Shown: positions 1 through 64,000 of the stretch, one piece after another
How positions within the stretch are numbered: the stretch's first letter is position 1
Layout of the letters: every line of letters begins with the position of its first letter
Assembly (NCBI GenBank): GCA_026984515.1
Contig: JALSRZ010000062.1
Location: forward strand, 3,643-67,642
Direction: 5' to 3'
Source: Thiohalobacter sp.
Lineage (GTDB): Bacteria; Pseudomonadota; Gammaproteobacteria; DSM-19610
DNA: 64,000 nt
Position numbers and translations under genes: made by a program
The notes under the pieces: model-generated
Databases searched by the model: none
Told to the model about the DNA's origin: nothing
The model's input: the letters and a program-made list of their open reading frames with translations, nothing else

Positions 1-543
1 TGGCAGGCTGTTGAGATTATCAAACAGGTTGTCGGCAAAGGTTTGCGCCATGATGTCGCTGCGGTCGTAGGCGGTAAACCAGAACTTGCCGATATTGGTG
101 GGCCAGAACCAGTTGCCGAACCAGCGGCGGATATAGTCTTTTCGCATCAGTTCCCGGACGGTGTCCCGGTCCCAGACTCTGCCGTATGCACCCGGCCCGT
201 CATCCGCGGAGATCACGTAGTAGGCAGCGGGCAGCGAACCGCCCGATACCGAGGAAATGGCGTCGACCTCGTGCAGGAGATTGATGCCGTCCTGTGCATA
301 GACTTCTTCCAGCCGCAGCATGACACTGGCGGACAGGTAGGCGGCGCGGCTGCCGCCGCCCGAAAGCGCGAGGATCATCAGCGTATCCGGATCGCTGCCC
401 GGTCGGTCGGCGGTGATGGCGAAGGTGGCGCGGCTTTTTTCGCTGTTGCCGTCAGCCTGCTGGATATTGGTGTGGGAAAACGAAGTACAGGCGGATACGA
501 GTACGGCAGGCACAACGGCGGATAGCACGGTCCTGATGGTCAT
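1..543 (-). CDS. Patatin-like phospholipase lipoprotein (3' end runs off the window; absent from the ORF track)
   Basis: Hand translation from ATG at 543: MTIRTVLSAVVPAVLVSAC (lipobox VSAC)...LALSGGGSRAAY (oxyanion loop)...ISSVSGGS (nucleophile elbow); GGAGG RBS upstream. Confidence 0.85.
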   Translation of the reverse strand, partial: MTIRTVLSAVVPAVLVSACTSFSHTNIQQADGNSEKSRATFAITADRPGSDPDTLMILALSGGGSRAAYLSASVMLRLEEVYAQDGINLLHEVDAISSVSGGSLPAAYYVISADDGPGAYGRVWDRDTVRELMRKDYIRRWFGNWFWPTNIGKFWFTAYDRSDIMAQTFADNLFDNLNSLP

Positions 544-606
544 CTGGCACCTCCCTGTCCGGATTGAGGAGCCGATCATAGCAGTGTGGCCCTGGTGTGG
601 GAACGC

Positions 607-1863
607 TTACTGTGGGCTGATTCTGAACAGTGGAGCAACGACAAATTCAAGCCGGGCGCAGGCTTCCTTCAGGGCGCGGACCACCTCGTCCGCGGAGTCG
701 CCGCGCGCAAAGATATAGCCCGGGTACTGGTTGCCTTCCGGCAAGGGCACCAGTTCATGCCCCTCACGCAGGTGGATGTCCACTTTTTCGATGCCCGGCA
801 CCTGGCGCGCCGCATGAATACCTTCCACGCGCCGGAGGATGCCGCCCTTGCGTATGGGGATCATCATTACGCCGCGTGCCTGCGAGGGCGGGCTGGTCTG
901 CACCGGTTTTCCGGTAGCCAGCGCAATCACCAGTTCTTCCAGCATGAAGTCGGAGCCGTCGTCCAGGGTGCGTGCACAGTTGCCGCCGATGGTGCGGGCG
1001 GCGACTTCCAGGATCCAGGCATCCCGTGCGTCGACACGCAGTTCCGCGTGTACCGGTCCGGTGCGCAGACCGTAGGCCGCGCAGGCCTGGGCGACGCGTT
1101 GCTGTATGCGGGCCCGGGCCGGTTCTTCCAGCCGGGAGGGGGTGACATAGATGGTTTCTTCAAAGTAGGGGCCCTGCAAGGGGTCGGGTTTGTCGAACAG
1201 CGCCAGCGTGGTGAGTTCGCCGTTGTGCAGGTAGCCTTCATAGGCGACTTCGATCCCGTCGATGTAGTCCTCGACCAGCACATGGGAGGCCTCGAAATCA
1301 TCCGTTGCTTCGGCAATGATGGGCTGGATGCGCCGGCAGGCGGCCACAAAGCCGGCTGCGTCGTCGGCACGGATGACGCCGCGGCTGGCGGACAGGTTGA
1401 GCGGCTTGATGACGCAGGGCCAGGGCAGACCGGCCATCTGGGGCTGTAACGGCCGGCGCAGATCGATCAGGCAGTGCAGGGGAACCGGGCAGCCGGCCAG
1501 TGCCAGGTGCGCCCGCGCCAGGTCCTTGCGCCGCGACAGGCGGGCGGCGCTGGGTGGATTATGCGGCAGACCCAGTGCCTGTGCAGCGTGCGCCGCCAGT
1601 TCAACCGTACTGTCGTCGCTGCCAAGGATACCGGCAAAGGGGGTGTGACGGGCGGCGGCGAGAATAGCGGCCAGCGCGGCTTCGGTGTTGTCCAGGTCGA
1701 CGTGCAGCCCGTCGTGGACCTCGGATACCAGGGAGAACGCGCCCTTTGATGCGATGACGGTCTCCAGCCCCATGCGCCGGGCCGCCTGGAGAAAGGGTGC
1801 GATGCGGTAACTGCTGGCCTGCGCAATGAGCAGCAGGCGGGGTGCAGGAGCTGTCAGGCGCAA
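607..1863 (-). CDS. ATP-grasp domain protein (L-amino-acid-ligase-like), substrate unknown
   Basis: VIKPLNLSASRGVIRAD, VEDYIDGIE and HAELRV..LEVAAR ATP-grasp motifs; TTG start overlaps the stop of the upstream gene. Confidence 0.8.
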   Translation of the reverse strand: MRLTAPAPRLLLIAQASSYRIAPFLQAARRMGLETVIASKGAFSLVSEVHDGLHVDLDNTEAALAAILAAARHTPFAGILGSDDSTVELAAHAAQALGLPHNPPSAARLSRRKDLARAHLALAGCPVPLHCLIDLRRPLQPQMAGLPWPCVIKPLNLSASRGVIRADDAAGFVAACRRIQPIIAEATDDFEASHVLVEDYIDGIEVAYEGYLHNGELTTLALFDKPDPLQGPYFEETIYVTPSRLEEPARARIQQRVAQACAAYGLRTGPVHAELRVDARDAWILEVAARTIGGNCARTLDDGSDFMLEELVIALATGKPVQTSPPSQARGVMMIPIRKGGILRRVEGIHAARQVPGIEKVDIHLREGHELVPLPEGNQYPGYIFARGDSADEVVRALKEACARLEFVVAPLFRISPQ

Positions 1864-2240
1864 CCGCCGCCGGCAGCACCGCAGGCGCCGCAGGTACCGC
1901 TGCCACCGGTGTTGGCAAACACGTTCTTGAAGACAAAGCTCTTGTTGACGCCCTGCGTCCGGTAGTCGATTTCGACGCCTTCCAGAAACGTCAGTGCGAC
2001 CGCATCGACGTAGATATTCAGGCCGTCCTTTTCCAGCACGCAGTCATACTTGCCCGGCTGTTCGACCAGCGTCATGCCGTAGCTCATGCCGCCGCAGCCG
2101 CCGCCCGACACGAAAATACGCACACCGTTCACATCGTCTTCGTTACTGGTAATGGCAATCAGCTGTTCAACCGCTTCCGGCGATACCTTGATTTCATCGT
2201 TCAGGCGGGAGTTGAATTGCGTTTCGGACATGACAATCAC
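1854..2240 (-). CDS. HesB/IscA/ErpA-family A-type Fe-S carrier with variant C-terminus
   Basis: VRIFVSGGGCGGMSYGM and IYVDAVALTFLEGVEIDY; C-terminus TCGACGAAGGGCA replaces CGCGxSF. Confidence 0.85.
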   Translation of the reverse strand: MIVMSETQFNSRLNDEIKVSPEAVEQLIAITSNEDDVNGVRIFVSGGGCGGMSYGMTLVEQPGKYDCVLEKDGLNIYVDAVALTFLEGVEIDYRTQGVNKSFVFKNVFANTGGSGTCGACGAAGGGCA

Positions 2241-2357
2241 CGTACTGTCTGGCTGGTTATAAGAAGCAATATTCTAGCATGAAGCTGCCTGGCAGGCCCA
2301 GCGCAGCCGCTTGCGCATGCTGGGATTTCCGGGAGCGGGGATCAACCACAGCCGGAA

Positions 2358-3218
2358 TCAGGATAATCGACGGATCAGTTCCCGCGCTGCATTCGACAGG
2401 GTCCGTTCGCGGTGCTGGACGACGCCCAGCGAACGTTGCAGGCAAAGCTCCCGGACCGGCAGCCTGCGGGTACGCCTGTCCAGCATGGTGTCGGGCAGCA
2501 GGCTCCAGCCAATACCGACGGAAGTCAGCATACGGATGGTCTCGAGGTAGTTGGTGGACAGGGCGACGTCCAGTTCCAGCCCCGGCGTTGCGAACGCCTG
2601 TTCGGCAATCTGCCGGGTATAGGTGTTGGCGGCCGGCAGGATGGCCGGGTGCCGGGCCAGTTCGCTCAGTTCCACACGCGCACGCCCGGCCAGCGGGTGG
2701 TGGCTGGCGACAACGATACTCAGGGGATCTTCCCACACGGTCTGTGTCGTCAGGCGCGGGGACGGTACCGGGGGCAGGGTAACGATGCCCAGCTCCAGTT
2801 CGCCGTGTTCCACGGCGGCGCAGGCTTCTTCCGAGTCCATGAAGCGGATATCCAGGCGTACCCCGGGGAACGCCCGGGTAAAAGCCTGCAATGCGGGTGG
2901 CAGCCGGTGCAGGCCGATGTGGTGGCTGGTCGCGAAACGCAGCGTGCCGTGCACCTCGCCGCTCAGGTTGGAAAGGGCGCGCACGCTGTCTTCCAGTTCG
3001 ATCAGGATATGCCGGGCGCGCGGCAGCAGGGCGCGCCCGGCCTCCGTGAGTGTGACGGTGCGGCCGATGCGGTCGAACAGCCGGGTTTCCAGTTCAGTTT
3101 CCAGCGCTGCGATGCGTTTGCTGACTGCCGGCTGGGTCAGGTACAGCTGTTCGGCGGCGCCGGAAAAGGAACCCGCTGCGGCAACCGCCGTGAAAGCTTT
3201 CAGGCTGGCGATGTCCAT
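2358..3218 (-). CDS. LysR-family transcriptional regulator divergent from leuC
   Basis: N-terminal HTH GSFSGAAEQLYLTQPAVSKRIAALE plus substrate-binding domain. Confidence 0.95.
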   Translation of the reverse strand: MDIASLKAFTAVAAAGSFSGAAEQLYLTQPAVSKRIAALETELETRLFDRIGRTVTLTEAGRALLPRARHILIELEDSVRALSNLSGEVHGTLRFATSHHIGLHRLPPALQAFTRAFPGVRLDIRFMDSEEACAAVEHGELELGIVTLPPVPSPRLTTQTVWEDPLSIVVASHHPLAGRARVELSELARHPAILPAANTYTRQIAEQAFATPGLELDVALSTNYLETIRMLTSVGIGWSLLPDTMLDRRTRRLPVRELCLQRSLGVVQHRERTLSNAARELIRRLS

Positions 3219-3308
3219 ATATTCTAAATAGTAATATAAAATATGAAAAATATGAATTTGTGTTATTAGAGTGTGCGTCGTAGGCTGACCTGGAAGCTGG
3301 AGAGAGTG
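3219..3308. promoter_or_regulatory. AT-rich divergent promoter region LysR/leuC, probable LysR binding site
   Basis: Strongly AT-rich 90-bp gap between divergent starts, typical of LysR autoregulatory regions. Confidence 0.5.
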
Positions 3309-4733
3309 ATGGGCGCGAAAACACTGTATGACAAGTTATGGGAGGCACACCGGGTGCGGGAGGATGCCGACGGCACCGCACTGATCTATATCGATCGCCA
3401 CCTGGTCCACGAGGTGACTTCACCGCAGGCCTTCGAGGGGTTGCGGCTGGCCGGGCGTACGCTCTGGCGTCGGGATTCCGTGCTGGCGGTGCCGGACCAC
3501 AATGTGCCGACCACGCAGCGCAGGGACGGTGTCGCCGGGATTGCCGACCCGGTCGCGCGTATCCAGGTCGAGACCCTGGACCGCAACTGTACGGATTTCG
3601 CCATTACCGAGTTTCACATGGACGACGCCCGCCAGGGCATCGTGCACGTCATCGGTCCGGAGCAGGGCGCGACCCTGCCGGGCATGACGGTGGTCTGTGG
3701 CGATTCCCATACCTCGACCCACGGCGCATTCGGCGCCCTGGCCTTCGGTATCGGGACCTCCGAGGTCGAGCACGTGCTGGCCACCCAGTGCCTGATCCAG
3801 AAAAAGTCGAAGAACATGCAGGTGCGCGTCGAGGGTGACATCGGCACCGGTGTCACTGCCAAGGACCTGGTGCTGGCCATTATCGGCGCCATCGGCACCG
3901 CGGGTGGTACCGGTTATGCCATCGAGTTTGCCGGCAGTGCCATCGAGGCCCTGTCGCTGGAAGGCCGCATGACGGTGTGCAACATGGCGATCGAGGCCGG
4001 TGCGCGCGCCGGGATGATCGCGGTGGACCAGAAGACCATCGACTATATAAAAGGTCGACCGTTTGCGCCCGGCGGTGAGCAGTGGGATGCCGCTGTGGAG
4101 TACTGGCGTACGCTGGTCAGTGATGAAGGCGCCGAATTCGACCGTATCGTGACCCTGGATGCAGGGCTGATCCGGCCGCAGGTCACCTGGGGGACATCCC
4201 CGGAAATGGTGGTGGCGATTACCGGCGTCGTGCCGGATCCCGAAGCCGAGACCGATAGCGTAAAACAGTCCGGTATGCGCAAGGCCCTCGACTATATGCA
4301 GCTCATGCCCGGAACACCGATCACGGATATTCAGCTGGACCGTGTCTTTATCGGCTCCTGCACCAACTCGCGTATCGAAGACCTGCGCGCTGCCGCCAGT
4401 GTCGCCAGCGGGCGCAAGGTCGCGGCCAACATCAAGCAGGCCATGGTGGTACCGGGTTCCGGCCTGGTAAAACGACAGGCTGAAGCAGAGGGACTGGACC
4501 GGATTTTTATCGAGGCCGGCTTCGAGTGGCGTGAACCGGGCTGTTCCATGTGCCTGGCCATGAACGCCGACCGGCTGCAGCCGGGCGAACGCTGCGCTTC
4601 GACCTCGAACCGGAATTTCGAGGGCCGGCAGGGTGGCGGCGGACGCACCCACCTGGTGGGGCCGGCCATGGCGGCGGCCGCGGCCGTGGCCGGACACTTT
4701 ATCGATATCCGTGAGCTGGACGAGCCGGTTTGA
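3309..4733 (+). CDS. leuC: 3-isopropylmalate dehydratase large subunit
   Basis: [25 protein letters not shown] and CSMCLAMN motifs; start placed at ATG 3309. Confidence 0.98.
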
Positions 4734-4759
4734 AACCCTGAGCGAGCAGGACCGTAACG

Positions 4760-5404
4760 ATGGAAAAATTCTCAGTACTGAACGGCCTGGTGGCACCGCT
4801 GGACCGGCCTAACGTGGATACCGACGCCATTATCCCCAAGCAGTACCTCAAGTCGGTCAAGCGCACCGGTTTCGGGCCCAACCTGTTCGACGACTGGCGC
4901 TACCTCGATCCCGGGGAACCGGGGCAGGATCACAGTCAACGCCGGCTGAACCCGGACTTCGTGCTCAACCAGCCGCGTTATGCCGGTGCGCAGATCCTGC
5001 TGGGTCGGGAAAACTTCGGCTGCGGGTCATCGCGTGAACACGCTGTGTGGGCGCTGGAAGACGCGGGTTTCCGGGTGGTGATTGCCCCGGGTTTTGCGGA
5101 CATCTTTTTCAATAACTGCTTCAAGAACGGCGTGCTGCCGATTGTGCTGGACGCGGAAATCATGGACCGGCTGTTTGCCGAAGTCGAGGCGTGCGAAGGC
5201 TACCGCCTGAAAGTCGATCTCGAGGCGCAGAGCCTTACTACACCCGCAGGCGAGGTGATCGGTTTCGAGGTGGATGAGTTCCGCAAGTATTGTCTGCTCA
5301 ACGGCCTGGACGACATTGGCCTGACCTTGCAGCACGTCGATGAAATTCGCGCCTACGAGGAACGCCGGCGGCAGCAGGCCCCGTGGTTGTTCGGGGCAGA
5401 GTGA
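4760..5404 (+). CDS. leuD: 3-isopropylmalate dehydratase small subunit
   Basis: [13 protein letters not shown] and [11 protein letters not shown]. Confidence 0.98.
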
Positions 5405-5563
5405 ACGTTAACAGGCCCCGGGCAGATCACGTCTTCCCCGTTCACTTTTGTAACGCGCACACAGCCATGTGCGGCTTGCTCCATATCATTCAAAACGTAC
5501 CTGCTGCCTGCTTTTATCTGCACGGGTTACCGGTTAACAGGACAGCAGTGAGGATAGACGGTT

Positions 5564-6634
5564 ATGAAAAAAATTCTGGTTCTCCCCGGTGACGGCATCG
5601 GCCCGGAGATTGTTGCGGAAGCGGTAAAGGTACTGGAACGGCTGCGGGCCGATGGGCTGGAGGTGGAACTGGAACACGGCCTGGTCGGTGGTTCCGCCTA
5701 CGATGCCAAAGGGCACCCGTTGCCGGAACAGACGCTGGTCCAGGCGCGTGCAGCGGATGCCATCCTGCTGGGAGCGGTCGGTGGTCCGCAGTACGAGGCG
5801 CTGGAACGCCCCCTGCGTCCGGAGCAGGGGCTGCTGGGACTGCGTTCCGGGCTGGAACTGTTTTCCAACCTGCGACCGGCGATCCTGTACCCGCAGCTGG
5901 CGGATGCTTCCACACTGAAACCCGAAGTGGTGTCCGGGCTGGATATCATGATCGTGCGCGAGCTGACCGGCGGCATCTATTTCGGCGAGCCGCGCGGTGT
6001 ACGCACCCTGGACAATGGCGAGCAGGAAGGGTTCAACACGCTGGTCTACCGTGAATCGGAGATTGAACGCATCGGCCGTTCCGCGTTCGAAATCGCGCAG
6101 AAGCGCGGCCGGCGCCTGTGCTCGGTGGACAAGGCCAACGTGCTGGAAGTGACCGAACTGTGGCGCCAGGTCATGCTGCGTATTGCGCAGGACTATGCGG
6201 ATGTCGAACTGACCCACATGTACGTGGACAACGCCGCCATGCAACTGGTGCGCGCACCCAAACAGTTCGACGTGGTGGTGACTGCCAATATGTTCGGCGA
6301 TATTCTCTCGGACGCAGCGGCCATGCTGACAGGCTCGATCGGTATGCTGCCTTCGGCCTCGCTGGATGCGGATGGCAAGGGTATGTACGAGCCTATTCAC
6401 GGCTCGGCACCGGACATCGCAGGGCAGGGCGTGGCGAACCCGCTGGCGACCATCCTGTCCGTGGCCATGATGCTGCGTTACAGTTTTGGCTGGTCCGAAG
6501 CAGCCGATCGTATCGAGGCAGCGGTAGGCCGGGTGCTGGACCAGGGGCTGCGCACGCCGGATATCGCCGCCGAGGGTCAGGCAAGCGTGGGTACCGCGCA
6601 GATGGGTGATGCCGTTGTCGCGGCACTGGGTTGA
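5564..6634 (+). CDS. leuB: 3-isopropylmalate dehydrogenase
   Basis: [18 protein letters not shown] and [12 protein letters not shown]. Confidence 0.98.
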
Positions 6635-6658
6635 ATCGATACAGTACACTAGTGAATG

Positions 6659-6747
6659 CCCCGTCATGGCGAACGCAGTGAAGCAATCGTTGCCCGTTTG
6701 CGGCGCTGTTGCGGGAGTCCGGCTGCGCCATGTTCATAGTGACGGGC
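6659..6747. repeat. Degenerate palindromic intergenic element (CCCGTCAT...GAAGCAATC...TGACGGG)
   Basis: Terminal inverted repeat CCCGTCA/TGACGGG; shares GTCAT..GAACGCAGTGA with 54449-54482. Confidence 0.5.
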
Positions 6748-6778
6748 TTGGCAGGTTTTCAGGAGTCAGGAGCAGGTT

Positions 6779-7801
6779 ATGAGTCGTACATTTGATGTGG
6801 CGGTCGTCGGAGCCACCGGCGCGGTCGGTGAAGTCATGCTGGAGATACTCGCCGAACGCAAGTTCCCGGTGGGTGAAGTCCATGCGCTGGCCAGTGAACG
6901 CTCCGCCGGCAAGCGGGTACCGTTCGGTGACCGCAGTCTTACCATACAGAATCTGGCCGATTTTGATTTTTCCCGCGTGCAGATCGGTCTTTTTTCCGCC
7001 GGTGCATCGATATCCAAAGCGTATGCGCCGAAGGCTGCGGCCGCCGGCTGTGTGGTGATCGATAATACCTCGCAGTTTCGTTATGACGACGAAATTCCGC
7101 TGGTGGTGCCGGAGGTCAACCCGGACCGGGTCGCCCGGTATAAGGATCACGGCATCATTGCCAACCCCAATTGCTCCACCATCCAGATGCTGGTGGCGCT
7201 GAAGCCGATCTACGACGCCGTGGGTATCGAGCGCATCAATGTCTGCACCTACCAGGCGGTATCCGGTACCGGCAAGGAGGCCATCGAGGAACTGGCGGGG
7301 CAGACAGCCAGGCTGCTGAATTCAAAAGACATAGAGGCCAGTGTATACCCGAAGCAGATCGCGTTTAACGTGTTGCCGCATATCGACGTGTTCCAGGACA
7401 ACGGTTATACCAAGGAAGAAATGAAAATGGTGTGGGAAACGCGCAAGATCATGGGCGACGAAACGATCCAGGTGAACCCCACCGCGGTGCGCGTACCGGT
7501 GTTTTTCGGGCACTCCGAGGCGCTGCATATAGAAACCCGCGACAAAATGAGCGCGCCGCAGTGTCGTGAGCTGCTGGCAGCCGCACCGGGCATTGAAGTG
7601 CTGGATGAACCGCGCGACGGGGGCTACCCGACGGCGGTTACCGAGGGCGCCGGCAGCGATCCGGTGTACGTAGGTCGCATTCGTGAAGATATCTCGCATC
7701 CCAGAGGTTTAGATTTATGGGTGGTCGCCGATAATGTGCGCAAAGGGGCAGCCCTGAACAGCATTCAGATTGCTGAATTGCTGATAAAAAACCACCTCTG
7801 A
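6779..7801 (+). CDS. asd: Aspartate-semialdehyde dehydrogenase
   Basis: VVGATGAVG, IIANPNCSTIQM and DNVRKGAALN. Confidence 0.97.
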   Translation: MSRTFDVAVVGATGAVGEVMLEILAERKFPVGEVHALASERSAGKRVPFGDRSLTIQNLADFDFSRVQIGLFSAGASISKAYAPKAAAAGCVVIDNTSQFRYDDEIPLVVPEVNPDRVARYKDHGIIANPNCSTIQMLVALKPIYDAVGIERINVCTYQAVSGTGKEAIEELAGQTARLLNSKDIEASVYPKQIAFNVLPHIDVFQDNGYTKEEMKMVWETRKIMGDETIQVNPTAVRVPVFFGHSEALHIETRDKMSAPQCRELLAAAPGIEVLDEPRDGGYPTAVTEGAGSDPVYVGRIREDISHPRGLDLWVVADNVRKGAALNSIQIAELLIKNHL

Positions 7802-7910
7802 TATATGCTGGGAGGTGCTGGTTGAGGGTTGCCGGTGGCGTGCGCAGGACCGTTCCATGGACCGGTCGGATTCGCCGTTTTGTTGCGGACAAGGATAAAA
7901 GGGGACTTTT

Positions 7911-10532
7911 ATGTTCAGGAAATCGGCCTTGGCAATGGCAATGCTGGGTACATTGGCCAGCGCAAATGTGGCCGCCCTGGGACTGGGCGAAATCGATCTG
8001 AAATCAGCGCTTAATCAGCCGCTTAATGCGGAAATAGAGCTGCTTTCGGCGACTCCTTCAGAGCTGGAAGAGGTCAAGGTTTCAATCGGGTCCCCGGAAG
8101 CTTTTGCCAATGCGGGCATCGACCGGCCCATGTTCCTGAGCAAGCTCAGGTTTCACGTAAAGAACAATGCGGAGGGCAAGCCGGTGGTGATGATCAGCAG
8201 CCGCGACGTGGTACGTGAGCCCTTCCTCGATTTCCTGGTCGAACTGTCCTGGAGCAAGGGACGCCTGTTGCGCGAATACACCGTACTGGTTGATCCCCCG
8301 GCCACCATGCCCGCGGCTCCCCCGGTTGCGCAGGCTCCCGCTGTACAGGCGGCCCCGCAGTCTGCACCCGTGCAACGTGTAACCCACACGGCGCAGATGG
8401 CTTCCGCCTACCGGGCGCCGGGTGAATACGGCCCGACACAGCGTCATGACACCCTGTGGAACATTGCCCGGCAGGTCAGGCCGGATGCCGGGGTCAGTAT
8501 CGAACAAACCATGCAGGGCCTGCTACGCGCCAACCCGGAGGCGTTTACAGACAACAATATCAACAACCTGAAGGCAGGCTACGTGCTCAGGGTTCCGTCC
8601 CGCGAAGAGCTGACGTCTATCAGCCGTGCCGAAGCCAGGCGCCAGTCCCGTGCCCAGTACACCGCGTGGCGTGAAGCGCGTGGCATTCTGACGCCGACCC
8701 GGAGTGATGGCATGGTTCCCGCCGCGACCGGCACCCCGGCCGAATCCCACCTTACCCTGGTTTCCCCGGAAACGGCGGACGCCGCAGCCAGCGGCGCCGC
8801 TTCCGATGGCGCCGCCGGTCTGGAGTCCCTGCAACAGGATCTGCTGATGGCGAACGAAGCGCTGGAAGCGCAGCGTCGCCAGGGCGAGGAAATGTCGGAG
8901 CGCCTGACGGTGCTCGAGGAACAGATCCTGAACATGCAGCGCCTGATCCAGCTCAAGGATGATGAACTGGCGCGCTTGCAGGCCCGGGCGGGTAGCGAAG
9001 GCACTGAAGCCGCTGCCGAGGCCCCGGCTGAAGCCGTCACTGCGGAAGTCGAAGCCGGGACTGCCGGGTCTGATGCGGTTGCTGAGGGAAGCGAACAGGC
9101 AACCGCCGCCGATGAAACGCCGGTGGCTACGGACACACAGAATAGCGAAGCGATGGATGCGACTGCCGGAGTGGCCGGCGATGGCGAGGTGGTGAACACG
9201 GAACCAGGCGTCACCACGGAACAGGAGGCGGGTACGGAACCGCCGCTCGATGACAGCATGCCGGTAGTGCCCGGGATCGAACAGCCCTCGTTCCAGGGCG
9301 AAGCGCCGGAAGAATCTGTCGCCGAACAGCCGGTGGCGGAAGTCGAGCCGGAAACGGTCGTTACGGAAACTGAAGTGGTGGTTAGCGAACCGGCGGCGGC
9401 TGAAGACACCTTTACCACGCCCGGGTTTGTCGAGCGACTGCTGGATAACCCGCTGTGGCTGGGTGCCGGTGGTGTGGTGCTTGCCCTGCTGGCGTTCTTC
9501 GGTCTGCGCCGCAAGCGCAGCGTGGAGACGGAATTCCAGGAAAGTATCCTGCAGGCAGCGCGCAGCGAGTCGAGCGGTTCGGACAGTGAGATCGTGGGCT
9601 CCGGGCCCGACTCGACCGAGTCCTCCAACAACGAGTCCTCCCTGCTGTCCGAATTCGCAGTCAGTGATATGGGTTCCATCAAGAACGACGGCGAGGCGGA
9701 TCCGCTGGCCGAAGCGGACGTGTACCTGGCCTACGGACGGTACCAGCAGGCAGAGGACCTGATCAGCGATGCGCTGGAGAAGGATGCCGAAAACGAGGAC
9801 CTGAACCTCAAGTTGCTGGAAGTCTACATGGCCGGCAAGAACCAGGCGGCGTTCGATGATCATGCCCAGGGTATCCTGGCACGGCTGGAAAACAGCGAGG
9901 ATCCGATGTGGGTCAAGGTGGCCGAAATGGGCCGCGAAATCTGTCCCGACAACCCGCTGTACCGGGCGGGCGGAGAACCCGGCGTCGAGCCGGTCGAGGA
10001 TACGGAAATGGATTCACTGTCCGACGACATCGACTTCAATCTCGATGCCGGGGCCGGGTCGGAATCTGAACCGGCTGCCGGGACTGACAGTGAAGAGGAA
10101 GGACTGGAGTTCGATATCGACCTGTCGTTCGATACCACCGAAGAGAAAGCGGATGGTGAAGAGAAGCCGGACAGCATGGAGTCCACCCCGCCGGCAGCGC
10201 AAGCCGACGAGCCGGATACTGCAGAGCCGGGGCTGAATGTCGACATGGACAGCATCGAACCCGACGCGGTGAACAACGACAGCGCCCTGGAATTCGACAT
10301 GGAAGGCCTCGACCTGGACGAAGCGGCCCTGCAGGACGAGGAGCCCGAAGGTGACGGTGAACTCGCGGACCTGGACGAAATCTCGACCAAGCTGGACCTG
10401 GCGCGTGCCTATATCGACATGGGTGACCCGGACGGTGCGAAGAGTATCCTGGACGAGGTCGTGGAAGAAGGGAACAGCGAGCAACAGGAAGAAGCCCGCA
10501 GCATCATGGAACAGATGACGTCTTCCTCGTAA
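7911..10532 (+). CDS. fimV: FimV/HubP polar landmark protein
   Basis: LGLGEIDLKSALNQPL N-terminus, LysM (DTLWNIA), TM helix, acidic linker, C-terminal KLDLARAYIDMGD; asd-fimV-truA synteny. Confidence 0.93.
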   Translation: MFRKSALAMAMLGTLASANVAALGLGEIDLKSALNQPLNAEIELLSATPSELEEVKVSIGSPEAFANAGIDRPMFLSKLRFHVKNNAEGKPVVMISSRDVVREPFLDFLVELSWSKGRLLREYTVLVDPPATMPAAPPVAQAPAVQAAPQSAPVQRVTHTAQMASAYRAPGEYGPTQRHDTLWNIARQVRPDAGVSIEQTMQGLLRANPEAFTDNNINNLKAGYVLRVPSREELTSISRAEARRQSRAQYTAWREARGILTPTRSDGMVPAATGTPAESHLTLVSPETADAAASGAASDGAAGLESLQQDLLMANEALEAQRRQGEEMSERLTVLEEQILNMQRLIQLKDDELARLQARAGSEGTEAAAEAPAEAVTAEVEAGTAGSDAVAEGSEQATAADETPVATDTQNSEAMDATAGVAGDGEVVNTEPGVTTEQEAGTEPPLDDSMPVVPGIEQPSFQGEAPEESVAEQPVAEVEPETVVTETEVVVSEPAAAEDTFTTPGFVERLLDNPLWLGAGGVVLALLAFFGLRRKRSVETEFQESILQAARSESSGSDSEIVGSGPDSTESSNNESSLLSEFAVSDMGSIKNDGEADPLAEADVYLAYGRYQQAEDLISDALEKDAENEDLNLKLLEVYMAGKNQAAFDDHAQGILARLENSEDPMWVKVAEMGREICPDNPLYRAGGEPGVEPVEDTEMDSLSDDIDFNLDAGAGSESEPAAGTDSEEEGLEFDIDLSFDTTEEKADGEEKPDSMESTPPAAQADEPDTAEPGLNVDMDSIEPDAVNNDSALEFDMEGLDLDEAALQDEEPEGDGELADLDEISTKLDLARAYIDMGDPDGAKSILDEVVEEGNSEQQEEARSIMEQMTSSS

Positions 10533-10554
10533 AGCGGCGTTTTACCGCAAACCG

Positions 10555-10584
10555 AAAATCCCCGCGCCGGCGGGGATTTTTTTT
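10555..10584 (+). terminator. Intrinsic terminator after fimV
   Basis: AAAATCCCCGC-GCCG-GCGGGGATTTT followed by a T run. Confidence 0.85.
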
Positions 10585-10698
10585 GCCCTTTAGCGGCCAT
10601 GCGGCAGGCAGGATAGAATGCAGCTTTGGTGCCCGGGGCGTCCGCTGTCAAACGCATTCGCCAGGGTTTGAAAACGGCTGGAACGGCAGAGTGACAGG

Positions 10699-11478
10699 AT
10701 GCGGATAGCCTGTGCGGTAGAGTACAACGGCGCCGGCTTTCATGGCTGGCAGCAGCAGCCCCACGCGCGCTCGGTGCAGGCCGAGGTCGAAGCTGCCCTG
10801 TCCAGGGTGGCCGATCACCCCGTGCAGGTGGTGTGTGCCGGGCGCACTGATTCCGGTGTACACGCCACCTGGCAGATCATCCATTTTGACAGCGAGGCGG
10901 TGCGCCGGGAACGCTCCTGGGTGCTGGGCACCAATGCCAACCTGCCAAGCGATGTCCGCCTGCTGTGGGCGCGTGCCGTGGCAGAGGATTTTCACGCGCG
11001 CTTCTCGGCCCGGCAGCGCAGCTATCGCTATATCATCCTGAACCGTGAGATCCGCAGCGCGCGCCTGCACCGGCAGGTCACCTGGCAGTACCGGCCACTG
11101 GCGTGCGAGCGTATGCAGGCCGGTGCCCGCCACCTGCTGGGCGAGCACGATTTTTCCTCTTTCCGCGCGCTGGCGTGCCAGGCACACAGCCCGGTGCGCA
11201 CCATTCACCGGCTGGACATCCGCCGCAGCGGTGAATACCTGTACCTGGACGTGACCGCCAATGCCTTCCTGCACCACATGGTGCGCAACATTGCCGGTGT
11301 GTTGATGGCGGTCGGCAGCGGGCAACAGGAGCCGGACTGGGTGCAGACAGTGCTGGAGCGGCGGGATCGCGCCCGTGGTGGCGTGACGGCAGCCGCTGAC
11401 GGACTGTACCTGGTGGGTGTGCGCTACCCGGAGCGCTTCGGGATCGAGCCGCTCGGTGTGGTGCCGGAATTCCGCTAG
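10699..11478 (+). CDS. truA: tRNA pseudouridine(38-40) synthase
   Basis: EYNGAGFHGWQ, AGRTDSGVHA and AFLHHMVRNI. Confidence 0.97.
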   Translation: MRIACAVEYNGAGFHGWQQQPHARSVQAEVEAALSRVADHPVQVVCAGRTDSGVHATWQIIHFDSEAVRRERSWVLGTNANLPSDVRLLWARAVAEDFHARFSARQRSYRYIILNREIRSARLHRQVTWQYRPLACERMQAGARHLLGEHDFSSFRALACQAHSPVRTIHRLDIRRSGEYLYLDVTANAFLHHMVRNIAGVLMAVGSGQQEPDWVQTVLERRDRARGGVTAAADGLYLVGVRYPERFGIEPLGVVPEFR

Positions 11479-11549
11479 CCCGAAAATCCCCGGAACAGGC
11501 CGGATTCTGCTAGCATAGCTACTTTAGTTTGCCTGTTTCGTTACGCCTG

Positions 11550-12188
11550 ATGCGAACCCGCGTGAAAATTTGTGGAATCACCCGCGTTGAAGACGGCGTG
11601 GCGGCGGCACAGGCTGGCGCCGATGCCATCGGGCTGGTGTTCTACCCGCCAAGCCCGCGTTACGTGGAGCTTTCCCGGGCACAGGAAATCTGCCGTGCGC
11701 TGCCCCCGTTCGTCAGCGTAGTGGCGCTGTTGGTCAACGCATCGCGTGCACAGGTGGAAACGGTGCTGCAGGCGGTGCCGGTGGATCTGCTGCAGTTCCA
11801 CGGCAGCGAGCAGGCAGCCGGGTGTAGCGGGTTCGGCCGACCCTATATCAAGGCGATCGGTATGCAGCCCGGACTGGACCTGGAAGCCGTCATGCAGTCG
11901 CACCCCGAGGCCAGCGGGTTCCTGCTGGACACCTGGCAGCCGGATACCCACGGCGGCGGTGGCATCGCCTTCGACTGGTCGCAGGTACCGGCCGCTGCCG
12001 GCAGGCCGCTGATTCTCGCCGGTGGTCTGACCGCAGACACGGTAGCCGAGGCGGTACGCCGGACCCGGCCCTGGGCGGTGGATACCAGCAGCGGTGTCGA
12101 GGTCGAAAAAGGCATCAAATCGGCGCAGAAAATACAGGCTTTCATACGAGGAGTAGAACGCAGTGACGCAGACCAGGCGAAGCAGTGA
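11550..12188 (+). CDS. trpF: Phosphoribosylanthranilate isomerase
   Basis: [15 protein letters not shown] and VDTSSGVE. Confidence 0.96.
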
Positions 12189-13392
12189 GTCACTACCGCT
12201 GACCGGCTTACCGGATGCCCGCGGACATTTCGGGCCGTACGGCGGGATTTTCGTTGCCGAAACCCTGATGGAACCGCTGGAGGAACTGCGGCGGGCCTGG
12301 GAGAAATACGCCCGGGACGCGGATTTCCTGGCTGAACTGGATCAGGACCTGGCACAATTCGTCGGCCGTCCGTCGCCGCTGTACCACGCAGAGCGCTGGA
12401 GTCAGCAACTGGGTGGTGCGCAGGTCTACCTGAAGCGCGAAGACCTCAATCATACCGGTGCGCACAAGGTCAACAATACCGTGGGCCAGGCGCTGCTGGC
12501 CAAACGCCTGGGCAAAAACCGCATCATTGCGGAAACCGGTGCGGGTCAGCATGGCGTGGCGACCGCGACGGTGGCGGCGCGCCTGGGTCTGGAATGCGTG
12601 GTCTACATGGGCGCCGAGGACATCCGGCGCCAGGCCATCAATGTCTACCGCATGCGTTTGCTGGGCGCCGAGGTGGTCTCGGTCGAGTCGGGGTCCAGGA
12701 CGCTGAAAGACGCGCTGAACGAAGCCATGCGCGACTGGGTGACCAATGTCGATACGACCTTTTACATCATCGGCACGGTTGCAGGTCCACATCCCTACCC
12801 GGCGATGGTGCGTAATTTCCAGACCATCATCGGCCGCGAGGCACGCGCGCAGCTGCTGGAGCAGACGGGCCGCCTGCCGGATGCGCTGATTGCCTGCGTA
12901 GGCGGCGGGTCCAATGCCATCGGCCTGTTTCATCCGTTCCTGGATGATGCCGGCGTGGCCATGTACGGCGTCGAGGGTGGCGGCTACGGTCTGGATAGTG
13001 GCAAGCACGCAGCGCCTTTATGCGCGGGTCGTCCCGGAGTGCTGCACGGTAACCGCACCTACCTGATGGAAGACCGGGACGGCCAGATCATCGAAACCCA
13101 TTCGGTATCCGCGGGTCTCGACTACCCGGGTGTTGGTCCCGAACACGCCTGGCTGAAGGACAGCGGTCGCGCAGCGTACGTGGCGGTCACGGATGAACAG
13201 GCGCTGGATGCTTTTCACGCGCTGACACGTAGCGAAGGCATTATCCCGGCACTCGAATCGAGCCACGCGCTGGCCTATGCGCAGCAGCTGGCGCCACAAC
13301 TGGATGCGGACAAGCTGCTGATCGTGAATTTGTCCGGCCGTGGTGACAAGGATATCCACACTGTGGCCGCACTGGAAGGGATCAAGGTATGA
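12163..13392 (+). CDS. trpB: Tryptophan synthase beta chain
   Basis: [21 protein letters not shown] and GLDYPGVGP. Confidence 0.98.
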
Positions 13393-14195
13393 GTCGGATT
13401 GCCGGACGTTTCGAGTCGCTGCGCGAGCGTGGACGCAAGGCCCTTATCCCCTACATCACCGCCGGTGATCCCGAACCGTCGGTGACAGTGCCGTTATTGC
13501 ATGCGCTGGTGGAAGCCGGTGCCGATGTGCTGGAACTCGGTGTTCCTTTTTCTGACCCCATGGCCGACGGGCCGGTGATCCAGGCGGCCTGCGAGCGTGC
13601 GCTGGCACACCACGTCAGCCTGCACCAGGTACTCGATATGGTGCGCAGTTTTCGCCGGCAGGACAGTGACACACCGGTAGTGTTGATGGGTTACCTGAAC
13701 CCGATCGAAGTCATGGGTTACGCTGCATTTGCCAAAGCGGCGCACGCCGCCGGTGTCGATGGCGTGCTGACCGTGGACCTGCCGCCGGAGGAGGCCGCCG
13801 AACTGGTGGCCTGCCTGAAAGGCGAGCAGCTGGACCCGATTTTCCTGGCGGCCCCGAACAGCGATGCGGAGCGTATTCGCAGGATGACGGAAAACGGTGG
13901 CGGTTTCCTTTATTATGTATCGTTCAAGGGCGTTACCGGCGCCAACCGCCTGGATGTGCAGGCGGTAGCGGACAAGCTGGCGCAGATCCGCGGTCATACC
14001 GGTTTGCCGGTGGGGGTCGGGTTCGGCATTCGTGATGCGGAGTCGGCGGCGCAGATCGCCGCGGTGGCCGACGCGGTGGTGGTCGGCAGTGCGCTGGTCA
14101 AGCGCATCGCTGCGCTGGCTGACCAGCCGGGTAAGGTCGCAGCCCTGGCACCACAGGTGATCGCGGACATGAGGGCGGCGATGGACCGGGCCTGA
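13389..14195 (+). CDS. trpA: Tryptophan synthase alpha chain
   Basis: [17 protein letters not shown]. Confidence 0.98.
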
Positions 14196-14242
14196 GCGAC
14201 CCGTGTCATGCGCTGTGTACAGCGGACAGGCAGGAACAGGAC

Positions 14243-15106
14243 ATGAGCTGGTTTGAAAAATTGATGCCCTCGCGCATCCGTACCGAGAACAAGGACAAGC
14301 GCACTGTGCCCGAGGGCCTGTGGAGCAAGTGCACTTCCTGCGATGCCGTGTTGTACCGCGCCGAGCTGGAGCGTAACCAGGACGTCTGTCCAAAGTGCGA
14401 TCACCACGTGCGTATCGGCAGCCGTCGACGCCTCGATCTGTTCCTGGACCCGGAACCGCGCGAGGAAATCGGCGCCGAAGTGCAACCGGTCGATCCGCTG
14501 AAGTTCAGGGACAGCAAAAAATACATCGACCGGCTGAAACTGGCACAGAAAACAACCCGGGAAAGCGACGCACTGGTGGTCATGCGCGGCCAGGTCGAAG
14601 GGGTTCCGCTGGTGGCGGCCGCGTTTGAATTCGGTTTCATGGGCGGCTCCATGGGTTCCGTGGTAGGCGAGCGTTTCGTGCGTGCGGTCAATACCAGTCT
14701 GGATCACAATATTCCGCTGGTGTGTTTTTCCGCCAGCGGCGGTGCACGCATGCAGGAGGCCCTGCTGTCGCTCATGCAGATGGCGAAGACCAGCGCTGCG
14801 CTGGCGCGTCTGTCGAACGCCGGCATCCCCTTTGTCTCGGTGCTGACCGATCCCACCATGGGTGGTGTATCCGCAAGCCTGGCCATGCTCGGGGATATTC
14901 ATATCGCCGAACCCCGGGCGCTGATCGGTTTTGCCGGCCCGCGCGTCATCGAACAGACCGTGCGCGAAACCCTGCCGGAAGGTTTCCAGCGCAGCGAGTT
15001 CCTGCTCGAACACGGTGCCATCGACATGATTGTCGACCGACGGGAAATGCGCGAACGGATCGCTTCGGTGCTGGCGGTCCTGACCCACCACGCGCCACTC
15101 GACTAG
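14243..15106 (+). CDS. accD: Acetyl-CoA carboxylase carboxyltransferase beta
   Basis: LWSKC..C zinc finger, [12 protein letters not shown] and GGARMQE. Confidence 0.98.
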
Positions 15107-15170
15107 TGCCCGGCGCCTGCGCCGTCGTGGTGTACTTTCGATAGACCGCCTCCCCTGGATGCGCTCCGGC

Positions 15171-16454
15171 ATGATGGAATCCCCACGCTTTGCCACTCTG
15201 CAGGACTGGCTGAACTGGCAGGAAACGCTGCATCCCGTTGCGATCGAGCTCGGACTGGAGCGGGTGGGCCGGGTTGCGGACCGCCTGCAGTGCCGCAACC
15301 CGGCGCGCGTGGTGATTTCCGTGGCGGGCACCAACGGCAAGGGTTCCTCGGTGGCCATGCTGGAAGCTATCCTGTTACGGGCGGGTTACCGCGTCGGGTG
15401 CTATACCTCCCCGCACCTGCTGCGCTACAACGAACGCATCCGCCTGGCCGGCGAGGAGGTAACCGACCAGGCCCTGTGTGATGCTTTTGCGCGTGTCGAT
15501 GCGGCCCGCGAAGAAGAATCGTTGACCTATTTCGAATTCGGCACCCTGGCGGCGCTGGATCTCATGCGTCGCGAACACCTGGATGTGGCCTTGCTCGAGG
15601 CAGGGCTGGGCGGGCGTCTCGACGCCGTGAATATCATCGATGCAGATGCTGCGCTGGTTACCAGTATCGGTATCGATCATACCGACTGGCTGGGTGCGGA
15701 CCGGGCGTCCATCGCGCGTGAGAAAGCCGGCATCCTGCGTGCGGCCTGTCCTGCGGTGTGTGGCGATGCAGATCCCCCGCGCAGCCTGCGCGAGGTTGCG
15801 GAACGCACTGGCGCGGATTTGCGGGTGCTCGGGCAGGACTTCAGCCTGGTGGAAGCCGCCCGTGGCTGGCACTGGCAGGGCGGGCACAGTCGTTACCGCG
15901 ACCTGCCCCGGCCGGCCCTGCCCGGTTCGCACCAGCTGGCCAATGCCGCCGCGGTATTGATGCTGCTGGACCTGCTTGGCGAGCGTTTGCCGGTGACCGA
16001 GAAGTCAGTACGTGCCGGGCTGCAGTGGATTCAGCTCGCGGGACGTGTGCAGCGCCTGCCGGGCAGGGTGGAACAGGTGCTGGATGTGTCCCATAATGCG
16101 CAGGCGGCGCAGGCACTGGTCGATGCGCTCAGACGGTTGCCGCTGGCGGGCAGGACGCACGCGGTGCTGGGTATGATGCGCGACAAGGACATCGAGGCTT
16201 TTGCACGGGTGCTGGATCCGCTGGTGTCCTGCTGGTACCCCGTTGGCCTGGCGGTCGAGCGGGCCCTGCCGGTGGAGCAACTGTCGGCCCGGCTGGCAGC
16301 GATCGCCGGGGCAGAACGCGTGCATGCCTGCCCGACGGTTACGGCTGCCGCCGGCCGGCTGGACAGTGCAGCCAGGCCCGGTGACCGTGTGCTGGTCTGC
16401 GGTTCTTTCTTTACGGTGGCCGGGTGGTTGACCCGGCAGCCGCAGCCCGACTGA
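15171..16454 (+). CDS. folC: Dihydrofolate/folylpolyglutamate synthase
   Basis: VAGTNGKGSS, YTSPHLLRYNER and LEAGLGGRLDAVN. Confidence 0.97.
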   Translation: MMESPRFATLQDWLNWQETLHPVAIELGLERVGRVADRLQCRNPARVVISVAGTNGKGSSVAMLEAILLRAGYRVGCYTSPHLLRYNERIRLAGEEVTDQALCDAFARVDAAREEESLTYFEFGTLAALDLMRREHLDVALLEAGLGGRLDAVNIIDADAALVTSIGIDHTDWLGADRASIAREKAGILRAACPAVCGDADPPRSLREVAERTGADLRVLGQDFSLVEAARGWHWQGGHSRYRDLPRPALPGSHQLANAAAVLMLLDLLGERLPVTEKSVRAGLQWIQLAGRVQRLPGRVEQVLDVSHNAQAAQALVDALRRLPLAGRTHAVLGMMRDKDIEAFARVLDPLVSCWYPVGLAVERALPVEQLSARLAAIAGAERVHACPTVTAAAGRLDSAARPGDRVLVCGSFFTVAGWLTRQPQPD

Positions 16455-16463
16455 CGAGGCAGG

Positions 16464-17063
16464 ATGGACGTATTGCTCAAACAGCGCCTGGTAGGCGCGA
16501 TCGTACTGGTGGCACTGGGTGTGATTTTCGTGCCCATGATTCTGGAAGGCCCCAACCGCACACTGGTGCCGGAGATGGAAGCCCTGCCGGAACCGCAGGA
16601 ACCGGTCGCCAGTGCGCCGCTGGAAGCCTTTCCGGTGCCCGGCGCGATACCGGCCGAGCCGGAGGTATCGGTGATCCAGGCCGATACCCGGCCCGCCGCT
16701 GAGCCGGAAAAACCGCCGCCAGTCTCACAGGCGCCGGTTCCGCCCGAACCGGTGAAGCCGGCACCGGTCCCCGAACCTCCCGCAGCAGCGCCCGCCGTGC
16801 AGGCAAAAACAACAAAACCCGGTCCGCTGGGCAGCTGGGTGGTGCAGGCAGGCAGTTTCTCGACGGAAAAGAATGCGCTGCGGCTGCGCGACCGGCTGCG
16901 CAAGAGCGGTTTTACCACCCAGGTGGAAAAAGCGTGGGTGGACGGAAAAGCGCACTACCGGGTGCGCGTCGGTCCCTTCCTGGAAAAAGCCGATGCCGAG
17001 CAGCAGCGGCAGCAGATACAGGAGCGGCTCAGTCTCAGGGGACGGGTGCTTTCCTATCCCTGA
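16464..17063 (+). CDS. dedD: SPOR-domain cell division protein (DedD-like)
   Basis: KQRLVGAIVLVALGVIF, Pro-rich linker, SPOR (WVVQAGSF..YRVRVGPF); folC-cvpA synteny. Confidence 0.9.
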   Translation: MDVLLKQRLVGAIVLVALGVIFVPMILEGPNRTLVPEMEALPEPQEPVASAPLEAFPVPGAIPAEPEVSVIQADTRPAAEPEKPPPVSQAPVPPEPVKPAPVPEPPAAAPAVQAKTTKPGPLGSWVVQAGSFSTEKNALRLRDRLRKSGFTTQVEKAWVDGKAHYRVRVGPFLEKADAEQQRQQIQERLSLRGRVLSYP

Positions 17064-17150
17064 ATAGCGGTCGCCATGCTCCATCCTCTTCGAGTAAAAT
17101 AGGCCTATGCAGGATTTCGACAGGCGGTGTACCCGGGGCAGGGGTACAGG

Positions 17151-17639
17151 ATGATCTGGGTAGATTATATTCTGCTGGTGATCATTGCCGTCTCGGCGTT
17201 GCTGAGTCTGTGGCGCGGGTTTGTGAAAGAGGCGCTTTCGCTGTTCAGCTGGATCGCCGCGTTATGGATCGGCATGCTGTTTTTTCACGATCTTTCCAGG
17301 CTGATACGGGACTGGATCGATACACCGACGATTCGCAACGTGGTGGCTTTCGGCCTGCTGTTCGTCGGCACCCTGCTGGTGGGCGGGGTGGTGAACTACC
17401 TGGCGGGCCAGCTGATCAGCAAGACCGGGCTGACCTCGACCGACCGTATCCTGGGCATGCTGTTCGGTATCGCCCGCGGTATGGTGATCGTGGCCGTGCT
17501 GGTGATGCTGGCCGGGCTGACCAGTATCCCCCGTGATCCCTGGTGGCAGGAATCGACGCTGCTGGGATATTTCCAGGACATCGCCATGTGGCTGCGCAGT
17601 TATCTGCCTGCCGATATTGCGGAACGCATCCGCTTCTGA
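17151..17639 (+). CDS. cvpA: CvpA family membrane protein
   Basis: MIWVDYILL..RGFVKEALSL..DRILGMLFG. Confidence 0.95.
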   Translation: MIWVDYILLVIIAVSALLSLWRGFVKEALSLFSWIAALWIGMLFFHDLSRLIRDWIDTPTIRNVVAFGLLFVGTLLVGGVVNYLAGQLISKTGLTSTDRILGMLFGIARGMVIVAVLVMLAGLTSIPRDPWWQESTLLGYFQDIAMWLRSYLPADIAERIRF

Positions 17640-17675
17640 AGTCTAACGCAGGTTTTTATCCCGAGGTTCAAAACA

Positions 17676-19187
17676 GTGTGTGGCATTGTCGGTATTGTTT
17701 CTCACGGCGCGGTCAACCAGTCGATCTATGATGCCCTGACGGTGTTGCAGCACCGTGGGCAGGACGCGGCCGGTATCATGACCTGCGAGGGCAGCAAACT
17801 CTGGTTGCGCAAGGATAACGGCCTGGTGCGCGATGTGTTTCACACGCGCCATATGCTGACCCTGCGCGGCAATATGGGGATCGGGCACGTGCGTTACCCG
17901 ACCGCGGGTTGCGAGAGTTCCGCCGAGGCCCAGCCGTTCTATGTCAACTCCCCGTACGGTATCACCCTGGCGCATAACGGCAACCTGACCAACGCCGAGG
18001 AACTGAAACAGAACCTGTTCCGAGAGGACCTGCGGCATCTCAACACCGATTCCGATTCCGAAGTGCTGCTGAACGTGTTTGCACACGAACTGCAGCGCTG
18101 CGGCAAGCTGCGCATCAATGAGGACGACGTGTTCGCCGCGGTGTCTGCCGTGCACAAGCGCTGCAGCGGCGCCTACGCGGCGGTGGCCATGATTACCGGC
18201 TTCGGTGTAGTGGCGTTCCGCGATCCCTGGGGTATCCGGCCGCTGGTATACGGCCGCCGCGAGACCGGGCAGGGTGTTGAGTTCATGGTGGCATCGGAGA
18301 GTGTCGCCCTGAACCCGCTGGGTTTCGAGCTGGTCGACGATGTGCGTCCCGGCGAAGCGGTGTTCCTGGGCAAGAACGGCAGCATGGCCAAGCGCCAGTG
18401 TGCCGATCAGCCCGCGTACGCGCCCTGTATATTCGAACACGTGTACCTGGCGCGGCCCGATTCGATCATCGACAACGTCTCCGTATACAAGGCGCGCCTG
18501 CGCATGGGTGAAGCGCTGGCGGAAAAGATCCTGCGCGAGCGCCCGCAGCACGATATCGACGTGGTCATCCCGATCCCGGATACCAGCCGTACCGCGGCCC
18601 TGCAGCTGGCCAACAACCTGGGCGTCAAGTACCGGGAAGGTTTTATCAAGAACCGCTATATCGGCCGGACCTTTATCATGCCGGGACAGCAGGAGCGCAA
18701 GAAATCCGTGCGCCAGAAGCTGAATGCCATCGACCTGGAGTTCCGCGGCAAGAACGTCATGCTGGTGGACGACTCCATTGTACGCGGCACCACCTCGCAG
18801 CAGATTATCCAGATGGCACGCGATGCCGGTGCGAAGAATGTCTATTTCGCCTCGGCGGCCCCGCCGGTTCGTTTTCCCAATGTCTACGGTATCGACATGC
18901 CCACCCGCGAAGAACTGATCGCGCACGGCAGGGATGTGGCGCAGATCGCCGCCGCCATCGGCGCCGACTGGCTGGTGTTTCAGGATATCGAGGACCTGGT
19001 CGACGCAGTGCGCAAGGGCAACCCGGAGATCGGTGCGTTCGATTGCTCGGTGTTTACCGGCGAGTACGTGACCGGCGGCGTGACCGTCGATTACCTCTCG
19101 CACCTGGAGCAGTTGCGCAGTGACTCGGCCAAGAAACAACGCCGGCTGGCTGACGACGCCGTGATCGAGATGCACAATAACGCTTGA
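17676..19187 (+). CDS. purF: Amidophosphoribosyltransferase
   Basis: [23 protein letters not shown] and [10 protein letters not shown]. Confidence 0.98.
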
Positions 19188-19213
19188 CCGGCCTGCCTGG
19201 AATTCTCTACTCT
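19184..19213 (+). promoter_or_regulatory. Candidate sigma70 promoter for the metZ leader
   Basis: TTGACC (19184-19189)-N18-TACTCT (19208-19213). Confidence 0.45.
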
Positions 19214-19395
19214 AGCCCGCATTTCTCACCGGGTTCCGTAGCGAGGCGGTGGCAGGTCGTGTGATAAGCGGCGTTCGCGACCGAGGGCCGCGCAGGCATA
19301 GTCGACACGATGTCGAGCAGCCCGACCGAGTGAACACCGCTTATCACACGGCATGACGCCGCCGCAGCAGGAAGTCGGTGAGAAATGCGGGCTAG
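19212..19395. mobile_element. MITE-like element, 176 bp, 16-bp terminal inverted repeats flanked by CTAG
   Basis: CTAG|CCCGCATTTCTCACCG...CGGTGAGAAATGCGGG|CTAG; internal 14-bp inverted repeat 19258-19271/19337-19350; no ORF of note; related end at 54482. Confidence 0.8.
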
Positions 19396-19397
19396 TG

Positions 19398-19452
19398 TTG
19401 CGCCGATTTGAGATTCAGCTTGCGGGCGCTTGATAAATTCGGCTAAAGCGGC
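19398..19452 (+). ncRNA. SAM-II riboswitch aptamer
   Basis: GCGCC-GATTT...TTGC-GGGCGC..ATAAAT..GCTAAAG matches SAM-II conserved blocks and spacing; directly upstream of metZ. Confidence 0.88.
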
Positions 19453-19456
19453 GGCG

Positions 19457-19492
19457 CCTGCTTTCGTTTCCAGTCGAAGGCGGGTTTTTTTT
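19457..19492 (+). terminator. Intrinsic terminator in the metZ leader (riboswitch expression platform)
   Basis: CCTGCTTTCG/CGAAGGCGGG stem with G-U pairs followed by T8. Confidence 0.8.
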
Positions 19493-19515
19493 GGTCCGTT
19501 CAACAGGAGAGGGTG

Positions 19516-20697
19516 ATGCCCGACACAGAAGATACAGTACCCGGTTTTGCCACACTCGCGGTTCGTGCCGGGCAGCAGCGTACCCTGGAATCAGAGCACG
19601 CGGAGCCGATTTTTCCGACCTCCAGTTATGTTTTCGAAAGCGCGGCGGCCGCGGCCGCGCGTTTTTCCGGGGAACAGCCGGGGAATATCTATTCACGCTT
19701 TACCAACCCCACCGTGCGCACCTTCGAACAGCGGCTTGCAGCGCTGGAAGGTGGTGAACGTTGCGTGGCGACGGCGTCAGGTATGGCGGCTATTTATGCA
19801 ACCTGTGCGGGGCTGCTGCAGTCCGGTGATCACCTGGTATCGTCGCGCAGTATCTTTGGCAGCACCACGCTGTTGTTCAATAATTACCTGCAGAAATTCG
19901 GTATCAGCACGACCTTTGTGGCGCAGGATGACGTGTCAGCCTGGGAGGCCGCGATACGTCCGGAGACGCGCCTGCTGTTTCTCGAGACACCTTCCAATCC
20001 GTTGACGGAAGTCGCTGATATCCATGCGCTGTCCGAGCTGGCGCACGCCAGCGATTGTCTGCTGGTGGTGGATAACTGCTTCTGCACCCCGGCGCTGCAG
20101 CGCCCGCTGGCGCTCGGTGCGGATATCGTGATTCATTCCGCGACCAAGTACCTGGACGGCCAGGGTCGTTGTGTCGGTGGTGCGGTGGTGGGGCGTGAAG
20201 ACGTCGTTGGCGAGGGGGTGTACGGTTTTCTGCGCACCTGCGGGCCGACCATGAGCCCGTTCAATGCCTGGGTGTTCCTCAAGGGACTGGAGACCCTGGC
20301 CATCCGCATGCAAGCGCATTGCGCTTCGGCGCAGCGACTGGCGGACTGGTTGCAGGCGCAGCCGGCTGTCGAACGCGTCTACTATCCCGGGCTCGCCTCC
20401 CACCCCCAGCACGAACTGGCGGCACGGCAGCAATCTGCATTCGGCGGGATCGTATCCTTCGACCTGAAAGGTGGACAGCAAGCGGCCTGGGAACTGATCG
20501 ATGCCACCCGTGTCTGTTCCATTACCGCCAACCTGGGTGATACCAAGACCACCATCACGCACCCGGCGACCACCACGCACGGTCGCCTGACGCAGGAACA
20601 GCGCGCACAGGCCGGTATCGCTGACGGGCTGGTGCGGGTGGCGGTCGGGCTGGAATCGATTGATGACCTGTGTGCGGATCTGGCGCGCGGACTTTGA
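19516..20697 (+). CDS. metZ: O-succinylhomoserine sulfhydrylase
   Basis: YSRFTNPT and HSATKYLDGQGR PLP motif; follows purF as in pseudomonads. Confidence 0.95.
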   Translation: MPDTEDTVPGFATLAVRAGQQRTLESEHAEPIFPTSSYVFESAAAAAARFSGEQPGNIYSRFTNPTVRTFEQRLAALEGGERCVATASGMAAIYATCAGLLQSGDHLVSSRSIFGSTTLLFNNYLQKFGISTTFVAQDDVSAWEAAIRPETRLLFLETPSNPLTEVADIHALSELAHASDCLLVVDNCFCTPALQRPLALGADIVIHSATKYLDGQGRCVGGAVVGREDVVGEGVYGFLRTCGPTMSPFNAWVFLKGLETLAIRMQAHCASAQRLADWLQAQPAVERVYYPGLASHPQHELAARQQSAFGGIVSFDLKGGQQAAWELIDATRVCSITANLGDTKTTITHPATTTHGRLTQEQRAQAGIADGLVRVAVGLESIDDLCADLARGL

Positions 20698-20727
20698 TAA
20701 AGGTGTACGGGTTGATATGAGGAGAGA

Positions 20728-21429
20728 ATGATGTACCTGCTACGTAATCTGTTACTGGTGTACTGGTCGATGGCTATGGTTGTTTCAGCAACGGCTGCAG
20801 CCGGGACGGCTGTCCCTGAAGACCAGATCAGTTTCCAGGTCGAGGTCGGGCGTGAGGTCGGTAACGATCGGGTGATAGCGGTCCTGACCGCCACGGCGGA
20901 GGACCGCAAACCGGCAGCGCTGGCGGATGCCATCAACCAGGACATGGCCTGGGCGCTGGAGCAGGCCCGGGCCGGCGGGCAGGTGACGGTGCAGAGCGGG
21001 AATTACCAGACCTACCCGGTTTACGGTGACAAGCGCAGGATTGTACGCTGGCGCGGGCGCCAGGAACTGCGGCTGGAGGCGCAGGACGTGGATCAGCTGA
21101 GTCAGCTGGTGGGTACCTTGCAGAGTCGCCTGCAGGTGCAGTCCCTGCAGTTCTCGGTGTCTCCGGAGCGGCGTCAGCAGGCGGAGGACGAACTGATGGA
21201 CCAGGCGTTGAAAGCCTACCAGGCACGCGCGGATCGTATTCGTGCTGCGCTGGGAGCAAAAAGATACCGGTTGATGGACATCAATATCCGCAGTGGCGGG
21301 CAACGCCCGGTCGTTCCTGTGCGGGCCGAGGCGCTGAGCCGCTCCAGCGTGAGCACGCCGGCGCTGGAGCAGGGTACCAGTCGTATCAGTGTGCAGGTCG
21401 GTGGCCGGATTCGTCTAGTCCGTGATTAG
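20728..21429 (+). CDS. SIMPL/DUF541-family periplasmic protein
   Basis: Signal peptide; FQVEVGREVGND, NYQTYPVY and LQFSVSPERR pattern. Confidence 0.75.
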   Translation: MMYLLRNLLLVYWSMAMVVSATAAAGTAVPEDQISFQVEVGREVGNDRVIAVLTATAEDRKPAALADAINQDMAWALEQARAGGQVTVQSGNYQTYPVYGDKRRIVRWRGRQELRLEAQDVDQLSQLVGTLQSRLQVQSLQFSVSPERRQQAEDELMDQALKAYQARADRIRAALGAKRYRLMDINIRSGGQRPVVPVRAEALSRSSVSTPALEQGTSRISVQVGGRIRLVRD

Positions 21430-21568
21430 CAGGCTGTTGAAAACCCTCTGGCGGCACGATCCAGCGTTGAAAACCGGCTCAAAATGCTCATTTACAACCG
21501 GTGAACTGCGCTTTTTCGCCGCTTTTCGCCTTGTCTCGCACTCGCCAGAGACTTTTTCAACAGCCTGC
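21429..21568. mobile_element. MITE-like element of ~140 bp with 15-bp terminal inverted repeats
   Basis: GCAGGCTGTTGAAAA (21429-21443) / TTTTCAACAGCCTGC (21554-21568), between convergent genes. Confidence 0.75.
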
Positions 21569-21898
21569 CAGACTGATTTTGCCCACGCCCCAGCGCTGGA
21601 AGTCTTTAAAGCTGACCTGTTTCCTGGTGGCGATATCGGAATCACCGGGTACACGGGAAATATTGACCGTGCAGGTGCTGTTGACGGCCCGTTCGATTTT
21701 GTCACCGGTGTAGTGGGGCAGTACCAGTAACAGTTCGATCATTTCGTGATCGTGTTCGACCGGTGTGTCCAGGCGCAGCAGGTAATAGTTGTCCCGCATG
21801 GGTCCGGGCAGTACCGTGACGCCCGCGACGGCAAGCGGGTTTTGCCCCTCGTATTCATAGGGCTCATAGACTTCAAGAACGTGTTGTTGTTCACCCAT
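21557..21898 (-). CDS. Hypothetical protein, 113 aa
   Basis: ORF with G-rich RBS before ATG 21898; protein-like composition; no family recognised. Confidence 0.6.
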   Translation of the reverse strand: MGEQQHVLEVYEPYEYEGQNPLAVAGVTVLPGPMRDNYYLLRLDTPVEHDHEMIELLLVLPHYTGDKIERAVNSTCTVNISRVPGDSDIATRKQVSFKDFQRWGVGKISLAGC

Positions 21899-21980
21899 GG
21901 TTTCGCCCCCTGCAGCAGCCATTCGAGCATGCGCCCAACCGGGCGCCGGTGTCAAAAATGAATCGGGCTTGATGTGATAA

Positions 21981-22026
21981 ACAAGATTATATATATCTTG
22001 TATCTATATGTATTAAAATATATAAA
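21981..22026 (+). promoter_or_regulatory. sigma70 promoter overlapped by a palindromic operator
   Basis: TTGTAT (21998)-N17-TATAAA (22021); ACAAGAT-N7-ATCTTGT (21981-22001) overlaps the -35 box. Confidence 0.6.
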
Positions 22027-22175
22027 TAAATTTATTTCGCCTGTACATGTGGCCATCTGCCAGGGGGAATCAGGCCCTGGCAGACATGTTCCGGTGGGGG
22101 TTTTGGTAGCCATCCGCCTGCCCGTTGGCCAGCGGCCTGTTACAGTGCGGGGTGGGAACCCTGAATGAAAATGCC

Positions 22176-23027
22176 ATGCATGAAATAGCTGTACCACTCA
22201 CCGGCGACAACCTGTTTGCGTGTGCGCTGCAGTGCCTGGAATGTGCGGATCCGGTGCTGAAAGGTCAGCTGACCGAACAGGTGTACGCGGCACTCGAGGT
22301 CGGGCGGCTGAGCTGCGAAGAGACCCCTGCAGCCAAAGACATCGATACACCGGGGCGGCCGGCTCGCCCCGGCCTGGTTGCGCCGCGGGACTTGCCGCGC
22401 CGGCGCCTGGGCAGCGTGCAGGGGCGTGCTTCCCTGTTGCATGCACTGGCACATATCGAGTTCAATGCCATCAACCTGGCGTGGGATGCGGTGTACCGGT
22501 TTCGTGGTATGCCGGAGGCGTTTTACCGGGACTGGGCCAGTGTGGCCCGTGAAGAGGCGTACCATTTCCGCCTGCTGTGTGAACGGCTTGCCGATGCCGG
22601 TTATGCCTACGGGGATTTTCCCGCCCACGACGGGCTCTGGGAGATGGCGCGTAAAACGGCACACGACCCGCTGGTGAGGATGGCGCTGGTTCCACGCGTA
22701 CTGGAGGCGCGTGGCCTGGACGTGACGCCGGGCATGATCGAACGGCTGGAACAGAGCGGTGATCAGCGGCTGGTCGAAGTGCTCAACATCATCCTGCGCG
22801 ACGAGATCGGGCACGTGGCCATCGGCACGCGCTGGTTCCGTTACCTGTGTACACAACGCGGGCTGGATCCCGATACCACATTTGCCGGTCTGGTGCAGGA
22901 GTACATGCAGGGCCAGGTGAAACCGCCCTTTCATTACGCGGCCAGGGAGGCGGCGGGTTTCAACCGGGTTGAAATGGATGCGCTGGAACAGATGGCTGCT
23001 GAAACAAGAGTCTTCCATGAAAACTAG
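22176..23027 (+). CDS. Ferritin-like DUF455 family protein
   Basis: LHALAHIEFNAINLAWD, EEAYHF, VLEARGLDV and DEIGHV di-iron motifs. Confidence 0.9.
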   Translation: MHEIAVPLTGDNLFACALQCLECADPVLKGQLTEQVYAALEVGRLSCEETPAAKDIDTPGRPARPGLVAPRDLPRRRLGSVQGRASLLHALAHIEFNAINLAWDAVYRFRGMPEAFYRDWASVAREEAYHFRLLCERLADAGYAYGDFPAHDGLWEMARKTAHDPLVRMALVPRVLEARGLDVTPGMIERLEQSGDQRLVEVLNIILRDEIGHVAIGTRWFRYLCTQRGLDPDTTFAGLVQEYMQGQVKPPFHYAAREAAGFNRVEMDALEQMAAETRVFHEN

Positions 23028-23733
23028 TTCACTGATTGCAGTACCGCTGTTGTTGCTGACATCCATGTTGTCGCAGGCCGCGGTGAACGGTTCCATTCTC
23101 TGGTACCTGGAACAGGAAGCCGGGATTGATCCCTACAGGGTGCGTTACCTGGTGACCGCAGATTTCATGCGCACGGACGAAGGGGATGGTGCAGGGGGAT
23201 TCGCCCTGTTTGATCGCAACACCAAACAGGTTTACAGCGTGTCGCCGGAAAACCGCACTGTGTTACGCATCGATGGCAAGGGGCAGCTGCCCGACACGCC
23301 GCAGCGGCTGGATATCCGTATAAAACAGAGCGTCGACGCAAAAACCCCGCGCGTTGAAGACCGGGTGCCCGTGAAGGTGGAGCTTAGCGCGGATGGAGAA
23401 CTGTGTTACAGCGCGGTGGTCGTCCCCGGTTTTCCGGGCCCGGCGCGCGCTGCGTTCCAGGAATTTGCCGACTCGCTGGCGGTCCAGCAGCTGCGCACCC
23501 TGGAGAATACGCCGCTGCAGTTCCGGACGCCCTGTTTCCTGTCGCGCTATCTCTATGCGGCCGATTTCCAGATGCGCCGGGGGGTGCCGCTGGTGGAATG
23601 GAATGACCAGGGGGAACGGCGTGAGTTGATCGACTACCAGATCGGCGTGGAGCTGGATGAGCAGCTGTTCCGGTTGCCGGAAGGGTACGACGTGATCCGG
23701 CCTCCAGGGCAGCCGGACAGCCGCAGCGAATAG
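23017..23733 (+). CDS. Exported hypothetical protein
   Basis: Signal peptide MKTSSLIAVPLLLLTSMLSQA; overlaps the upstream stop. Confidence 0.7.
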   Translation: MKTSSLIAVPLLLLTSMLSQAAVNGSILWYLEQEAGIDPYRVRYLVTADFMRTDEGDGAGGFALFDRNTKQVYSVSPENRTVLRIDGKGQLPDTPQRLDIRIKQSVDAKTPRVEDRVPVKVELSADGELCYSAVVVPGFPGPARAAFQEFADSLAVQQLRTLENTPLQFRTPCFLSRYLYAADFQMRRGVPLVEWNDQGERRELIDYQIGVELDEQLFRLPEGYDVIRPPGQPDSRSE

Positions 23734-23737
23734 CCGC

Positions 23738-24463
23738 TTACCCGCAGGGCAGCGCTTCCAGCCGCCGGCCGTGCCGGTCGGCTACCAGCACGCTGCCGGT
23801 TTCATACCAGTCGCCCAGGACGATCCGGGTGGCTTCACCGTGAGCGGTTTGCACGCTATGGCTGCCCGGTCGGTGGGTATGCCCGTGGATCAGCAGGTCC
23901 ACCCGGCCGGCCTCGATCACGCGCCGCACTTCGTCCTGGTTGACGTCCATGATGTATTCTTCCTTGCCCCGTTTGGATTGCGTGCTGCGTGCCCGCGCCT
24001 CGGCCGCCATGGCCAGCCGCTGGGCCACCGGCAGTGCACGCGCCTGTTGCTGCCAGGCGGGGTCGCGCAGCTGCTTGCGGACCTGCTGGTACTCGGTGTC
24101 GTCGGTACACAGTGAATCACCGTGCATCAGCAGGGTCGCTGCGCCATACAGATCAATCTGTGCAGGGTCCGGGAGCAGGGTGCAGCCGGTTTCGGCGAGG
24201 AAGGTCCCGCCCAGCATGAAATCGCGGTTGCCGTGCATCAGGTGCACGGGCGTGCCTGCCTGGCAGCACGCTGCCAGTGCCTGTTTTACGCGCTGGTAGA
24301 CGGGTTCCGGGTGATCGTCGCCGATCCAGGTTTCGAACAGGTCGCCCAGGATGTACAGGGCTTCCGCCTGCCCGCGCTGTTGCTCCAGGAACGCCAGGAA
24401 GCAGGTGATGACGGCTGGCCGCGAGGGGTGCAGGTGCAGGTCAGAGATGAACAGGGTTGCCAA
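23738..24463 (-). CDS. lpxH: UDP-2,3-diacylglucosamine diphosphatase
   Basis: FISDLHL, LGDLFE.WIGDD, HGNRDF and IHGHTHRP. Confidence 0.96.
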   Translation of the reverse strand: MATLFISDLHLHPSRPAVITCFLAFLEQQRGQAEALYILGDLFETWIGDDHPEPVYQRVKQALAACCQAGTPVHLMHGNRDFMLGGTFLAETGCTLLPDPAQIDLYGAATLLMHGDSLCTDDTEYQQVRKQLRDPAWQQQARALPVAQRLAMAAEARARSTQSKRGKEEYIMDVNQDEVRRVIEAGRVDLLIHGHTHRPGSHSVQTAHGEATRIVLGDWYETGSVLVADRHGRRLEALPCG

Positions 24464-24501
24464 GCCGGTTCACCCGCTGCCTGCGCCCGCTTGCGAGGAG
24501 G

Positions 24502-25095
24502 CTATTCCTCGACCGTCACTTTTTCGATAATGACATCTTCGTTGGGCACATCCTGGTGGCCGCCGCGGTTGCCGGTCGATACTTTCTCGATGGCCTGCAC
24601 GACGTCCAGCCCTTCGGTCACCTTGCCGAATACACAGTAGCCCCAGCCCTGCGGGGTCGGTGCGGTGTGGTTCAGAAAGCCGTTGTCCTTGGTGTTGATA
24701 AAAAACTGCGCGGTGGCCGAGTCGGGGTCCGAGGTACGTGCCATGGCGATGGTGCCGAGGTCGTTCTTCAGGCCGTTATCGGCTTCGTTCCTGATCGGGT
24801 CGCGGGTGGCTTTCTGGATCATGCCGGGTTCAAAACCGCCGCCCTGGATCATGAAATGCGGGATGACGCGGTGAAAAATAGTGCCGTCGTAGAAACCCGA
24901 TCTGGCGTATTCGACAAAGTTGGCTACGGTTACGGGTGCCTTGTCGGCGTCCAGTTCGAGCACAATATCGCCCTTGTTGGTCTGCATGCGCACGGTCACG
25001 GTGGAATCTCCTGTTGCGGTGGGTTCGGTTGCTCCGGCGGTCAGGGGCAGAATGCCAAGCAGCGCGGTAAGCATCAATCGGTTGATCAGGTTCAT
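24502..25095 (-). CDS. Cyclophilin-type peptidyl-prolyl isomerase with signal peptide (PpiA/PpiB family)
   Basis: [32 protein letters not shown] and GYCVFGKV. Confidence 0.95.
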
Positions 25096-25256
25096 GTCGG
25101 GTTCGGACTCCTTTTCGTCAGCGGCGTATCATATACCCGACCCACCCGGAATTTCCACGCTGAGCGGCGTCTTTCCGCCACAGCGGGCAAATTTTGCTAC
25201 CATGCGCGCCAGTTTGGCAGCCGGTCAGACCGGCCAATCCAGTGGAGCCCGTGCCC

Positions 25257-26648
25257 ATGTTGAAGCTGTTTAACAGCCTCACCCGAAAAAAAGAGGAATT
25301 TGTGCCGCTGCAGCCCGGCAAGGTGCGCATGTACGTGTGCGGCATGACCGTCTACGATCTGTGCCACCTCGGCCATGCCCGGGTGCTGGTGGTGTTCGAC
25401 GTGATCGTCCGGCACCTGCGCAGCCTGGGGTACGACGTGACCTATGTGCGCAACATTACCGATATCGATGACAAGATCATCGCCCGTGCGCAGGAAAACG
25501 GCGAAGATATCCACGCCCTGACCCGGCGCTTCATACAGGCCATGCACGAAGATGCCGCGGCACTGGGGGTGTTGCCCCCGGATGCCGAACCGCGCGCAAC
25601 CGAGTCGATGGATACCATTATCCGCATGATCGGGAAACTGGTCGAGCGGGGGTACGCCTACCAGGGGGAAAACGGTGACGTGTTCTACGCGGTCGGCAAG
25701 TTCGACGGCTACGGGCAACTGTCCGGCAAGCGGGTGGAAGAGCTGCGCGTCGGCGCGCGCGTGGATGTCGAGCAGGCCAAGCGGGACCCGCTGGACTTCG
25801 TGCTGTGGAAATCCGCTAAAGCGGGCGAACCCGGCTGGCCTTCCCCCTGGGGCGAGGGCCGCCCGGGCTGGCATATCGAGTGCTCGGCGATGTCCACCGC
25901 ATGCCTGGGTAACCATTTCGACATACACGGTGGTGGCATGGACCTGCAGTTCCCGCACCACGAAAACGAGATCGCACAATCGGAAGCGGCCACCGGCGAG
26001 CACTTTGTCAATTACTGGATCCACAACGGTTTTGTGCAGGTCGATGAAGAAAAGATGTCCAAGTCACTGGGCAACTTCTTCACCGTGCGCGAAATCCTGC
26101 AGCGTTACCGGCCGGAAGAGATCCGTTATTTCATTCTCTCCAGCCACTACCGCAGCCCGCTGAACTACAGCGACGACAACCTCGACAAGGCGCGCGGCGC
26201 CCTGCAGCGCTTGTACACCGCACTGCGCGAGTTCCCGGGCACAGCTGACGCCGGCCTGGATACGGACTATGAACAGCGTTTCCAGGCGGCCATGAACGAT
26301 GATTTCAACACGCCGGAAGCACTGGCGGTGCTTTTCGATCTGGCCCGGACGCTGAACCGGGCGCGGGAGCAGCAGGACGGCAGCGCCGCGCGCCTCGCCC
26401 ATACCCTGTCGCAGCTGGCCGGCCGGCTCGGTATCCTGCAGGCGGACCCGGCTGCCTGGTTGCACGGTCACAGCGACGCCGCTGTCGAGGGGCCGGACGA
26501 TGCGGATATCGAGGCATTGATCGCACGCCGCGAACAGGCCCGCAGCGATCGTGACTGGGCGGAAGCCGACCGCATCCGGGACGAACTGACGGGGCTGGGG
26601 ATTGTGCTGGAAGACAGCGGCGGCGGTACCCGGTGGCGGCGGGAGTAA
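25257..26648 (+). CDS. cysS: Cysteinyl-tRNA synthetase
   Basis: [27 protein letters not shown] and KMSKS. Confidence 0.98.
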
Positions 26649-26696
26649 GGCGCGTCGCCTGAAAGCATCCCGGCGCTTCAGGAACGGTAACAGCGG

Positions 26697-27551
26697 TTAA
26701 CTATCGTGCAGCGTATCCGCGGCATACAGGGTGTTCTGTAACAGGGTAGCCACGGTCATCGGACCGACGCCGCCCGGCACCGGGGTGATCCAGCCGGCGC
26801 GCTGCTGCGCGGCGTCAAACACCACATCGCCAATCAGTCCCTGTTCGGTGCGATGGATCCCGACATCGATGACGGTGGCCCCCGGTCTCACCCATTCGCC
26901 CGGCACCAGCCGCGGCTTTCCTGCGGCAACCACCAGTATTTCGGCACTGCGCACGTGCTTTTCCAGGTCCCGGGTAAAGCGGTGGCAGCAGGTCACGGTC
27001 GCGCCGGCCATCAGCAGTTCCAGTACCATGGGGCGGCCGACATGGTTGGACACGCCCACGACCACCGCCTCGCGCCCATAGTAGCTTTCACCCGTACTGT
27101 CGAGCAGGGTGATGATGCCGCGCGGTGTGCAGGACCTGAGCTGTGGCACCCGCAGGGCCAGGCAGCCAATGTTATAAGGGTGGAAGCCATCGACATCCTT
27201 GTCCGGACGGATGCGTTCGATCACGGTCTCGGGGTCGATGTGTGCGGGCAGCGGCAACTGCACCAGGATACCGTCAATTTCAGGAGCGTCGTTCAGGTCG
27301 TCGATCAGCTCCAGTAACTGCTGCTGGCTGGTGTCTTCCGGGAGGTCCCAGGAACGGGAGCGCATGCCGGATTCCTCGCAGGCACGGCGTTTGTTGCGCA
27401 CGTAGATTTCGGAGGCCGGGTCGCTGCCGACCAGTAACACGGCCAGTCCCGGAGCGCGCTTGCCGGCTGCCAGCCGCTGGTCGATGCCCTGTTTGACCTG
27501 TTTGCGGATGTCTGCGGCAATGGACTTGCCATCGATGATACGGGCACTCAT
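26697..27551 (-). CDS. folD: Methylenetetrahydrofolate dehydrogenase/cyclohydrolase
   Basis: [16 protein letters not shown] and [12 protein letters not shown]; real start 27551 (the track ORF is over-extended across the tRNAs). Confidence 0.97.
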
Positions 27552-27657
27552 GGTTGCGGGATCTACTCGGCGCGAACGGGGCGGGGATTTTCGCACGCAG
27601 CGGGGTGGCGGACAAGCGAACCGGCGGGAATCTGGTATACTTTTGCCGCCTGAATCA

Positions 27658-27695
27658 TTGACGAAGTCAGGGGGTGAACGTATTATCGCCCGCCC
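27658..27695 (+). promoter_or_regulatory. sigma70 promoter of the tRNA operon with GC-rich discriminator
   Basis: TTGACG-N17-TATTAT followed by CGCCCGCCC. Confidence 0.8.
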
Positions 27696-27751
27696 GGTCT
27701 GTCCTGAATCAGCACGGGAACGGGGCCAGTCTCCGGTTCGGGTAAAGTATT

Positions 27752-27828
27752 CGGGGTATAGCGCAGCCTGGTAGCGCGCCTGCTTTGGGAGCAGGATGTC
27801 GGGAGTTCGAATCTCTCTACCCCGACCA
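27752..27828 (+). tRNA. tRNA-Pro(TGG)
   Basis: Cloverleaf, anticodon loop TTTGGGA, TTCGAAT, CCA end. Confidence 0.97.
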
Positions 27829-27848
27829 GTAGTGCTTGGGTGTATTCG

Positions 27849-27925
<77 letters not shown>

Positions 27926-27965
27926 ATGCAGTGCGATAGCGTTGTCGCACGCAATACAGTTTGAT

Positions 27966-28042
27966 GGCGGGCGTAGCTCAGTTGGTAGAGCCCCGGATTG
28001 TGATTCCGGTCGTCGTGGGTTCGAGTCCCATCGCTCGCCCCA
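27966..28042 (+). tRNA. tRNA-His(GTG)
   Basis: Anticodon loop TTGTGAT; encoded G-1 and C73. Confidence 0.97.
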
Positions 28043-28048
28043 GTTTCG

Positions 28049-28124
28049 GGGCCGTTAGCTCAGTTGGTAGAGCAGGAGACTCTTAATCTCTTGGTCGAAG
28101 GTTCGAGTCCTTCACGGCCCACCA
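28049..28124 (+). tRNA. tRNA-Lys(CTT)
   Basis: Anticodon loop CTCTTAA, CCA end. Confidence 0.97.
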
Positions 28125-28138
28125 GTAGCATGGACCAT

Positions 28139-28162
28139 GCCCGCATGTTGTGCGGGCTTTTT
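28139..28162 (+). terminator. Terminator after tRNA-Lys
   Basis: GCCCGCA-TGTTG-TGCGGGC-TTTTT. Confidence 0.75.
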
Positions 28163-28250
28163 ATTACCCGTAATATCTTCATGGTTATGCTTGTTTTTCC
28201 ATATCCGTATAATGGCTTGCCAATGTCGGGGCCCTTGTCCTGGGCGTAGA

Positions 28251-28335
<85 letters not shown>

Positions 28336-28426
28336 AAAACGACAAGATGTGGGTTTGTAGCGTTGCTGCAATCCTGATTATTATTATAAAACATTAACAT
28401 ACGAATATTCAGGTTGAGGAATTACC

Positions 28427-29704
28427 ATGCAAGTCTCAGTTGAAACAACCAGTGGATTGGAGCGCCGCATGACGGTGCAAATACCTGCGGACCAGCTTGA
28501 TGTGCAGGTGCAGAATAAACTCCAGCAGCTGGCGGGGTCGGTCAAGCTGGATGGTTTCAGGCCGGGTAAAGTGCCATTGAGTGTGGTCAAAAAACGCTAT
28601 GAGACCCAGGTGCGGGAGGAGGTTGCAGGCGAATTGATTGCTTCCACCTATGAGCAGGCCCTGCAGCAGGAAAACCTGAAGCCCGCCGGTGACCCGAATA
28701 TCGAACAGACCCGTAACCAGCCCGGAATGGAGCTGGAATATGTGGCGACCTTCGAGGTCTACCCGGATATAGAGGCGCCTCAACTGGCGGATATCACCAT
28801 CGAGCGCATGGTGGCCGAAGTGACCGAAGGTGACGTGGATAACATGATCGACAAGCTGCGCAGGCAGCGTGGTTCGTGGACCGCGGTCGATCGCAAGGCG
28901 GAATCCGGCGATCGTCTGGAAATCGATTTCACGGGTAGCGTGGACGGCAAGCCGTTTGCGGGCAACGAGGCCAAGAATGTTCCCCTGGAACTGGGCAGCA
29001 ACACGATGATTCCAGGGTTTGAAGAACAGCTTATCGGTGCCGGCAAGGGTGAGCAGCTGACCATAGAGGTGACGTTCCCGGATGATTATGCGTCCGAAGA
29101 AGTGGCTGGCAAGCCGGCAAAATTTGATGTGACCGTGCACAGCGTGTCGGCACCTGAACTACCCGAAGTCAACGAGGAGTTTGCGCGTGCTTTCGGTGTG
29201 ACGGAGGGCGGTGTGGAGCAGCTGCGCGTGGAAATTCGCAAGAATATGGAACGGGAGCTGGAAGCGGCGATCAAAACCGGTGTAAAGCAGCAGGTATTCG
29301 ATGCGCTGCTGGACCGGGCCAGCCTCGATGTTCCCGCGGCGCTGGTTGAAAACGAAATAGATGTACTGGTCAAGAAAGAAGATGGCGCTGCCGATGCACA
29401 GGCTGAAGATCGCGACCGCTACCGGGATGAAGCGCAGCGGCGCGTATCACTGGGGCTGCTGATATCGGAGATTATCCAGCAGAACCAGTTGCAGGTGGAT
29501 CCTGACCGGGTACGGGAAACCATCGAGAAGCTGGCGGAGTCGTACGAAAACCCGGAAGAAGTAGTACAGTGGTACTACAGCAACCAGGATATGCTGGCGG
29601 GTATCCAGACACTGATCATGGAAGATACCGTGGTCGAATGGGTGACCGGCCAGGCCAGTGTCAGCGAGAAACCGACCAGTTTCGAGGAAATCATCCAGGC
29701 CTGA
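28427..29704 (+). CDS. tig: Trigger factor
   Basis: [22 protein letters not shown] and FKBP domain. Confidence 0.97.
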
Positions 29705-29727
29705 TACAGGCTTGTGACAGAAAAGGA

Positions 29728-30381
29728 ATGAACCAGATGTCAGACAGTAGTAGAGATGGAGCAGGAACGATACAGGCGCTGAACCTGGTTCCCATGGTCA
29801 TTGAACAGACGGCGCGCGGTGAGCGCTCTTACGATATTTACTCGCGTCTGCTCAAGGAGCGCGTGGTGTTCGTGGTCGGTCCGGTCGAGGATTACATGGC
29901 CAACGTCATTGTCGCCCAGTTGCTGTTCCTGGAGTCCGAGAACCCGGACAAGGATATCCACCTGTATATCAATTCGCCCGGCGGTTCCGTGACGGCGGGC
30001 CTGGCGATCTACGACACCATGCAGTTCATCAAGGCCGACGTCAGCACCATGTGCATCGGGCAGGCAGCCAGTATGGGCGCCGTGTTGCTGGCGGGGGGGG
30101 CGAAGGGCAAGCGCTTTTGCCTGCCGCACTCCCGCATGATGATCCACCAGCCGCTGGGCGGTTTCCAGGGCCAGGCGAGCGATATCGACATTCACGCACG
30201 CGAGATCCTGCTGGTGCGGGAACGCCTCAATACCATCCTGTCGAAACACACAGGGCAGCCGCTGGAGAAGATCCAGGCCGATACCGACCGGGATAATTTC
30301 CTGGGCGCCGGGGAGTCCCGGGACTACGGGCTGATCGACGAGATCCTGGTATCGCGGAAAGAAGACGCGGAAAAGGGTTAA
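29728..30381 (+). CDS. clpP: ClpP protease proteolytic subunit
   Basis: [20 protein letters not shown] and GQAASMG. Confidence 0.98.
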
Positions 30382-30534
30382 AAAAACCGTAGATTGCCAC
30401 CGGGAACACTTGCCAGCCCGCGCCCTACGGTGTTGAATAGGAAACGGTATTGCCGGTAACAGCATGAGTGTTCAGGTGATTACGGATCTGCCGCTGATAA
30501 GGGCAGGTGAGGTACCGCGAGTCGGGGACAGCAA

Positions 30535-31812
30535 ATGAGTAACGATCGAAACGGGAAAAGCGACGACGGGAAGCTGCTGTATTGCTCTTTCTGTGGCAAG
30601 AGCCAGCACGAGGTGCGCAAGCTGATAGCCGGCCCGTCGGTGTTTATCTGCGACGAGTGTGTCGAACTCTGTAACGACATCATCCGCGAGGAGATGCAGG
30701 AGAAGACATCCAGTGGCAGCAGCAAATTACCCAAGCCCCAGGAAGTCAATGAAGTACTGAACGAGTACGTCATCGGCCAGGCCAATGCCAAAAAGGTGCT
30801 GTCGGTTGCGGTCTACAACCACTACAAGCGCCTGGACGCCGGTGGCAAGAAGGATGAAGTGGAGCTGTCCAAGAGCAACATCCTGCTCATTGGCCCGACC
30901 GGTTGCGGCAAGACCCTGCTGGCGGAAACCCTGGCGCGCCTGTTGAACGTACCGTTCACCATTGCCGATGCGACCACGCTGACGGAAGCCGGTTACGTCG
31001 GCGAGGATGTGGAAAACATCATCCAGAAGCTGTTGCAGAAGTGTGACTATGACGTGGACAAGGCGCAGACCGGTATCGTCTATATCGACGAAATCGACAA
31101 GATTTCCCGCAAGTCGGACAACCCGTCCATAACGCGCGACGTATCCGGCGAGGGTGTGCAGCAGGCGTTGCTGAAACTCATCGAAGGCACGGTAGCGTCG
31201 GTTCCCCCGCAGGGCGGGCGCAAGCACCCGCAACAGGAATTCCTGCAGGTGGATACCTCCAACATCCTGTTCATTGTGGGCGGCGCGTTTGCGGGCCTGG
31301 AAAAGATCATCAAGGGTCGCTCCGAAAAGGGTGGCATCGGCTTTTCTGCGGAAGTAAAAGCCAAGGATGAAGAGGTCAATGTAGGTGAGGTCCTCTATGA
31401 CGTGGAGCCCGAGGACCTGATCAAGTTCGGGCTGATCCCGGAATTCGTCGGTCGCCTGCCGGTGGTTGCGACCCTGGAAGAGCTCGACGAGGACGCGTTG
31501 GTCAGTATTCTGACGGAACCCAAGAACGCCCTCACCAAGCAGTATGCGAAACTGTTCGAGATGGAAGGCACTGAAATCGAGTTCCGGGAAGAGGCGCTGC
31601 GGGCCATTGCCCGGAAAGCGATGGAACGCAAGACGGGAGCACGTGGTTTGCGCACTATCATGGAGCACGTGCTGCTGGATACCATGTACGAGATTCCTTC
31701 CCTGGAAAGCGTACAGAAAGTGGTGGTGGATGAGCGCGCTATTGCCGGTGAATCAGAGCCCTACCTGGTGTATGACTCTGACCAGGACCAGCGCGCGGCC
31801 GTATCGGATTAG
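30535..31812 (+). CDS. clpX: ClpX ATPase
   Basis: CSFCGKSQ zinc finger, GPTGCGKT and IGF loop. Confidence 0.98.
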
Positions 31813-31980
31813 CCCCGTCTGTACTACTGATGCCCGCCCACCCGGGCGGGCGGACAGCCATTTGTCTATTCGCAATTAGACTATACTTCAGTTTCAGTCC
31901 CTGTTTTCCATGTACCCGTTGATACCGGGTAGCAAGTGGCTCGCTTCTTGCAGAATTCCAGGTGGGGATAAAAACCGTCA

Positions 31981-32008
31981 TTGAAATGTCTTATGGTTGT
32001 CCCCATAT
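31981..32008 (+). promoter_or_regulatory. sigma32 (RpoH) heat-shock promoter of lon
   Basis: TTGAAA-N14-CCCCATAT. Confidence 0.85.
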
Positions 32009-32065
32009 AACGCCGGAGAGTGCCAGGTGCTCTCCAGACCGGAACCGGACACGAGGAACTCCCTG

Positions 32066-34504
32066 ATGGAGCAGAACGAAAACACCCCTGAAAAAACGAT
32101 CGGCTCAACGGCTGTTGTCCCGGTTTTACCGCTGCGCGACGTAGTCGTTTACCCCCACATGGTCATCCCCCTGTTCGTGGGGCGGGAGAAATCGATCCGG
32201 GCGCTGGAAGCCGCGATGGATGACGACAAGCGGATACTGCTGGTCGCCCAGAAGAGCGCGGAAGTCGATGACCCGCAGGTCGAGGATATTCATGAAATCG
32301 GTACCCTGTCGACCATCCTGCAGTTGCTCAAACTGCCGGACGGTACGGTCAAGGTGCTGGTGGAAGGTGCGGAACGCGCTGCGGTCGTGAAGTTCGAGAC
32401 CACTGACGAGTTTTTCTCGGCGCGGATCGAGCACAAGGGCAGCGGTGATCACTCCGGTGAGCGCGAGGTCGAGGTATTGATGCGTTCCCTGCTGACGCTG
32501 TTCGACCAGTACGTGAAACTGAATCGCAAGGTCCCGCCGGAGATCCTGACTTCACTGTCGGGTATCGATGAGCCGGGCCGCCTGGCCGATACCATTGCCG
32601 CGCACATGGTGCTCAAGCTGGACGAGAAACAGCGCATCCTGGAAATCGAGAACATCCCTGCACGCCTGGAACACCTGATGGGTATCATCGAGGGCGAGAT
32701 TGACGTGTTGCAGATCGAGAAGCGTATCCGCGGCCGCGTCAAGCAGCAGATGGAGAAGAGCCAGCGCGAGTATTACCTCAACGAACAGATGAAGGCGATC
32801 CAGAAAGAGCTGGGCGAGATGGACGATGTGCCCAACGAGACGGATGAGCTGCAGGAGAAAATTGACAAGGCGGGCATGAGCAAGGAGGCCAAAACCAAGG
32901 CCAATGCGGAACTGAACAAGCTCAAGATGATGTCGCCGATGTCCGCCGAGGCAACGGTGGTGCGTAATTACATCGACTGGCTGGTCAATGCGCCCTGGAA
33001 AAAGCGTACCAAGATCCGTCATGACCTGAGTCGTGCGGAGACGGTGCTGGATGAAGACCACTACGGCCTGGACAAGGTCAAGGAACGCATCCTGGAATAC
33101 CTCGCCGTGCAGCAGCGCGTGCGCAAGCTGAAAGGGCCGATTCTGTGCCTGGTCGGGCCTCCGGGTGTCGGCAAGACCTCCCTGGGGCGCTCTATTGCGC
33201 GAGCCACCAACCGCAAGTTTACCCGCATGTCGCTGGGCGGCGTGCGTGACGAGGCAGAGATCCGCGGTCACCGGCGTACCTACATCGGTTCACTGCCGGG
33301 CAAGATCATCCAGAACCTTTCCAAGGTGGGTGTAAGAAACCCGCTGTTCCTGCTGGATGAAATCGACAAGATGTCCATGGATTTCCGCGGCGACCCTTCA
33401 TCGGCCCTGCTGGAAGTGCTGGACCCGGAACAGAACAGCACCTTCGGTGACCACTACCTGGAAGTGGAGTTCGATCTTTCCGACGTCATGTTTGTCGCCA
33501 CCTCGAACTCGCTGAATATTCCCGGACCCTTGCTGGACCGGATGGAAGTGATTCGTATCCCCGGTTATACCGAGGACGAGAAGGTGAACATTGCAACGCG
33601 TTACCTGCTGCAGAAGCAGATCAGGAACAACGGTCTCAAGGAAGGTGAACTGTCCATTACCGACGAATCGATTCGTGACATCGTTCGCTACTATACCCGA
33701 GAGGCCGGGGTCAGAAACCTGGAGCGTGAGATCGCCAAGATCTGCCGCAAGGTAGTCAAGGAACTGCTGCTCGACAAGGACAGCGAGAGCATCACTGTAT
33801 TACCGGATACGCTGGAGAAGTACCTGGGAGTGAAACGCTTCCGTTACGGTCGCGCAGAAGAGCACGACCAGATCGGCCAGGTCACCGGCCTGGCCTGGAC
33901 CGAGGTGGGTGGCGAGTTGCTCAGCATCGAGTCCACCATTGTTCCCGGCAAGGGTCGCCTGATACATACCGGGCAACTGGGCGAAGTGATGCAGGAGTCC
34001 ATACAGGCCGCCACCACAGTGGTGCGCAGTCGTGCAGAGGCGCTGGGCATCGAAGAGGATTTCTACCAGAAATACGATATCCACGTGCACGTGCCGGAAG
34101 GCGCGACGCCCAAGGATGGTCCCAGTGCCGGCGTTGGCATGTGCACGACGCTGGTGTCGGCCCTGACCCGCATCCCGGTCCGCGCGGATGTGGCCATGAC
34201 CGGTGAAATCACGCTGCGTGGCGAGGTGTTGCCCATTGGTGGTTTGAAGGAAAAACTGCTGGCCGCGCACCGGGGCGGCATTACCACCGTGCTGATTCCG
34301 GAAGAGAACCGCAAGGATCTCGCGGAAATCCCGGAGAATGTCAAAGACAAACTCGACATACGGCCGGTGAAATGGATCGATGAAGTGCTGGAAGTGGCGC
34401 TGCAGCATCCGCCTGTACCCCTGTCCGATGATGCCAAAACGGAAGTAAAAGCAAAGGGAAAGGGCAAGTCTGCCGGCAAGACCAAGAGCGTTAGAACGCA
34501 TTAA
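32066..34504 (+). CDS. lon: Lon protease
   Basis: [19 protein letters not shown] and PKDGPSAG. Confidence 0.98.
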
Positions 34505-34522
34505 GCCCGGGTTGCCGGGTTC

Positions 34523-34577
34523 GCCCCCGCAGGCGCGTAATCAGTACGTTTTACGCCGCTGCGGGGGCATTTTATTT
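34523..34577 (+). terminator. Hairpin/terminator after lon
   Basis: GCCCCCGCAG...CTGCGGGGGC followed by ATTTTATTT. Confidence 0.6.
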
Positions 34578-34605
34578 GACGTATCCCGAGCCTGCTTGGT
34601 ATAAA
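34576..34605 (+). promoter_or_regulatory. sigma70 promoter of hupB
   Basis: TTGACG-N18-TATAAA with TG extension. Confidence 0.65.
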
Positions 34606-34736
34606 GCCGGGCACAGGTATGGGGGCTCCGGGCTATCCGCCTACTATTTCCGGGATCTGGTTATTTTTTCACCAGCGCCTGTACATTTTTTTATTCCACA
34701 CAGTTATTACATCCAATAATCGAGGGTCGCACTCCT

Positions 34737-35009
34737 ATGAATAAAGCTGAGTTAATTGATGCAGTCGCAAGTTCCACGGATCTTTCCAAAGCCGATGCGA
34801 CCCGGGCCGTTGATGCCGTGATCGACAACATCACCGATACACTGCGCGGTGGTGATTCGGTGACCCTGGTCGGTTTCGGTACCTTTGAAGTGCGTTCGCG
34901 CGCTGCGCGCACCGGTCGTAACCCGCAGACCGGTGAAACCATCCAGATCAAGGCCTCCAGGGCCCCCGCCTTTAAGGCTGGCAAAGCCTTTAAGGATGCC
35001 GTAAACTAG
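34737..35009 (+). CDS. hupB: DNA-binding protein HU
   Basis: [23 protein letters not shown]; lon-hupB synteny. Confidence 0.96.
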
Positions 35010-35021
35010 CGCGCTTCCCTG

Positions 35022-35097
35022 GGGTGCTTAGCTCAGCTGGGAGAGCGTCGCCCTTACAAGGCGAATGTCGGGGGTTCGATCCCCTCAGCACCCACCA
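35022..35097 (+). tRNA. tRNA-Val(TAC)
   Basis: Anticodon loop CTTACAA, CCA end. Confidence 0.97.
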
Positions 35098-35104
35098 AGG
35101 TTTT

Positions 35105-35181
35105 GGAGTGGTAGTTCAGCTGGTTAGAATACCGGCCTGTCACGCCGGGGGTCGCGGGTTCGAGTCCCGTCCACTCCGCCA
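35105..35181 (+). tRNA. tRNA-Asp(GTC)
   Basis: Anticodon loop CTGTCAC, CCA end. Confidence 0.97.
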
Positions 35182-35189
35182 CCTTACCG

Positions 35190-35222
35190 AACGGGCGTCC
35201 AGCAGGGCGCCCGTTTTTTATT
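35190..35222 (+). terminator. Terminator after tRNA-Asp
   Basis: AACGGGCGTCC-AGCA-GGGCGCCCGTT-TTTT. Confidence 0.8.
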
Positions 35223-35295
35223 GGTGCACGGTACAATCAGGTCCGGCAGACCGGGTCTGCAGATAACACGAAGTACGCAACAGGAACAAAACATC

Positions 35296-37206
35296 ATGTT
35301 ACAAGCAATGCGCGACAAGGTTATGGGGGGCCTGGGGTGGTTCATCATCGGCCTGATCATTATCACCTTTGCCCTGTTTGGTCTGGGTTCCTACCTGCAG
35401 GACAAGTCCGGCAGCTATGCCGCGAGCGTGAATGACGTAAAAATAAGCGACCGGGAACTGCAGCGGGCCTACCAGCAACAGCGCGCACAAATGGAAAAAA
35501 TGATGGGTGATGCCTTCAATCCGGCATTGATCGATGAAGAACTGCTAAAGAAGCGCGCCCTGAAATCACTGGTTGAAAAGCAGTTGCTGTTGCAGGCGGC
35601 GGATGAAGCGCACATCCAGATCAGCGACCAGTTGCTGGCCGCCAGGATACACGCCATCCCGGAACTCCAGGTGGACGGGAAGTTTTCCGAGCAGCGCTAC
35701 AAGGATGTCCTGTTCCGGCAGGGAAGAAGGCCCGCCGGTTTTGAAATGGCACTCCGGCAGGATATGCGGGTGGAACAGCTGGTAGCCGGTTTTACCGGGA
35801 CCGTATTTGTGACCCGGGCGGAAGTGGACCGTTCCTATCGTTTGCAGAAGCAGCAGCGTGATTTCAGTTACCTGCTGATTGCATCGGAACCCCTGCAGAA
35901 AAACGTCACGGTCACTGATGAGCAGGTCGAGACCTATTACAACGAGCACAAGAATGAGTTTGTGACCCCGGAGCGCGTGCGCCTGGCCTACCTGCGCCTG
36001 AATGACGAGGGGCTGGGCAAGGGCATGGAAATCCCTGAAGACGAGTTGCAGGCTTACTACGAAGAGCGGAAACAGGCGCTCCTTACCAGGGAACAGCGGC
36101 GTGCCAGCCATATACTGATCCAGGTGGCTGCCGACGCCGACGAAAAGACGCTGAACGAGGCAAAAGCGAAGGCCGAAGACGTGCTCAGGCAGATTCGCGC
36201 CGGCGGTGACTTTGCGCAACTCGCCAAAAAATATTCGGACGACCCGGGTTCAGCCGCGCAGGGCGGAGACCTGGGGTTTTTTGCCCGTGGTGTGATGGCG
36301 CCGGAGTTTGATGAAACCGTTTTCAGTCAGAAGGTCGGTGACGTTTCCGAGCCGGTAAAGACACAGTTCGGCTTTCACATCATAAAACTCGATGAGATCC
36401 GCGGCAGCGAGATTCCGAAACTGGAAGATGTGCGTGCGGACCTGGTCAGGGAACTGAAACAACGCAAGATAGACGAACTGTACTACGAACAGCTGGAGTT
36501 GCTGACCGATGTCAGCTATGAAAACCCGGACTCCCTGGATGCCGCTGCCGAGGCGCTGGGTATGGAAGTGCAGACGACAGACTGGCTGACGGCGGACGGT
36601 GGTCCCGGTATCGGTGAGTACCCGAAAGTACTGGCTGCCGCATTCAGCGATGATGTGCTGGAAGGGGGGAACAACAGTGAGCCGATCGAGGTCGGTGGGA
36701 ATGACGCGATCGTGTTGCGCGTTGAGGAGCACGAGGCAGCGCACCCGGAGGCACTGGCGGCCGTAAAGGACCGGATTATTGCTATCCTGACGCAGACCCG
36801 GGCCGCGGACCAGGCCGAGGCCGAGGGCACCGCCCTGTTGCAGAAGCTGGAGCAGGGTAGCGGGCTGGAGGAACTGGACAAGCAGGATTATATGACTTTT
36901 CACAAGGCGGAGGGAGCGGGTCGTTCCGCGCCGGGTCATAACACCGAGGTGGTGCGTGAAGTATTCAGGATGCCGCGGCTTGCAGAGGGCAAACCCCTGG
37001 ACAGGGGGTTCCGGCTGAGCAACGGGGACTATGCGGTTGTGCGCCTGACCGGTGTGCATGAGCCGGATCCTGCCGCCATGTCCGAACAGGACCGCAGTGG
37101 TCTCGAACGCGCCTTTGAAAACATGCGGCGCTCACTGGCCCAGTTGGCACTGATCCGGGGCCTGCGCGCGCGTGCCGTCATTGATATCCCCGACCAGAAA
37201 CCATAG
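35296..37206 (+). CDS. ppiD: PpiD periplasmic chaperone (SurA-N + parvulin)
   Basis: N-terminal TM, RRASHILI, FAQLAKKYSDDPGSAAQGGDLGFF; hupB-ppiD synteny. Confidence 0.95.
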   Translation: MLQAMRDKVMGGLGWFIIGLIIITFALFGLGSYLQDKSGSYAASVNDVKISDRELQRAYQQQRAQMEKMMGDAFNPALIDEELLKKRALKSLVEKQLLLQAADEAHIQISDQLLAARIHAIPELQVDGKFSEQRYKDVLFRQGRRPAGFEMALRQDMRVEQLVAGFTGTVFVTRAEVDRSYRLQKQQRDFSYLLIASEPLQKNVTVTDEQVETYYNEHKNEFVTPERVRLAYLRLNDEGLGKGMEIPEDELQAYYEERKQALLTREQRRASHILIQVAADADEKTLNEAKAKAEDVLRQIRAGGDFAQLAKKYSDDPGSAAQGGDLGFFARGVMAPEFDETVFSQKVGDVSEPVKTQFGFHIIKLDEIRGSEIPKLEDVRADLVRELKQRKIDELYYEQLELLTDVSYENPDSLDAAAEALGMEVQTTDWLTADGGPGIGEYPKVLAAAFSDDVLEGGNNSEPIEVGGNDAIVLRVEEHEAAHPEALAAVKDRIIAILTQTRAADQAEAEGTALLQKLEQGSGLEELDKQDYMTFHKAEGAGRSAPGHNTEVVREVFRMPRLAEGKPLDRGFRLSNGDYAVVRLTGVHEPDPAAMSEQDRSGLERAFENMRRSLAQLALIRGLRARAVIDIPDQKP

Positions 37207-37224
37207 AGGCTTGCCGGCGCATGG

Positions 37225-38541
37225 ATGAAACGAACCTGGCAAGCGCTTCGCCCCGTGCGCATTAAACTCCACTGGCAGATCCTGATCGCGCTGGTACTGG
37301 CGGTCTTCGCGGGGCACCTGACCGGGACAGAGGGTACGCTGCTGGGTGTAGTGGCCTACCCGGTTTATGCGTTCATCGGTACCCTGTTCCTGAATGCGCT
37401 GAAGATGATCATCGTGCCGCTGATCATGTCCTCGATGATCACCGGTGTGGCCAGTGTCGGTGGTACGCACGGACTGGGCCGGCTGGGCGCCAAGACGCTG
37501 CTGTTCTATATCACCACCAGCCTGCTGGCGATCGTGACCGGTCTGTTGTTTGTAAACCTGTTGAACCCGGGCATTATCCAGGGCCAGCCCGCGGGGCAGG
37601 TGATGGGCCTCAGCCTGGAAGCGGCCAACCAGGTTGCCGACAAGGTCCAGGGCAAATCGGTGGCTGACCTGACCGGCGTTTTCCTGAGTATGGTGCCGCC
37701 CAATATCGTCGCCGCTGCCGCTGAAGGACAGATGCTGGGTCTGATTTTTTTCAGCCTGCTGTTCGGGTATTTCATGACCCGCATCGACAAGGACAAATGT
37801 GCCGTGCTGGAGCAGTTCTGGCAGGGGGTCGCCGATGTCATGATGGCTATCACCAATTTCATCATGAAATTCGCGCCGCTGGGTGTTTTCGGCCTGGTGG
37901 CCAAAACCGTGGCCGGTATCAGTCCCGAGCAACTCGATGAGCTGGCGGTGTCGCTGGGTACCTTTACCCTGAGCGTCCTGCTGGCGCTGGCGGTGCATGT
38001 GCTGGTCACTTTGCCGCTGATGCTGGCTTTCATCGCCAGGGTAAACCCGTGGCGCCACTACCGGGCCATGATGCCGGCGTTGCTGACTGCCTTTTCGACG
38101 GCGTCCTCTTCAGCGACGCTGCCGCTGACCATGGAGTGTGTGCAGGACAATGCGAAGGTATCCAGCCGCACGTCCAGTTTCGTGTTGCCGCTGGGTGCGA
38201 CGGTCAACATGGATGGCACGGCACTGTATGAATGCGTGGCGGCGATGTTTATCGCCCAGGCCTATGGCCTCGAGCTGAGTCTCGTGACCCAGTTCACGGT
38301 GGTGCTGGTTGCGCTGTTGACGTCCATCGGTGTTGCCGGGATCCCTGCCGCGAGCCTGGTGGCGATCACCATTATTCTCACCACCATCGGACTGCCCGTG
38401 GAAGCGATTGGCCTGATACTGGCAGTAGACCGGATCCTGGACATGTTCCGGACCTCGGTAAATGTGTTCAGCGATTCCTGCGGTGCTGTACTCATCGCCA
38501 AAAGCGAAGGCGAGCAGGGAATCCTCAAGCACCCCCTGTAG
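37225..38541 (+). CDS. Dicarboxylate/amino acid:cation symporter (DAACS, GltP-like)
   Basis: AFSTASSSATLP, LPLGATVNMDGTALY and DRILDMFRTSVNV. Confidence 0.93.
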   Translation: MKRTWQALRPVRIKLHWQILIALVLAVFAGHLTGTEGTLLGVVAYPVYAFIGTLFLNALKMIIVPLIMSSMITGVASVGGTHGLGRLGAKTLLFYITTSLLAIVTGLLFVNLLNPGIIQGQPAGQVMGLSLEAANQVADKVQGKSVADLTGVFLSMVPPNIVAAAAEGQMLGLIFFSLLFGYFMTRIDKDKCAVLEQFWQGVADVMMAITNFIMKFAPLGVFGLVAKTVAGISPEQLDELAVSLGTFTLSVLLALAVHVLVTLPLMLAFIARVNPWRHYRAMMPALLTAFSTASSSATLPLTMECVQDNAKVSSRTSSFVLPLGATVNMDGTALYECVAAMFIAQAYGLELSLVTQFTVVLVALLTSIGVAGIPAASLVAITIILTTIGLPVEAIGLILAVDRILDMFRTSVNVFSDSCGAVLIAKSEGEQGILKHPL

Positions 38542-38563
38542 GAGCGCCGGCCTTCGGCGCGAA
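38538..38563 (+). repeat. GTAG-type REP element
   Basis: GTAGGAGCGCCGGCCTTCGGCGCGAA; 25/26 identical to the reverse complement of 56355-56380. Confidence 0.75.
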
Positions 38564-38573
38564 GGATTCGGTA

Positions 38574-39359
38574 TTATCCCAGCGGGGGCATGCCCGTGGT
38601 GTTATAGCCCGCGTCCACGTAGGTCACTTCCCCGGTGATACCCGATGCCAGGTCTGAACACAGGAAGGCGGCTGCGTTCCCCACCTCCTCGATGGTGACA
38701 TTGCGACGCAGCGGTGCAGTTTCTTCCATCAGGGTCAGCATTTTTCGAAAGTTGGTGATGCCGGCCGCTGCCAGGGTCTTGATCGGTCCGGCCGAGATGG
38801 CGTTGACGCGAATACCGTCCGGTCCCAGGCTCTGTGCCATGTAGCGCACGTTGGCTTCCAGGCTGGCCTTGGCCAGTCCCATGACATTGTAGTTGGGCAT
38901 AGCTTTTTCGGCGCCGTAATAACTCAGTGTCAGCAGCGAGCCATCACGCCCTTCCATCATGCGGCAACCGGACTTGGCCAGCGCCGAAAAACTGTAGGAG
39001 CTGATTTCGTGGGCCACGCGGAAGCCTTCACGGCTGACGGACTCCAGGTAGTCGCCTTCCAGCTCGGCGCGCGGTGCGAATGCCACCGAATGGACGATAA
39101 TGTCCAGGCCGTCCCAGTAGTTGTCGAGGTGGTCGAAAACGGCATCGATTTCTTCGTCGCTGGAGACATCACAGGGCACGGTGATTTCGGTACCGCATTC
39201 CCCGGCCATTTTCCCCACCCGGTCGCGCAGTTTCTCGTTCTGGTAGGTGAAGGCGAGCTCGGCGCCTTCGCGCTGCATGGCCCTGGCGATTCCCCAGGCG
39301 ATGGAGCGGTTGCTGGCGAGTCCGACAATAAGGGCGCGTTTGCCGCTTAACAATCCCAT
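38574..39359 (-). CDS. fabI: Enoyl-ACP reductase
   Basis: [25 protein letters not shown] and [13 protein letters not shown]. Confidence 0.97.
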
Positions 39360-39470
39360 AGCTGCATCCAACCTCTGAAATTGGTGATTTAGTGGCGGTA
39401 AGGTACCGGAAAAACGGCCGTACGGGAAGGGCCTGTGAAACTGCCGGGGCGGGCTCTATAATGCAGCCTC

Positions 39471-41675
39471 ATGCGTGCGCCAGGACTGTTGTTCAACCGC
39501 TCGATCCCGTTCATTAAATGGATGTTGTGTCTCGTGGCGGTTACAGCCACTGTTGCCTGCAGTGATCAGCCCTGGAACAGCCCCTATCCCCCTGAACAGG
39601 CGGGACAGAATATCCTGTATTCCTCCTTCTCGGCCCGCCCCAACCACCTGGATCCGGCGCGTTCCTACAGTTCCAATGAAGTGGTGTTTACCGGACAGAT
39701 CTACGAACCACCCCTGCAGTATCATTTTCTCAAGCGCCCCTATCAGCTGGAGCCGCTCACCGCTACACAGCTGCCGGAAGCCTATTACCTGGACGCAGCC
39801 GGCCAGCGCCTGCCGGATGACGCAGCGGCTGAGGACATCGCCTACAGCGTATATGACATCACCATCCGGCCGGGTATCCGCTACCAGCCGCACCCCGCGT
39901 TCGCCAGGGACCGGCAGGGCCGTTATCGCTACCACGCGCTGCATGAACAGGACCTGGATGGCGTGAACGCGCTGGCGGATTTCAGCGCCACCGGCAGTCG
40001 TGAGCTGATTGCCGCGGATTACGTGTACCAGATAAAACGCCTTGCGCACCCGCGCCTGAACTCGCCGATATTCGGCCTGATGTCGGAGTACATCGTGGGT
40101 TTGAAAGAGTATGCAGCGACACTGGAGCGGGCGCTGGAGGAAAAGGGTACGGATCACTATCGGCTGAATCTTGCCGATTATCCGCTGGCCGGTGCCGAGG
40201 TGCTGGATCGTTACCGGTACCGCATACGGGTGAAAGGGAAGTACCCGCAGTTCCTGTACTGGCTGGCAATGCCGTTTTTTGCCCCGCTGCCGTGGGAAGC
40301 CGATGTGTTCTATTCACAGCCGGGCATGAAGGAGCGCAACATCACCCTGGACTGGTACCCGGTAGGTACCGGCCCCTACATGCTAACCGTCAATAATCCC
40401 AACCGCCAGATGGTGCTGCAGCGCAACCCGAACTTTCACGGTGAGACCTACCCGCGGGAAGGGGACCCGGGCGATGTGCAGGCCGGTTTCCTCGAAGACG
40501 CCGGTCGCCCGATGCCGTTCATCGATACCGTGATCTACAGCCTGGAGAAGGAAGCCATCCCCACCTGGAACAAGTTCCTGCAGGGCTACTATGACGTGTC
40601 CGGTGTCAGCTCCGACAGTTTTGACCAGGCGATACAGATCGGTTCCGGTGGCGACATTGCGCTGACGCCGGAGATGCAGAAAAAGGGCATACACCTCAGC
40701 ACTGCTGTGTCCACCTCGATTTTTTATATGGGGTTCAATATGCTCGACCCGGTGGTCGGTGGCGACGGTAAACGCGCGCGCCTGTTGCGCCGCGCGCTGT
40801 CGATCGCCATGGACTACGAGGAATACATCTCTATTTTCCGCAATGGTCGCGGTATCGCCGCCCAGAGTCCCCTGCCGCCGGGTATATTCGGTTATGTAGA
40901 GGGCAGGGAGGGGATCAACCCTTTTGTGTATGACTGGACTCCACAGGGTCCGCGGCGCAAGCCCATCGCCGAGGCACGCCGCTTGCTGGCCGAGGCGGGA
41001 TACCCGGACGGCCGGGATATCGAGACCGGCAAGCCGCTGGTGCTGTATTTTGACACCACGGGCGGTACGCCGGATTCCTCGGCGCAGCAGAACTGGCTCC
41101 GCAAACAGTTCGCCAGGCTGGACATCCAGTTGCAGATCCGCAATACGGATTACAACCGCTTCCAGGATAAAATGCTCAAAGGCACGGCGCAGATTTTCCA
41201 GTGGGGCTGGAACGCGGACTACCCGGACCCGGAAAATTTCCTGTTCCTGCTGTACGGCAAGAACGGCAAGGTCGAACACAATGGCGAGAATGCCGCCAAC
41301 TATAACAACGCGGAATACGACCGGCTGTTCGAGCAGATGAAGAACATGCGTAACGGGCCGGAGCGGCAGGCCGTGATCGACCGCATGGTGGCCATCCTGC
41401 GCAGGGACGCACCCTGGATTTTCGGGTTTCACCCCAAGGATTTTGTGCTCTACCACGACTGGTACCACAACGCCAAGCCCAATCTCATGGCCAACAATAC
41501 GCTCAAGTACAAGCGTATCGACCCGGCCCTGCGCGAATTGCGGCGCGAGGAATGGAATCGCCCGGTGGTCTGGCCACTGATACTGATCGTACTGGTACTG
41601 GTGGTTTCCGTACTCCCGGCCTGGATCGGCTACCGCCGGCACGAAAACCGGCGGGTGAAGGTGGTGAGCAGCTGA
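39471..41675 (+). CDS. Peptide/nickel ABC transporter substrate-binding protein (family 5) with C-terminal TM helix
   Basis: LDPARSYS, PVGTGPY and WNADYPDPENFL; lipobox-like TVAC; hydrophobic C-terminal segment. Confidence 0.88.
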   Translation: MRAPGLLFNRSIPFIKWMLCLVAVTATVACSDQPWNSPYPPEQAGQNILYSSFSARPNHLDPARSYSSNEVVFTGQIYEPPLQYHFLKRPYQLEPLTATQLPEAYYLDAAGQRLPDDAAAEDIAYSVYDITIRPGIRYQPHPAFARDRQGRYRYHALHEQDLDGVNALADFSATGSRELIAADYVYQIKRLAHPRLNSPIFGLMSEYIVGLKEYAATLERALEEKGTDHYRLNLADYPLAGAEVLDRYRYRIRVKGKYPQFLYWLAMPFFAPLPWEADVFYSQPGMKERNITLDWYPVGTGPYMLTVNNPNRQMVLQRNPNFHGETYPREGDPGDVQAGFLEDAGRPMPFIDTVIYSLEKEAIPTWNKFLQGYYDVSGVSSDSFDQAIQIGSGGDIALTPEMQKKGIHLSTAVSTSIFYMGFNMLDPVVGGDGKRARLLRRALSIAMDYEEYISIFRNGRGIAAQSPLPPGIFGYVEGREGINPFVYDWTPQGPRRKPIAEARRLLAEAGYPDGRDIETGKPLVLYFDTTGGTPDSSAQQNWLRKQFARLDIQLQIRNTDYNRFQDKMLKGTAQIFQWGWNADYPDPENFLFLLYGKNGKVEHNGENAANYNNAEYDRLFEQMKNMRNGPERQAVIDRMVAILRRDAPWIFGFHPKDFVLYHDWYHNAKPNLMANNTLKYKRIDPALRELRREEWNRPVVWPLILIVLVLVVSVLPAWIGYRRHENRRVKVVSS

Positions 41676-42652
41676 TGTTTGCCTATATTATACGCCGGGC
41701 CCTGTATGCCATCCCCATCCTGGTGGGCGTCAACCTGCTGACCTTCGTGCTGTTCTTTGTCGTGAACAGCCCCGACGACGTGGCACGCATGCACCTGGGG
41801 ATGAAACGCGTGACCCCCGAGGCCATCGAAAAGTGGAAAGAGGAGCACGGTTACAGTCGTCCCCTGTTGTACAACGCGGATGCCAGTGGCACCGGCAAGC
41901 TGACGGAGACGATTTTCTACGACAAGTCCGTGCGCCTGTTTGCCTTTGATTTCGGTTCCTCGGATGCCGGCCGGGACATCGGCGAGGATATCAGCCAGCG
42001 TATGTGGCCCAGCCTGGCCATTGCGCTGCCGACCCTGCTGATCGGTTTGCTGGTCAATATCAGTTTTTCCATGCTGCTGGCTTTCTTCCGCGGCACTTAC
42101 CTGGACCTGTCGGGGGTTATGCTGTGCGTGGTGCTGATGTCCATCTCCGGACTGTTCTATATCATCGGCGGTCAGTACCTGTTCAGTAAACTGCTGCACC
42201 TGGTGCCCGTCTCCGGCTACGAGCCGGGCCTGCAGGCCTGGCGCTTTATCCTGTTACCGGTCGTCATTGGCGTGTTTTCCGGCATCGGTTCCAGCAGTCG
42301 CTGGTATCGCACCATCTTCCTGGAGGAGATCAACCGTGACTACGTGCGCACCGCGCGCGCCAAGGGCCTGCCGGAAGTCCGCCTGCTGTTCCGGCACGTG
42401 CTGAAAAATGCCCTGGTGCCGATTCTCACCGGTATTGTCGTGGTGCTGCCGCTGCTGTTCATGGGCAGCCTGATCATGGAATCCTTTTTCGGCATACCCG
42501 GGCTCGGCAGTTACACCATCGAAGCGATCCAGACCCAGGATTTTGCCATTGTGCGCGCCATGGTGTTCCTGGGTTCGGTACTGTATATCCTGGGCCTGCT
42601 GCTGACGGATATCTCCTACACCCTGGTCGACCCGAGGATACGCCTGTCATGA
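41675..42652 (+). CDS. ABC permease (OppB/DppB-like)
   Basis: DYVRTARAKGL EAA motif and FGIPGLG. Confidence 0.92.
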   Translation: MFAYIIRRALYAIPILVGVNLLTFVLFFVVNSPDDVARMHLGMKRVTPEAIEKWKEEHGYSRPLLYNADASGTGKLTETIFYDKSVRLFAFDFGSSDAGRDIGEDISQRMWPSLAIALPTLLIGLLVNISFSMLLAFFRGTYLDLSGVMLCVVLMSISGLFYIIGGQYLFSKLLHLVPVSGYEPGLQAWRFILLPVVIGVFSGIGSSSRWYRTIFLEEINRDYVRTARAKGLPEVRLLFRHVLKNALVPILTGIVVVLPLLFMGSLIMESFFGIPGLGSYTIEAIQTQDFAIVRAMVFLGSVLYILGLLLTDISYTLVDPRIRLS

Positions 42653-44061
42653 TTCAGCCCGTATTGCTGTGGACCGATGCGCTGATCTTTGTACTGCTGG
42701 TGGTGGTGCTGGTCTTTGCCTGGGTGGCGCGTGGCAGGGAACACCTGCGGGCACCCTGGCGCGAAGTGGTACGCAGCCGTATCGCCGTGGCGTCACTGGT
42801 GGTGCTGGGCGTCTACACGGTCACCGGGCTGCTGGATTCGGTACACTACCGCAAGGCCCTGCCGACGCAGGATGGCCAGCAGGAGACCCAGTATTCAGGG
42901 GACGTGCTCAGCCTGCTCGATACTCTGCTGGGCCCCTTGCGCACCCAGGAAGAGAAAACCTACTCGGCGCCTTTTGCTACACAGCTGTATGCAAAGGAGA
43001 CAGTGAGCGGTCCGGATGGCACCCAGACGCGGATGTTTCCGCGCCTGAAATACGGTGGCGCGCACCTGAGTGACCCGGCAAGCCAGAAGGGGGCTGACAT
43101 CGCGCGCCGCTCTGCGCTGGCGCTGGCCGAGGCAGTGGCGGTCCTGCTGTTGTTGTACGGCTTGCTGGGCCTGCGCCTGGCGCGCAAGTGGCGCCGCTCC
43201 TGGCGGGCGGCAATGGGTACCATTGCCAGCGGGAAGGCGGAGGTCCCCTGGCGAACGGCGTTACTGACCCTGGCGGTGTTTGTGCTGTTGATTACGCTGA
43301 TGATCAACCTGTCTGCCGCCTACCATGTGCTCGGCACCGACAAGGTGGGCCAGGATGTGCTGTACCAGACCATCAAGAGTATCCGTACCGGCCTGGTGAT
43401 CGGCACCCTCACCACCCTGGTTATGCTGCCGTTCGCCGTGTTCCTGGGGATGATGGCCGGGTATTTCCGGGGCTGGGTGGACGATGTGATCCAGTACCTG
43501 TATACCACGCTCAACTCAATCCCGGGTGTATTGCTGATTGCCGCTGCGGTACTGATGATGCAGGTCTATATGGCCAATCATCCGGAACTGTTCGAGACCA
43601 TGGCGGAACGCGCCGATCTGCGCCTGCTGTTCCTGTGCCTGATCCTGGGTATCACCAGCTGGACCGGCCTGTGCCGCCTGCTGCGCGGTGAAACCCTGAA
43701 ACTGCGCGAGCTGGATTACGTGCAGGCAGCCGATGCCTTCGGTGTGTCAAAATCCAGCATCCTGCTCCGTCACCTGCTGCCGAACCTGATGCACCTGGTG
43801 ATGATTGCCGTGGTGATCGATTTCAGCGGCCTGGTGCTGGCCGAGGCCGTGTTATCGTACGTTGGTGTCGGCGTCGATCCAACCACCCAGAGCTGGGGCA
43901 ATATGATCAACCGTGCGCGCCTGGAGATGGCGCGCGAACCGATGGTGTGGTGGTCGCTGCTGGCGGCGTTCAGCTTCATGTTCGTGCTGGTGCTGGCGGC
44001 CAATCTGTTTTCCGATGCGGTACGGGATGCTTTCGATCCCCGCTTGCGGGCGCAACGATAA
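42649..44061 (+). CDS. ABC permease (OppC/DppC-like, extended N-terminus)
   Basis: LGTDKVGQDV, DYVQAADAFG and DAVRDAFDPR. Confidence 0.92.
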   Translation: MIQPVLLWTDALIFVLLVVVLVFAWVARGREHLRAPWREVVRSRIAVASLVVLGVYTVTGLLDSVHYRKALPTQDGQQETQYSGDVLSLLDTLLGPLRTQEEKTYSAPFATQLYAKETVSGPDGTQTRMFPRLKYGGAHLSDPASQKGADIARRSALALAEAVAVLLLLYGLLGLRLARKWRRSWRAAMGTIASGKAEVPWRTALLTLAVFVLLITLMINLSAAYHVLGTDKVGQDVLYQTIKSIRTGLVIGTLTTLVMLPFAVFLGMMAGYFRGWVDDVIQYLYTTLNSIPGVLLIAAAVLMMQVYMANHPELFETMAERADLRLLFLCLILGITSWTGLCRLLRGETLKLRELDYVQAADAFGVSKSSILLRHLLPNLMHLVMIAVVIDFSGLVLAEAVLSYVGVGVDPTTQSWGNMINRARLEMAREPMVWWSLLAAFSFMFVLVLAANLFSDAVRDAFDPRLRAQR

Positions 44062-44064
44062 ATC

Positions 44065-46101
44065 ATGAGTGACGCACTTTTACAGGTCAGGGATCTGAGT
44101 GTCTGGATCGGTTCCGGCGCAGGCGCCATCCGCCCCGTGGACGCGGTCAGCTTCCATATCCGGCGCGGCGAGACCTTTGCACTGCTGGGAGAATCGGGTT
44201 GTGGCAAATCCATGACGGCACTGGCGCTGTTGCGCTTGTTGCCGCAGCCGGCCGGCGAGATCATTGGCGGGTCCGTGCAGTTGCACGGCGAGGAGCTGCT
44301 GGCTCTGCCGGAAACCGGTATGCGCAGCATACGCGGCGGGCGCATTGCCATGATCTTCCAGGAGCCGATGACCTCGCTGAACCCGGTAATGACCGTCGGT
44401 GCGCAGATCGCGGAAAGCCTGGAGCAGCACAAGGGGCTGCGCGGCAGCCAGGCGCAACGGCGGGTAATCGAGTTGCTGGATGATGTCGGCATCCCGGATG
44501 CCGCACGCCGCTATGGTGAGTACCCGCACCAGCTGTCCGGTGGCATGAAACAGCGCGTCATGATCGCGATCGCGCTGGCCGGTGACCCGGAGCTGCTGAT
44601 TGCCGATGAACCGACCACCGCGCTGGATGTGACCATCCAGGCACAGGTACTGGACCTGATCCGGCGGTTGCAGGAAAAACGCGGTATGGCCGTGCTGCTG
44701 ATCACGCACGACCTGGGTGTGGTCTCGGAAATGGCAGACCGCATTGCCGTGATGTACGCCGGTCAGCTGGTGGAGCAGGCCCCGCGCAACGTGTTCTTCG
44801 GCCATGCACAGCACCCCTACAGCGACAGGCTGTTTGCCGCCCTGCCGGACAGCAGTAAACGCACACAACGGCTTACCGTCATACCGGGCACCGTGCCGCC
44901 GCTCAATCAGACCTTCCATGGCTGCCGTTTTGCCGATCGCTGCGAGCGTGCCTGGGATACCTGCAGGAGCCAGGTTCCGGACTGGTTCGATACCGGGGTG
45001 GAACAGGGCGTGCGCTGTCATCTCGCGGATGCAACGCTGACGCCGGCGGCGGCGCAGGGAGTTGCCGGTGCCGATGAACCGGGGCCGGCTGTCCAGGCCG
45101 GTGGCGCAGGGAAGGAGACCTTGCTGAAAGTCGATGATCTGAAAGTGCACTTCCCTATCCACAGGGGATTCTTCAAGCGGGTCGTTGGCCAGGTGCGCGC
45201 CGTTGACGGCGTCAGCCTGTCGATCAACGAGGGGCAGACCCTGGCGCTGGTAGGCGAGTCCGGTTGCGGCAAGACCACCGTGGGCAAGGGTATTCTGCAA
45301 CTGCTGGATACCACGGCCGGCAGCGTACGTTTCGATTCCGTCGAGCTGACACAACTCCGTGGCGAAGCGCTGCGCAGCCGGCGCTCCGATTTCCAGATTA
45401 TTTTCCAGGACCCGTATTCCTCCATGAACCCGCGCATGCGTATCGTGGATATCATCGAAGAAGGCATGATCGCCCAGCGCATCGGTAGCAGTGCGCAGCA
45501 GCGCAGGCAGCGCGCGCAGGAGCTGTTGCGCCAGGTCGGACTGCGGCCCGAGCATATCCACCGCTACCCGCACGAGTTCTCCGGTGGCCAGCGCCAGCGC
45601 ATCTGTATCGCGCGGGCCCTGGCCGTGGAACCGAAGCTGATCGTGTGTGACGAGCCAACCAGTGCGCTGGATGTGTCGGTACAGGCGCAGATTCTCAACC
45701 TGCTGCGCGACCTGCAACGCGAACTGGGCCTGTCCTTCCTGTTCATCACCCACGATCTGTCCGTCGTTTCCTATATCGCCGACCGGGTAGCCGTCATGTA
45801 CCTGGGTCGCATCGTGGAAGAAGGCGAGGTCAGCGAGGTGCTCGAGGATCCTGCACACCCCTACACCCGGGCGCTGCTTTCCGCCGTGCCGCAGGTCAAT
45901 CGTGATGAGCGGCGCGAGAAGATCCATCTGGAAGGTGATTTGCCGTCACCGTCCAGCCCGCCGCAAGGCTGCCATTTTCACCCGCGCTGTCCGCAGGCCC
46001 TGCCTGAATGCGCGCTGCGCTATCCACCGGTTACACACCCGTCGGCGACCCGCATGGTACGCTGCCACCTGGTATCCGATGCCGCCGCTGAACGCGCATG
46101 A
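44065..46101 (+). CDS. Fused dual-ATPase ABC subunit (OppD/F-like)
   Basis: Two Walker A motifs ([16 protein letters not shown]), [16 protein letters not shown], Cys-rich C-terminal oligopeptide domains. Confidence 0.93.
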
Positions 46102-46607
46102 GCAAGGCAACAAAAACACTGTACCTGGTTCGCCATGCCAAATCGTCCTGGGGTGAGCCCGGGCTTGCGGACCGGGATCGGCCCCTGAACAAACGCGGCG
46201 CCGGCGATTGCCGGGAGATGGGGCAGCGGTTGCAGCGGCGTGGCTGGATACCGGAACGGGTGTTTTCCAGTCCGGCCCGTCGGGCCATCGACACGGCACG
46301 CTGTATTGCGCGGCAGCTGCCTTACCCCGAGGCAGAGATCAGCGTGGAGGAAACCATGTACTGTGGCGGCGCCGCTGCCCTGAACGCGGTTCTGCAACGG
46401 GTCGACGAGCACCTTGCCAGCGTGATGCTGGTCGCTCACAACCCCGATATGACCGAACTGGTGAATCGGCTGTGCGGAGCCGTGATCGACGCTATGCCGA
46501 CCTGTGCCGTTGCCGTGGTCCGGCTCGACACGGACTACTGGCTGGAAGCCGGCGCCGGTACCGGTGAACTGACGGATTATGATTTCCCGAAAAATACCGG
46601 TCGCTGA
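46098..46607 (+). CDS. SixA-like histidine phosphatase
   Basis: LVRHAKS, SSPARRA and LVAHNP. Confidence 0.88.
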   Translation: MSKATKTLYLVRHAKSSWGEPGLADRDRPLNKRGAGDCREMGQRLQRRGWIPERVFSSPARRAIDTARCIARQLPYPEAEISVEETMYCGGAAALNAVLQRVDEHLASVMLVAHNPDMTELVNRLCGAVIDAMPTCAVAVVRLDTDYWLEAGAGTGELTDYDFPKNTGR

Positions 46608-46765
46608 AAACGCGTTACCCGGCGCTTCAGAAGCGTGCCGGGCATCTGCATGGAAGTGATCCATGATCATGGCCGGAAACGCCTGCAATCCGTAGCGCAT
46701 GTCAGGGAATTCCGTTGTCCGCATCGTGCTAGACTGCCGGAACTTTTTTTAAAGGGCAGGCAACA

Positions 46766-47950
46766 ATGAACAGTACATCCTTTCATCCCCCGGTTCGCAC
46801 CCTCATGGGACCAGGACCCTCCGACGTGAACCCGCGCATCCTGGAGGCCATGTCACGCCCGACCATCGGACACCTGGACCCGGCGTTCGTCGGCATGATG
46901 GACGACATGAAGGGTCTGCTGCGGTATGCCTTCCAGACCGGGTATGAACTGACCATGCCGGTTTCCGCACCGGGATCCGCCGGGATGGAGACCTGTTTTG
47001 TCAACCTGGTGGAGGCGGGTGACAAGGTGGTGGTGTGCCAGAACGGCGTATTCGGCGGCCGTATGAAAGAAAATGTCGAACGCTGTGGTGCAACGCCCGT
47101 CATGGTCGAGGACGAATGGGGCCGGGCAGTCGACTGCAACAAGGTTGAAGACGCATTGAAAGCCAACCCGGACGCGAAGGTACTGGCCTTTGTGCACGCC
47201 GAGACCTCCACCGGCGCCCTGTCGGATGCGAAAACGCTGGCTGAAATCGCGCACGCGCATGATTGCCTGATCATTGCCGACTGCGTTACATCGCTGGGTG
47301 GATCACCATTGAAGGTGTCGGCGTGGGGCCTGGACGCCGTGTACTCCGGCAGCCAGAAGTGTCTTTCCTGCACGCCGGGCCTGTCACCGGTCACGTTCAG
47401 TGAGCGCGCTGTCGAAGTGATCAAGGGACGCAAGAGCAAGGTGCAGAGCTGGTTCCTGGACCTGAACCTCGTGCTCGGCTACTGGGGCAGTGGAGGTAAG
47501 CGCGCCTACCATCACACTGCACCGGTCAATGCCCTGTATGGTTTGCACGAAGCACTGGTGCTGCTGCAGGAGGAAGGTGTCGAAGCGGCCTGGCAACGAC
47601 ACAGTTTCAATCACAGTGCGTTGCGCGCCGGCATCGAGGCCATGGGTCTGTCCTTTGTGGTCGATGAGGCAGACCGGTTGCCGCAACTGAATTCAGTAAC
47701 GATTCCGGACGGGATCGACGATGCGAGCGTGCGGGCCAGGCTGTTGCAGGAATACAGCCTCGAAATCGGGGCGGGACTGGGACCGATGGCCGGCAGGATC
47801 TGGCGTATCGGCCTGATGGGCTTTGCCAGTAACCAGCGCAATGTGCTGCTGTGTCTGGGTGCGCTGGATGCAGTGCTGGCGGATATGGGCGCGCCGACTG
47901 CCGCGGGTGTGGCGGTTGAAGCAGCGATGAACGTGTACGCGCAGGCCTGA
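46766..47950 (+). CDS. Alanine/serine-glyoxylate aminotransferase family (class V PLP)
   Basis: LMGPGPSDV, HAETSTG, SGSQKCLS and WRIGLMG. Confidence 0.92.
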   Translation: MNSTSFHPPVRTLMGPGPSDVNPRILEAMSRPTIGHLDPAFVGMMDDMKGLLRYAFQTGYELTMPVSAPGSAGMETCFVNLVEAGDKVVVCQNGVFGGRMKENVERCGATPVMVEDEWGRAVDCNKVEDALKANPDAKVLAFVHAETSTGALSDAKTLAEIAHAHDCLIIADCVTSLGGSPLKVSAWGLDAVYSGSQKCLSCTPGLSPVTFSERAVEVIKGRKSKVQSWFLDLNLVLGYWGSGGKRAYHHTAPVNALYGLHEALVLLQEEGVEAAWQRHSFNHSALRAGIEAMGLSFVVDEADRLPQLNSVTIPDGIDDASVRARLLQEYSLEIGAGLGPMAGRIWRIGLMGFASNQRNVLLCLGALDAVLADMGAPTAAGVAVEAAMNVYAQA

Positions 47951-47963
47951 TCGAGCCGCCAGG

Positions 47964-47999
47964 GCGTAAAAAAGGGGGCGGATGCCCCCTTTTTTACGC
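47964..47999. terminator. Bidirectional intrinsic terminator
   Basis: GCGTAAAAAAGGGGGC-GGAT-GCCCCCTTTTTTACGC between convergent genes. Confidence 0.88.
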
Positions 48000-48012
48000 A
48001 ACGTGTTTCAGC

Positions 48013-48972
48013 TTACTTCGGCTGTTCCCCACTGTTGGTTTCGTGGGCCGCTTCGTCCTTCTTTTCTTCAGCGGGTTTGGCCGCCGCTTTGGCGGATTCA
48101 GCTGGAGCGGCAGAGTCAGCCGGCGCAGCCGGTGTGTTCATGACGATCTTTGCGCCTTCCCGCAGTCCGCTGATGTACTGTTGCACACGCTGCTTCTGCA
48201 CAAACGCCTGCAGCTGCGGTTTTACCTGCTCAAAGGAGGGCGGGGTGGCCGTGCGCGAATCATCGAGCATAATGATGTGCCAGCCGAACTGGGTCTTGAC
48301 CGGTTCTTTTGTGTAGGTACCTTTTTCCAGTTTTGCAGCGGCTTCGGAGAACGGGGCGACCATCTGCTTGGGCGAGAACCAGCCCAGCTCGCCACCGCTC
48401 TTGCCGGATGGCCCGGTGGAGTTGGCCTTGGCCAGTTCAGAGAAGTCAGCGCCATTGTCCAGCTCTTTAATCAGCTTTTTGGCCGTTTCCTCGTCGTCGA
48501 CCAGGATATGCCGTGCCTTGTACTCGTTGCCTTTCGGCACCTGCTCGTCGTAGAGCTTTTTGAGTTCTTCGTCGGTGATCGGGTGGTCCGTCAGGTACTG
48601 CTGTATGGCGGCCGAGGCCAGTACCGCGCGTTTCTGCTGTTCCACCTGCAGCTGGAGTCTGGTGTCTTTGCCCAGACCTTTCTTTTCAGCGCTCTGGCGC
48701 GCCAGTTCCAGGTTGATGACCTCGTTCAGGATGGTGTCACGGTTCATGGCAGCCGGGTTGCCGGGCGCGCGGGCCTGCATCTGCTGTTGATACAGCGTGA
48801 ACACCGCTTCGGTGATCGGCGCACCGTTTACCGTCGCCAGTACCGGGCTGGTGTCGTTGACCGTGGCAGCAGCGGCTGAGGGCGGGGTGTTCTGTGAAGC
48901 GGTCGGCCGCTGGTCACAGGCGGCAAGCAGTCCGCTGAGTGCCAGGGCAAGGCTGAGATAACGTAGTTTCAT
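48013..48972 (-). CDS. Parvulin (PpiC-type) PPIase lipoprotein
   Basis: Lipobox LAAC; YKARHILV, GGELGWF and KTQFGWHII. Confidence 0.92.
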   Translation of the reverse strand: MKLRYLSLALALSGLLAACDQRPTASQNTPPSAAAATVNDTSPVLATVNGAPITEAVFTLYQQQMQARAPGNPAAMNRDTILNEVINLELARQSAEKKGLGKDTRLQLQVEQQKRAVLASAAIQQYLTDHPITDEELKKLYDEQVPKGNEYKARHILVDDEETAKKLIKELDNGADFSELAKANSTGPSGKSGGELGWFSPKQMVAPFSEAAAKLEKGTYTKEPVKTQFGWHIIMLDDSRTATPPSFEQVKPQLQAFVQKQRVQQYISGLREGAKIVMNTPAAPADSAAPAESAKAAAKPAEEKKDEAAHETNSGEQPK

Positions 48973-49005
48973 GGTGTCTTCCTTAATCTACGGGGTTGGT
49001 GTGAA

Positions 49006-49281
49006 TCAGGTGCCTGTTTCCCCAGGCGTGGATGCCTTGATGCTCAAGGCGTGAATTTCACTGTGCATGATGTCGTCCAGTGCGGTAAAGATCATGCGGT
49101 GGCGCTGGATCGGGTTTTTGCCCGCAAACGCAGCGGAGACGATCTCGACCACGAAATGCCCGGCGCCACCGGCGCTGGCGTGTCCGGCGTGTTTTGCGCT
49201 CTCGTCGATGATTTCCAGGGCGTCGGGTACAAAGGCGCGGTTCAGGCGCTCGCGGATCATGGCAATACGTTCTGTGCTCAT
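49006..49281 (-). CDS. bolA: BolA family protein
   Basis: DESAKHAGH, HFVVEIVS.AF.GK..IQRHR and IHALSI. Confidence 0.93.
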   Translation of the reverse strand: MSTERIAMIRERLNRAFVPDALEIIDESAKHAGHASAGGAGHFVVEIVSAAFAGKNPIQRHRMIFTALDDIMHSEIHALSIKASTPGETGT

Positions 49282-49580
49282 CAGGGTAACACTTTCCTGA
49301 AAGGTTTAACGGTTACGCTGGCGTAGACGCCGGCGGCGACATACGGGTCGGCATTCCCCCATGCCTGCGCATCCTGCAGCGAATCGAATTCCGCCACCAC
49401 CAGGCTGCCGGTAAAGCCGTCGGGTCCCGGGTCCTCGCAGTCGATGGCCGGGTGCGGACCAGCCAGCACCAGGCGCCCCTCGTCACGCAGTTGTTGCAGG
49501 CGTTTGACATGTTCGGGGCGAGCCGCCAGTCGCTGGTCGAGTGTGCCAGGATGATCCTGGCTGATAAAGGCGTACAGCAT
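49281..49580 (-). CDS. yciI: YciI family protein
   Basis: [27 protein letters not shown] and DPYVAAGVY; real start ATG 49580. Confidence 0.92.
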
Positions 49581-50131
49581 CAGGACTCTTCTTCGATTTT
49601 TTCGTGATCCTGGATATAGCGGCTGAGGTAAAAGGCCTGGCCGATGACAAACGCGAAGGTGATGCCGAGCATCCCGAACAGTTTGAAGTTGACCCAGGCC
49701 TCTTCCGAATAGGTGAACGCCACGTACAGGTTGAGCAGGCCGATGCCGGCGAAAAAGGTCACCCACATCCAGCTCAGCCGCAGCCATACCGGCCGCGGCG
49801 CCTGGATGGCGTGGCTCATCATGCGTTCCACCAGCGGCTTGTCACCGATCCAGTGGCTGGCCAGGAAAACGACCGCGAACAGCCAGTTGATCACGGTCGG
49901 CTTCCACTTGATAAAGACCGGGTCGTGCAGCACCAGGGTCAGTCCGCCAAACACCAGCAGCAGCCCGAGTGTGACCAGGTGCATTTTTTCAAAACGACGG
50001 TGCCTGAACCAGAACGCGAAGGTCTGGACGGCGGCGGCACCCATCGCCACTGCGGTCGCCACGTAGATGTCGTACATCTTGTAGGCGACAAAGAACAGCA
50101 GGATCGGGAAAAAGTCGTAAAGAAACTTCAT
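49580..50131 (-). CDS. yciB: Inner-membrane septation protein YciB
   Basis: [21 protein letters not shown] and WVNFKLFG. Confidence 0.95.
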
Positions 50132-50158
50132 GGTTTCAGGTTTTCGGCCATCTCTTCG

Positions 50159-50908
50159 TCAGTGCAGGGAGCGGTTGACGCTCCATTTCCGGTAGTACCG
50201 GTTCATTACCTCGCGTACGTGCGGCGGGTAGTTTAGCAAGTCCATCTGTTCCATGCCCTGTGTGAAAAACCCGGGGGCATCTTCCGGCAGGTGTTCCACC
50301 AGTACCGTAAAGGCTTCTTCCATGACGTCCGGCTGGTGGGTGCGGGTCGCCACAATGGCCCGGTTCAGCTGCAGGATCCGCCACGGTCGCCCCGGGCTGG
50401 ATTTGTCCAGGTCCTGCCGGATGGTGGCCGCCGTGGCGTCGATGACTTCCCCCATGGCCTGGTACAGTGCCAGCAATTCGGCGGGTTCCCGGGTCTCGTT
50501 GGCAATCCGGGCCAGTGCGTCCACGACCGGGTCCAGGTGCAGCAATTCTCCGCCATGTGCTGCAATCCAGCGCGCCATGGCAATGGTAAACAGCTGCAGG
50601 GTCTCGAAAACCACTGGAAGATCAAGGTGATTGGCCCAGTGCAGCGACTGGTCGAACAATTCCAGCGCATATTCGCCCATTTCAGTGACATCCGCGGCAC
50701 TGGCCTGGTTCCCGCCCGCCTGGTTCCGGCTGGCTTCCGTACGCTGCATCGCGTCGTACATCTGCTGGAAAGCCTCGCTGAGCAGCGCAGGCGTGGACGT
50801 GCCCGGGCCGGACGAATCATCCCGCAGTTGCCAGGCTTCCAGCATGTCCGCGAGGGGCTCGTCCAGCTGGTTGCGGAAGCTGGCGGCGGTGGGGTCGGGT
50901 AGATGCAT
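50159..50908 (-). CDS. Hypothetical alpha-helical protein
   Basis: ORF upstream of yciB in the same orientation; C-terminus PWRILQLNRAIVATRTH..APGFFTQGM; family not recognised. Confidence 0.7.
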   Translation of the reverse strand: MHLPDPTAASFRNQLDEPLADMLEAWQLRDDSSGPGTSTPALLSEAFQQMYDAMQRTEASRNQAGGNQASAADVTEMGEYALELFDQSLHWANHLDLPVVFETLQLFTIAMARWIAAHGGELLHLDPVVDALARIANETREPAELLALYQAMGEVIDATAATIRQDLDKSSPGRPWRILQLNRAIVATRTHQPDVMEEAFTVLVEHLPEDAPGFFTQGMEQMDLLNYPPHVREVMNRYYRKWSVNRSLH

Positions 50909-50983
50909 GGAGCGCATGGTACCGGATCATGGCCTTTTCCGCAGGGGCAGCGCCGCGCCGGGTGCTCCGGTACAATGGTGCAG

Positions 50984-51835
50984 ATGTGCTGCTACGATTT
51001 ACACGCTCATTCGACCGCCTCCGACGGCACCCTGGCGCCGGCCGACCTGGTGGAGAAAGCCCGCGCGCTGGGTGTGGACGTGCTGGCGCTGACCGATCAC
51101 GATACGCTGGACGGCATCGCGGCAGCCCGGCAGGCGGCTTCCCGGTCAGGCCTGGTGCTGGTTCCAGGGGTAGAGATATCAGTAACCTGGAACACCATGA
51201 CCCTGCATGTGCTGGGCCTGGGTGTCGACCCGGACCACCCGGCCATGCTGGCGGGTCTGCGGGCGTTGCGTGTGGCGCGTGAGCAGCGCGCCATACGGAT
51301 CGCCGACAAACTGGCCGGGGCGGGCGTTCCCGGGGCACTGGAGGGCGCTCGCCGGCACTGCAATGGCCGCATTCTGAGCCGCACCCACTTTGCCCATTTC
51401 CTGGTAGCCAGCGGGCGGGCGAGCTCGGTTGGTGAGGTATTCAAACACTTCCTGGTGAAAGGCAAACCGGGATACGTGCACAGCGACTGGGTGCCAATGG
51501 AGCAGGCCATCGACTGGATCCGGGCGGCCGGCGGACTGGCGGTGATTGCCCACCCGGCGCGTTACCGCCTGACGCGCAGCAAGCTCAACCGCCTGGTCGG
51601 CGCCTTTCGCGAGGCCGGCGGGCTGGGGCTGGAGGTGGTATCGGGCAGCCATAACCGGGACGAGACCCTGCACATGGCGGCGCTGAGCAGGACGCACCGC
51701 CTGTTTGCCTCCTGCGGTTCGGACTACCACGGGCCGGAAAAACCCTGGGTCGAACTGGGCCGCCTGCGCGCGCTGCCGGAAGGCTGCACGCCCATCTGGC
51801 AGGCGGACAACTGGCCGGTGGCAGCGGCGGCGTGA
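50984..51835 (+). CDS. PHP-domain protein (YciV/TrpH-like)
   Basis: DLHAHSTASDG, LTDHD, AHPARY and GSDYHG. Confidence 0.92.
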   Translation: MCCYDLHAHSTASDGTLAPADLVEKARALGVDVLALTDHDTLDGIAAARQAASRSGLVLVPGVEISVTWNTMTLHVLGLGVDPDHPAMLAGLRALRVAREQRAIRIADKLAGAGVPGALEGARRHCNGRILSRTHFAHFLVASGRASSVGEVFKHFLVKGKPGYVHSDWVPMEQAIDWIRAAGGLAVIAHPARYRLTRSKLNRLVGAFREAGGLGLEVVSGSHNRDETLHMAALSRTHRLFASCGSDYHGPEKPWVELGRLRALPEGCTPIWQADNWPVAAAA

Positions 51836-52470
51836 GCCAGTATTTCAACATTCACCCGGACAACCCGCAGCCACGCCTGATCCGGCACGCGGTGGATATA
51901 ATCCGCGCAGGGGGTATTGCCGCGCTGCCCACCGACTCCAGTTACGCGCTGGCCTGTCACCTGGACGACAAGCGCGCGGTGGAGCGTATCCGCCGTATTC
52001 GCGAGCTGGACAAGAAGCACAATTTCACCCTGGTGTGCAGGGATCTTTCCGAGATCGCTCTCTATGCGCGCGTGGATAACCCGGCGTACCGGCTGCTGAA
52101 GGCAAAAACGCCCGGCGCCTACACCTTTATCCTGCGTGCCACCACCATCGTGCCGCGGCGGCTGCAGCACGCGAAACGCAAGACGGTCGGTATCCGGGTG
52201 CCGGATCACCCCATCATCAGGGACCTGCTGATTGAACACGCGCAACCGCTGATGAGCGTGACGCTGATGCTGCCGGGCAACGATTTTCCTGAAATCGATG
52301 CCGGGGAAATCCGCGCGAAGCTGGAACACCAGGTGGATCTGATCGTCGACGGCGGACATTGCGGCGTGGAACCGACTACGGTCATCGACCTGACCGGGCC
52401 GGTGCCACTGGTGACGCGGCACGGGCAAGGCCCGGTCGACGACCTCGAAGCGGGGAGCCGGGGCGAATGA
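51832..52470 (+). CDS. yciO: YciO (Sua5/YrdC family) protein
   Basis: HPDNPQPRLI, PTDSSYAL and KTVGIRVP. Confidence 0.92.
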   Translation: MSQYFNIHPDNPQPRLIRHAVDIIRAGGIAALPTDSSYALACHLDDKRAVERIRRIRELDKKHNFTLVCRDLSEIALYARVDNPAYRLLKAKTPGAYTFILRATTIVPRRLQHAKRKTVGIRVPDHPIIRDLLIEHAQPLMSVTLMLPGNDFPEIDAGEIRAKLEHQVDLIVDGGHCGVEPTTVIDLTGPVPLVTRHGQGPVDDLEAGSRGE

Positions 52471-52519
52471 ACGCCGGTTTGCGAAGCGGCGGGCAACTAA
52501 CGGTATACTGCGCCTGATT

Positions 52520-53215
52520 ATGAAAGTAAGTCTTGTACAGGCAATATCGGCCTGGTTGTTGCCCGTGCTGCTGGCCGTTACCGTGCACGAAACCGCACAC
52601 GGCTGGGTGGCGCGGCGCTTCGGGGATAAAACCGCCGAGATGCTGGGGCGCCTGACGCTCAACCCGATCAAGCACATCGACCCGGTCGGGACCATCCTGG
52701 TGCCTGGCCTGATGCTGCTGTTGCCGGGTGGCTTTGTGTTTGGCTGGGCCAAACCGGTGCCGGTGGACTGGCGGAATTTCAAAAATCCCAAGCAGGACAT
52801 GGCCTGGGTAGCGCTGGCCGGCCCGGTTTCCAACCTGCTCATGGGACTCGCCTGGGCGCTGTGCGCAAGGATCGCCCTGGGCATGTCAGCGGATAACTGG
52901 GTGGCCTTGCCGCTGCTGTTCATGAGCGTGGCGGGCATGTTTATCAATACCCTGCTGATGATACTGAACCTGCTGCCGTTGCCGCCGCTGGATGGCGGGC
53001 GCGTGCTGACCGGCCTGTTGCCGGCGCCGCTGGCATACCGTTTTGCCCGCATCGAACCGTACGGGTTCTTTATCCTGGTGGCGCTGTTGATGACGGGGGT
53101 GCTGGGCGCCATCCTGTGGCCGTTCGTGTCCCTGTCCCTGGAGTGGCTGGCGTCCGTTTCCGGCATGAAGCCGGCCTATTTCCAGACCGTATTGTTTGCG
53201 TTGATGAGGAGCTGA
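52520..53215 (+). CDS. Site-2 protease (M50) family membrane metalloprotease
   Basis: HETAH, NPIKHIDP and NLLPLPPLDGG. Confidence 0.93.
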   Translation: MKVSLVQAISAWLLPVLLAVTVHETAHGWVARRFGDKTAEMLGRLTLNPIKHIDPVGTILVPGLMLLLPGGFVFGWAKPVPVDWRNFKNPKQDMAWVALAGPVSNLLMGLAWALCARIALGMSADNWVALPLLFMSVAGMFINTLLMILNLLPLPPLDGGRVLTGLLPAPLAYRFARIEPYGFFILVALLMTGVLGAILWPFVSLSLEWLASVSGMKPAYFQTVLFALMRS

Positions 53216-53221
53216 TTCACT

Positions 53222-54430
53222 TTGACGAGCGAATCCAAAAACCGTGTCCTGTCCGGGATGCGACCTACCGGCCGACTGCACCTCGGGCACTACCACGGGG
53301 TGCTGAAAAACTGGGTCAGTCTGCAACACGAATACGACTGTTTTTTCTTCGTTGCCGACTGGCATGCGCTGACCACTCACTACGAAGATCCGCAGATCAT
53401 ACGTTCCAGCGTAACGGACATGGTCATCGACTGGCTGGCCGCGGGCGTGAACCCGTCCAGCGCAAAACTGTTCGTGCAGTCTGATGTGCCGCAGCACGCC
53501 GAGCTGCATCTGCTGCTGTCGATGGTAACCCCGCTGGGCTGGCTGGAACGCGTGCCCAGCTACAAGGACCAGCAGGAGAAGTTGCGTGAGCGCGATCTGG
53601 CGACCTACGGCTTCCTCGGTTACCCGCTGCTGCAGAGCGCCGATATCCTGATCTACAAGGCCGGCCTGGTGCCGGTGGGTGAAGACCAGGTGGCGCATGT
53701 CGAGCTGACGCGTGAAGTGGCGCGGCGTTTCAACCACCTGTACGGGCGCGAGCCTGACTTCGAGGAACGGGCGCTGGAAGCCATCAAAAAGATGGGCAAG
53801 AAAAATGCAAAACTGTACCGGGAGGCACGTCGCAACTACCAGGAAAAGGGTGACCAGGAAGCGCTGGAGGTCGGTCGCGTACTGCTGGAAGGGCAGGGCA
53901 ACCTGGCCATGGGCGACCGCGAGCGCCTGTACGGTTACCTGGAAGGCGGCGGGCGAATCATTCTGCCGGAGCCGGAGGCGCTGCTGACACCGGCCTCGAA
54001 GATGCCGGGCCTGGACGGGCAGAAGATGTCCAAGTCCTACGGCAATACCATTGCGTTACGCGACGAGCCTGCCGATATCGAGCAAAAGTTGCGCACCATG
54101 CCAACCGACCCCGCGCGAGTGCGCCTGAAAGACCCCGGCAATCCGGACAACTGCCCGGTGTTTCAGCTGCACCGGGTCTACTCGGACGACCACCGCCAGC
54201 AGTGGGTCCGGGAAGGGTGCACGACGGCCGGTATCGGTTGCCTGGACTGCAAGCAGCCGATTATCGACGCGGTGCTGGGTGAACTGGCGCCGATCCGGGA
54301 ACGTGCGCGGGAATTTGAGGAAGATCCGCAGCTGGTGCGTAACATTTTGCAGGAGGGCGCTGAAGCCGCACGCGACGTCGCGGAAGAGACTATGGGTGAG
54401 GTTCGCTCTGCAATTGGTTTAAATTACTAG
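53222..54430 (+). CDS. trpS: Tryptophanyl-tRNA synthetase
   Basis: SGMRPTGRLHLGH, VPVGEDQ and KMSKSYGN. Confidence 0.97.
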   Translation: MTSESKNRVLSGMRPTGRLHLGHYHGVLKNWVSLQHEYDCFFFVADWHALTTHYEDPQIIRSSVTDMVIDWLAAGVNPSSAKLFVQSDVPQHAELHLLLSMVTPLGWLERVPSYKDQQEKLRERDLATYGFLGYPLLQSADILIYKAGLVPVGEDQVAHVELTREVARRFNHLYGREPDFEERALEAIKKMGKKNAKLYREARRNYQEKGDQEALEVGRVLLEGQGNLAMGDRERLYGYLEGGGRIILPEPEALLTPASKMPGLDGQKMSKSYGNTIALRDEPADIEQKLRTMPTDPARVRLKDPGNPDNCPVFQLHRVYSDDHRQQWVREGCTTAGIGCLDCKQPIIDAVLGELAPIRERAREFEEDPQLVRNILQEGAEAARDVAEETMGEVRSAIGLNY

Positions 54431-54448
54431 GGAATTTCAGGTAAATTG

Positions 54449-54663
54449 GTCATTGTGAGGAACGCAGTGACGCGGCAGTCTCTAGCCCGCATTTCTCACC
54501 GGGTTCCTGCTGCGGCGGCGTCATGCCGCGCTGCGCGACCGTAGCGTAGGAAGTACTTGTGAACCGCCGCAGGCGGTGCTGGAGTGCTCGCAACGACAGC
54601 GCATCAAAACGTCGCCGGGATAGCGTGGCCACGCGGCATTTCCGGCGCTGACTACGCTACGGT
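54449..54663. repeat. Composite palindromic intergenic repeat including a one-ended copy of the 19212 MITE
   Basis: CTAGCCCGCATTTCTCACCG..TTCCTGCTGCGGCGGCGTCATGCCG (54482-54528) matches the right end of the 19212 element in reverse complement; ACCGTAGCGTAG/CTACGCTACGGT inverted repeat; GTCATT..GAACGCAGTGA fragment on the left. Confidence 0.7.
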
Positions 54664-54718
54664 GTTTCTATTCTTCATGGCGGCGTTTACAATGCTGCAA
54701 ACCACGTGAGCCGAGTGC

Positions 54719-55579
54719 ATGACAGAACCCAGGACGCCTGCTGAACCAACACCGGAACAAGCTGAAATGCCCTTTGCCTTTGTGCAGGGTGAAGCAGTCA
54801 CGACCCTCCCCAGGGATCTCTACATTCCACCGGATGCGCTGGAAGTCATCCTGGAAGCGTTCGAAGGTCCCCTCGACCTGTTGCTGTACCTGATCCGGCG
54901 CCAGAACCTCGATGTGCTGGATATCCCCATTGCCGATATTACCCGGCAGTACATGGAATACATCGAGCTGATGGAAGATCTCCGGCTGGAACTGGCCGCC
55001 GAGTACCTGGTCATGGCGGCCATGCTGGCGGAGATCAAGTCGCGCATGTTGCTGCCGCGTCCGGTGGATACCGACGAAGAAGAGGACCCGCGTGCCGAAC
55101 TGGTGCGTCGCCTGCAGGAGTACGAGCGCTACAAGCAGGCGGCGGAAGATCTCGACGAGATCCCGCGGGTGGGTCGCGATGTTTTCCCGGTGGAAGTCGA
55201 GGCACCGGAAAAGCAGGTGGTGCGCAAGCCGCCCGAGGTAAGCCTGCATGAATTGCTGCTGGCTGCCAAAGAGGCCATGACCCGTGCCGAACTGTTTTCA
55301 CACCACCACATACAGATGGAACCCCTGTCTGTGCGCGAGCGGATGTCGAAAGTGCTGGAGATGATCAACGGCGACGAGTTCACCCCGTTTACCGCCCTGT
55401 TCCAGTCGGCCGAAGGCCGCATGGGTGTCGTGGTCTCGCTGCTGTCCGTGCTGGAGCTCATCAAGGAAGCCCTGATCGTGCTGGTCCAGTCGGAGCCCTT
55501 TGCCCCTATCTACATCAAGGCGCGTTCCGGTGCCGTACTCGAAGACCGACAAGCGCTCGCCGGGGCGGGCGAGCCCTGA
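54719..55579 (+). CDS. scpA: Segregation/condensation protein A
   Basis: FEGPLDLLLYLIRR, AAEYLVMAAML..IKSR and DPRAELVRRL. Confidence 0.96.
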   Translation: MTEPRTPAEPTPEQAEMPFAFVQGEAVTTLPRDLYIPPDALEVILEAFEGPLDLLLYLIRRQNLDVLDIPIADITRQYMEYIELMEDLRLELAAEYLVMAAMLAEIKSRMLLPRPVDTDEEEDPRAELVRRLQEYERYKQAAEDLDEIPRVGRDVFPVEVEAPEKQVVRKPPEVSLHELLLAAKEAMTRAELFSHHHIQMEPLSVRERMSKVLEMINGDEFTPFTALFQSAEGRMGVVVSLLSVLELIKEALIVLVQSEPFAPIYIKARSGAVLEDRQALAGAGEP

Positions 55580-55596
55580 AGGACGGATAAAACCCG

Positions 55597-56283
55597 ATGA
55601 GTGGATCAAGTATCAGGAAAATCATTGAAGCCGTGTTGCTCGCTGCCGGGAAGCCGCTGACGGTGGACCAGTTGCTGAACGTGTTCGCCGAAGAGGAAAA
55701 GCCCGGGCGCAGCGAGATACGGGATGCGATCAACGCCCTGCAGGAGGAGTACGAGGGGCGTTGCGTGGAGCTGGTCCAGGTGGCCAGTGGCTGGCGTATA
55801 CAGGTGCGCCAGGAAATGGAACCCTGGGTGTCACGACTCACCGAAGAAAAACCGGCGCGTTACACCCGCGCGCTGCTGGAGACACTGGCGCTGGTCGCCT
55901 ACCGTCAACCCATAACGCGTGGAGAAATCGAGGATATCCGTGGTGTCAGTGTCAGTACCTCGATTATGAAAACCCTGCAGGAACGTGAGTGGGTGCGGAT
56001 CGTCGGGCATCGCGATGTGCCCGGTCACCCGGCCATGTATGGTACCACCCGGCAGTTTCTCGACTACTTCAACCTGAAAAGCCTGGATGAACTGCCTACG
56101 CTGATGGAACTGCGTGATTTCGATTCCATCAATGCCGAGCTGGAACTGGCGCTGCCGGGAGAATCGCTGCCCCTGCCGGACGAGGATACGGAAGAGGGTG
56201 CAGTGGCGGAAGTGTCCACGGATGTGGCCGTGGTAGTACCGGTGGGGGTCGATACACCCGACAGCAACAAGACCATTCACTGA
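55597..56283 (+). CDS. scpB: Segregation/condensation protein B
   Basis: LETLALVAYRQPITRGEIE and YGTTRQFLDYFNL. Confidence 0.96.
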   Translation: MSGSSIRKIIEAVLLAAGKPLTVDQLLNVFAEEEKPGRSEIRDAINALQEEYEGRCVELVQVASGWRIQVRQEMEPWVSRLTEEKPARYTRALLETLALVAYRQPITRGEIEDIRGVSVSTSIMKTLQEREWVRIVGHRDVPGHPAMYGTTRQFLDYFNLKSLDELPTLMELRDFDSINAELELALPGESLPLPDEDTEEGAVAEVSTDVAVVVPVGVDTPDSNKTIH

Positions 56284-56318
56284 GCCCCGCAACGGATCTA
56301 TCCATTTCCCGTTCCGCA

Positions 56319-56380
56319 GTAGCGCTCCCCTGAGCGCGAAAACACGCCCTGATTTTCGCGCCGAAGGCCGGCGCTCCTGC
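56319..56380. repeat. Inverted REP doublet (REPIN-like)
   Basis: GTAGCGCTCCCCTGAGCGCGAAAA...TTTTCGCGCCGAAGGCCGGCGCTCCTGC; right arm matches the 38538 REP. Confidence 0.7.
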
Positions 56381-56436
56381 TGGCAGGAAACGACAAACAT
56401 TCCCGTTGCCCCGGCAAAGACAGTTACAATTCCCCC

Positions 56437-57198
56437 ATGGAAGAACGTCTGCAAAAAGTACTGGCGCGTGCCGGCCTGGGTTCGCGCCGCCAGATCGAAG
56501 ACTGGATACGGGACGGTCGTGTCGAAGTGAATGGCCGGGCCGCTGAACTCGGGCTGAAAGTCACCGGGCGGGAGCGCATCGTCGTCGATGGTCGCAGGGT
56601 GCACCTCAAGACCGAACGGCCGGCGGCAGTGGAAGTATTGCTGTACCACAAACCGGCCGGCGAGATTTGCAGCCGCAGCGACCCCGAGGGACGCCCGACC
56701 GTTTTTTCCAGCTTGCCGAAACCACAGGCCGGTCGCTGGATCAGTGTCGGGCGCCTGGACATCAATACCTCCGGTCTGCTGCTGTTTACCACCGATGGTG
56801 AACTTGCACACCGCCTGATGCACCCGGCACAGGAAGTAGAGCGCGAGTACGCGGTTCGCCTGCTGGGGGAAGTCAGCCTGCCCATGCTCGAGCGTCTTAT
56901 CAAAGGCGTGCAGCTGGAAGACGGCTTTGCCCGCTTCAGCGCGATTGAAGAGTCCGGTGGCAGCGGCGCAAACCGCTGGTATCACGTCATCATCAGGGAA
57001 GGGCGCAATCGCGAAGTGCGTCGCCTGTGGGAGTCGCAGGGGGTGACCGTCAGTCGCCTGTCGCGCGTACGCTATGGCCCGATTATACTCGAGCGCAAAT
57101 TACGCCCCGGACGCTACCGGCCGCTGACCGCCAGGGAGCTGAAACAGCTCTACCAGGCGGCAGGCATCAACCGTAAGGAAGATCGCAACCATGACTGA
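56437..57198 (+). CDS. rluB: 23S rRNA pseudouridine synthase B
   Basis: ERLQKVLARAG S4 domain, VGRLDINTSGLLL and EGRNREVRR; scpB-rluB synteny. Confidence 0.93.
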   Translation: MEERLQKVLARAGLGSRRQIEDWIRDGRVEVNGRAAELGLKVTGRERIVVDGRRVHLKTERPAAVEVLLYHKPAGEICSRSDPEGRPTVFSSLPKPQAGRWISVGRLDINTSGLLLFTTDGELAHRLMHPAQEVEREYAVRLLGEVSLPMLERLIKGVQLEDGFARFSAIEESGGSGANRWYHVIIREGRNREVRRLWESQGVTVSRLSRVRYGPIILERKLRPGRYRPLTARELKQLYQAAGINRKEDRNHD

Positions 57199-58642
57199 AC
57201 GCAGGGAAACCGCACTGCGCTGGCGCAGAACCAAGATCATCGCGACGCTGGGTCCTGCCTCCGCTTCCTACTCCATGATCGAGGAACTGATCGCTGCGGG
57301 GATCGATGTGGTGCGAGTGAATATGTCGCACGGTGATCACCCGACGCACACCCGTACGGTACAGAGAGTGCGGCGCGCCGCCAGGCGGGCCGGGCGGCAC
57401 ATTGCCATCCTGCTGGACCTGTGTGGTCCCAAGATCCGGGTCGGCAACTTTGCAGGCGGCTGTATTGAACTCCGTACCGGGGAGACGGTTACGGTAAGCA
57501 CTCGACGGGTGACCGGTGGCCCCGGACTTATCCCGTCGCAGTACCGCAGCCTGCACAAGGATGTGCGTGCGGGTGAAAGGATCCTGCTCGACGATGGCAA
57601 ACTGGAACTGCGCGTGCGATCGGTCAAGGGCACGGAGGTCACCTGTCGCGTAATCGAGGGTGGGGTACTGTCTGACCACAAGGGTATGAACCTGCCCAAC
57701 TCGGTCCTGTCCACGGCGGCGCTGACCGACAAGGATCGTACCGATGTACGGCTGGCCATCGAGCTGGGTGTGGATTTCGTGGCACTCAGTTTTGTCCGTT
57801 CGGCAAAAGATGTGCTGCAGCTGAAACGTTATATGAAACGCGCCGGGGGGAACATACCGGTCATCAGCAAGATCGAGCGCCCGGAAGCGGTCGATGCCAT
57901 CGACGATATCATGGACACCTCCTACGGCATCATGATTGCGCGTGGTGACCTGGGTATCGAGCTGCCGGCAGAGAAAGTACCGTTGATACAGCGTGAGCTG
58001 ATTGCAAAAGGTCGTCAGAAAGGCATACCCGTCATTGTTGCCACCCAGATGCTGGAATCCATGATGAGCAGTTCCCGGCCAACGCGCGCGGAAGTGACCG
58101 ACGTGGCCGGGGCAGCCATGTTGAGTGCGGATGCGGCCATGCTGTCCGGGGAGACCGCTGCGGGCCATTTTCCCCTGCAGGCGGTGCGCATCATGGACCG
58201 GGTATTGCGCGAGGTGGAGCAGCACCAGTGGCAGGAAGGCTGCTTTGCCAGTGAGCCGATTACCGACCGCGGCAGCAAGGCGCAGGTGGTGCGCGAGTCC
58301 ATGTCGCACGCAGCGGTTCAACTGGCACACGACCTGGCGGTGGAAGCCATTATTGTTCCCACCCACACCGGCAATACCGCCCGCATCATGGCATCCCACC
58401 GGCCGCTGGCGCCCACGGTCGGCGCCTGCTCGGACGAACGGGTCTGCCGGCAGATGACGTTGAACTGGGGCATCGTTCCCGTGCAGCTGGAAGCATCCAG
58501 GGAACACGACTGGCGGGCAATTTGCGAGCACATCGCGCAGCAGTGCCAGTTGGGCAGGAAAGGACGCGATGTGTTGCTGGTGTCCGGGTTCAACGACGAC
58601 CCCAAACGGGACGAGCCGGTGTTGAAGTTGCTGCACCTGTAG
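57191..58642 (+). CDS. pyk: Pyruvate kinase
   Basis: TKIIATLGP, DLCGPKIR, IMIARGDLG, ATQMLESM and MLSGETA. Confidence 0.96.
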   Translation: MTERRETALRWRRTKIIATLGPASASYSMIEELIAAGIDVVRVNMSHGDHPTHTRTVQRVRRAARRAGRHIAILLDLCGPKIRVGNFAGGCIELRTGETVTVSTRRVTGGPGLIPSQYRSLHKDVRAGERILLDDGKLELRVRSVKGTEVTCRVIEGGVLSDHKGMNLPNSVLSTAALTDKDRTDVRLAIELGVDFVALSFVRSAKDVLQLKRYMKRAGGNIPVISKIERPEAVDAIDDIMDTSYGIMIARGDLGIELPAEKVPLIQRELIAKGRQKGIPVIVATQMLESMMSSSRPTRAEVTDVAGAAMLSADAAMLSGETAAGHFPLQAVRIMDRVLREVEQHQWQEGCFASEPITDRGSKAQVVRESMSHAAVQLAHDLAVEAIIVPTHTGNTARIMASHRPLAPTVGACSDERVCRQMTLNWGIVPVQLEASREHDWRAICEHIAQQCQLGRKGRDVLLVSGFNDDPKRDEPVLKLLHL

Positions 58643-58651
58643 CGGGTCTGC

Positions 58652-60094
58652 ATGAGCACGGGCACACACCAGTACGATCTGCTCATCGTCGGCGCCGGTG
58701 TGTCGGGAAGCGCATTGCTGTATCTCACCGCGCGTTTTACCGATATCGGCAATATTGGCGTGATTGAAAAATACGCGGCACCGGCGCGCGTCAATTCGCT
58801 GTCCAGCAACAACAGCCAGACGCTGCACTGCGGCGATATTGAAACCAACTACACCCTGGAAAAAGCGCTCAAGGTGCAGCGCGCCGCACGCATGCTGGCG
58901 TCGTACTGCCTGAACCAGCCGGACCGGGATCACCTGATCTACCGGTATCCAAAGATGGTGCTGGGTGTGGGCCAACAGGAGTGCGAGCTGTTACGCGAGC
59001 GCTTCCGGGTATTCAGTCCGCATTACCCCAAGCTGCAATTACTGGATCGGAAAGCCATTGCTGCGATCGAACCGGCTGTGGTCACGACGGCGGGCGGGAA
59101 AATGCGTGAGCAAGAGCTGGTCGCGCTCGGTTCCACGGATGAGTACACCGCGGTGAATTTCGAAGCACTGTCACGCTCCTTCGTCCGGCAGGCGCAGCAG
59201 GTGGAAGGCAAACACATCGATCTTCACTACAACGAGACTGTGAAACACATCAGGATCGAGGATGACCGCTTCCTGGTGGAGACCGGCAGCACCGGTTACC
59301 AGGCGCGCGCACTGGTAGTCTGCGCCGGTGGTCACAGCCTGATGCTTGCCCAGAACCTGGGCTATGGCCTGCATTATTCCTGTCTCCCGGTAGCCGGCAG
59401 CTATTACTTCACTCCGCAGGTGCTGAACGGCAAGGTATACACAGTGCAGAATGACAAGCTGCCGTTTGCCGCGATCCACGGCGACCCGGACGTGCTGGTG
59501 CCCGGCAAAACGCGCTTCGGGCCCACGGCACTGATCCTGCCGCTGCTGGAACGCTATAACTATCATACGTTGCGCGATTTCCTGCGGGTGTTTCGTTTCG
59601 ACCGGCGTGTGGCCAGGGTGTTATGGGACCTGTTCAGGGTGCCGGACATCCGTAACTACATGCTGAAAAACGTACTGTTTGAAATCCCCTTCATCCGTAA
59701 AATCCTGTTCCTGCGGGATGTGCGCAAGATTGTGCCGTCCCTGCGTTACCGGGACCTGTCGTTTGCCCGCAAGGTGGGCGGTATCCGTCCACAGCTGATC
59801 GATAAAAAACAACGCCGCCTGCTGATGGGGGAAGCAAAGATCGATACCGGCCGCGGGGCTATCTTCAATATGACGCCTTCGCCCGGTGGTACTTCCTGCC
59901 TGGAGAATGCCGAGATCGATATGCGCGCGATTGCGGGGTATCTCGATGCCGTGATCGATGAAAAGGCCCTGCGGGAAGAACTGCCCGGTGTGGATACGGA
60001 ACACGGCGTCGAGGATTTCACCGGCCGCCTGCTGGATGCAGCCAGCCGCCCGATAGGCCGCTTGAAGCGACTGTTGCGCAAACTGAAAGGCTGA
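58652..60094 (+). CDS. FAD-dependent oxidoreductase, probable malate:quinone oxidoreductase (Campylobacterota-like type)
   Basis: IVGAGVSG, NNSQTLHCGDIETNY, PFAAIHGD, GIRPQLID and MTPSPG. Confidence 0.75.
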   Translation: MSTGTHQYDLLIVGAGVSGSALLYLTARFTDIGNIGVIEKYAAPARVNSLSSNNSQTLHCGDIETNYTLEKALKVQRAARMLASYCLNQPDRDHLIYRYPKMVLGVGQQECELLRERFRVFSPHYPKLQLLDRKAIAAIEPAVVTTAGGKMREQELVALGSTDEYTAVNFEALSRSFVRQAQQVEGKHIDLHYNETVKHIRIEDDRFLVETGSTGYQARALVVCAGGHSLMLAQNLGYGLHYSCLPVAGSYYFTPQVLNGKVYTVQNDKLPFAAIHGDPDVLVPGKTRFGPTALILPLLERYNYHTLRDFLRVFRFDRRVARVLWDLFRVPDIRNYMLKNVLFEIPFIRKILFLRDVRKIVPSLRYRDLSFARKVGGIRPQLIDKKQRRLLMGEAKIDTGRGAIFNMTPSPGGTSCLENAEIDMRAIAGYLDAVIDEKALREELPGVDTEHGVEDFTGRLLDAASRPIGRLKRLLRKLKG

Positions 60095-60103
60095 GCCGTC
60101 ACC

Positions 60104-60874
60104 ATGAGCATACTCTGGGAGCGCACCGCGGGTGCTACGCATTACGAGGTGCGCCAGGCGGGGCGTTCCCTGCGGCTGTATACCAACGGTGTGCTGCACA
60201 GCCAGTACAATCCCGCCCGGCCGTTGACCGGCAGTGTCTGGGACCTGCTGTTCCTGCCGGTTTTTTTCTACCCGCCCGATCACGTGCGCCGGGTGCTGGT
60301 GCTCGGTGTCGGTGGTGGTGCGGTCATACAGCAGTTACGTCGTTTTGTGCGACCCGACAGGATTGTCGGTGTCGACCTGAATGCCGTGCACCTGTCGATT
60401 GCGCGCCGTTTCTTTGCGGTGAGGGGCAGGGACGTACAGCTGGTCAGGGCCAATGCAGTGACGTGGGTGAAACAGTACCGGGGTGCACCGTTTGACCTGA
60501 TTATCGACGACCTGTTCAGTGATGTGGATGGCGAACCGCAACGTGCGGTGTATGCCGACCGGGCATGGGTCGATTTGCTCCGTGGCTGTTTGTCGCGGCA
60601 GGGCATGATCGTTGCCAATTTTGCGTCGCGCCCCGAACTGATGATGTCTGCCTACCTGGATGACGGAGTGTTGCGACAGGGCTTTCATTCGGGGTTTTAT
60701 CTCAGCACCGTGCAAAACTACAATGCAGTGGGGGTATTCCTGAACAAGCCGGCAACCAGCCGGCAACTGCGTGATCGTCTTCGCAAGGTAGCGCAACTCG
60801 ATCCGCGCCGACGTACCGCGCGGCCGGGGTACCGCATCCGCACTCTTAAACCGGCCGGATTGCAGCATGACTGA
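60104..60874 (+). CDS. Class I SAM-dependent methyltransferase (spermidine-synthase-like fold)
   Basis: VLVLGVGGG, VGVDLN and DLIIDDLF. Confidence 0.78.
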   Translation: MSILWERTAGATHYEVRQAGRSLRLYTNGVLHSQYNPARPLTGSVWDLLFLPVFFYPPDHVRRVLVLGVGGGAVIQQLRRFVRPDRIVGVDLNAVHLSIARRFFAVRGRDVQLVRANAVTWVKQYRGAPFDLIIDDLFSDVDGEPQRAVYADRAWVDLLRGCLSRQGMIVANFASRPELMMSAYLDDGVLRQGFHSGFYLSTVQNYNAVGVFLNKPATSRQLRDRLRKVAQLDPRRRTARPGYRIRTLKPAGLQHD

Positions 60875-61175
60875 CAAGGGCAGCACACCGGACCTGCAGC
60901 GGCAAACCGCGAGGATTCACTGGCGGGAGCTGGAGCCGCATTTTGCCCGCGGTGTGGTGATTCACGTCTCGGGGGATCTCGACCTGGTGGAAGTGGCTGT
61001 CTGCTTTGCCGGTGACGAGCGGGTTGCCGTGGAAAAATGGCTGGTATCCGGACAGATCGGGCATCTCGCTACCGGGGTCGCCGGGGACTGGAGCCGCACT
61101 GCCCCCGAGCTGTGGGCGGTGGTGGTGGCGCCCTGGGTACTGGTGCAGGAGCGGTGCGTCGAACAGCACTATTGA
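60867..61175 (+). CDS. DUF2288-like small protein
   Basis: IHWRELEPHFARG, DLVEVA and WAVVVAPWVLVQE. Confidence 0.8.
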   Translation: MTDKGSTPDLQRQTARIHWRELEPHFARGVVIHVSGDLDLVEVAVCFAGDERVAVEKWLVSGQIGHLATGVAGDWSRTAPELWAVVVAPWVLVQERCVEQHY

Positions 61176-61186
61176 GGCGCACATAC

Positions 61187-61400
61187 TTATCCACAAAATC
61201 TGTGGATAAGTATGTGGATGAATCTTCGATTACGATCGCTTTCCGTGTTTTTTACCGAGCCGGCTTTAGATCGGCCAATTTTTCACCAATTTGATAAAGC
61301 ATATAAAAATCAAAAATATATATGAGTTATTTAAAGATGACAAAAAGTCATATTGGTTTTGCGCTGTCATTTTCGCATATCCTGTTTTTGCTGTGCATAA
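61187..61400. promoter_or_regulatory. Cluster of four DnaA boxes with an AT-rich tract and IHF-like site
   Basis: TTATCCACA 61187-61195, TGTGGATAA 61201-61209, TGTGGATGA 61213-61221, TGTGCATAA 61392-61400; AATCAAAAATATA 61308-61320. Confidence 0.8.
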
Positions 61401-61536
61401 CCACTTGCTTATATGCAAATACAGGACGTTTCTGCAGGCGCCATGTGGAGTGCGAAGTCACTGCGGTTCCGTTAACCGGTAACCCGAGCGGATAAACGCG
61501 GGTAGCCGGTACGTTTTGAACGATGGGGGGCAACCC

Positions 61537-61651
61537 GGACATGGGACCGGTACCGCTGGATCAAGACCGTCTGCCGCAGGGATGCGGCAGCCGAGCGGCC
61601 ATGGATGGCCTGTTTTGCGTGTCTTGATCCAGCGGTACCGGTCCCATGTCC
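61537..61651. repeat. 115-bp element with a perfect 31-bp inverted repeat
   Basis: GGACATGGGACCGGTACCGCTGGATCAAGAC and its exact reverse complement; two small internal hairpins. Confidence 0.85.
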
Positions 61652-61801
61652 TCACCTGTGTGCGCGTTGTAAAAGTTAGCGGGACAGCAGTGGTGCTGCA
61701 AAGTATCTTATACTCTCCGGAACCGCGGAAAGGACGCTTGCAGGATGCTGTGGAGCAAATCCTGGCCCGGTTTCCGCCACCGAAAAACAGGAATGACAGC
61801 A

Positions 61802-62047
61802 ATGGGTGTTTCCATACGAGGCTTGATGATGGACCGTGGCGGCGTGGTGCAGGAACGCTTTGCAGTCGTCTATGCGCCGAAAAAGAAGAAACGCCTGCCG
61901 GCCAGTTGTGTCTGCCTGGTGGACAGCGAACAGGCCGCCCTGGAAGCTTCCAGCCCGGACCGGCACCGGCACGCTGCGCTGGTTGCCGGCCCGTCCACCT
62001 CCTCTGAAAGTCAGCAGTTGTACTACCTGGTGCGCTGGCTGAACTGA
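61802..62047 (+). CDS. Small hypothetical protein (~81 aa)
   Basis: MGVSIRGLMMDRGGVVQ..AGPSTSSESQQLYYLVRWL; start uncertain (61802 or 61826). Confidence 0.65.
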   Translation: MGVSIRGLMMDRGGVVQERFAVVYAPKKKKRLPASCVCLVDSEQAALEASSPDRHRHAALVAGPSTSSESQQLYYLVRWLN

Positions 62048-62170
62048 CCATACCCGTCGCGGCCGGCCTGGCCTGGCCGCATAACACGCGTAAAAACAAA
62101 GACTTGATCCTGCGCACCGTGAGCGCTTACAGCCATTCAGTTTGGCGGATTTACGCCGATAATAAGCACA

Positions 62171-62184
62171 TTGATATCAATCAG
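62171..62184 (+). promoter_or_regulatory. FNR/Anr-like box upstream of the diguanylate cyclase
   Basis: TTGAT-ATCA-ATCAG, one mismatch to TTGAT-N4-ATCAA. Confidence 0.4.
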
Positions 62185-62219
62185 TTATCGTCCCATGCAC
62201 GGAGGCGCCCGGTTACATC

Positions 62220-64000
62220 ATGTTTTCGGATCGATCCAGGTACGTCATTGTCGGCGGGTTCAGCGCCGTCATGCTGCTGATGCTGACGGTTATCCTGATC
62301 GGCTATACGCAAATGACGCAGAACATGCGCCTGTCGGAGCGACTGGTAAGTAACCAGACGAAGAAGAACAATCACGTGATGCTGATGTATTCCGCCGTGC
62401 GCGAGCGCTCGGCCAGCCTGTTGCGTATGGTGGTCAGTGACGATCCGTTTGAACGGGACAACGAGTACCTTCATTTCAATGCCCTGGCGACGCAGTTTGT
62501 CGTCAATCGCGATGCCCTGTATGAGTTGCTGGAAACCAGGCGGGAAAAGGAATTTTTCCAGACCCAGCGAATGTTGACCGAAGCGTCGGCGCCGCTCCAG
62601 GACCAGGTGGCTGCGCTGCTGATCGATGATCACGATGAGGAGGCTATCGCCCTGCTTCGGGACCGGGCCATGCCCGCGCAGCAGAAAGTGCTGGTCTTCC
62701 TGCACGACATGCTGGAGTGGCAGGAGCAGGAAGTAAAACGTGCGATCGCCCGGGCCTACAGCAGTGATCGTGATACGGCCGTTGTCATGGGTTTCCTGGT
62801 GGTCGTTTCTGCGCTGATCGCGCTGGTCATCATTCGCTTCGTGGTGCGCAAGACCGACCTGGCCGAGCAGGCACTGATTGCCAAGGTCACTTTTGAGTCC
62901 ATTGGTGATGCGGTGATTACCACCAACGTATCCGGCAGGATCAGTTACCTGAACCGGCGCGCGCAACAACTCACCGGCTGGGAAGAAGCAGACGTGCTGG
63001 GGCGTCCGCTGGACGAGGTGCTCCTGCTCGAAGCGGATGAGAGTCCTTCCGGGGTGGAAGACCGTTACCGGCTGCGTACCGAATCCGGTACGGAACTCTG
63101 TGTGGATATGTCCAGGGCGCCCATACGCAGCGATACCGGCCAGCAGCTTGGCACGGTGGTGATCCTGCGTGACATTACCCAGCGCAAGGAAGTCGAGGAG
63201 ACCCTGCGCCGGAACGAAGAGCGTTTTGCACTGATCACGCGTGGCACCAATGACGGGATATGGGACTACAACCTGGAAACCGGCGAGATCTATTTCTCGG
63301 AGCGCTGGAAGACCATGCTGGGGTATGACGGTCACGAGTTCGGCAACAGTTTCCACGCCTGGCAATGCCTGATCCACGAGAACGACCTGGGCGCCATCCT
63401 GCACGCCTGGACCGAGTGCATGGCGGGCACAACCCAGTCCTTTTCGGTCGAGTACCGCATGATCACCAAGGAAGGAGAATGGAAGTGGGTGGAATGTCGT
63501 GGCCTGGTGCTGTTGTCCGAGCAGGGTACTCCCATCCGGCTGGCCGGTTCCCATACCGATATTTCACAACGCAAGGCTTCCGAGGAGAAGCTGTTATGGA
63601 GTTCCACGCACGACGGCCTGACCGGTCTGGTCAACCGCCATGCGTTCGAACAACGCCTGGATACGGAGTTGCGGCAGGCACGCCGGGCGGACGTGGAACA
63701 CGCGCTGCTGTATGTCGACCTCGATCAGTTCAAGGTGATCAACGATACCTGCGGTCACGTGGCCGGTGACCAGTTGCTGCGGCAATTGTCGGCCCTGCTG
63801 GCGAGAAAGGTGCGGGGTTCGGATATGCTGGCGCGGCTGGGCGGGGACGAGTTTGCGGTGTTCCTGAAGGATTGCCCGGTCGCCAAGGCAGTCAGCCATG
63901 CCAACCTGATTCGTGAAGTGATTGAAGAGTACTGTTTCGTGTGGGAGAAACAGACCTTCAGGGTAGGGGCCAGTATCGGTGTGGTGGCGATCAACCGTGC
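62220..64000 (+). CDS. Membrane sensor-PAS-PAS-GGDEF diguanylate cyclase (3' end off the window; absent from the ORF track)
   Basis: Hand translation: two TM helices around a periplasmic four-helix sensor, ESIGDAVITT (PAS), GTNDGIWDYN (PAS), HDGLTGLVNR, VDLDQFKVINDTCGH and ARLGGDEF in frame from 62220. Confidence 0.92.
   Translation, partial: MFSDRSRYVIVGGFSAVMLLMLTVILIGYTQMTQNMRLSERLVSNQTKKNNHVMLMYSAVRERSASLLRMVVSDDPFERDNEYLHFNALATQFVVNRDALYELLETRREKEFFQTQRMLTEASAPLQDQVAALLIDDHDEEAIALLRDRAMPAQQKVLVFLHDMLEWQEQEVKRAIARAYSSDRDTAVVMGFLVVVSALIALVIIRFVVRKTDLAEQALIAKVTFESIGDAVITTNVSGRISYLNRRAQQLTGWEEADVLGRPLDEVLLLEADESPSGVEDRYRLRTESGTELCVDMSRAPIRSDTGQQLGTVVILRDITQRKEVEETLRRNEERFALITRGTNDGIWDYNLETGEIYFSERWKTMLGYDGHEFGNSFHAWQCLIHENDLGAILHAWTECMAGTTQSFSVEYRMITKEGEWKWVECRGLVLLSEQGTPIRLAGSHTDISQRKASEEKLLWSSTHDGLTGLVNRHAFEQRLDTELRQARRADVEHALLYVDLDQFKVINDTCGHVAGDQLLRQLSALLARKVRGSDMLARLGGDEFAVFLKDCPVAKAVSHANLIREVIEEYCFVWEKQTFRVGASIGVVAINR

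Follow-up and report, generated by a model that had tools for sequence, protein, structure and literature searches.

An IS1380-derived MITE between the predicted promoter and the SAM-II-like riboswitch of metZ in Thiohalobacter sp.

The purF–metZ region and its leader

The window analysed here is a stretch of 64,000 nucleotides of Thiohalobacter sp. DNA (positions 3,643-67,642 of contig JALSRZ010000062.1, or C62, in an assembly of 3.37 Mb and 189 contigs), and the coordinates given below are its own. The local gene order is cvpA, purF, metZ, and the identities of all three genes come from curated models: purF (17676-19187, plus strand) encodes an amidophosphoribosyltransferase (TIGR01134, 536.6 bits against a cut-off of 350), and metZ (19516-20697, plus strand) an intact O-succinylhomoserine sulfhydrylase (NF006003, 705.2 bits against a cut-off of 522) whose ATG at 19516 is preceded by a ribosome-binding site. 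In this genome, which is 99.99% complete, metZ is the sole strong match to PF01053.

The space between the two genes is read on the plus strand as a succession of closely packed features. The last purF codon (GCT), the TGA stop (19185-19187) and the next C provide the TTGAC of a -35-like box, TTGACC (19184-19189), which is followed after a spacer of 18 nt by a -10-like box, TACTCT (19208-19213). The final two bases of this second box are also the first two of a CTAG (19212-19215), and a 176-bp element begins directly behind it (19216-19391, plus strand in the orientation of the family consensus). The element is bounded by two 16-bp terminal inverted repeats (TIRs), the left one (19216-19231) starting with CCCG and the right one (19376-19391) being its perfect complement, and a second CTAG (19392-19395) matches the first. 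The four bases TGTT then separate this right CTAG from the GCGCC that opens a SAM-II-like aptamer (19400-19452). The sole open reading frame over the element is a mechanical 98-residue frame of the minus strand, which runs over the aptamer as well. The initial annotation had described a 176-bp element with perfect 16-bp terminal repeats and CTAG on both sides, with TTGACC-N18-TACTCT on its left and TGTT and the aptamer on its right, and each of these features is located as it described.

The RF00521 model (SAM-II, SAM_alpha) matches positions 19390-19467 over its full length (model positions 1-79) with 30.3 bits (E = 5e-5 in a search of 501 nt), which does not reach the gathering score of 36, and at the Rfam gathering level the leader has no match. 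The aptamers of the genus relatives behave in the same manner (29.8-33.7 bits, all below 36), and a paralogue upstream of metK on contig C135, which is followed by a SAH riboswitch scoring 63.1 bits, reaches 34.5 bits. The resemblance to SAM-II lies in the full-length match, in the GAUUU, GCUUGC and GCUAAAG blocks and in the position ahead of methionine genes, metZ here and metK on C135. The differences are the scores, which stay below the threshold in this genome and in all the relatives scored (29.8-34.5 bits against 36), the host, whose nearest named public relatives are gammaproteobacterial and not alphaproteobacterial MAGs, and the coupling to an intrinsic terminator. The aptamer core is invariant in 17 genus relatives and across 19 sequences of the genus in all, in which no pair varies and covariation is uninformative.

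In our reading of this core, the strands of P1 would be 19400-19404 and 19425-19429, and the loop GCUU (19418-19421) would face AAGC (19446-19449). The terminator scan places behind it an intrinsic terminator (19456-19492, plus strand) made of an 11-pair stem (19456-19485) and a run of 8 T, which is kept in the relatives and which would be the expression platform of the switch. By complementarity, AAAGCGG (19445-19451) could pair either with the P1 loop, forming a pseudoknot, or with CCUGCUUU (19457-19464), acting as an anti-terminator, and this alternative pairing would make SAM binding favour the terminator. Concerning the SAM-II riboswitch called in the initial annotation, the full-model match in front of a methionine gene stands, but its score of 30.3 bits stays under the gathering score of 36; we accept a SAM-II-like switch with a terminator platform, whose score lies short of formal membership.

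The boxes at the purF stop can be followed through the genus. All 18 genus sequences in which the aptamer comes after purF have TTGAC across the purF stop, a spacer of 17-18 nt and TAnnCT, and P1 of the aptamer begins 6-10 nt past the TAnnCT box. The first T of TTGAC is supplied by the final codon of purF, at its synonymous third position; this codon is GCT in 18/18 sequences with the aptamer and in 0/6 without it (GCC in five and GTC in one, all reading CTGAC), a comparison that is suggestive and not a formal test, the relatives being kin and not independent. This conservation suggests, as good comparative evidence and not as proof, that a promoter lies upstream of the element. The statement that the element sits exactly between promoter and riboswitch is right because the boxes abutting the aptamer are conserved throughout the genus and the synonymous site in purF varies together with the aptamer.

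An improbable alternative is that the boxes at the purF stop are no promoter and that metZ is expressed by read-through from purF only, the element lying in a mere intercistronic spacer. In none of the relatives does the spacer of about 35 nt that separates purF from the aptamer contain a terminator, and the metZ ATG overlaps the purF stop in two of the six aptamer-less relatives, which shows that coupling is possible in the genus. Furthermore, the boxes do not pass a strict sigma-70 consensus scan, which returned 0 sites under a rule of at least 4/6 matches per hexamer, TACTCT having 3/6 in the -10. Read-through alone is opposed by the fixed spacing of TTGAC and TAnnCT across the genus and, with the reservation just made about kinship, by the purF synonymous T that tracks the aptamer; moreover, the promoter and read-through routes can coexist.

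A MITE family with IS1380-family ends

A BLASTN search of the element against the whole assembly returned 51 full-length copies at 93-100% identity. In addition, 48 of the 378 contig ends stop inside a copy, and a further 22 copies are partial or diverged. This puts the family at some 75 copies, which make up about 0.5% of the assembly, and the mean pairwise identity among its copies is 96.7%, which points to a recent burst. The TIRs are kept in the other copies, and they also bound deletion derivatives, which measure 47, 75, 106 and 131 bp. Outside this genome, the family is found in 4/33 other genus genomes, with 1-4 matches each at 74-91% identity. A 97%-identical copy flanked by CTAG occurs in a MAG labelled Thiohalobacter sp. 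and a 93% copy in a hydrothermal-vent gammaproteobacterial MAG, and another MAG has a different element that has only the first 31 bases in common with ours.

The flanks of the copies give the nature of the CTAG. Identical 4-bp flanks are present in 31/47 copies with readable flanks, and 11 more copies differ at one base. The identical pairs are CTAG in 24 copies, TTAG in 4, and TTAA, CTAT and CTGG in 1 each, and outside the 4-bp flanks no base is conserved across the copies. Because matched flanks other than CTAG occur, the 4 bp are target sequence and lie outside the element itself, and the target-site duplication that the initial annotation had read from two copies of CTAG is a true one.

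Many copies are located at the 3' ends of genes, and the TAG stop of the gene is often inside the duplication. Among the intergenic contexts, 1 divergent region is occupied against 18 convergent ones, a depletion that fits a target bias towards TAG stops or a selection against promoter-side insertions equally well. In the tandem contexts, 11 copies have the orientation of transcription and 6 the opposite one, which is not significant.

The element itself carries no transposase gene, and its partner was recognised by its ends. IS1380-family ends start with CC (ISfinder), as do those of the element. In the genome under study, a left end is found at two contig edges (C102 and C87), where the same 16 bp are followed by a ribosome-binding site and by an open reading frame cut off after its 31st codon, and three others (C109, C157 and C145) carry the matching right end of the insertion sequence (IS). 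The interior of this IS is unassembled: the IS-end fragments matched only each other within the genome, and a PF01609 profile search of the assembly gave no transposase match. The family was assigned from the copy of a relative because of this unassembled interior. Among the genus relatives, which were searched with the 189-nt left end, G041 has a full copy that is 85% identical over this end; the IS measures about 1.68 kb, matches the TIR of the MITE at 15/16 bases on the left and is more diverged on the right. Its single open reading frame of 488 residues matches NF033539 (IS1380 family) with 406.9 bits against a cut-off of 180 and PF13701 with 520.5 bits, and the 31 N-terminal residues that are assembled in our genome align with the N-terminus of this transposase. 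A transposase with matching ends, of which the first annotation had suggested looking for, is consequently provided by an IS1380-family IS whose ends are in the genome itself and whose full copy is in G041.

The comparison with the family as a whole (IS1380, IS1247, ISPme1, ISEcp1) is favourable on the side of the CC-starting ends and of the 4-bp duplication shown by the element in the window, and the G041 element has the size and the single transposase gene of a member. The norm of the family is a duplication of 4-5 bp, and IS1247 has 1672 bp, inverted repeats of 16/13 and a direct repeat of 5 (PMC3281130). Unlike these IS, the element in the window has 176 bp and no transposase. As found here, the MITE family is further marked by its strong YTAG preference and by the sequence of its internal hairpin, the comparison with published IS1380 members being limited to the features above. 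No description of an IS1380-derived MITE was found among the papers listed on IS1380 with MITE or CTAG, which does not prove that none exists.

Taken as it stands, the element has the sequence features of a MITE: it is short and without a transposase gene, it has TIRs, a duplication that varies from site to site, dispersed copies, an empty site and a partner with matching ends. We consequently assign 19216-19391 to a non-autonomous MITE that uses IS1380-family ends and would be moved in trans.

Empty sites and the history of the insertion

The purF–metZ region was used to search 40 relatives. Both flanks are syntenic in all relatives, and no genus relative examined has an insertion at this site. 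In the closest one, G015, whose flanks are 92-96% identical to ours, the two flanks abut directly, and when the flanks of the window are joined with a single CTAG, the pairwise alignment with G015 is gap-free at the joint. G015 reads CTTG where the window has CTAG, and the other relatives read CTTG, CTGT, CTCG or CTTT. The empty site that the initial annotation expected in close relatives is thus found in all the genus relatives examined, but these are other species with CTTG, CTGT or CTCG, and none has the single CTAG. The CTAG target probably arose in this lineage through a one-base substitution that preceded the insertion.

Within the species, exact scans of metagenome contigs with the left junction and with the aptamer core found no single-CTAG empty allele, and an exact look-up of purF for such an allele returned no record. 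The exact look-up of metZ returned one Logan contig (run SRR7968113) with an identical MetZ; the first bases of this contig belong to the element's right end, and from there it runs on into the aptamer. It has the same right junction and represents the occupied state only; as it is independent of our assembly, it argues against an assembly artefact.

These observations bear on the idea that the element is no transposon at all, and would be a repeated gene for a structured RNA, a REP-like element or a terminator of purF, or else an artefact of assembly. Such an idea could draw on the very stable fold described below, on the many copies placed right at gene 3' ends and on the many contigs that break in the repeat. 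It is opposed by 4-bp flanks that are variable and yet matched, by the identical ends on an IS1380-family IS, by the precise empty site between syntenic flanks in the relatives, by the right junction recovered in the Logan contig, by a hairpin that has no U-tract, and by the Rfam search, in which the best hit to the element has E = 2.2 and is no better than chance. We regard it as extremely improbable. The mobile nature of the element, as first proposed, is carried by its copies, its target duplication, its IS1380-family ends and the empty sites, and it is for identity and placement that the comparisons made here support the initial interpretation.

The element hairpin and the control of metZ

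Folded as RNA, the element forms a single long hairpin of -116.7 kcal/mol, the mean of its shuffles being -67.3 kcal/mol (z = -11.5, 0/200 as stable). Its inner inverted repeat consists of two arms of 32 nt (19245-19276 and 19332-19363) that are 84% complementary, and the copy in the metZ leader has an uninterrupted inner stem of 16 bp. Relative to the family consensus, this copy has 4 substitutions, and 3/4 of them turn an A.G or a U.G into a Watson-Crick pair. The long hairpin put forward in the initial annotation is therefore borne out as a fold, but its near-perfect inner stem is partly peculiar to the metZ-leader copy. When the aptamer and the terminator are appended, the hairpin is unchanged, with 0.0 expected cross-pairs whenever the terminator is included. 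Since no U-tract follows it, the element hairpin should not terminate transcription.

The reading that we propose, and that we hold to be probable as a whole, is that of a recent and tolerated insertion of an IS1380-derived MITE, which adds a self-contained hairpin to the leader and leaves SAM control of metZ largely as it was. The IS1380-family transposase would cut YTAG, mostly CTAG, and duplicate the 4 bp, and the family would have burst to about 75 copies in this lineage, related species holding few. One base would have changed at the 3' end of the metZ -10 box, turning the CTTG of the relatives into CTAG, and one copy would have landed there. The -35 and -10 boxes remain intact on the left of the element, as do the aptamer, the terminator and metZ on its right. 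Transcription would begin some 7 nt beyond the -10 box, at about 19219-19221 within the left TIR, and a hairpin of some 170 nt would be added to the leader in front of the aptamer; a read-through transcript from purF would include the whole element. SAM control would be largely kept, and the insertion a tolerated recent passenger, because the hairpin is self-contained and without a U-tract and because the switch acts downstream through its own terminator. Moreover, expression must persist, metZ being intact and encoding the sole strong PF01053 enzyme of the genome. The start site, the co-transcription of the element and the smallness of its effect on metZ are the conditional parts of this proposal.

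Several observations count against it. The promoter boxes do not pass the strict sigma-70 scan, and the scans within the species found no single-CTAG empty allele. The AT-rich bases that led from the -10 box to the start have been replaced by the GC-rich TIR, which could weaken or re-tune the promoter. In addition, if transcription starts inside the left TIR, the CGGGC of the right TIR (19388-19392) is left unpaired and can pair with the 5' strand of P1, with a per-nucleotide probability of up to 0.61 in a model that contains neither the pseudoknot nor the terminator.

The alternative is a functional rewiring, in which the element materially changes the expression of metZ or its response to SAM, and which could take several routes: a GC-rich initial transcribed region, a 5' end processed by RNase III, stabilisation of the mRNA by a 5' hairpin, or interference of the right-TIR tail with P1. 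The long duplex with its uninterrupted inner stem speaks for it, as does the pairing of CGGGC with GCGCCG (19400-19405) that is predicted when the left TIR is incompletely transcribed. The rarity of the family in divergent promoter regions is a further point in its favour, and the cutting of Correia-element transcripts by RNase III at their TIRs in Neisseria (review, PMC10969869) offers a precedent for processing. On the other hand, the hairpin is self-contained in all the folds that include the terminator, the terminator through which the switch acts is untouched, and the expression of an intact metZ that is the sole enzyme of its family in the genome cannot be badly impaired. Regulation is also kept in a comparable leader of Streptococcus pneumoniae (PMC3049150). 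We consider that a tolerated insertion is more likely than such a rewiring, which the initial annotation had proposed with possible effects on transcript stability, RNase III cleavage or SAM response and which we judge unlikely. Slightly less likely still is its most specific form, in which the MITE would change the switch either through the pairing of the right-TIR CGGGC with P1, lowering the sensitivity to SAM, or through a cut by RNase III that separates the fates of the purF and metZ mRNAs. If the MITE does alter the switch, a transposon would have re-tuned the feedback control of the only homocysteine-forming enzyme of the cell.

As an observation on the family at large, the strong depletion of divergent regions would suit a cost of promoter-side insertion as well as a target bias towards TAG stops, and in the former case it sits less well with a tolerated insertion at metZ.

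Two known systems can be set beside this leader. In the trp leader of S. pneumoniae, a BOX repeat lies between two T-box riboswitches and is co-transcribed with them, and the switches still work (PMC3049150). The likeness is that of an interspersed repeat in a riboswitch-controlled leader whose regulation is apparently kept; the differences are that BOX is modular and not a TIR- and duplication-bounded MITE of a known IS, that it lies between two switches and not between promoter and switch, and that the riboswitch class is another one. The Correia elements of Neisseria are likewise short, multi-copy, TIR-bounded repeats that are often found in transcribed leaders, and they fold into a long hairpin that is a substrate of RNase III (PMC10969869), which the predicted long duplex of our element resembles. 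They differ in parent family, target and sequence, and the effects on Correia transcripts have been shown experimentally, whereas the element in the window is known from its sequence.

Two further candidates were considered and set aside. TAGTGT (19393-19398), noticed by eye as a possible new promoter, is without a -35 box, and its start would fall inside P1; the promoter scan passed neither an outward promoter in the element nor a hybrid promoter at its right end. A selection acting on the hairpin at the RNA level was also envisaged. The copies fold on average to -111.5 kcal/mol as plus-strand RNA against -92.2 kcal/mol as minus-strand RNA, and the mismatches of the consensus hairpin are 7 G.U against 3 A.C. 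We draw no conclusion on selection, these counts being just 7 and 3 and all the copies sharing one master.

Leaders that contain MITEs have been reported before, as have riboswitch leaders with repeats inside them, and the insertion described here is an ordinary kind of event that overturns nothing. It is nevertheless a natural example of a mobile element lying within a few bases of an inferred transcription start and directly ahead of a riboswitch. Its occupied and empty states in sister species would offer a convenient test of how far an added 5' hairpin disturbs a terminator-coupled switch of the SAM-II type that folds during transcription. On the scale of the genome, CTAG is rare, with 814 sites or 7% of expectation, and 66 of these flank full copies of the element; the IS1380-derived MITE family, strict in its use of YTAG as target, fills a sizeable share of them.

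Target preference and genomic placement of the MITE family

The CTAG tetranucleotide is very rare in the host's own assembly (814 sites in the whole genome, 7% of expectation); TTAG and CTAA each stand at 12% of expectation. Full copies of the 176-bp MITE are flanked by 66 CTAG sites across the genome, and the family therefore takes up a notable share of this scarce target. According to crude ORF-based gene calls, the copies sit mostly at the 3' ends of genes: convergent gaps hold 18 copies, tandem gaps 17 and a divergent gap one. By the same calls, the target duplication often contains the TAG stop codon of the neighbouring gene. Several copies (C36:20817, C48:4193, C13:42, C11:59, C80:13971 and C163:1561, all contigs of the host assembly) have a common left flank, AAAACATATCAG, so that at these sites the MITE lies within a second repeated sequence or is fused to one.

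Sequence variation of the element and its relatives

The copy ahead of metZ differs from the family consensus at four positions (window 19336-19348). Three of these differences (element positions 129, 131 and 133) convert A.G or U.G oppositions of the inner stem to Watson-Crick pairs, as would be expected from the template-switch correction of a quasipalindrome. The terminal repeats of the MITE also bound several other elements of the same genome: two of 47 bp (C93:7021-7067 and C130:21034-21080), one each of 75 bp (C15:20095-20169), 106 bp (C98:2508-2613) and 131 bp (C80:13841-13971), and a diverged 176-bp element with 72% identity (C49:13536-13711). All of these are either deletion derivatives or sister MITE families. 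In the window, a solo 43-nt end of the family to which the metZ copy belongs, preceded by CTAG, lies at 54486-54528, the remaining element being absent.

The first 31 bases of the MITE are matched in public MAG records (L084, JAKALO010000025.1; L073-L086, JAHJTB01). They are found in a MAG labelled as Deltaproteobacteria, with 78% identity over 126 nt, and in another proteobacterial MAG, where a short element other than the MITE begins with them; that element has at least 10 copies there, and their flanks are YTAG-like. This distribution points either to spread of this IS lineage between taxa or to errors in binning.

The metZ leader in the genus and the metK locus

Among the purF-metZ loci of the genus (the window and loci L032-L054), the last codon of purF (window 19182-19187) varies at its synonymous third position according to whether the aptamer and inferred promoter are present downstream: the codon is GCT in all 18 aptamer-bearing sequences, and GCC or GTC in the six sequences devoid of the aptamer. 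In two relatives (L037 and L048), the ATG of metZ overlaps the stop codon of purF and the leader is wholly absent, so the metZ switch has been lost, or was never acquired, in part of the genus.

A second SAM-II-like aptamer is found upstream of metK in the host genome (C135, about 4546-4618, minus strand; positions 2047-2119 of the excerpt L072), and its score of 34.5 bits is slightly below the threshold of 36. It is followed, ahead of the next gene, by a clear SAH riboswitch (L072:665-744; 63.1 bits).

Follow-up and report, generated by a model that had tools for sequence, protein, structure and literature searches.

A DARS-like cluster of DnaA boxes with a distal fourth box in a Thiohalobacter genome and its conservation across the Gammaproteobacteria

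The window (the whole 64,000-nucleotide stretch of DNA analysed here) comes from a draft Thiohalobacter genome of 3.37 Mb in 189 contigs with a G+C content of 0.60, and carries at positions 61187 to 61400 of the forward strand a 214-bp non-coding module, which consists of a DARS-type core of three DnaA boxes (I to III), an A+T-rich middle with IHF-like sites and a distal DnaA box (IV). Immediately upstream is a gene encoding a DUF2288 protein (60867 to 61175), which is not controlled from the module because its stop codon lies 11 bp before box I. Downstream, a gene encoding a 4HB_MCP-PAS-GGDEF protein starts at 62220, ~800 bp past the module, and a small open reading frame (61322 to 61495) and another open reading frame (61745 to 62047) had no family match and were treated as non-coding. 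The dnaA gene is located on a separate contig (C182) together with DnaA boxes of its own. The first-pass annotation of the window was right in naming DUF2288 and diguanylate cyclase genes as neighbours and in noting the absence of dnaA nearby. An Rfam scan of positions 58000 to 64000 returned nothing above threshold at the module, only weak miRNA-type matches that reflect a palindrome in the core. A predicted terminator at 61259 to 61275 was rejected, as it is part of a conserved DNA block and its hairpin is not kept in the paralogues described below.

Box I (TTATCCACA, 61187 to 61195, forward strand) is a perfect DnaA box and stands head-to-head with box II (61201 to 61209, reverse strand, reading TGTGGATAA on the forward strand) across the 5-bp spacer AAATC. 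The 3-bp spacer GTA separates box II from box III (61213 to 61221, reverse strand, reading TGTGGATGA on the forward strand), which has one mismatch and the same orientation as box II. This agrees with the earlier description of two perfect opposed boxes 5 bp apart followed 3 bp on by a third, one-mismatch box in the orientation of the second. Boxes I and II are enclosed by a perfect 16-bp inverted repeat with a 5-nt loop (61180 to 61216; arms 61180 to 61195 and 61201 to 61216), of which the 7-bp extension past the two boxes is peculiar to the source genome and missing from the orthologues. Alignment places a genus-conserved block of consensus GTTAAATCG..AA....TCATCAATT (here CTTTAGATCGG...CACCAATT) at 61264 to 61295 on the forward strand; the sequence GATC is present within the module's conserved block. 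Motif matching identified two IHF-like sites, CACCAATTTGATA on the reverse strand (61284 to 61296, +97 from box I; one mismatch to YAANNNNTTGATW) and AATCAAAAATATA on the forward strand (61308 to 61320, +121; one mismatch to WATCAANNNNTTR), with the proviso that IHF-like matches come cheaply in A+T-rich DNA and that both sites carry a mismatch. The midpoint between boxes III and IV, at about +120, coincides with the position of the forward IHF-like site. Further along are a small palindrome (ATGAC-AAAAA-GTCAT, 61337 to 61351; TGACAGAAAGTCA in the orthologues) and a block conserved in an alignment of 17 orthologous loci (TTT.G..CTG.AATTT.C, 61355 to 61374, forward strand), and a by-eye check for the Fis consensus GNNYANNNNNTRNNC at +140 to +190 of this copy gave no match. 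Box IV occupies 61392 to 61400 on the reverse strand (+205) and reads TGTGCATAA on the forward strand; the first-pass annotation placed it correctly, but called it perfect, which holds only against the relaxed motif TTATNCACA, as it has one mismatch to TTATCCACA. Just beyond it, a block CTTGCTTATATGC (61404 to 61416, forward strand) is kept only in the orthologous, DUF2288-adjacent copies and possibly represents a -10-like element; a promoter and terminator scan found nothing above shuffled expectation.

The window contains two perfect DnaA boxes against 0.18 expected from shuffled sequence. Genome-wide, there are 142 TTWTNCACA sites in 3.37 Mb, and only three opposed box pairs are found at any spacer length between 0 and 15 bp, in each case head-to-head with a 5-bp spacer and in each case with the module layout (contig C62:64829, which is the window copy, C28:21672 and C125:6588). 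All three copies have box III at +26 and box IV at +205 to +207, whereas the DNA between the motifs has diverged, indicative of old paralogues of one functional layout rather than a recent repeat. A backwards control pattern had no matches in the 34 genus genomes, one in 401 genomes of the class and none in 301 genomes of the phylum. A chance origin of the box cluster can be excluded.

We searched same-genus genomes with a 33-nt core pattern allowing up to three mismatches and found the core in 33 of 34, with one to five copies each, so that the module is conserved in relatives. For position counts, 32 genus loci were anchored on box I. Box II is at +14 in all 32, box III at +26 in 26 of them (with at most one mismatch) and box IV at +204 to +207 in the same orientation in 28, the overall module layout likewise being shared by 28 of the 32; GTTAAATCG is found at +70 to +79 with at most one mismatch in 25/32, and the IHF-like site at +120/121 with at most one mismatch in only 8/32. 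The segment from +75 to +150 has a G+C content of 0.19 to 0.31 in these loci, against ~0.6 in the flanks. Most of the copies belong to two orthologous groups. One (12 loci including the window copy) follows a gene pair encoding a spermidine-synthase-like methyltransferase and DUF2288; orthologues of the window copy are found in at least 12 species, invariably behind this pair. The other (14 loci in 14 genomes, including the C125 copy) is divergently oriented at most ~100 bp upstream of lon. A few copies, such as that on C28, belong to neither group, and the paralogues adjoin lon or small open reading frames. Flanking proteins of the window orthologues are only 55 to 66% identical, yet the boxes are invariant (box I in all 17 orthologous loci aligned), which together with the near-universal presence of the core in the genus points to strong purifying selection. 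The 17-locus alignment resolves at least seven conserved blocks, in the order core, GTTAAATCG..AA....TCATCAATT, AAAACA...AG.TA at the IHF position, the TGACAGAAAGTCA palindrome, TTT.G..CTG.AATTT.C, box IV and CT.ATAT. Beyond the module the downstream gene varies, being the GGDEF gene here and in the hydrothermal-vent gammaproteobacterial MAG HyVt-581, which is the nearest named record among the matches listed and keeps synteny with the window at 92 to 94% protein identity, and an ORF of no known function followed by NnrS in the complete congener G019. Over 280 aligned bases, one of the genus loci is matched by a MAG labelled Thiogranum. The first-pass annotation had considered a leftover dnaA or nrdA promoter; neither gene was found downstream of the module in the relatives examined. 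As regards orientation, 27 of the 32 genus loci run in the same direction as the leading strand, but they stem from only some three orthologous groups, and in complete genomes from other parts of the class either orientation occurs, so we make no claim on this point.

The module is not confined to the genus. Using the pattern TTWTCCAC-N6-TGTGGATAA-N3-TGTG with one mismatch allowed, we found the core in 280 of 401 genomes of the class (229 of 320 genera), the control giving its single match in this set. In a phylum sample it was present in 61 of 81 genomes of the same class and in 69 of 219 genomes of other classes, with no control matches in either. The element is thus class-wide rather than special to this lineage. 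Among 80 class-wide copies from ~78 families taken for position analysis, box IV lies at +200 to +208 in ~50 (mode +203), and a perfect forward IHF consensus at +119 to +122 in 23, the same place as the one-mismatch IHF-like site noted at first reading and found again here at +121. Relaxing the match to one mismatch anywhere between +105 and +145 gives 54 of the 80 copies, compared with 12 for the opposite orientation. The 214-bp layout recurs beside unrelated genes, within a single genome as well as over the class as a whole. The comparative data point to a conserved unit that exceeds the E. coli core in size and is class-wide to phylum-wide.

The first-pass annotation had proposed a DARS-like architecture, and alignment with the corresponding MG1655 regions bears this out. 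The window core, TTATCCACA-aaatc-TGTGGATAA-gta-TGTGGATGA (61187 to 61221, read directly from the sequence), is identical in box orientations and in its 5-bp and 3-bp spacers to the core of DARS1 (TTATCCACT-attcc-TGTGGATAA-cca-TGTGTATTA, from 813107 of NC_000913.3 in the bioD-uvrB spacer) and to that of DARS2 (TTATTCACC-ttttc-TGTGGATAG-agt-TGTGAAGAA, 2969135 to 2969169 in the rppH/ygdT-mutH spacer). The 5-bp spacing has been stated for DARS and the spacings are common to DARS1, DARS2 and predicted candidates, the trio I-5-II-3-III having been identified as an essential requirement of nucleotide exchange at DARS1 and DARS2 (PMC6868365). We placed the DARS2 core by the deletion primers MutH-9 and MutH-10 (PMC4585315), with which the PciI site beside the IHF sites agrees (PMC11724364); an alternative placement at a TTATCCCAG-5-TGTGGATAA pair at 2969451 was rejected, since both landmarks point to 2969135. 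These comparisons provide very strong support for a homology of layout with DARS.

Measured from box I, DARS2 has a reverse IHF site (IBS1) at +93, a forward one (IBS2) at +109 and a further DnaA box at +211, and the window module has its reverse and forward IHF-like sites at +97 and +121 and box IV at +205. Both elements therefore have two opposite-orientation IHF-type motifs on the box-III side, ~95 to 135 bp from box I, and a further DnaA box ~205 to 211 bp from box I; both are intergenic and away from oriC, in hosts that encode DnaA, Hda, IHF and Fis (PMC4245941, PMC4585315). They differ in that the IHF-type sites are 3 bp apart in DARS2 and 11 bp apart in the window, the forward site of the window being 12 bp further out, and in that the fourth boxes have opposite orientations. 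Box IV of DARS2 is dispensable in E. coli (PMC4245941), whereas its counterpart is strongly conserved in the window lineage. Every DARS2 core box has a mismatch, whereas the window core boxes are near-perfect, and DARS2 is a single-copy locus, compared with three copies here. The gene neighbours are also different, with the methyltransferase-DUF2288 pair and the GGDEF gene here in place of mutH (DARS2) or uvrB (DARS1). E. coli DnaA has Gln208 where the DnaA of this genome has alanine. By eye, the conserved small palindrome of the window module (+150 to +164) occupies the place of the Fis sites FBS2-3 and of a GTGAC-CCAG-GTCAC palindrome (+155) in DARS2, and no Fis consensus was found there. 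DARS1 shares with the window the trio, the spacers and high-affinity boxes I and II (TTATCCACT-5-TGTGGATAA), with TGTGTATTA as box III instead of TGTGGATGA. DARS1 differs, however, in lacking an IHF consensus at ~+121, in having the nearest similarly oriented box-like 9-mer at +223, and in working as a 70- to 101-bp fragment without IHF or Fis (PMC6868365, PMC11724364).

The resemblance to datA (in the glyVXY-queG spacer) is looser. That locus, too, is a cluster of DnaA boxes outside the origin that has a single central IHF site, and it needs a loop made by IHF between its box groups in order to function (PMC11724364). It has, however, no I-5-II-3-III trio, its plan being a box, ~56 bp, the IHF-binding site (IBS), ~84 to 90 bp and a box pair with a 3-bp spacer, and its biochemical outcome is opposite to that of DARS. 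The module lacks this arrangement of box 2, IBS and box 7/3 pair and matches the trio, so the element resembles DARS, and DARS2 in particular, rather than datA. In Bacillus subtilis, DnaA-box clusters outside oriC also modulate initiation (PMC13220808), but these titrate DnaA, have no DARS trio and involve no IHF, the species being without Hda, IHF, DARS and datA (PMC13220808).

The host genome encodes Hda, Fis, IHF-alpha and HU. The Fis assignment rests on a score of 106 bits against a cut-off of 99 for NF001659 and on a gene position directly after dusB, as in E. coli. A search of this draft assembly did not recover the gene for IHF-beta, ihfB. As 28 of 34 congeners carry it, its absence here is probably an assembly gap; the same count led us to reject loss of IHF-beta as the cause of the weak IHF consensus in the genus. 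The DnaA protein is 68% identical to that of E. coli, with the DNA-binding stretch of domain IV almost entirely identical and the domain IV contacts invariant. Pairwise alignment shows that Leu290, a residue needed for DARS1 and DARS2 activity in E. coli, is conserved. By contrast, the position of Gln208 is occupied by alanine (SERFVADM versus SERFVQDM in E. coli), which is the commonest residue there among 30 sampled DnaAs of the class (~21 of them), in genomes with or without the core. In E. coli, the release of ADP that depends on DARS requires Gln208 both in vitro and in vivo; the Q208A substitution reduces DARS1-dependent ADP release from ~90% to ~40% and removes the toxicity caused by an oversupply of DARS2 (PMC6868365). 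The head-to-head contact described for E. coli is therefore not conserved as such and cannot simply be assumed here.

That the locus is a selected module outside the origin, predicted to bind DnaA and IHF, is very well supported. Our preferred reading, to which we give a probability of about 0.6, is that it represents a chromosomal DnaA-control element homologous to the DARS loci of E. coli, closest in layout to DARS2 and with DARS function. From the architecture, conservation, non-origin location and partner genes observed, we infer DnaA binding, DNA bending and nucleotide release as follows. Hda-dependent inactivation would yield ADP-DnaA, which would occupy boxes I to III, with the box-I and box-II protomers facing each other across the fixed 5-bp spacer and the box-III protomer stacking head-to-tail on that at box II. 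IHF or a similar bending protein on the A+T-rich middle (~+97 to +133) would fold the DNA so that box IV (+205), with its bound DnaA, comes to lie next to the core. The strained complex would then release ADP and the freed DnaA would rebind ATP, and three copies per genome away from oriC would make the supply of active DnaA dependent on gene dosage and on nucleoid-protein state.

The main rival of the DARS-type reading is that the module serves as a DnaA sink or inactivates DnaA in the manner of datA, which is likewise built on an IHF loop between box groups; the absence of Gln208 is a second reason for considering it. DnaA oligomers bound to the core and to box IV, looped by IHF, would in that case titrate DnaA or stimulate hydrolysis of the ATP that it carries and lower the initiation potential. 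High-affinity boxes with a central IHF site between box groups follow the logic of E. coli datA (PMC11724364), the DnaA of this genome is without the residue specifically linked in E. coli to DARS activity, and box IV is much better conserved class-wide than its dispensable DARS2 counterpart, suggesting that the loop itself matters. We nevertheless consider this explanation rather unlikely: the essential pair of datA is spaced 3 bp with the IBS 84 to 90 bp off, with no 5-bp head-to-head pair followed by a third box at 3 bp, and the exact trio found here is the feature essential for nucleotide exchange in DARS1 and DARS2 (PMC6868365). Our scans were defined by the trio and say nothing on a separate datA in this genome. 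The first-pass annotation had allowed for either a reactivating or a titrating locus. Reactivation as opposed to inactivation or titration of DnaA is unproven, in that sequence alone cannot decide between them and the Gln208-to-Ala change keeps both in play. A broader possibility, which we put forward only tentatively, is that the selected unit is an older, phylum-wide module of four boxes plus an IHF site (core, IHF at +121, box IV at +203) that works with DnaAs lacking Gln208, of which DARS1 and DARS2 would be derived, trimmed versions. The IHF loop between box IV and the core might then switch DnaA either way according to nucleotide state, and several dosage-sensitive copies might set initiation timing in most Pseudomonadota.

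The remaining explanations are unlikely. Were the module a DnaA operator for neighbouring transcription (of lon at the paralogue, or from a promoter at box IV towards the GGDEF gene) with no role in the nucleotide cycle, the close upstream position of the second orthologous group relative to lon and the CT.ATAT block after box IV in the window orthologues would fit, and DARS1 itself overlaps the uvrB promoter region in E. coli. This is improbable, however, as the 214-bp layout recurs by unrelated genes, the downstream neighbour changes from GGDEF to NnrS between the window and G019, the upstream gene ends before box I, the promoter scan was negative at the level of chance, and a simple operator could do without an IHF site and a layout fixed over 205 bp. 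An origin of replication, whether a second chromosomal one or the vegetative origin of an integrated plasmid or other element, would account for boxes flanking a tract of G+C 0.19 to 0.31 in a genome of 0.60 and for a GATC in a conserved block, but is very improbable on positional grounds. GC skew is positive across the entire window, with no switch. In G019, a complete genome of 2,916,906 bp sampled in 20-kb segments every 145 kb, skew changes from negative to positive between 20 and 145 kb, coinciding with dnaA at 123 kb (~0.12 Mb), and back near 1.6 Mb; its module copies, at 1,153,975 beside lon and at 2,043,241 beside the methyltransferase-DUF2288 pair (the window orthologue), sit ~71% and ~69% along the two replichores. 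The window orthologue is thus ~1.0 Mb from dnaA and the skew switch and is not oriC, in keeping with the first-pass view that the cluster lies away from the origin. Whereas an oriC is found at a skew switch and is unique per replicon, the genome analysed has three copies, none at a switch, and most genomes of the class have one to five; the flanks, moreover, are housekeeping genes in conserved synteny, without rep, par or integrase genes. Least probable of all are a chance clustering of boxes and an RNA hairpin or terminator that follows the DUF2288 gene. The perfect 16-bp palindrome does begin 5 bp past the stop codon, and weak miRNA-type Rfam matches are all that accompany it, but no T-run follows, the palindrome beyond boxes I and II is not kept in orthologues while boxes III and IV, outside it, are, and both the conservation data and the near-absence of control matches contradict chance.

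The loci DARS1, DARS2 and datA are central to current models of the timing of initiation in E. coli. The literature, to the extent that the papers cited here represent it, has examined them in E. coli alone and regards them as a feature of its close relatives. DARS candidates in other species have been predicted earlier, by Fujimitsu 2009 (as cited in PMC6868365 and PMC6090056) and by Kasho 2014 (PMC4245941), in Vibrio cholerae and 'E. coli-proximal' beta- and gamma-proteobacteria (PMC6868365, PMC6090056, PMC5742627, PMC4245941). These share the same core at the sequence level with conserved spacings and, as described in the citing papers, rest on uvrB or mutH synteny and close E. coli relatives; the module reported here differs in its unrelated gene context, its distant sulfur-oxidiser lineage and the fixed fourth box within the conserved unit. 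In these papers, which convey the content of Fujimitsu 2009 at second hand, DARS is characterised only in E. coli, and we found in them no account of a module that occurs class-wide with an IHF site and box IV at fixed positions. The first-pass statement that no such locus had been characterised in the lineage accordingly stands for characterised DARS, but not in a wider sense, given the predicted candidates and the class-wide occurrence of the element. The locus appears to preserve a DARS device with base-pair precision, in three copies and under strong selection, in a distant gammaproteobacterial genus that includes the MAG labelled Thiogranum. Its coexistence with DnaAs that are without the residue thought to drive ADP release bears on which features of the E. 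coli model are general. Control of replication timing of the DARS kind probably reaches far beyond the relatives of E. coli. An exact-match scan of named genomes included among the matches listed Rhodocyclaceae (Sulfuritalea, Propionivibrio and Accumulibacter), Nitrosomonas, Granulosicoccus, Methylomicrobium, Thiohalobacter, Thiogranum, Alkalilimnicola, a Mariprofundaceae MAG and others.

A second orthologous group of the module, the 214-bp DARS2-like DnaA-box/IHF unit, is represented in this Thiohalobacter sp. genome on contig C125 (6588-6794; L008:1501-1707). In this genome and 13 congeners, the module of this group lies at most ~100 bp upstream of the divergently transcribed lon. Judged from sequence, the position of a DnaA-box module at a protease promoter raises the possibility of a regulatory link. 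A third copy was identified on contig C28 (21672-21879; L004), 320 bp from the contig end and adjoining small ORFs of no assigned function, one of which has a weak match to a Rap1a immunity-protein. This copy has an orthologue with the same spacer in genome G045 (L029), and its orientation opposes the local GC skew, unlike that of the other two copies in the genome.

Multiple copies in close proximity are found in other genomes. Two Granulosicoccus records (L166:5182-6391 and L215:5806-6925) each contain the exact core three times in tandem, ~550-600 bp apart, and arrays or near-neighbour pairs are present in other genomes of the class, among them G121, whose copies are separated by 2 kb, and G141, which carries five. 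In the DARS2 region of E. coli, we found a second head-to-head box pair, TTATCCCAG-ctttc-TGTGGATAA, again spaced by 5 bp, at NC_000913.3 2969451-2969480 (L012:1501-1530), 316 bp from the DARS2 core. One or two of the dispensable DARS2 boxes IV-VI are probably part of this pair. An IHF-like sequence, AATCAGAGAATTG, is located to the right of this pair at +120, and together the two elements resemble a decayed second module.

Beside the module in the window is an inverted repeat with 31-nt perfect arms and a 53-nt loop (61537-61651), which scores 38.6 bits against the Rfam family TwoAYGGAY, below the gathering score of 43. It belongs to a dispersed palindromic repeat with at least ~40 other full or partial copies across other contigs of the genome, and has no counterpart at the same spot in the closest relative (L192). 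We therefore read it as what appears to be a MITE- or REP-like insertion directly after the DnaA module rather than part of the module proper.

As regards partner genes, no above-threshold match to ihfB (TIGR00988) was obtained in the whole assembly, which is rated 99.99% complete. Because 28 of 34 congeners carry ihfB, its absence here probably reflects an assembly gap. An HU-beta-like gene is encoded ~26 kb upstream of the module on the same contig (window 34737-35006; C62:38379-38648).
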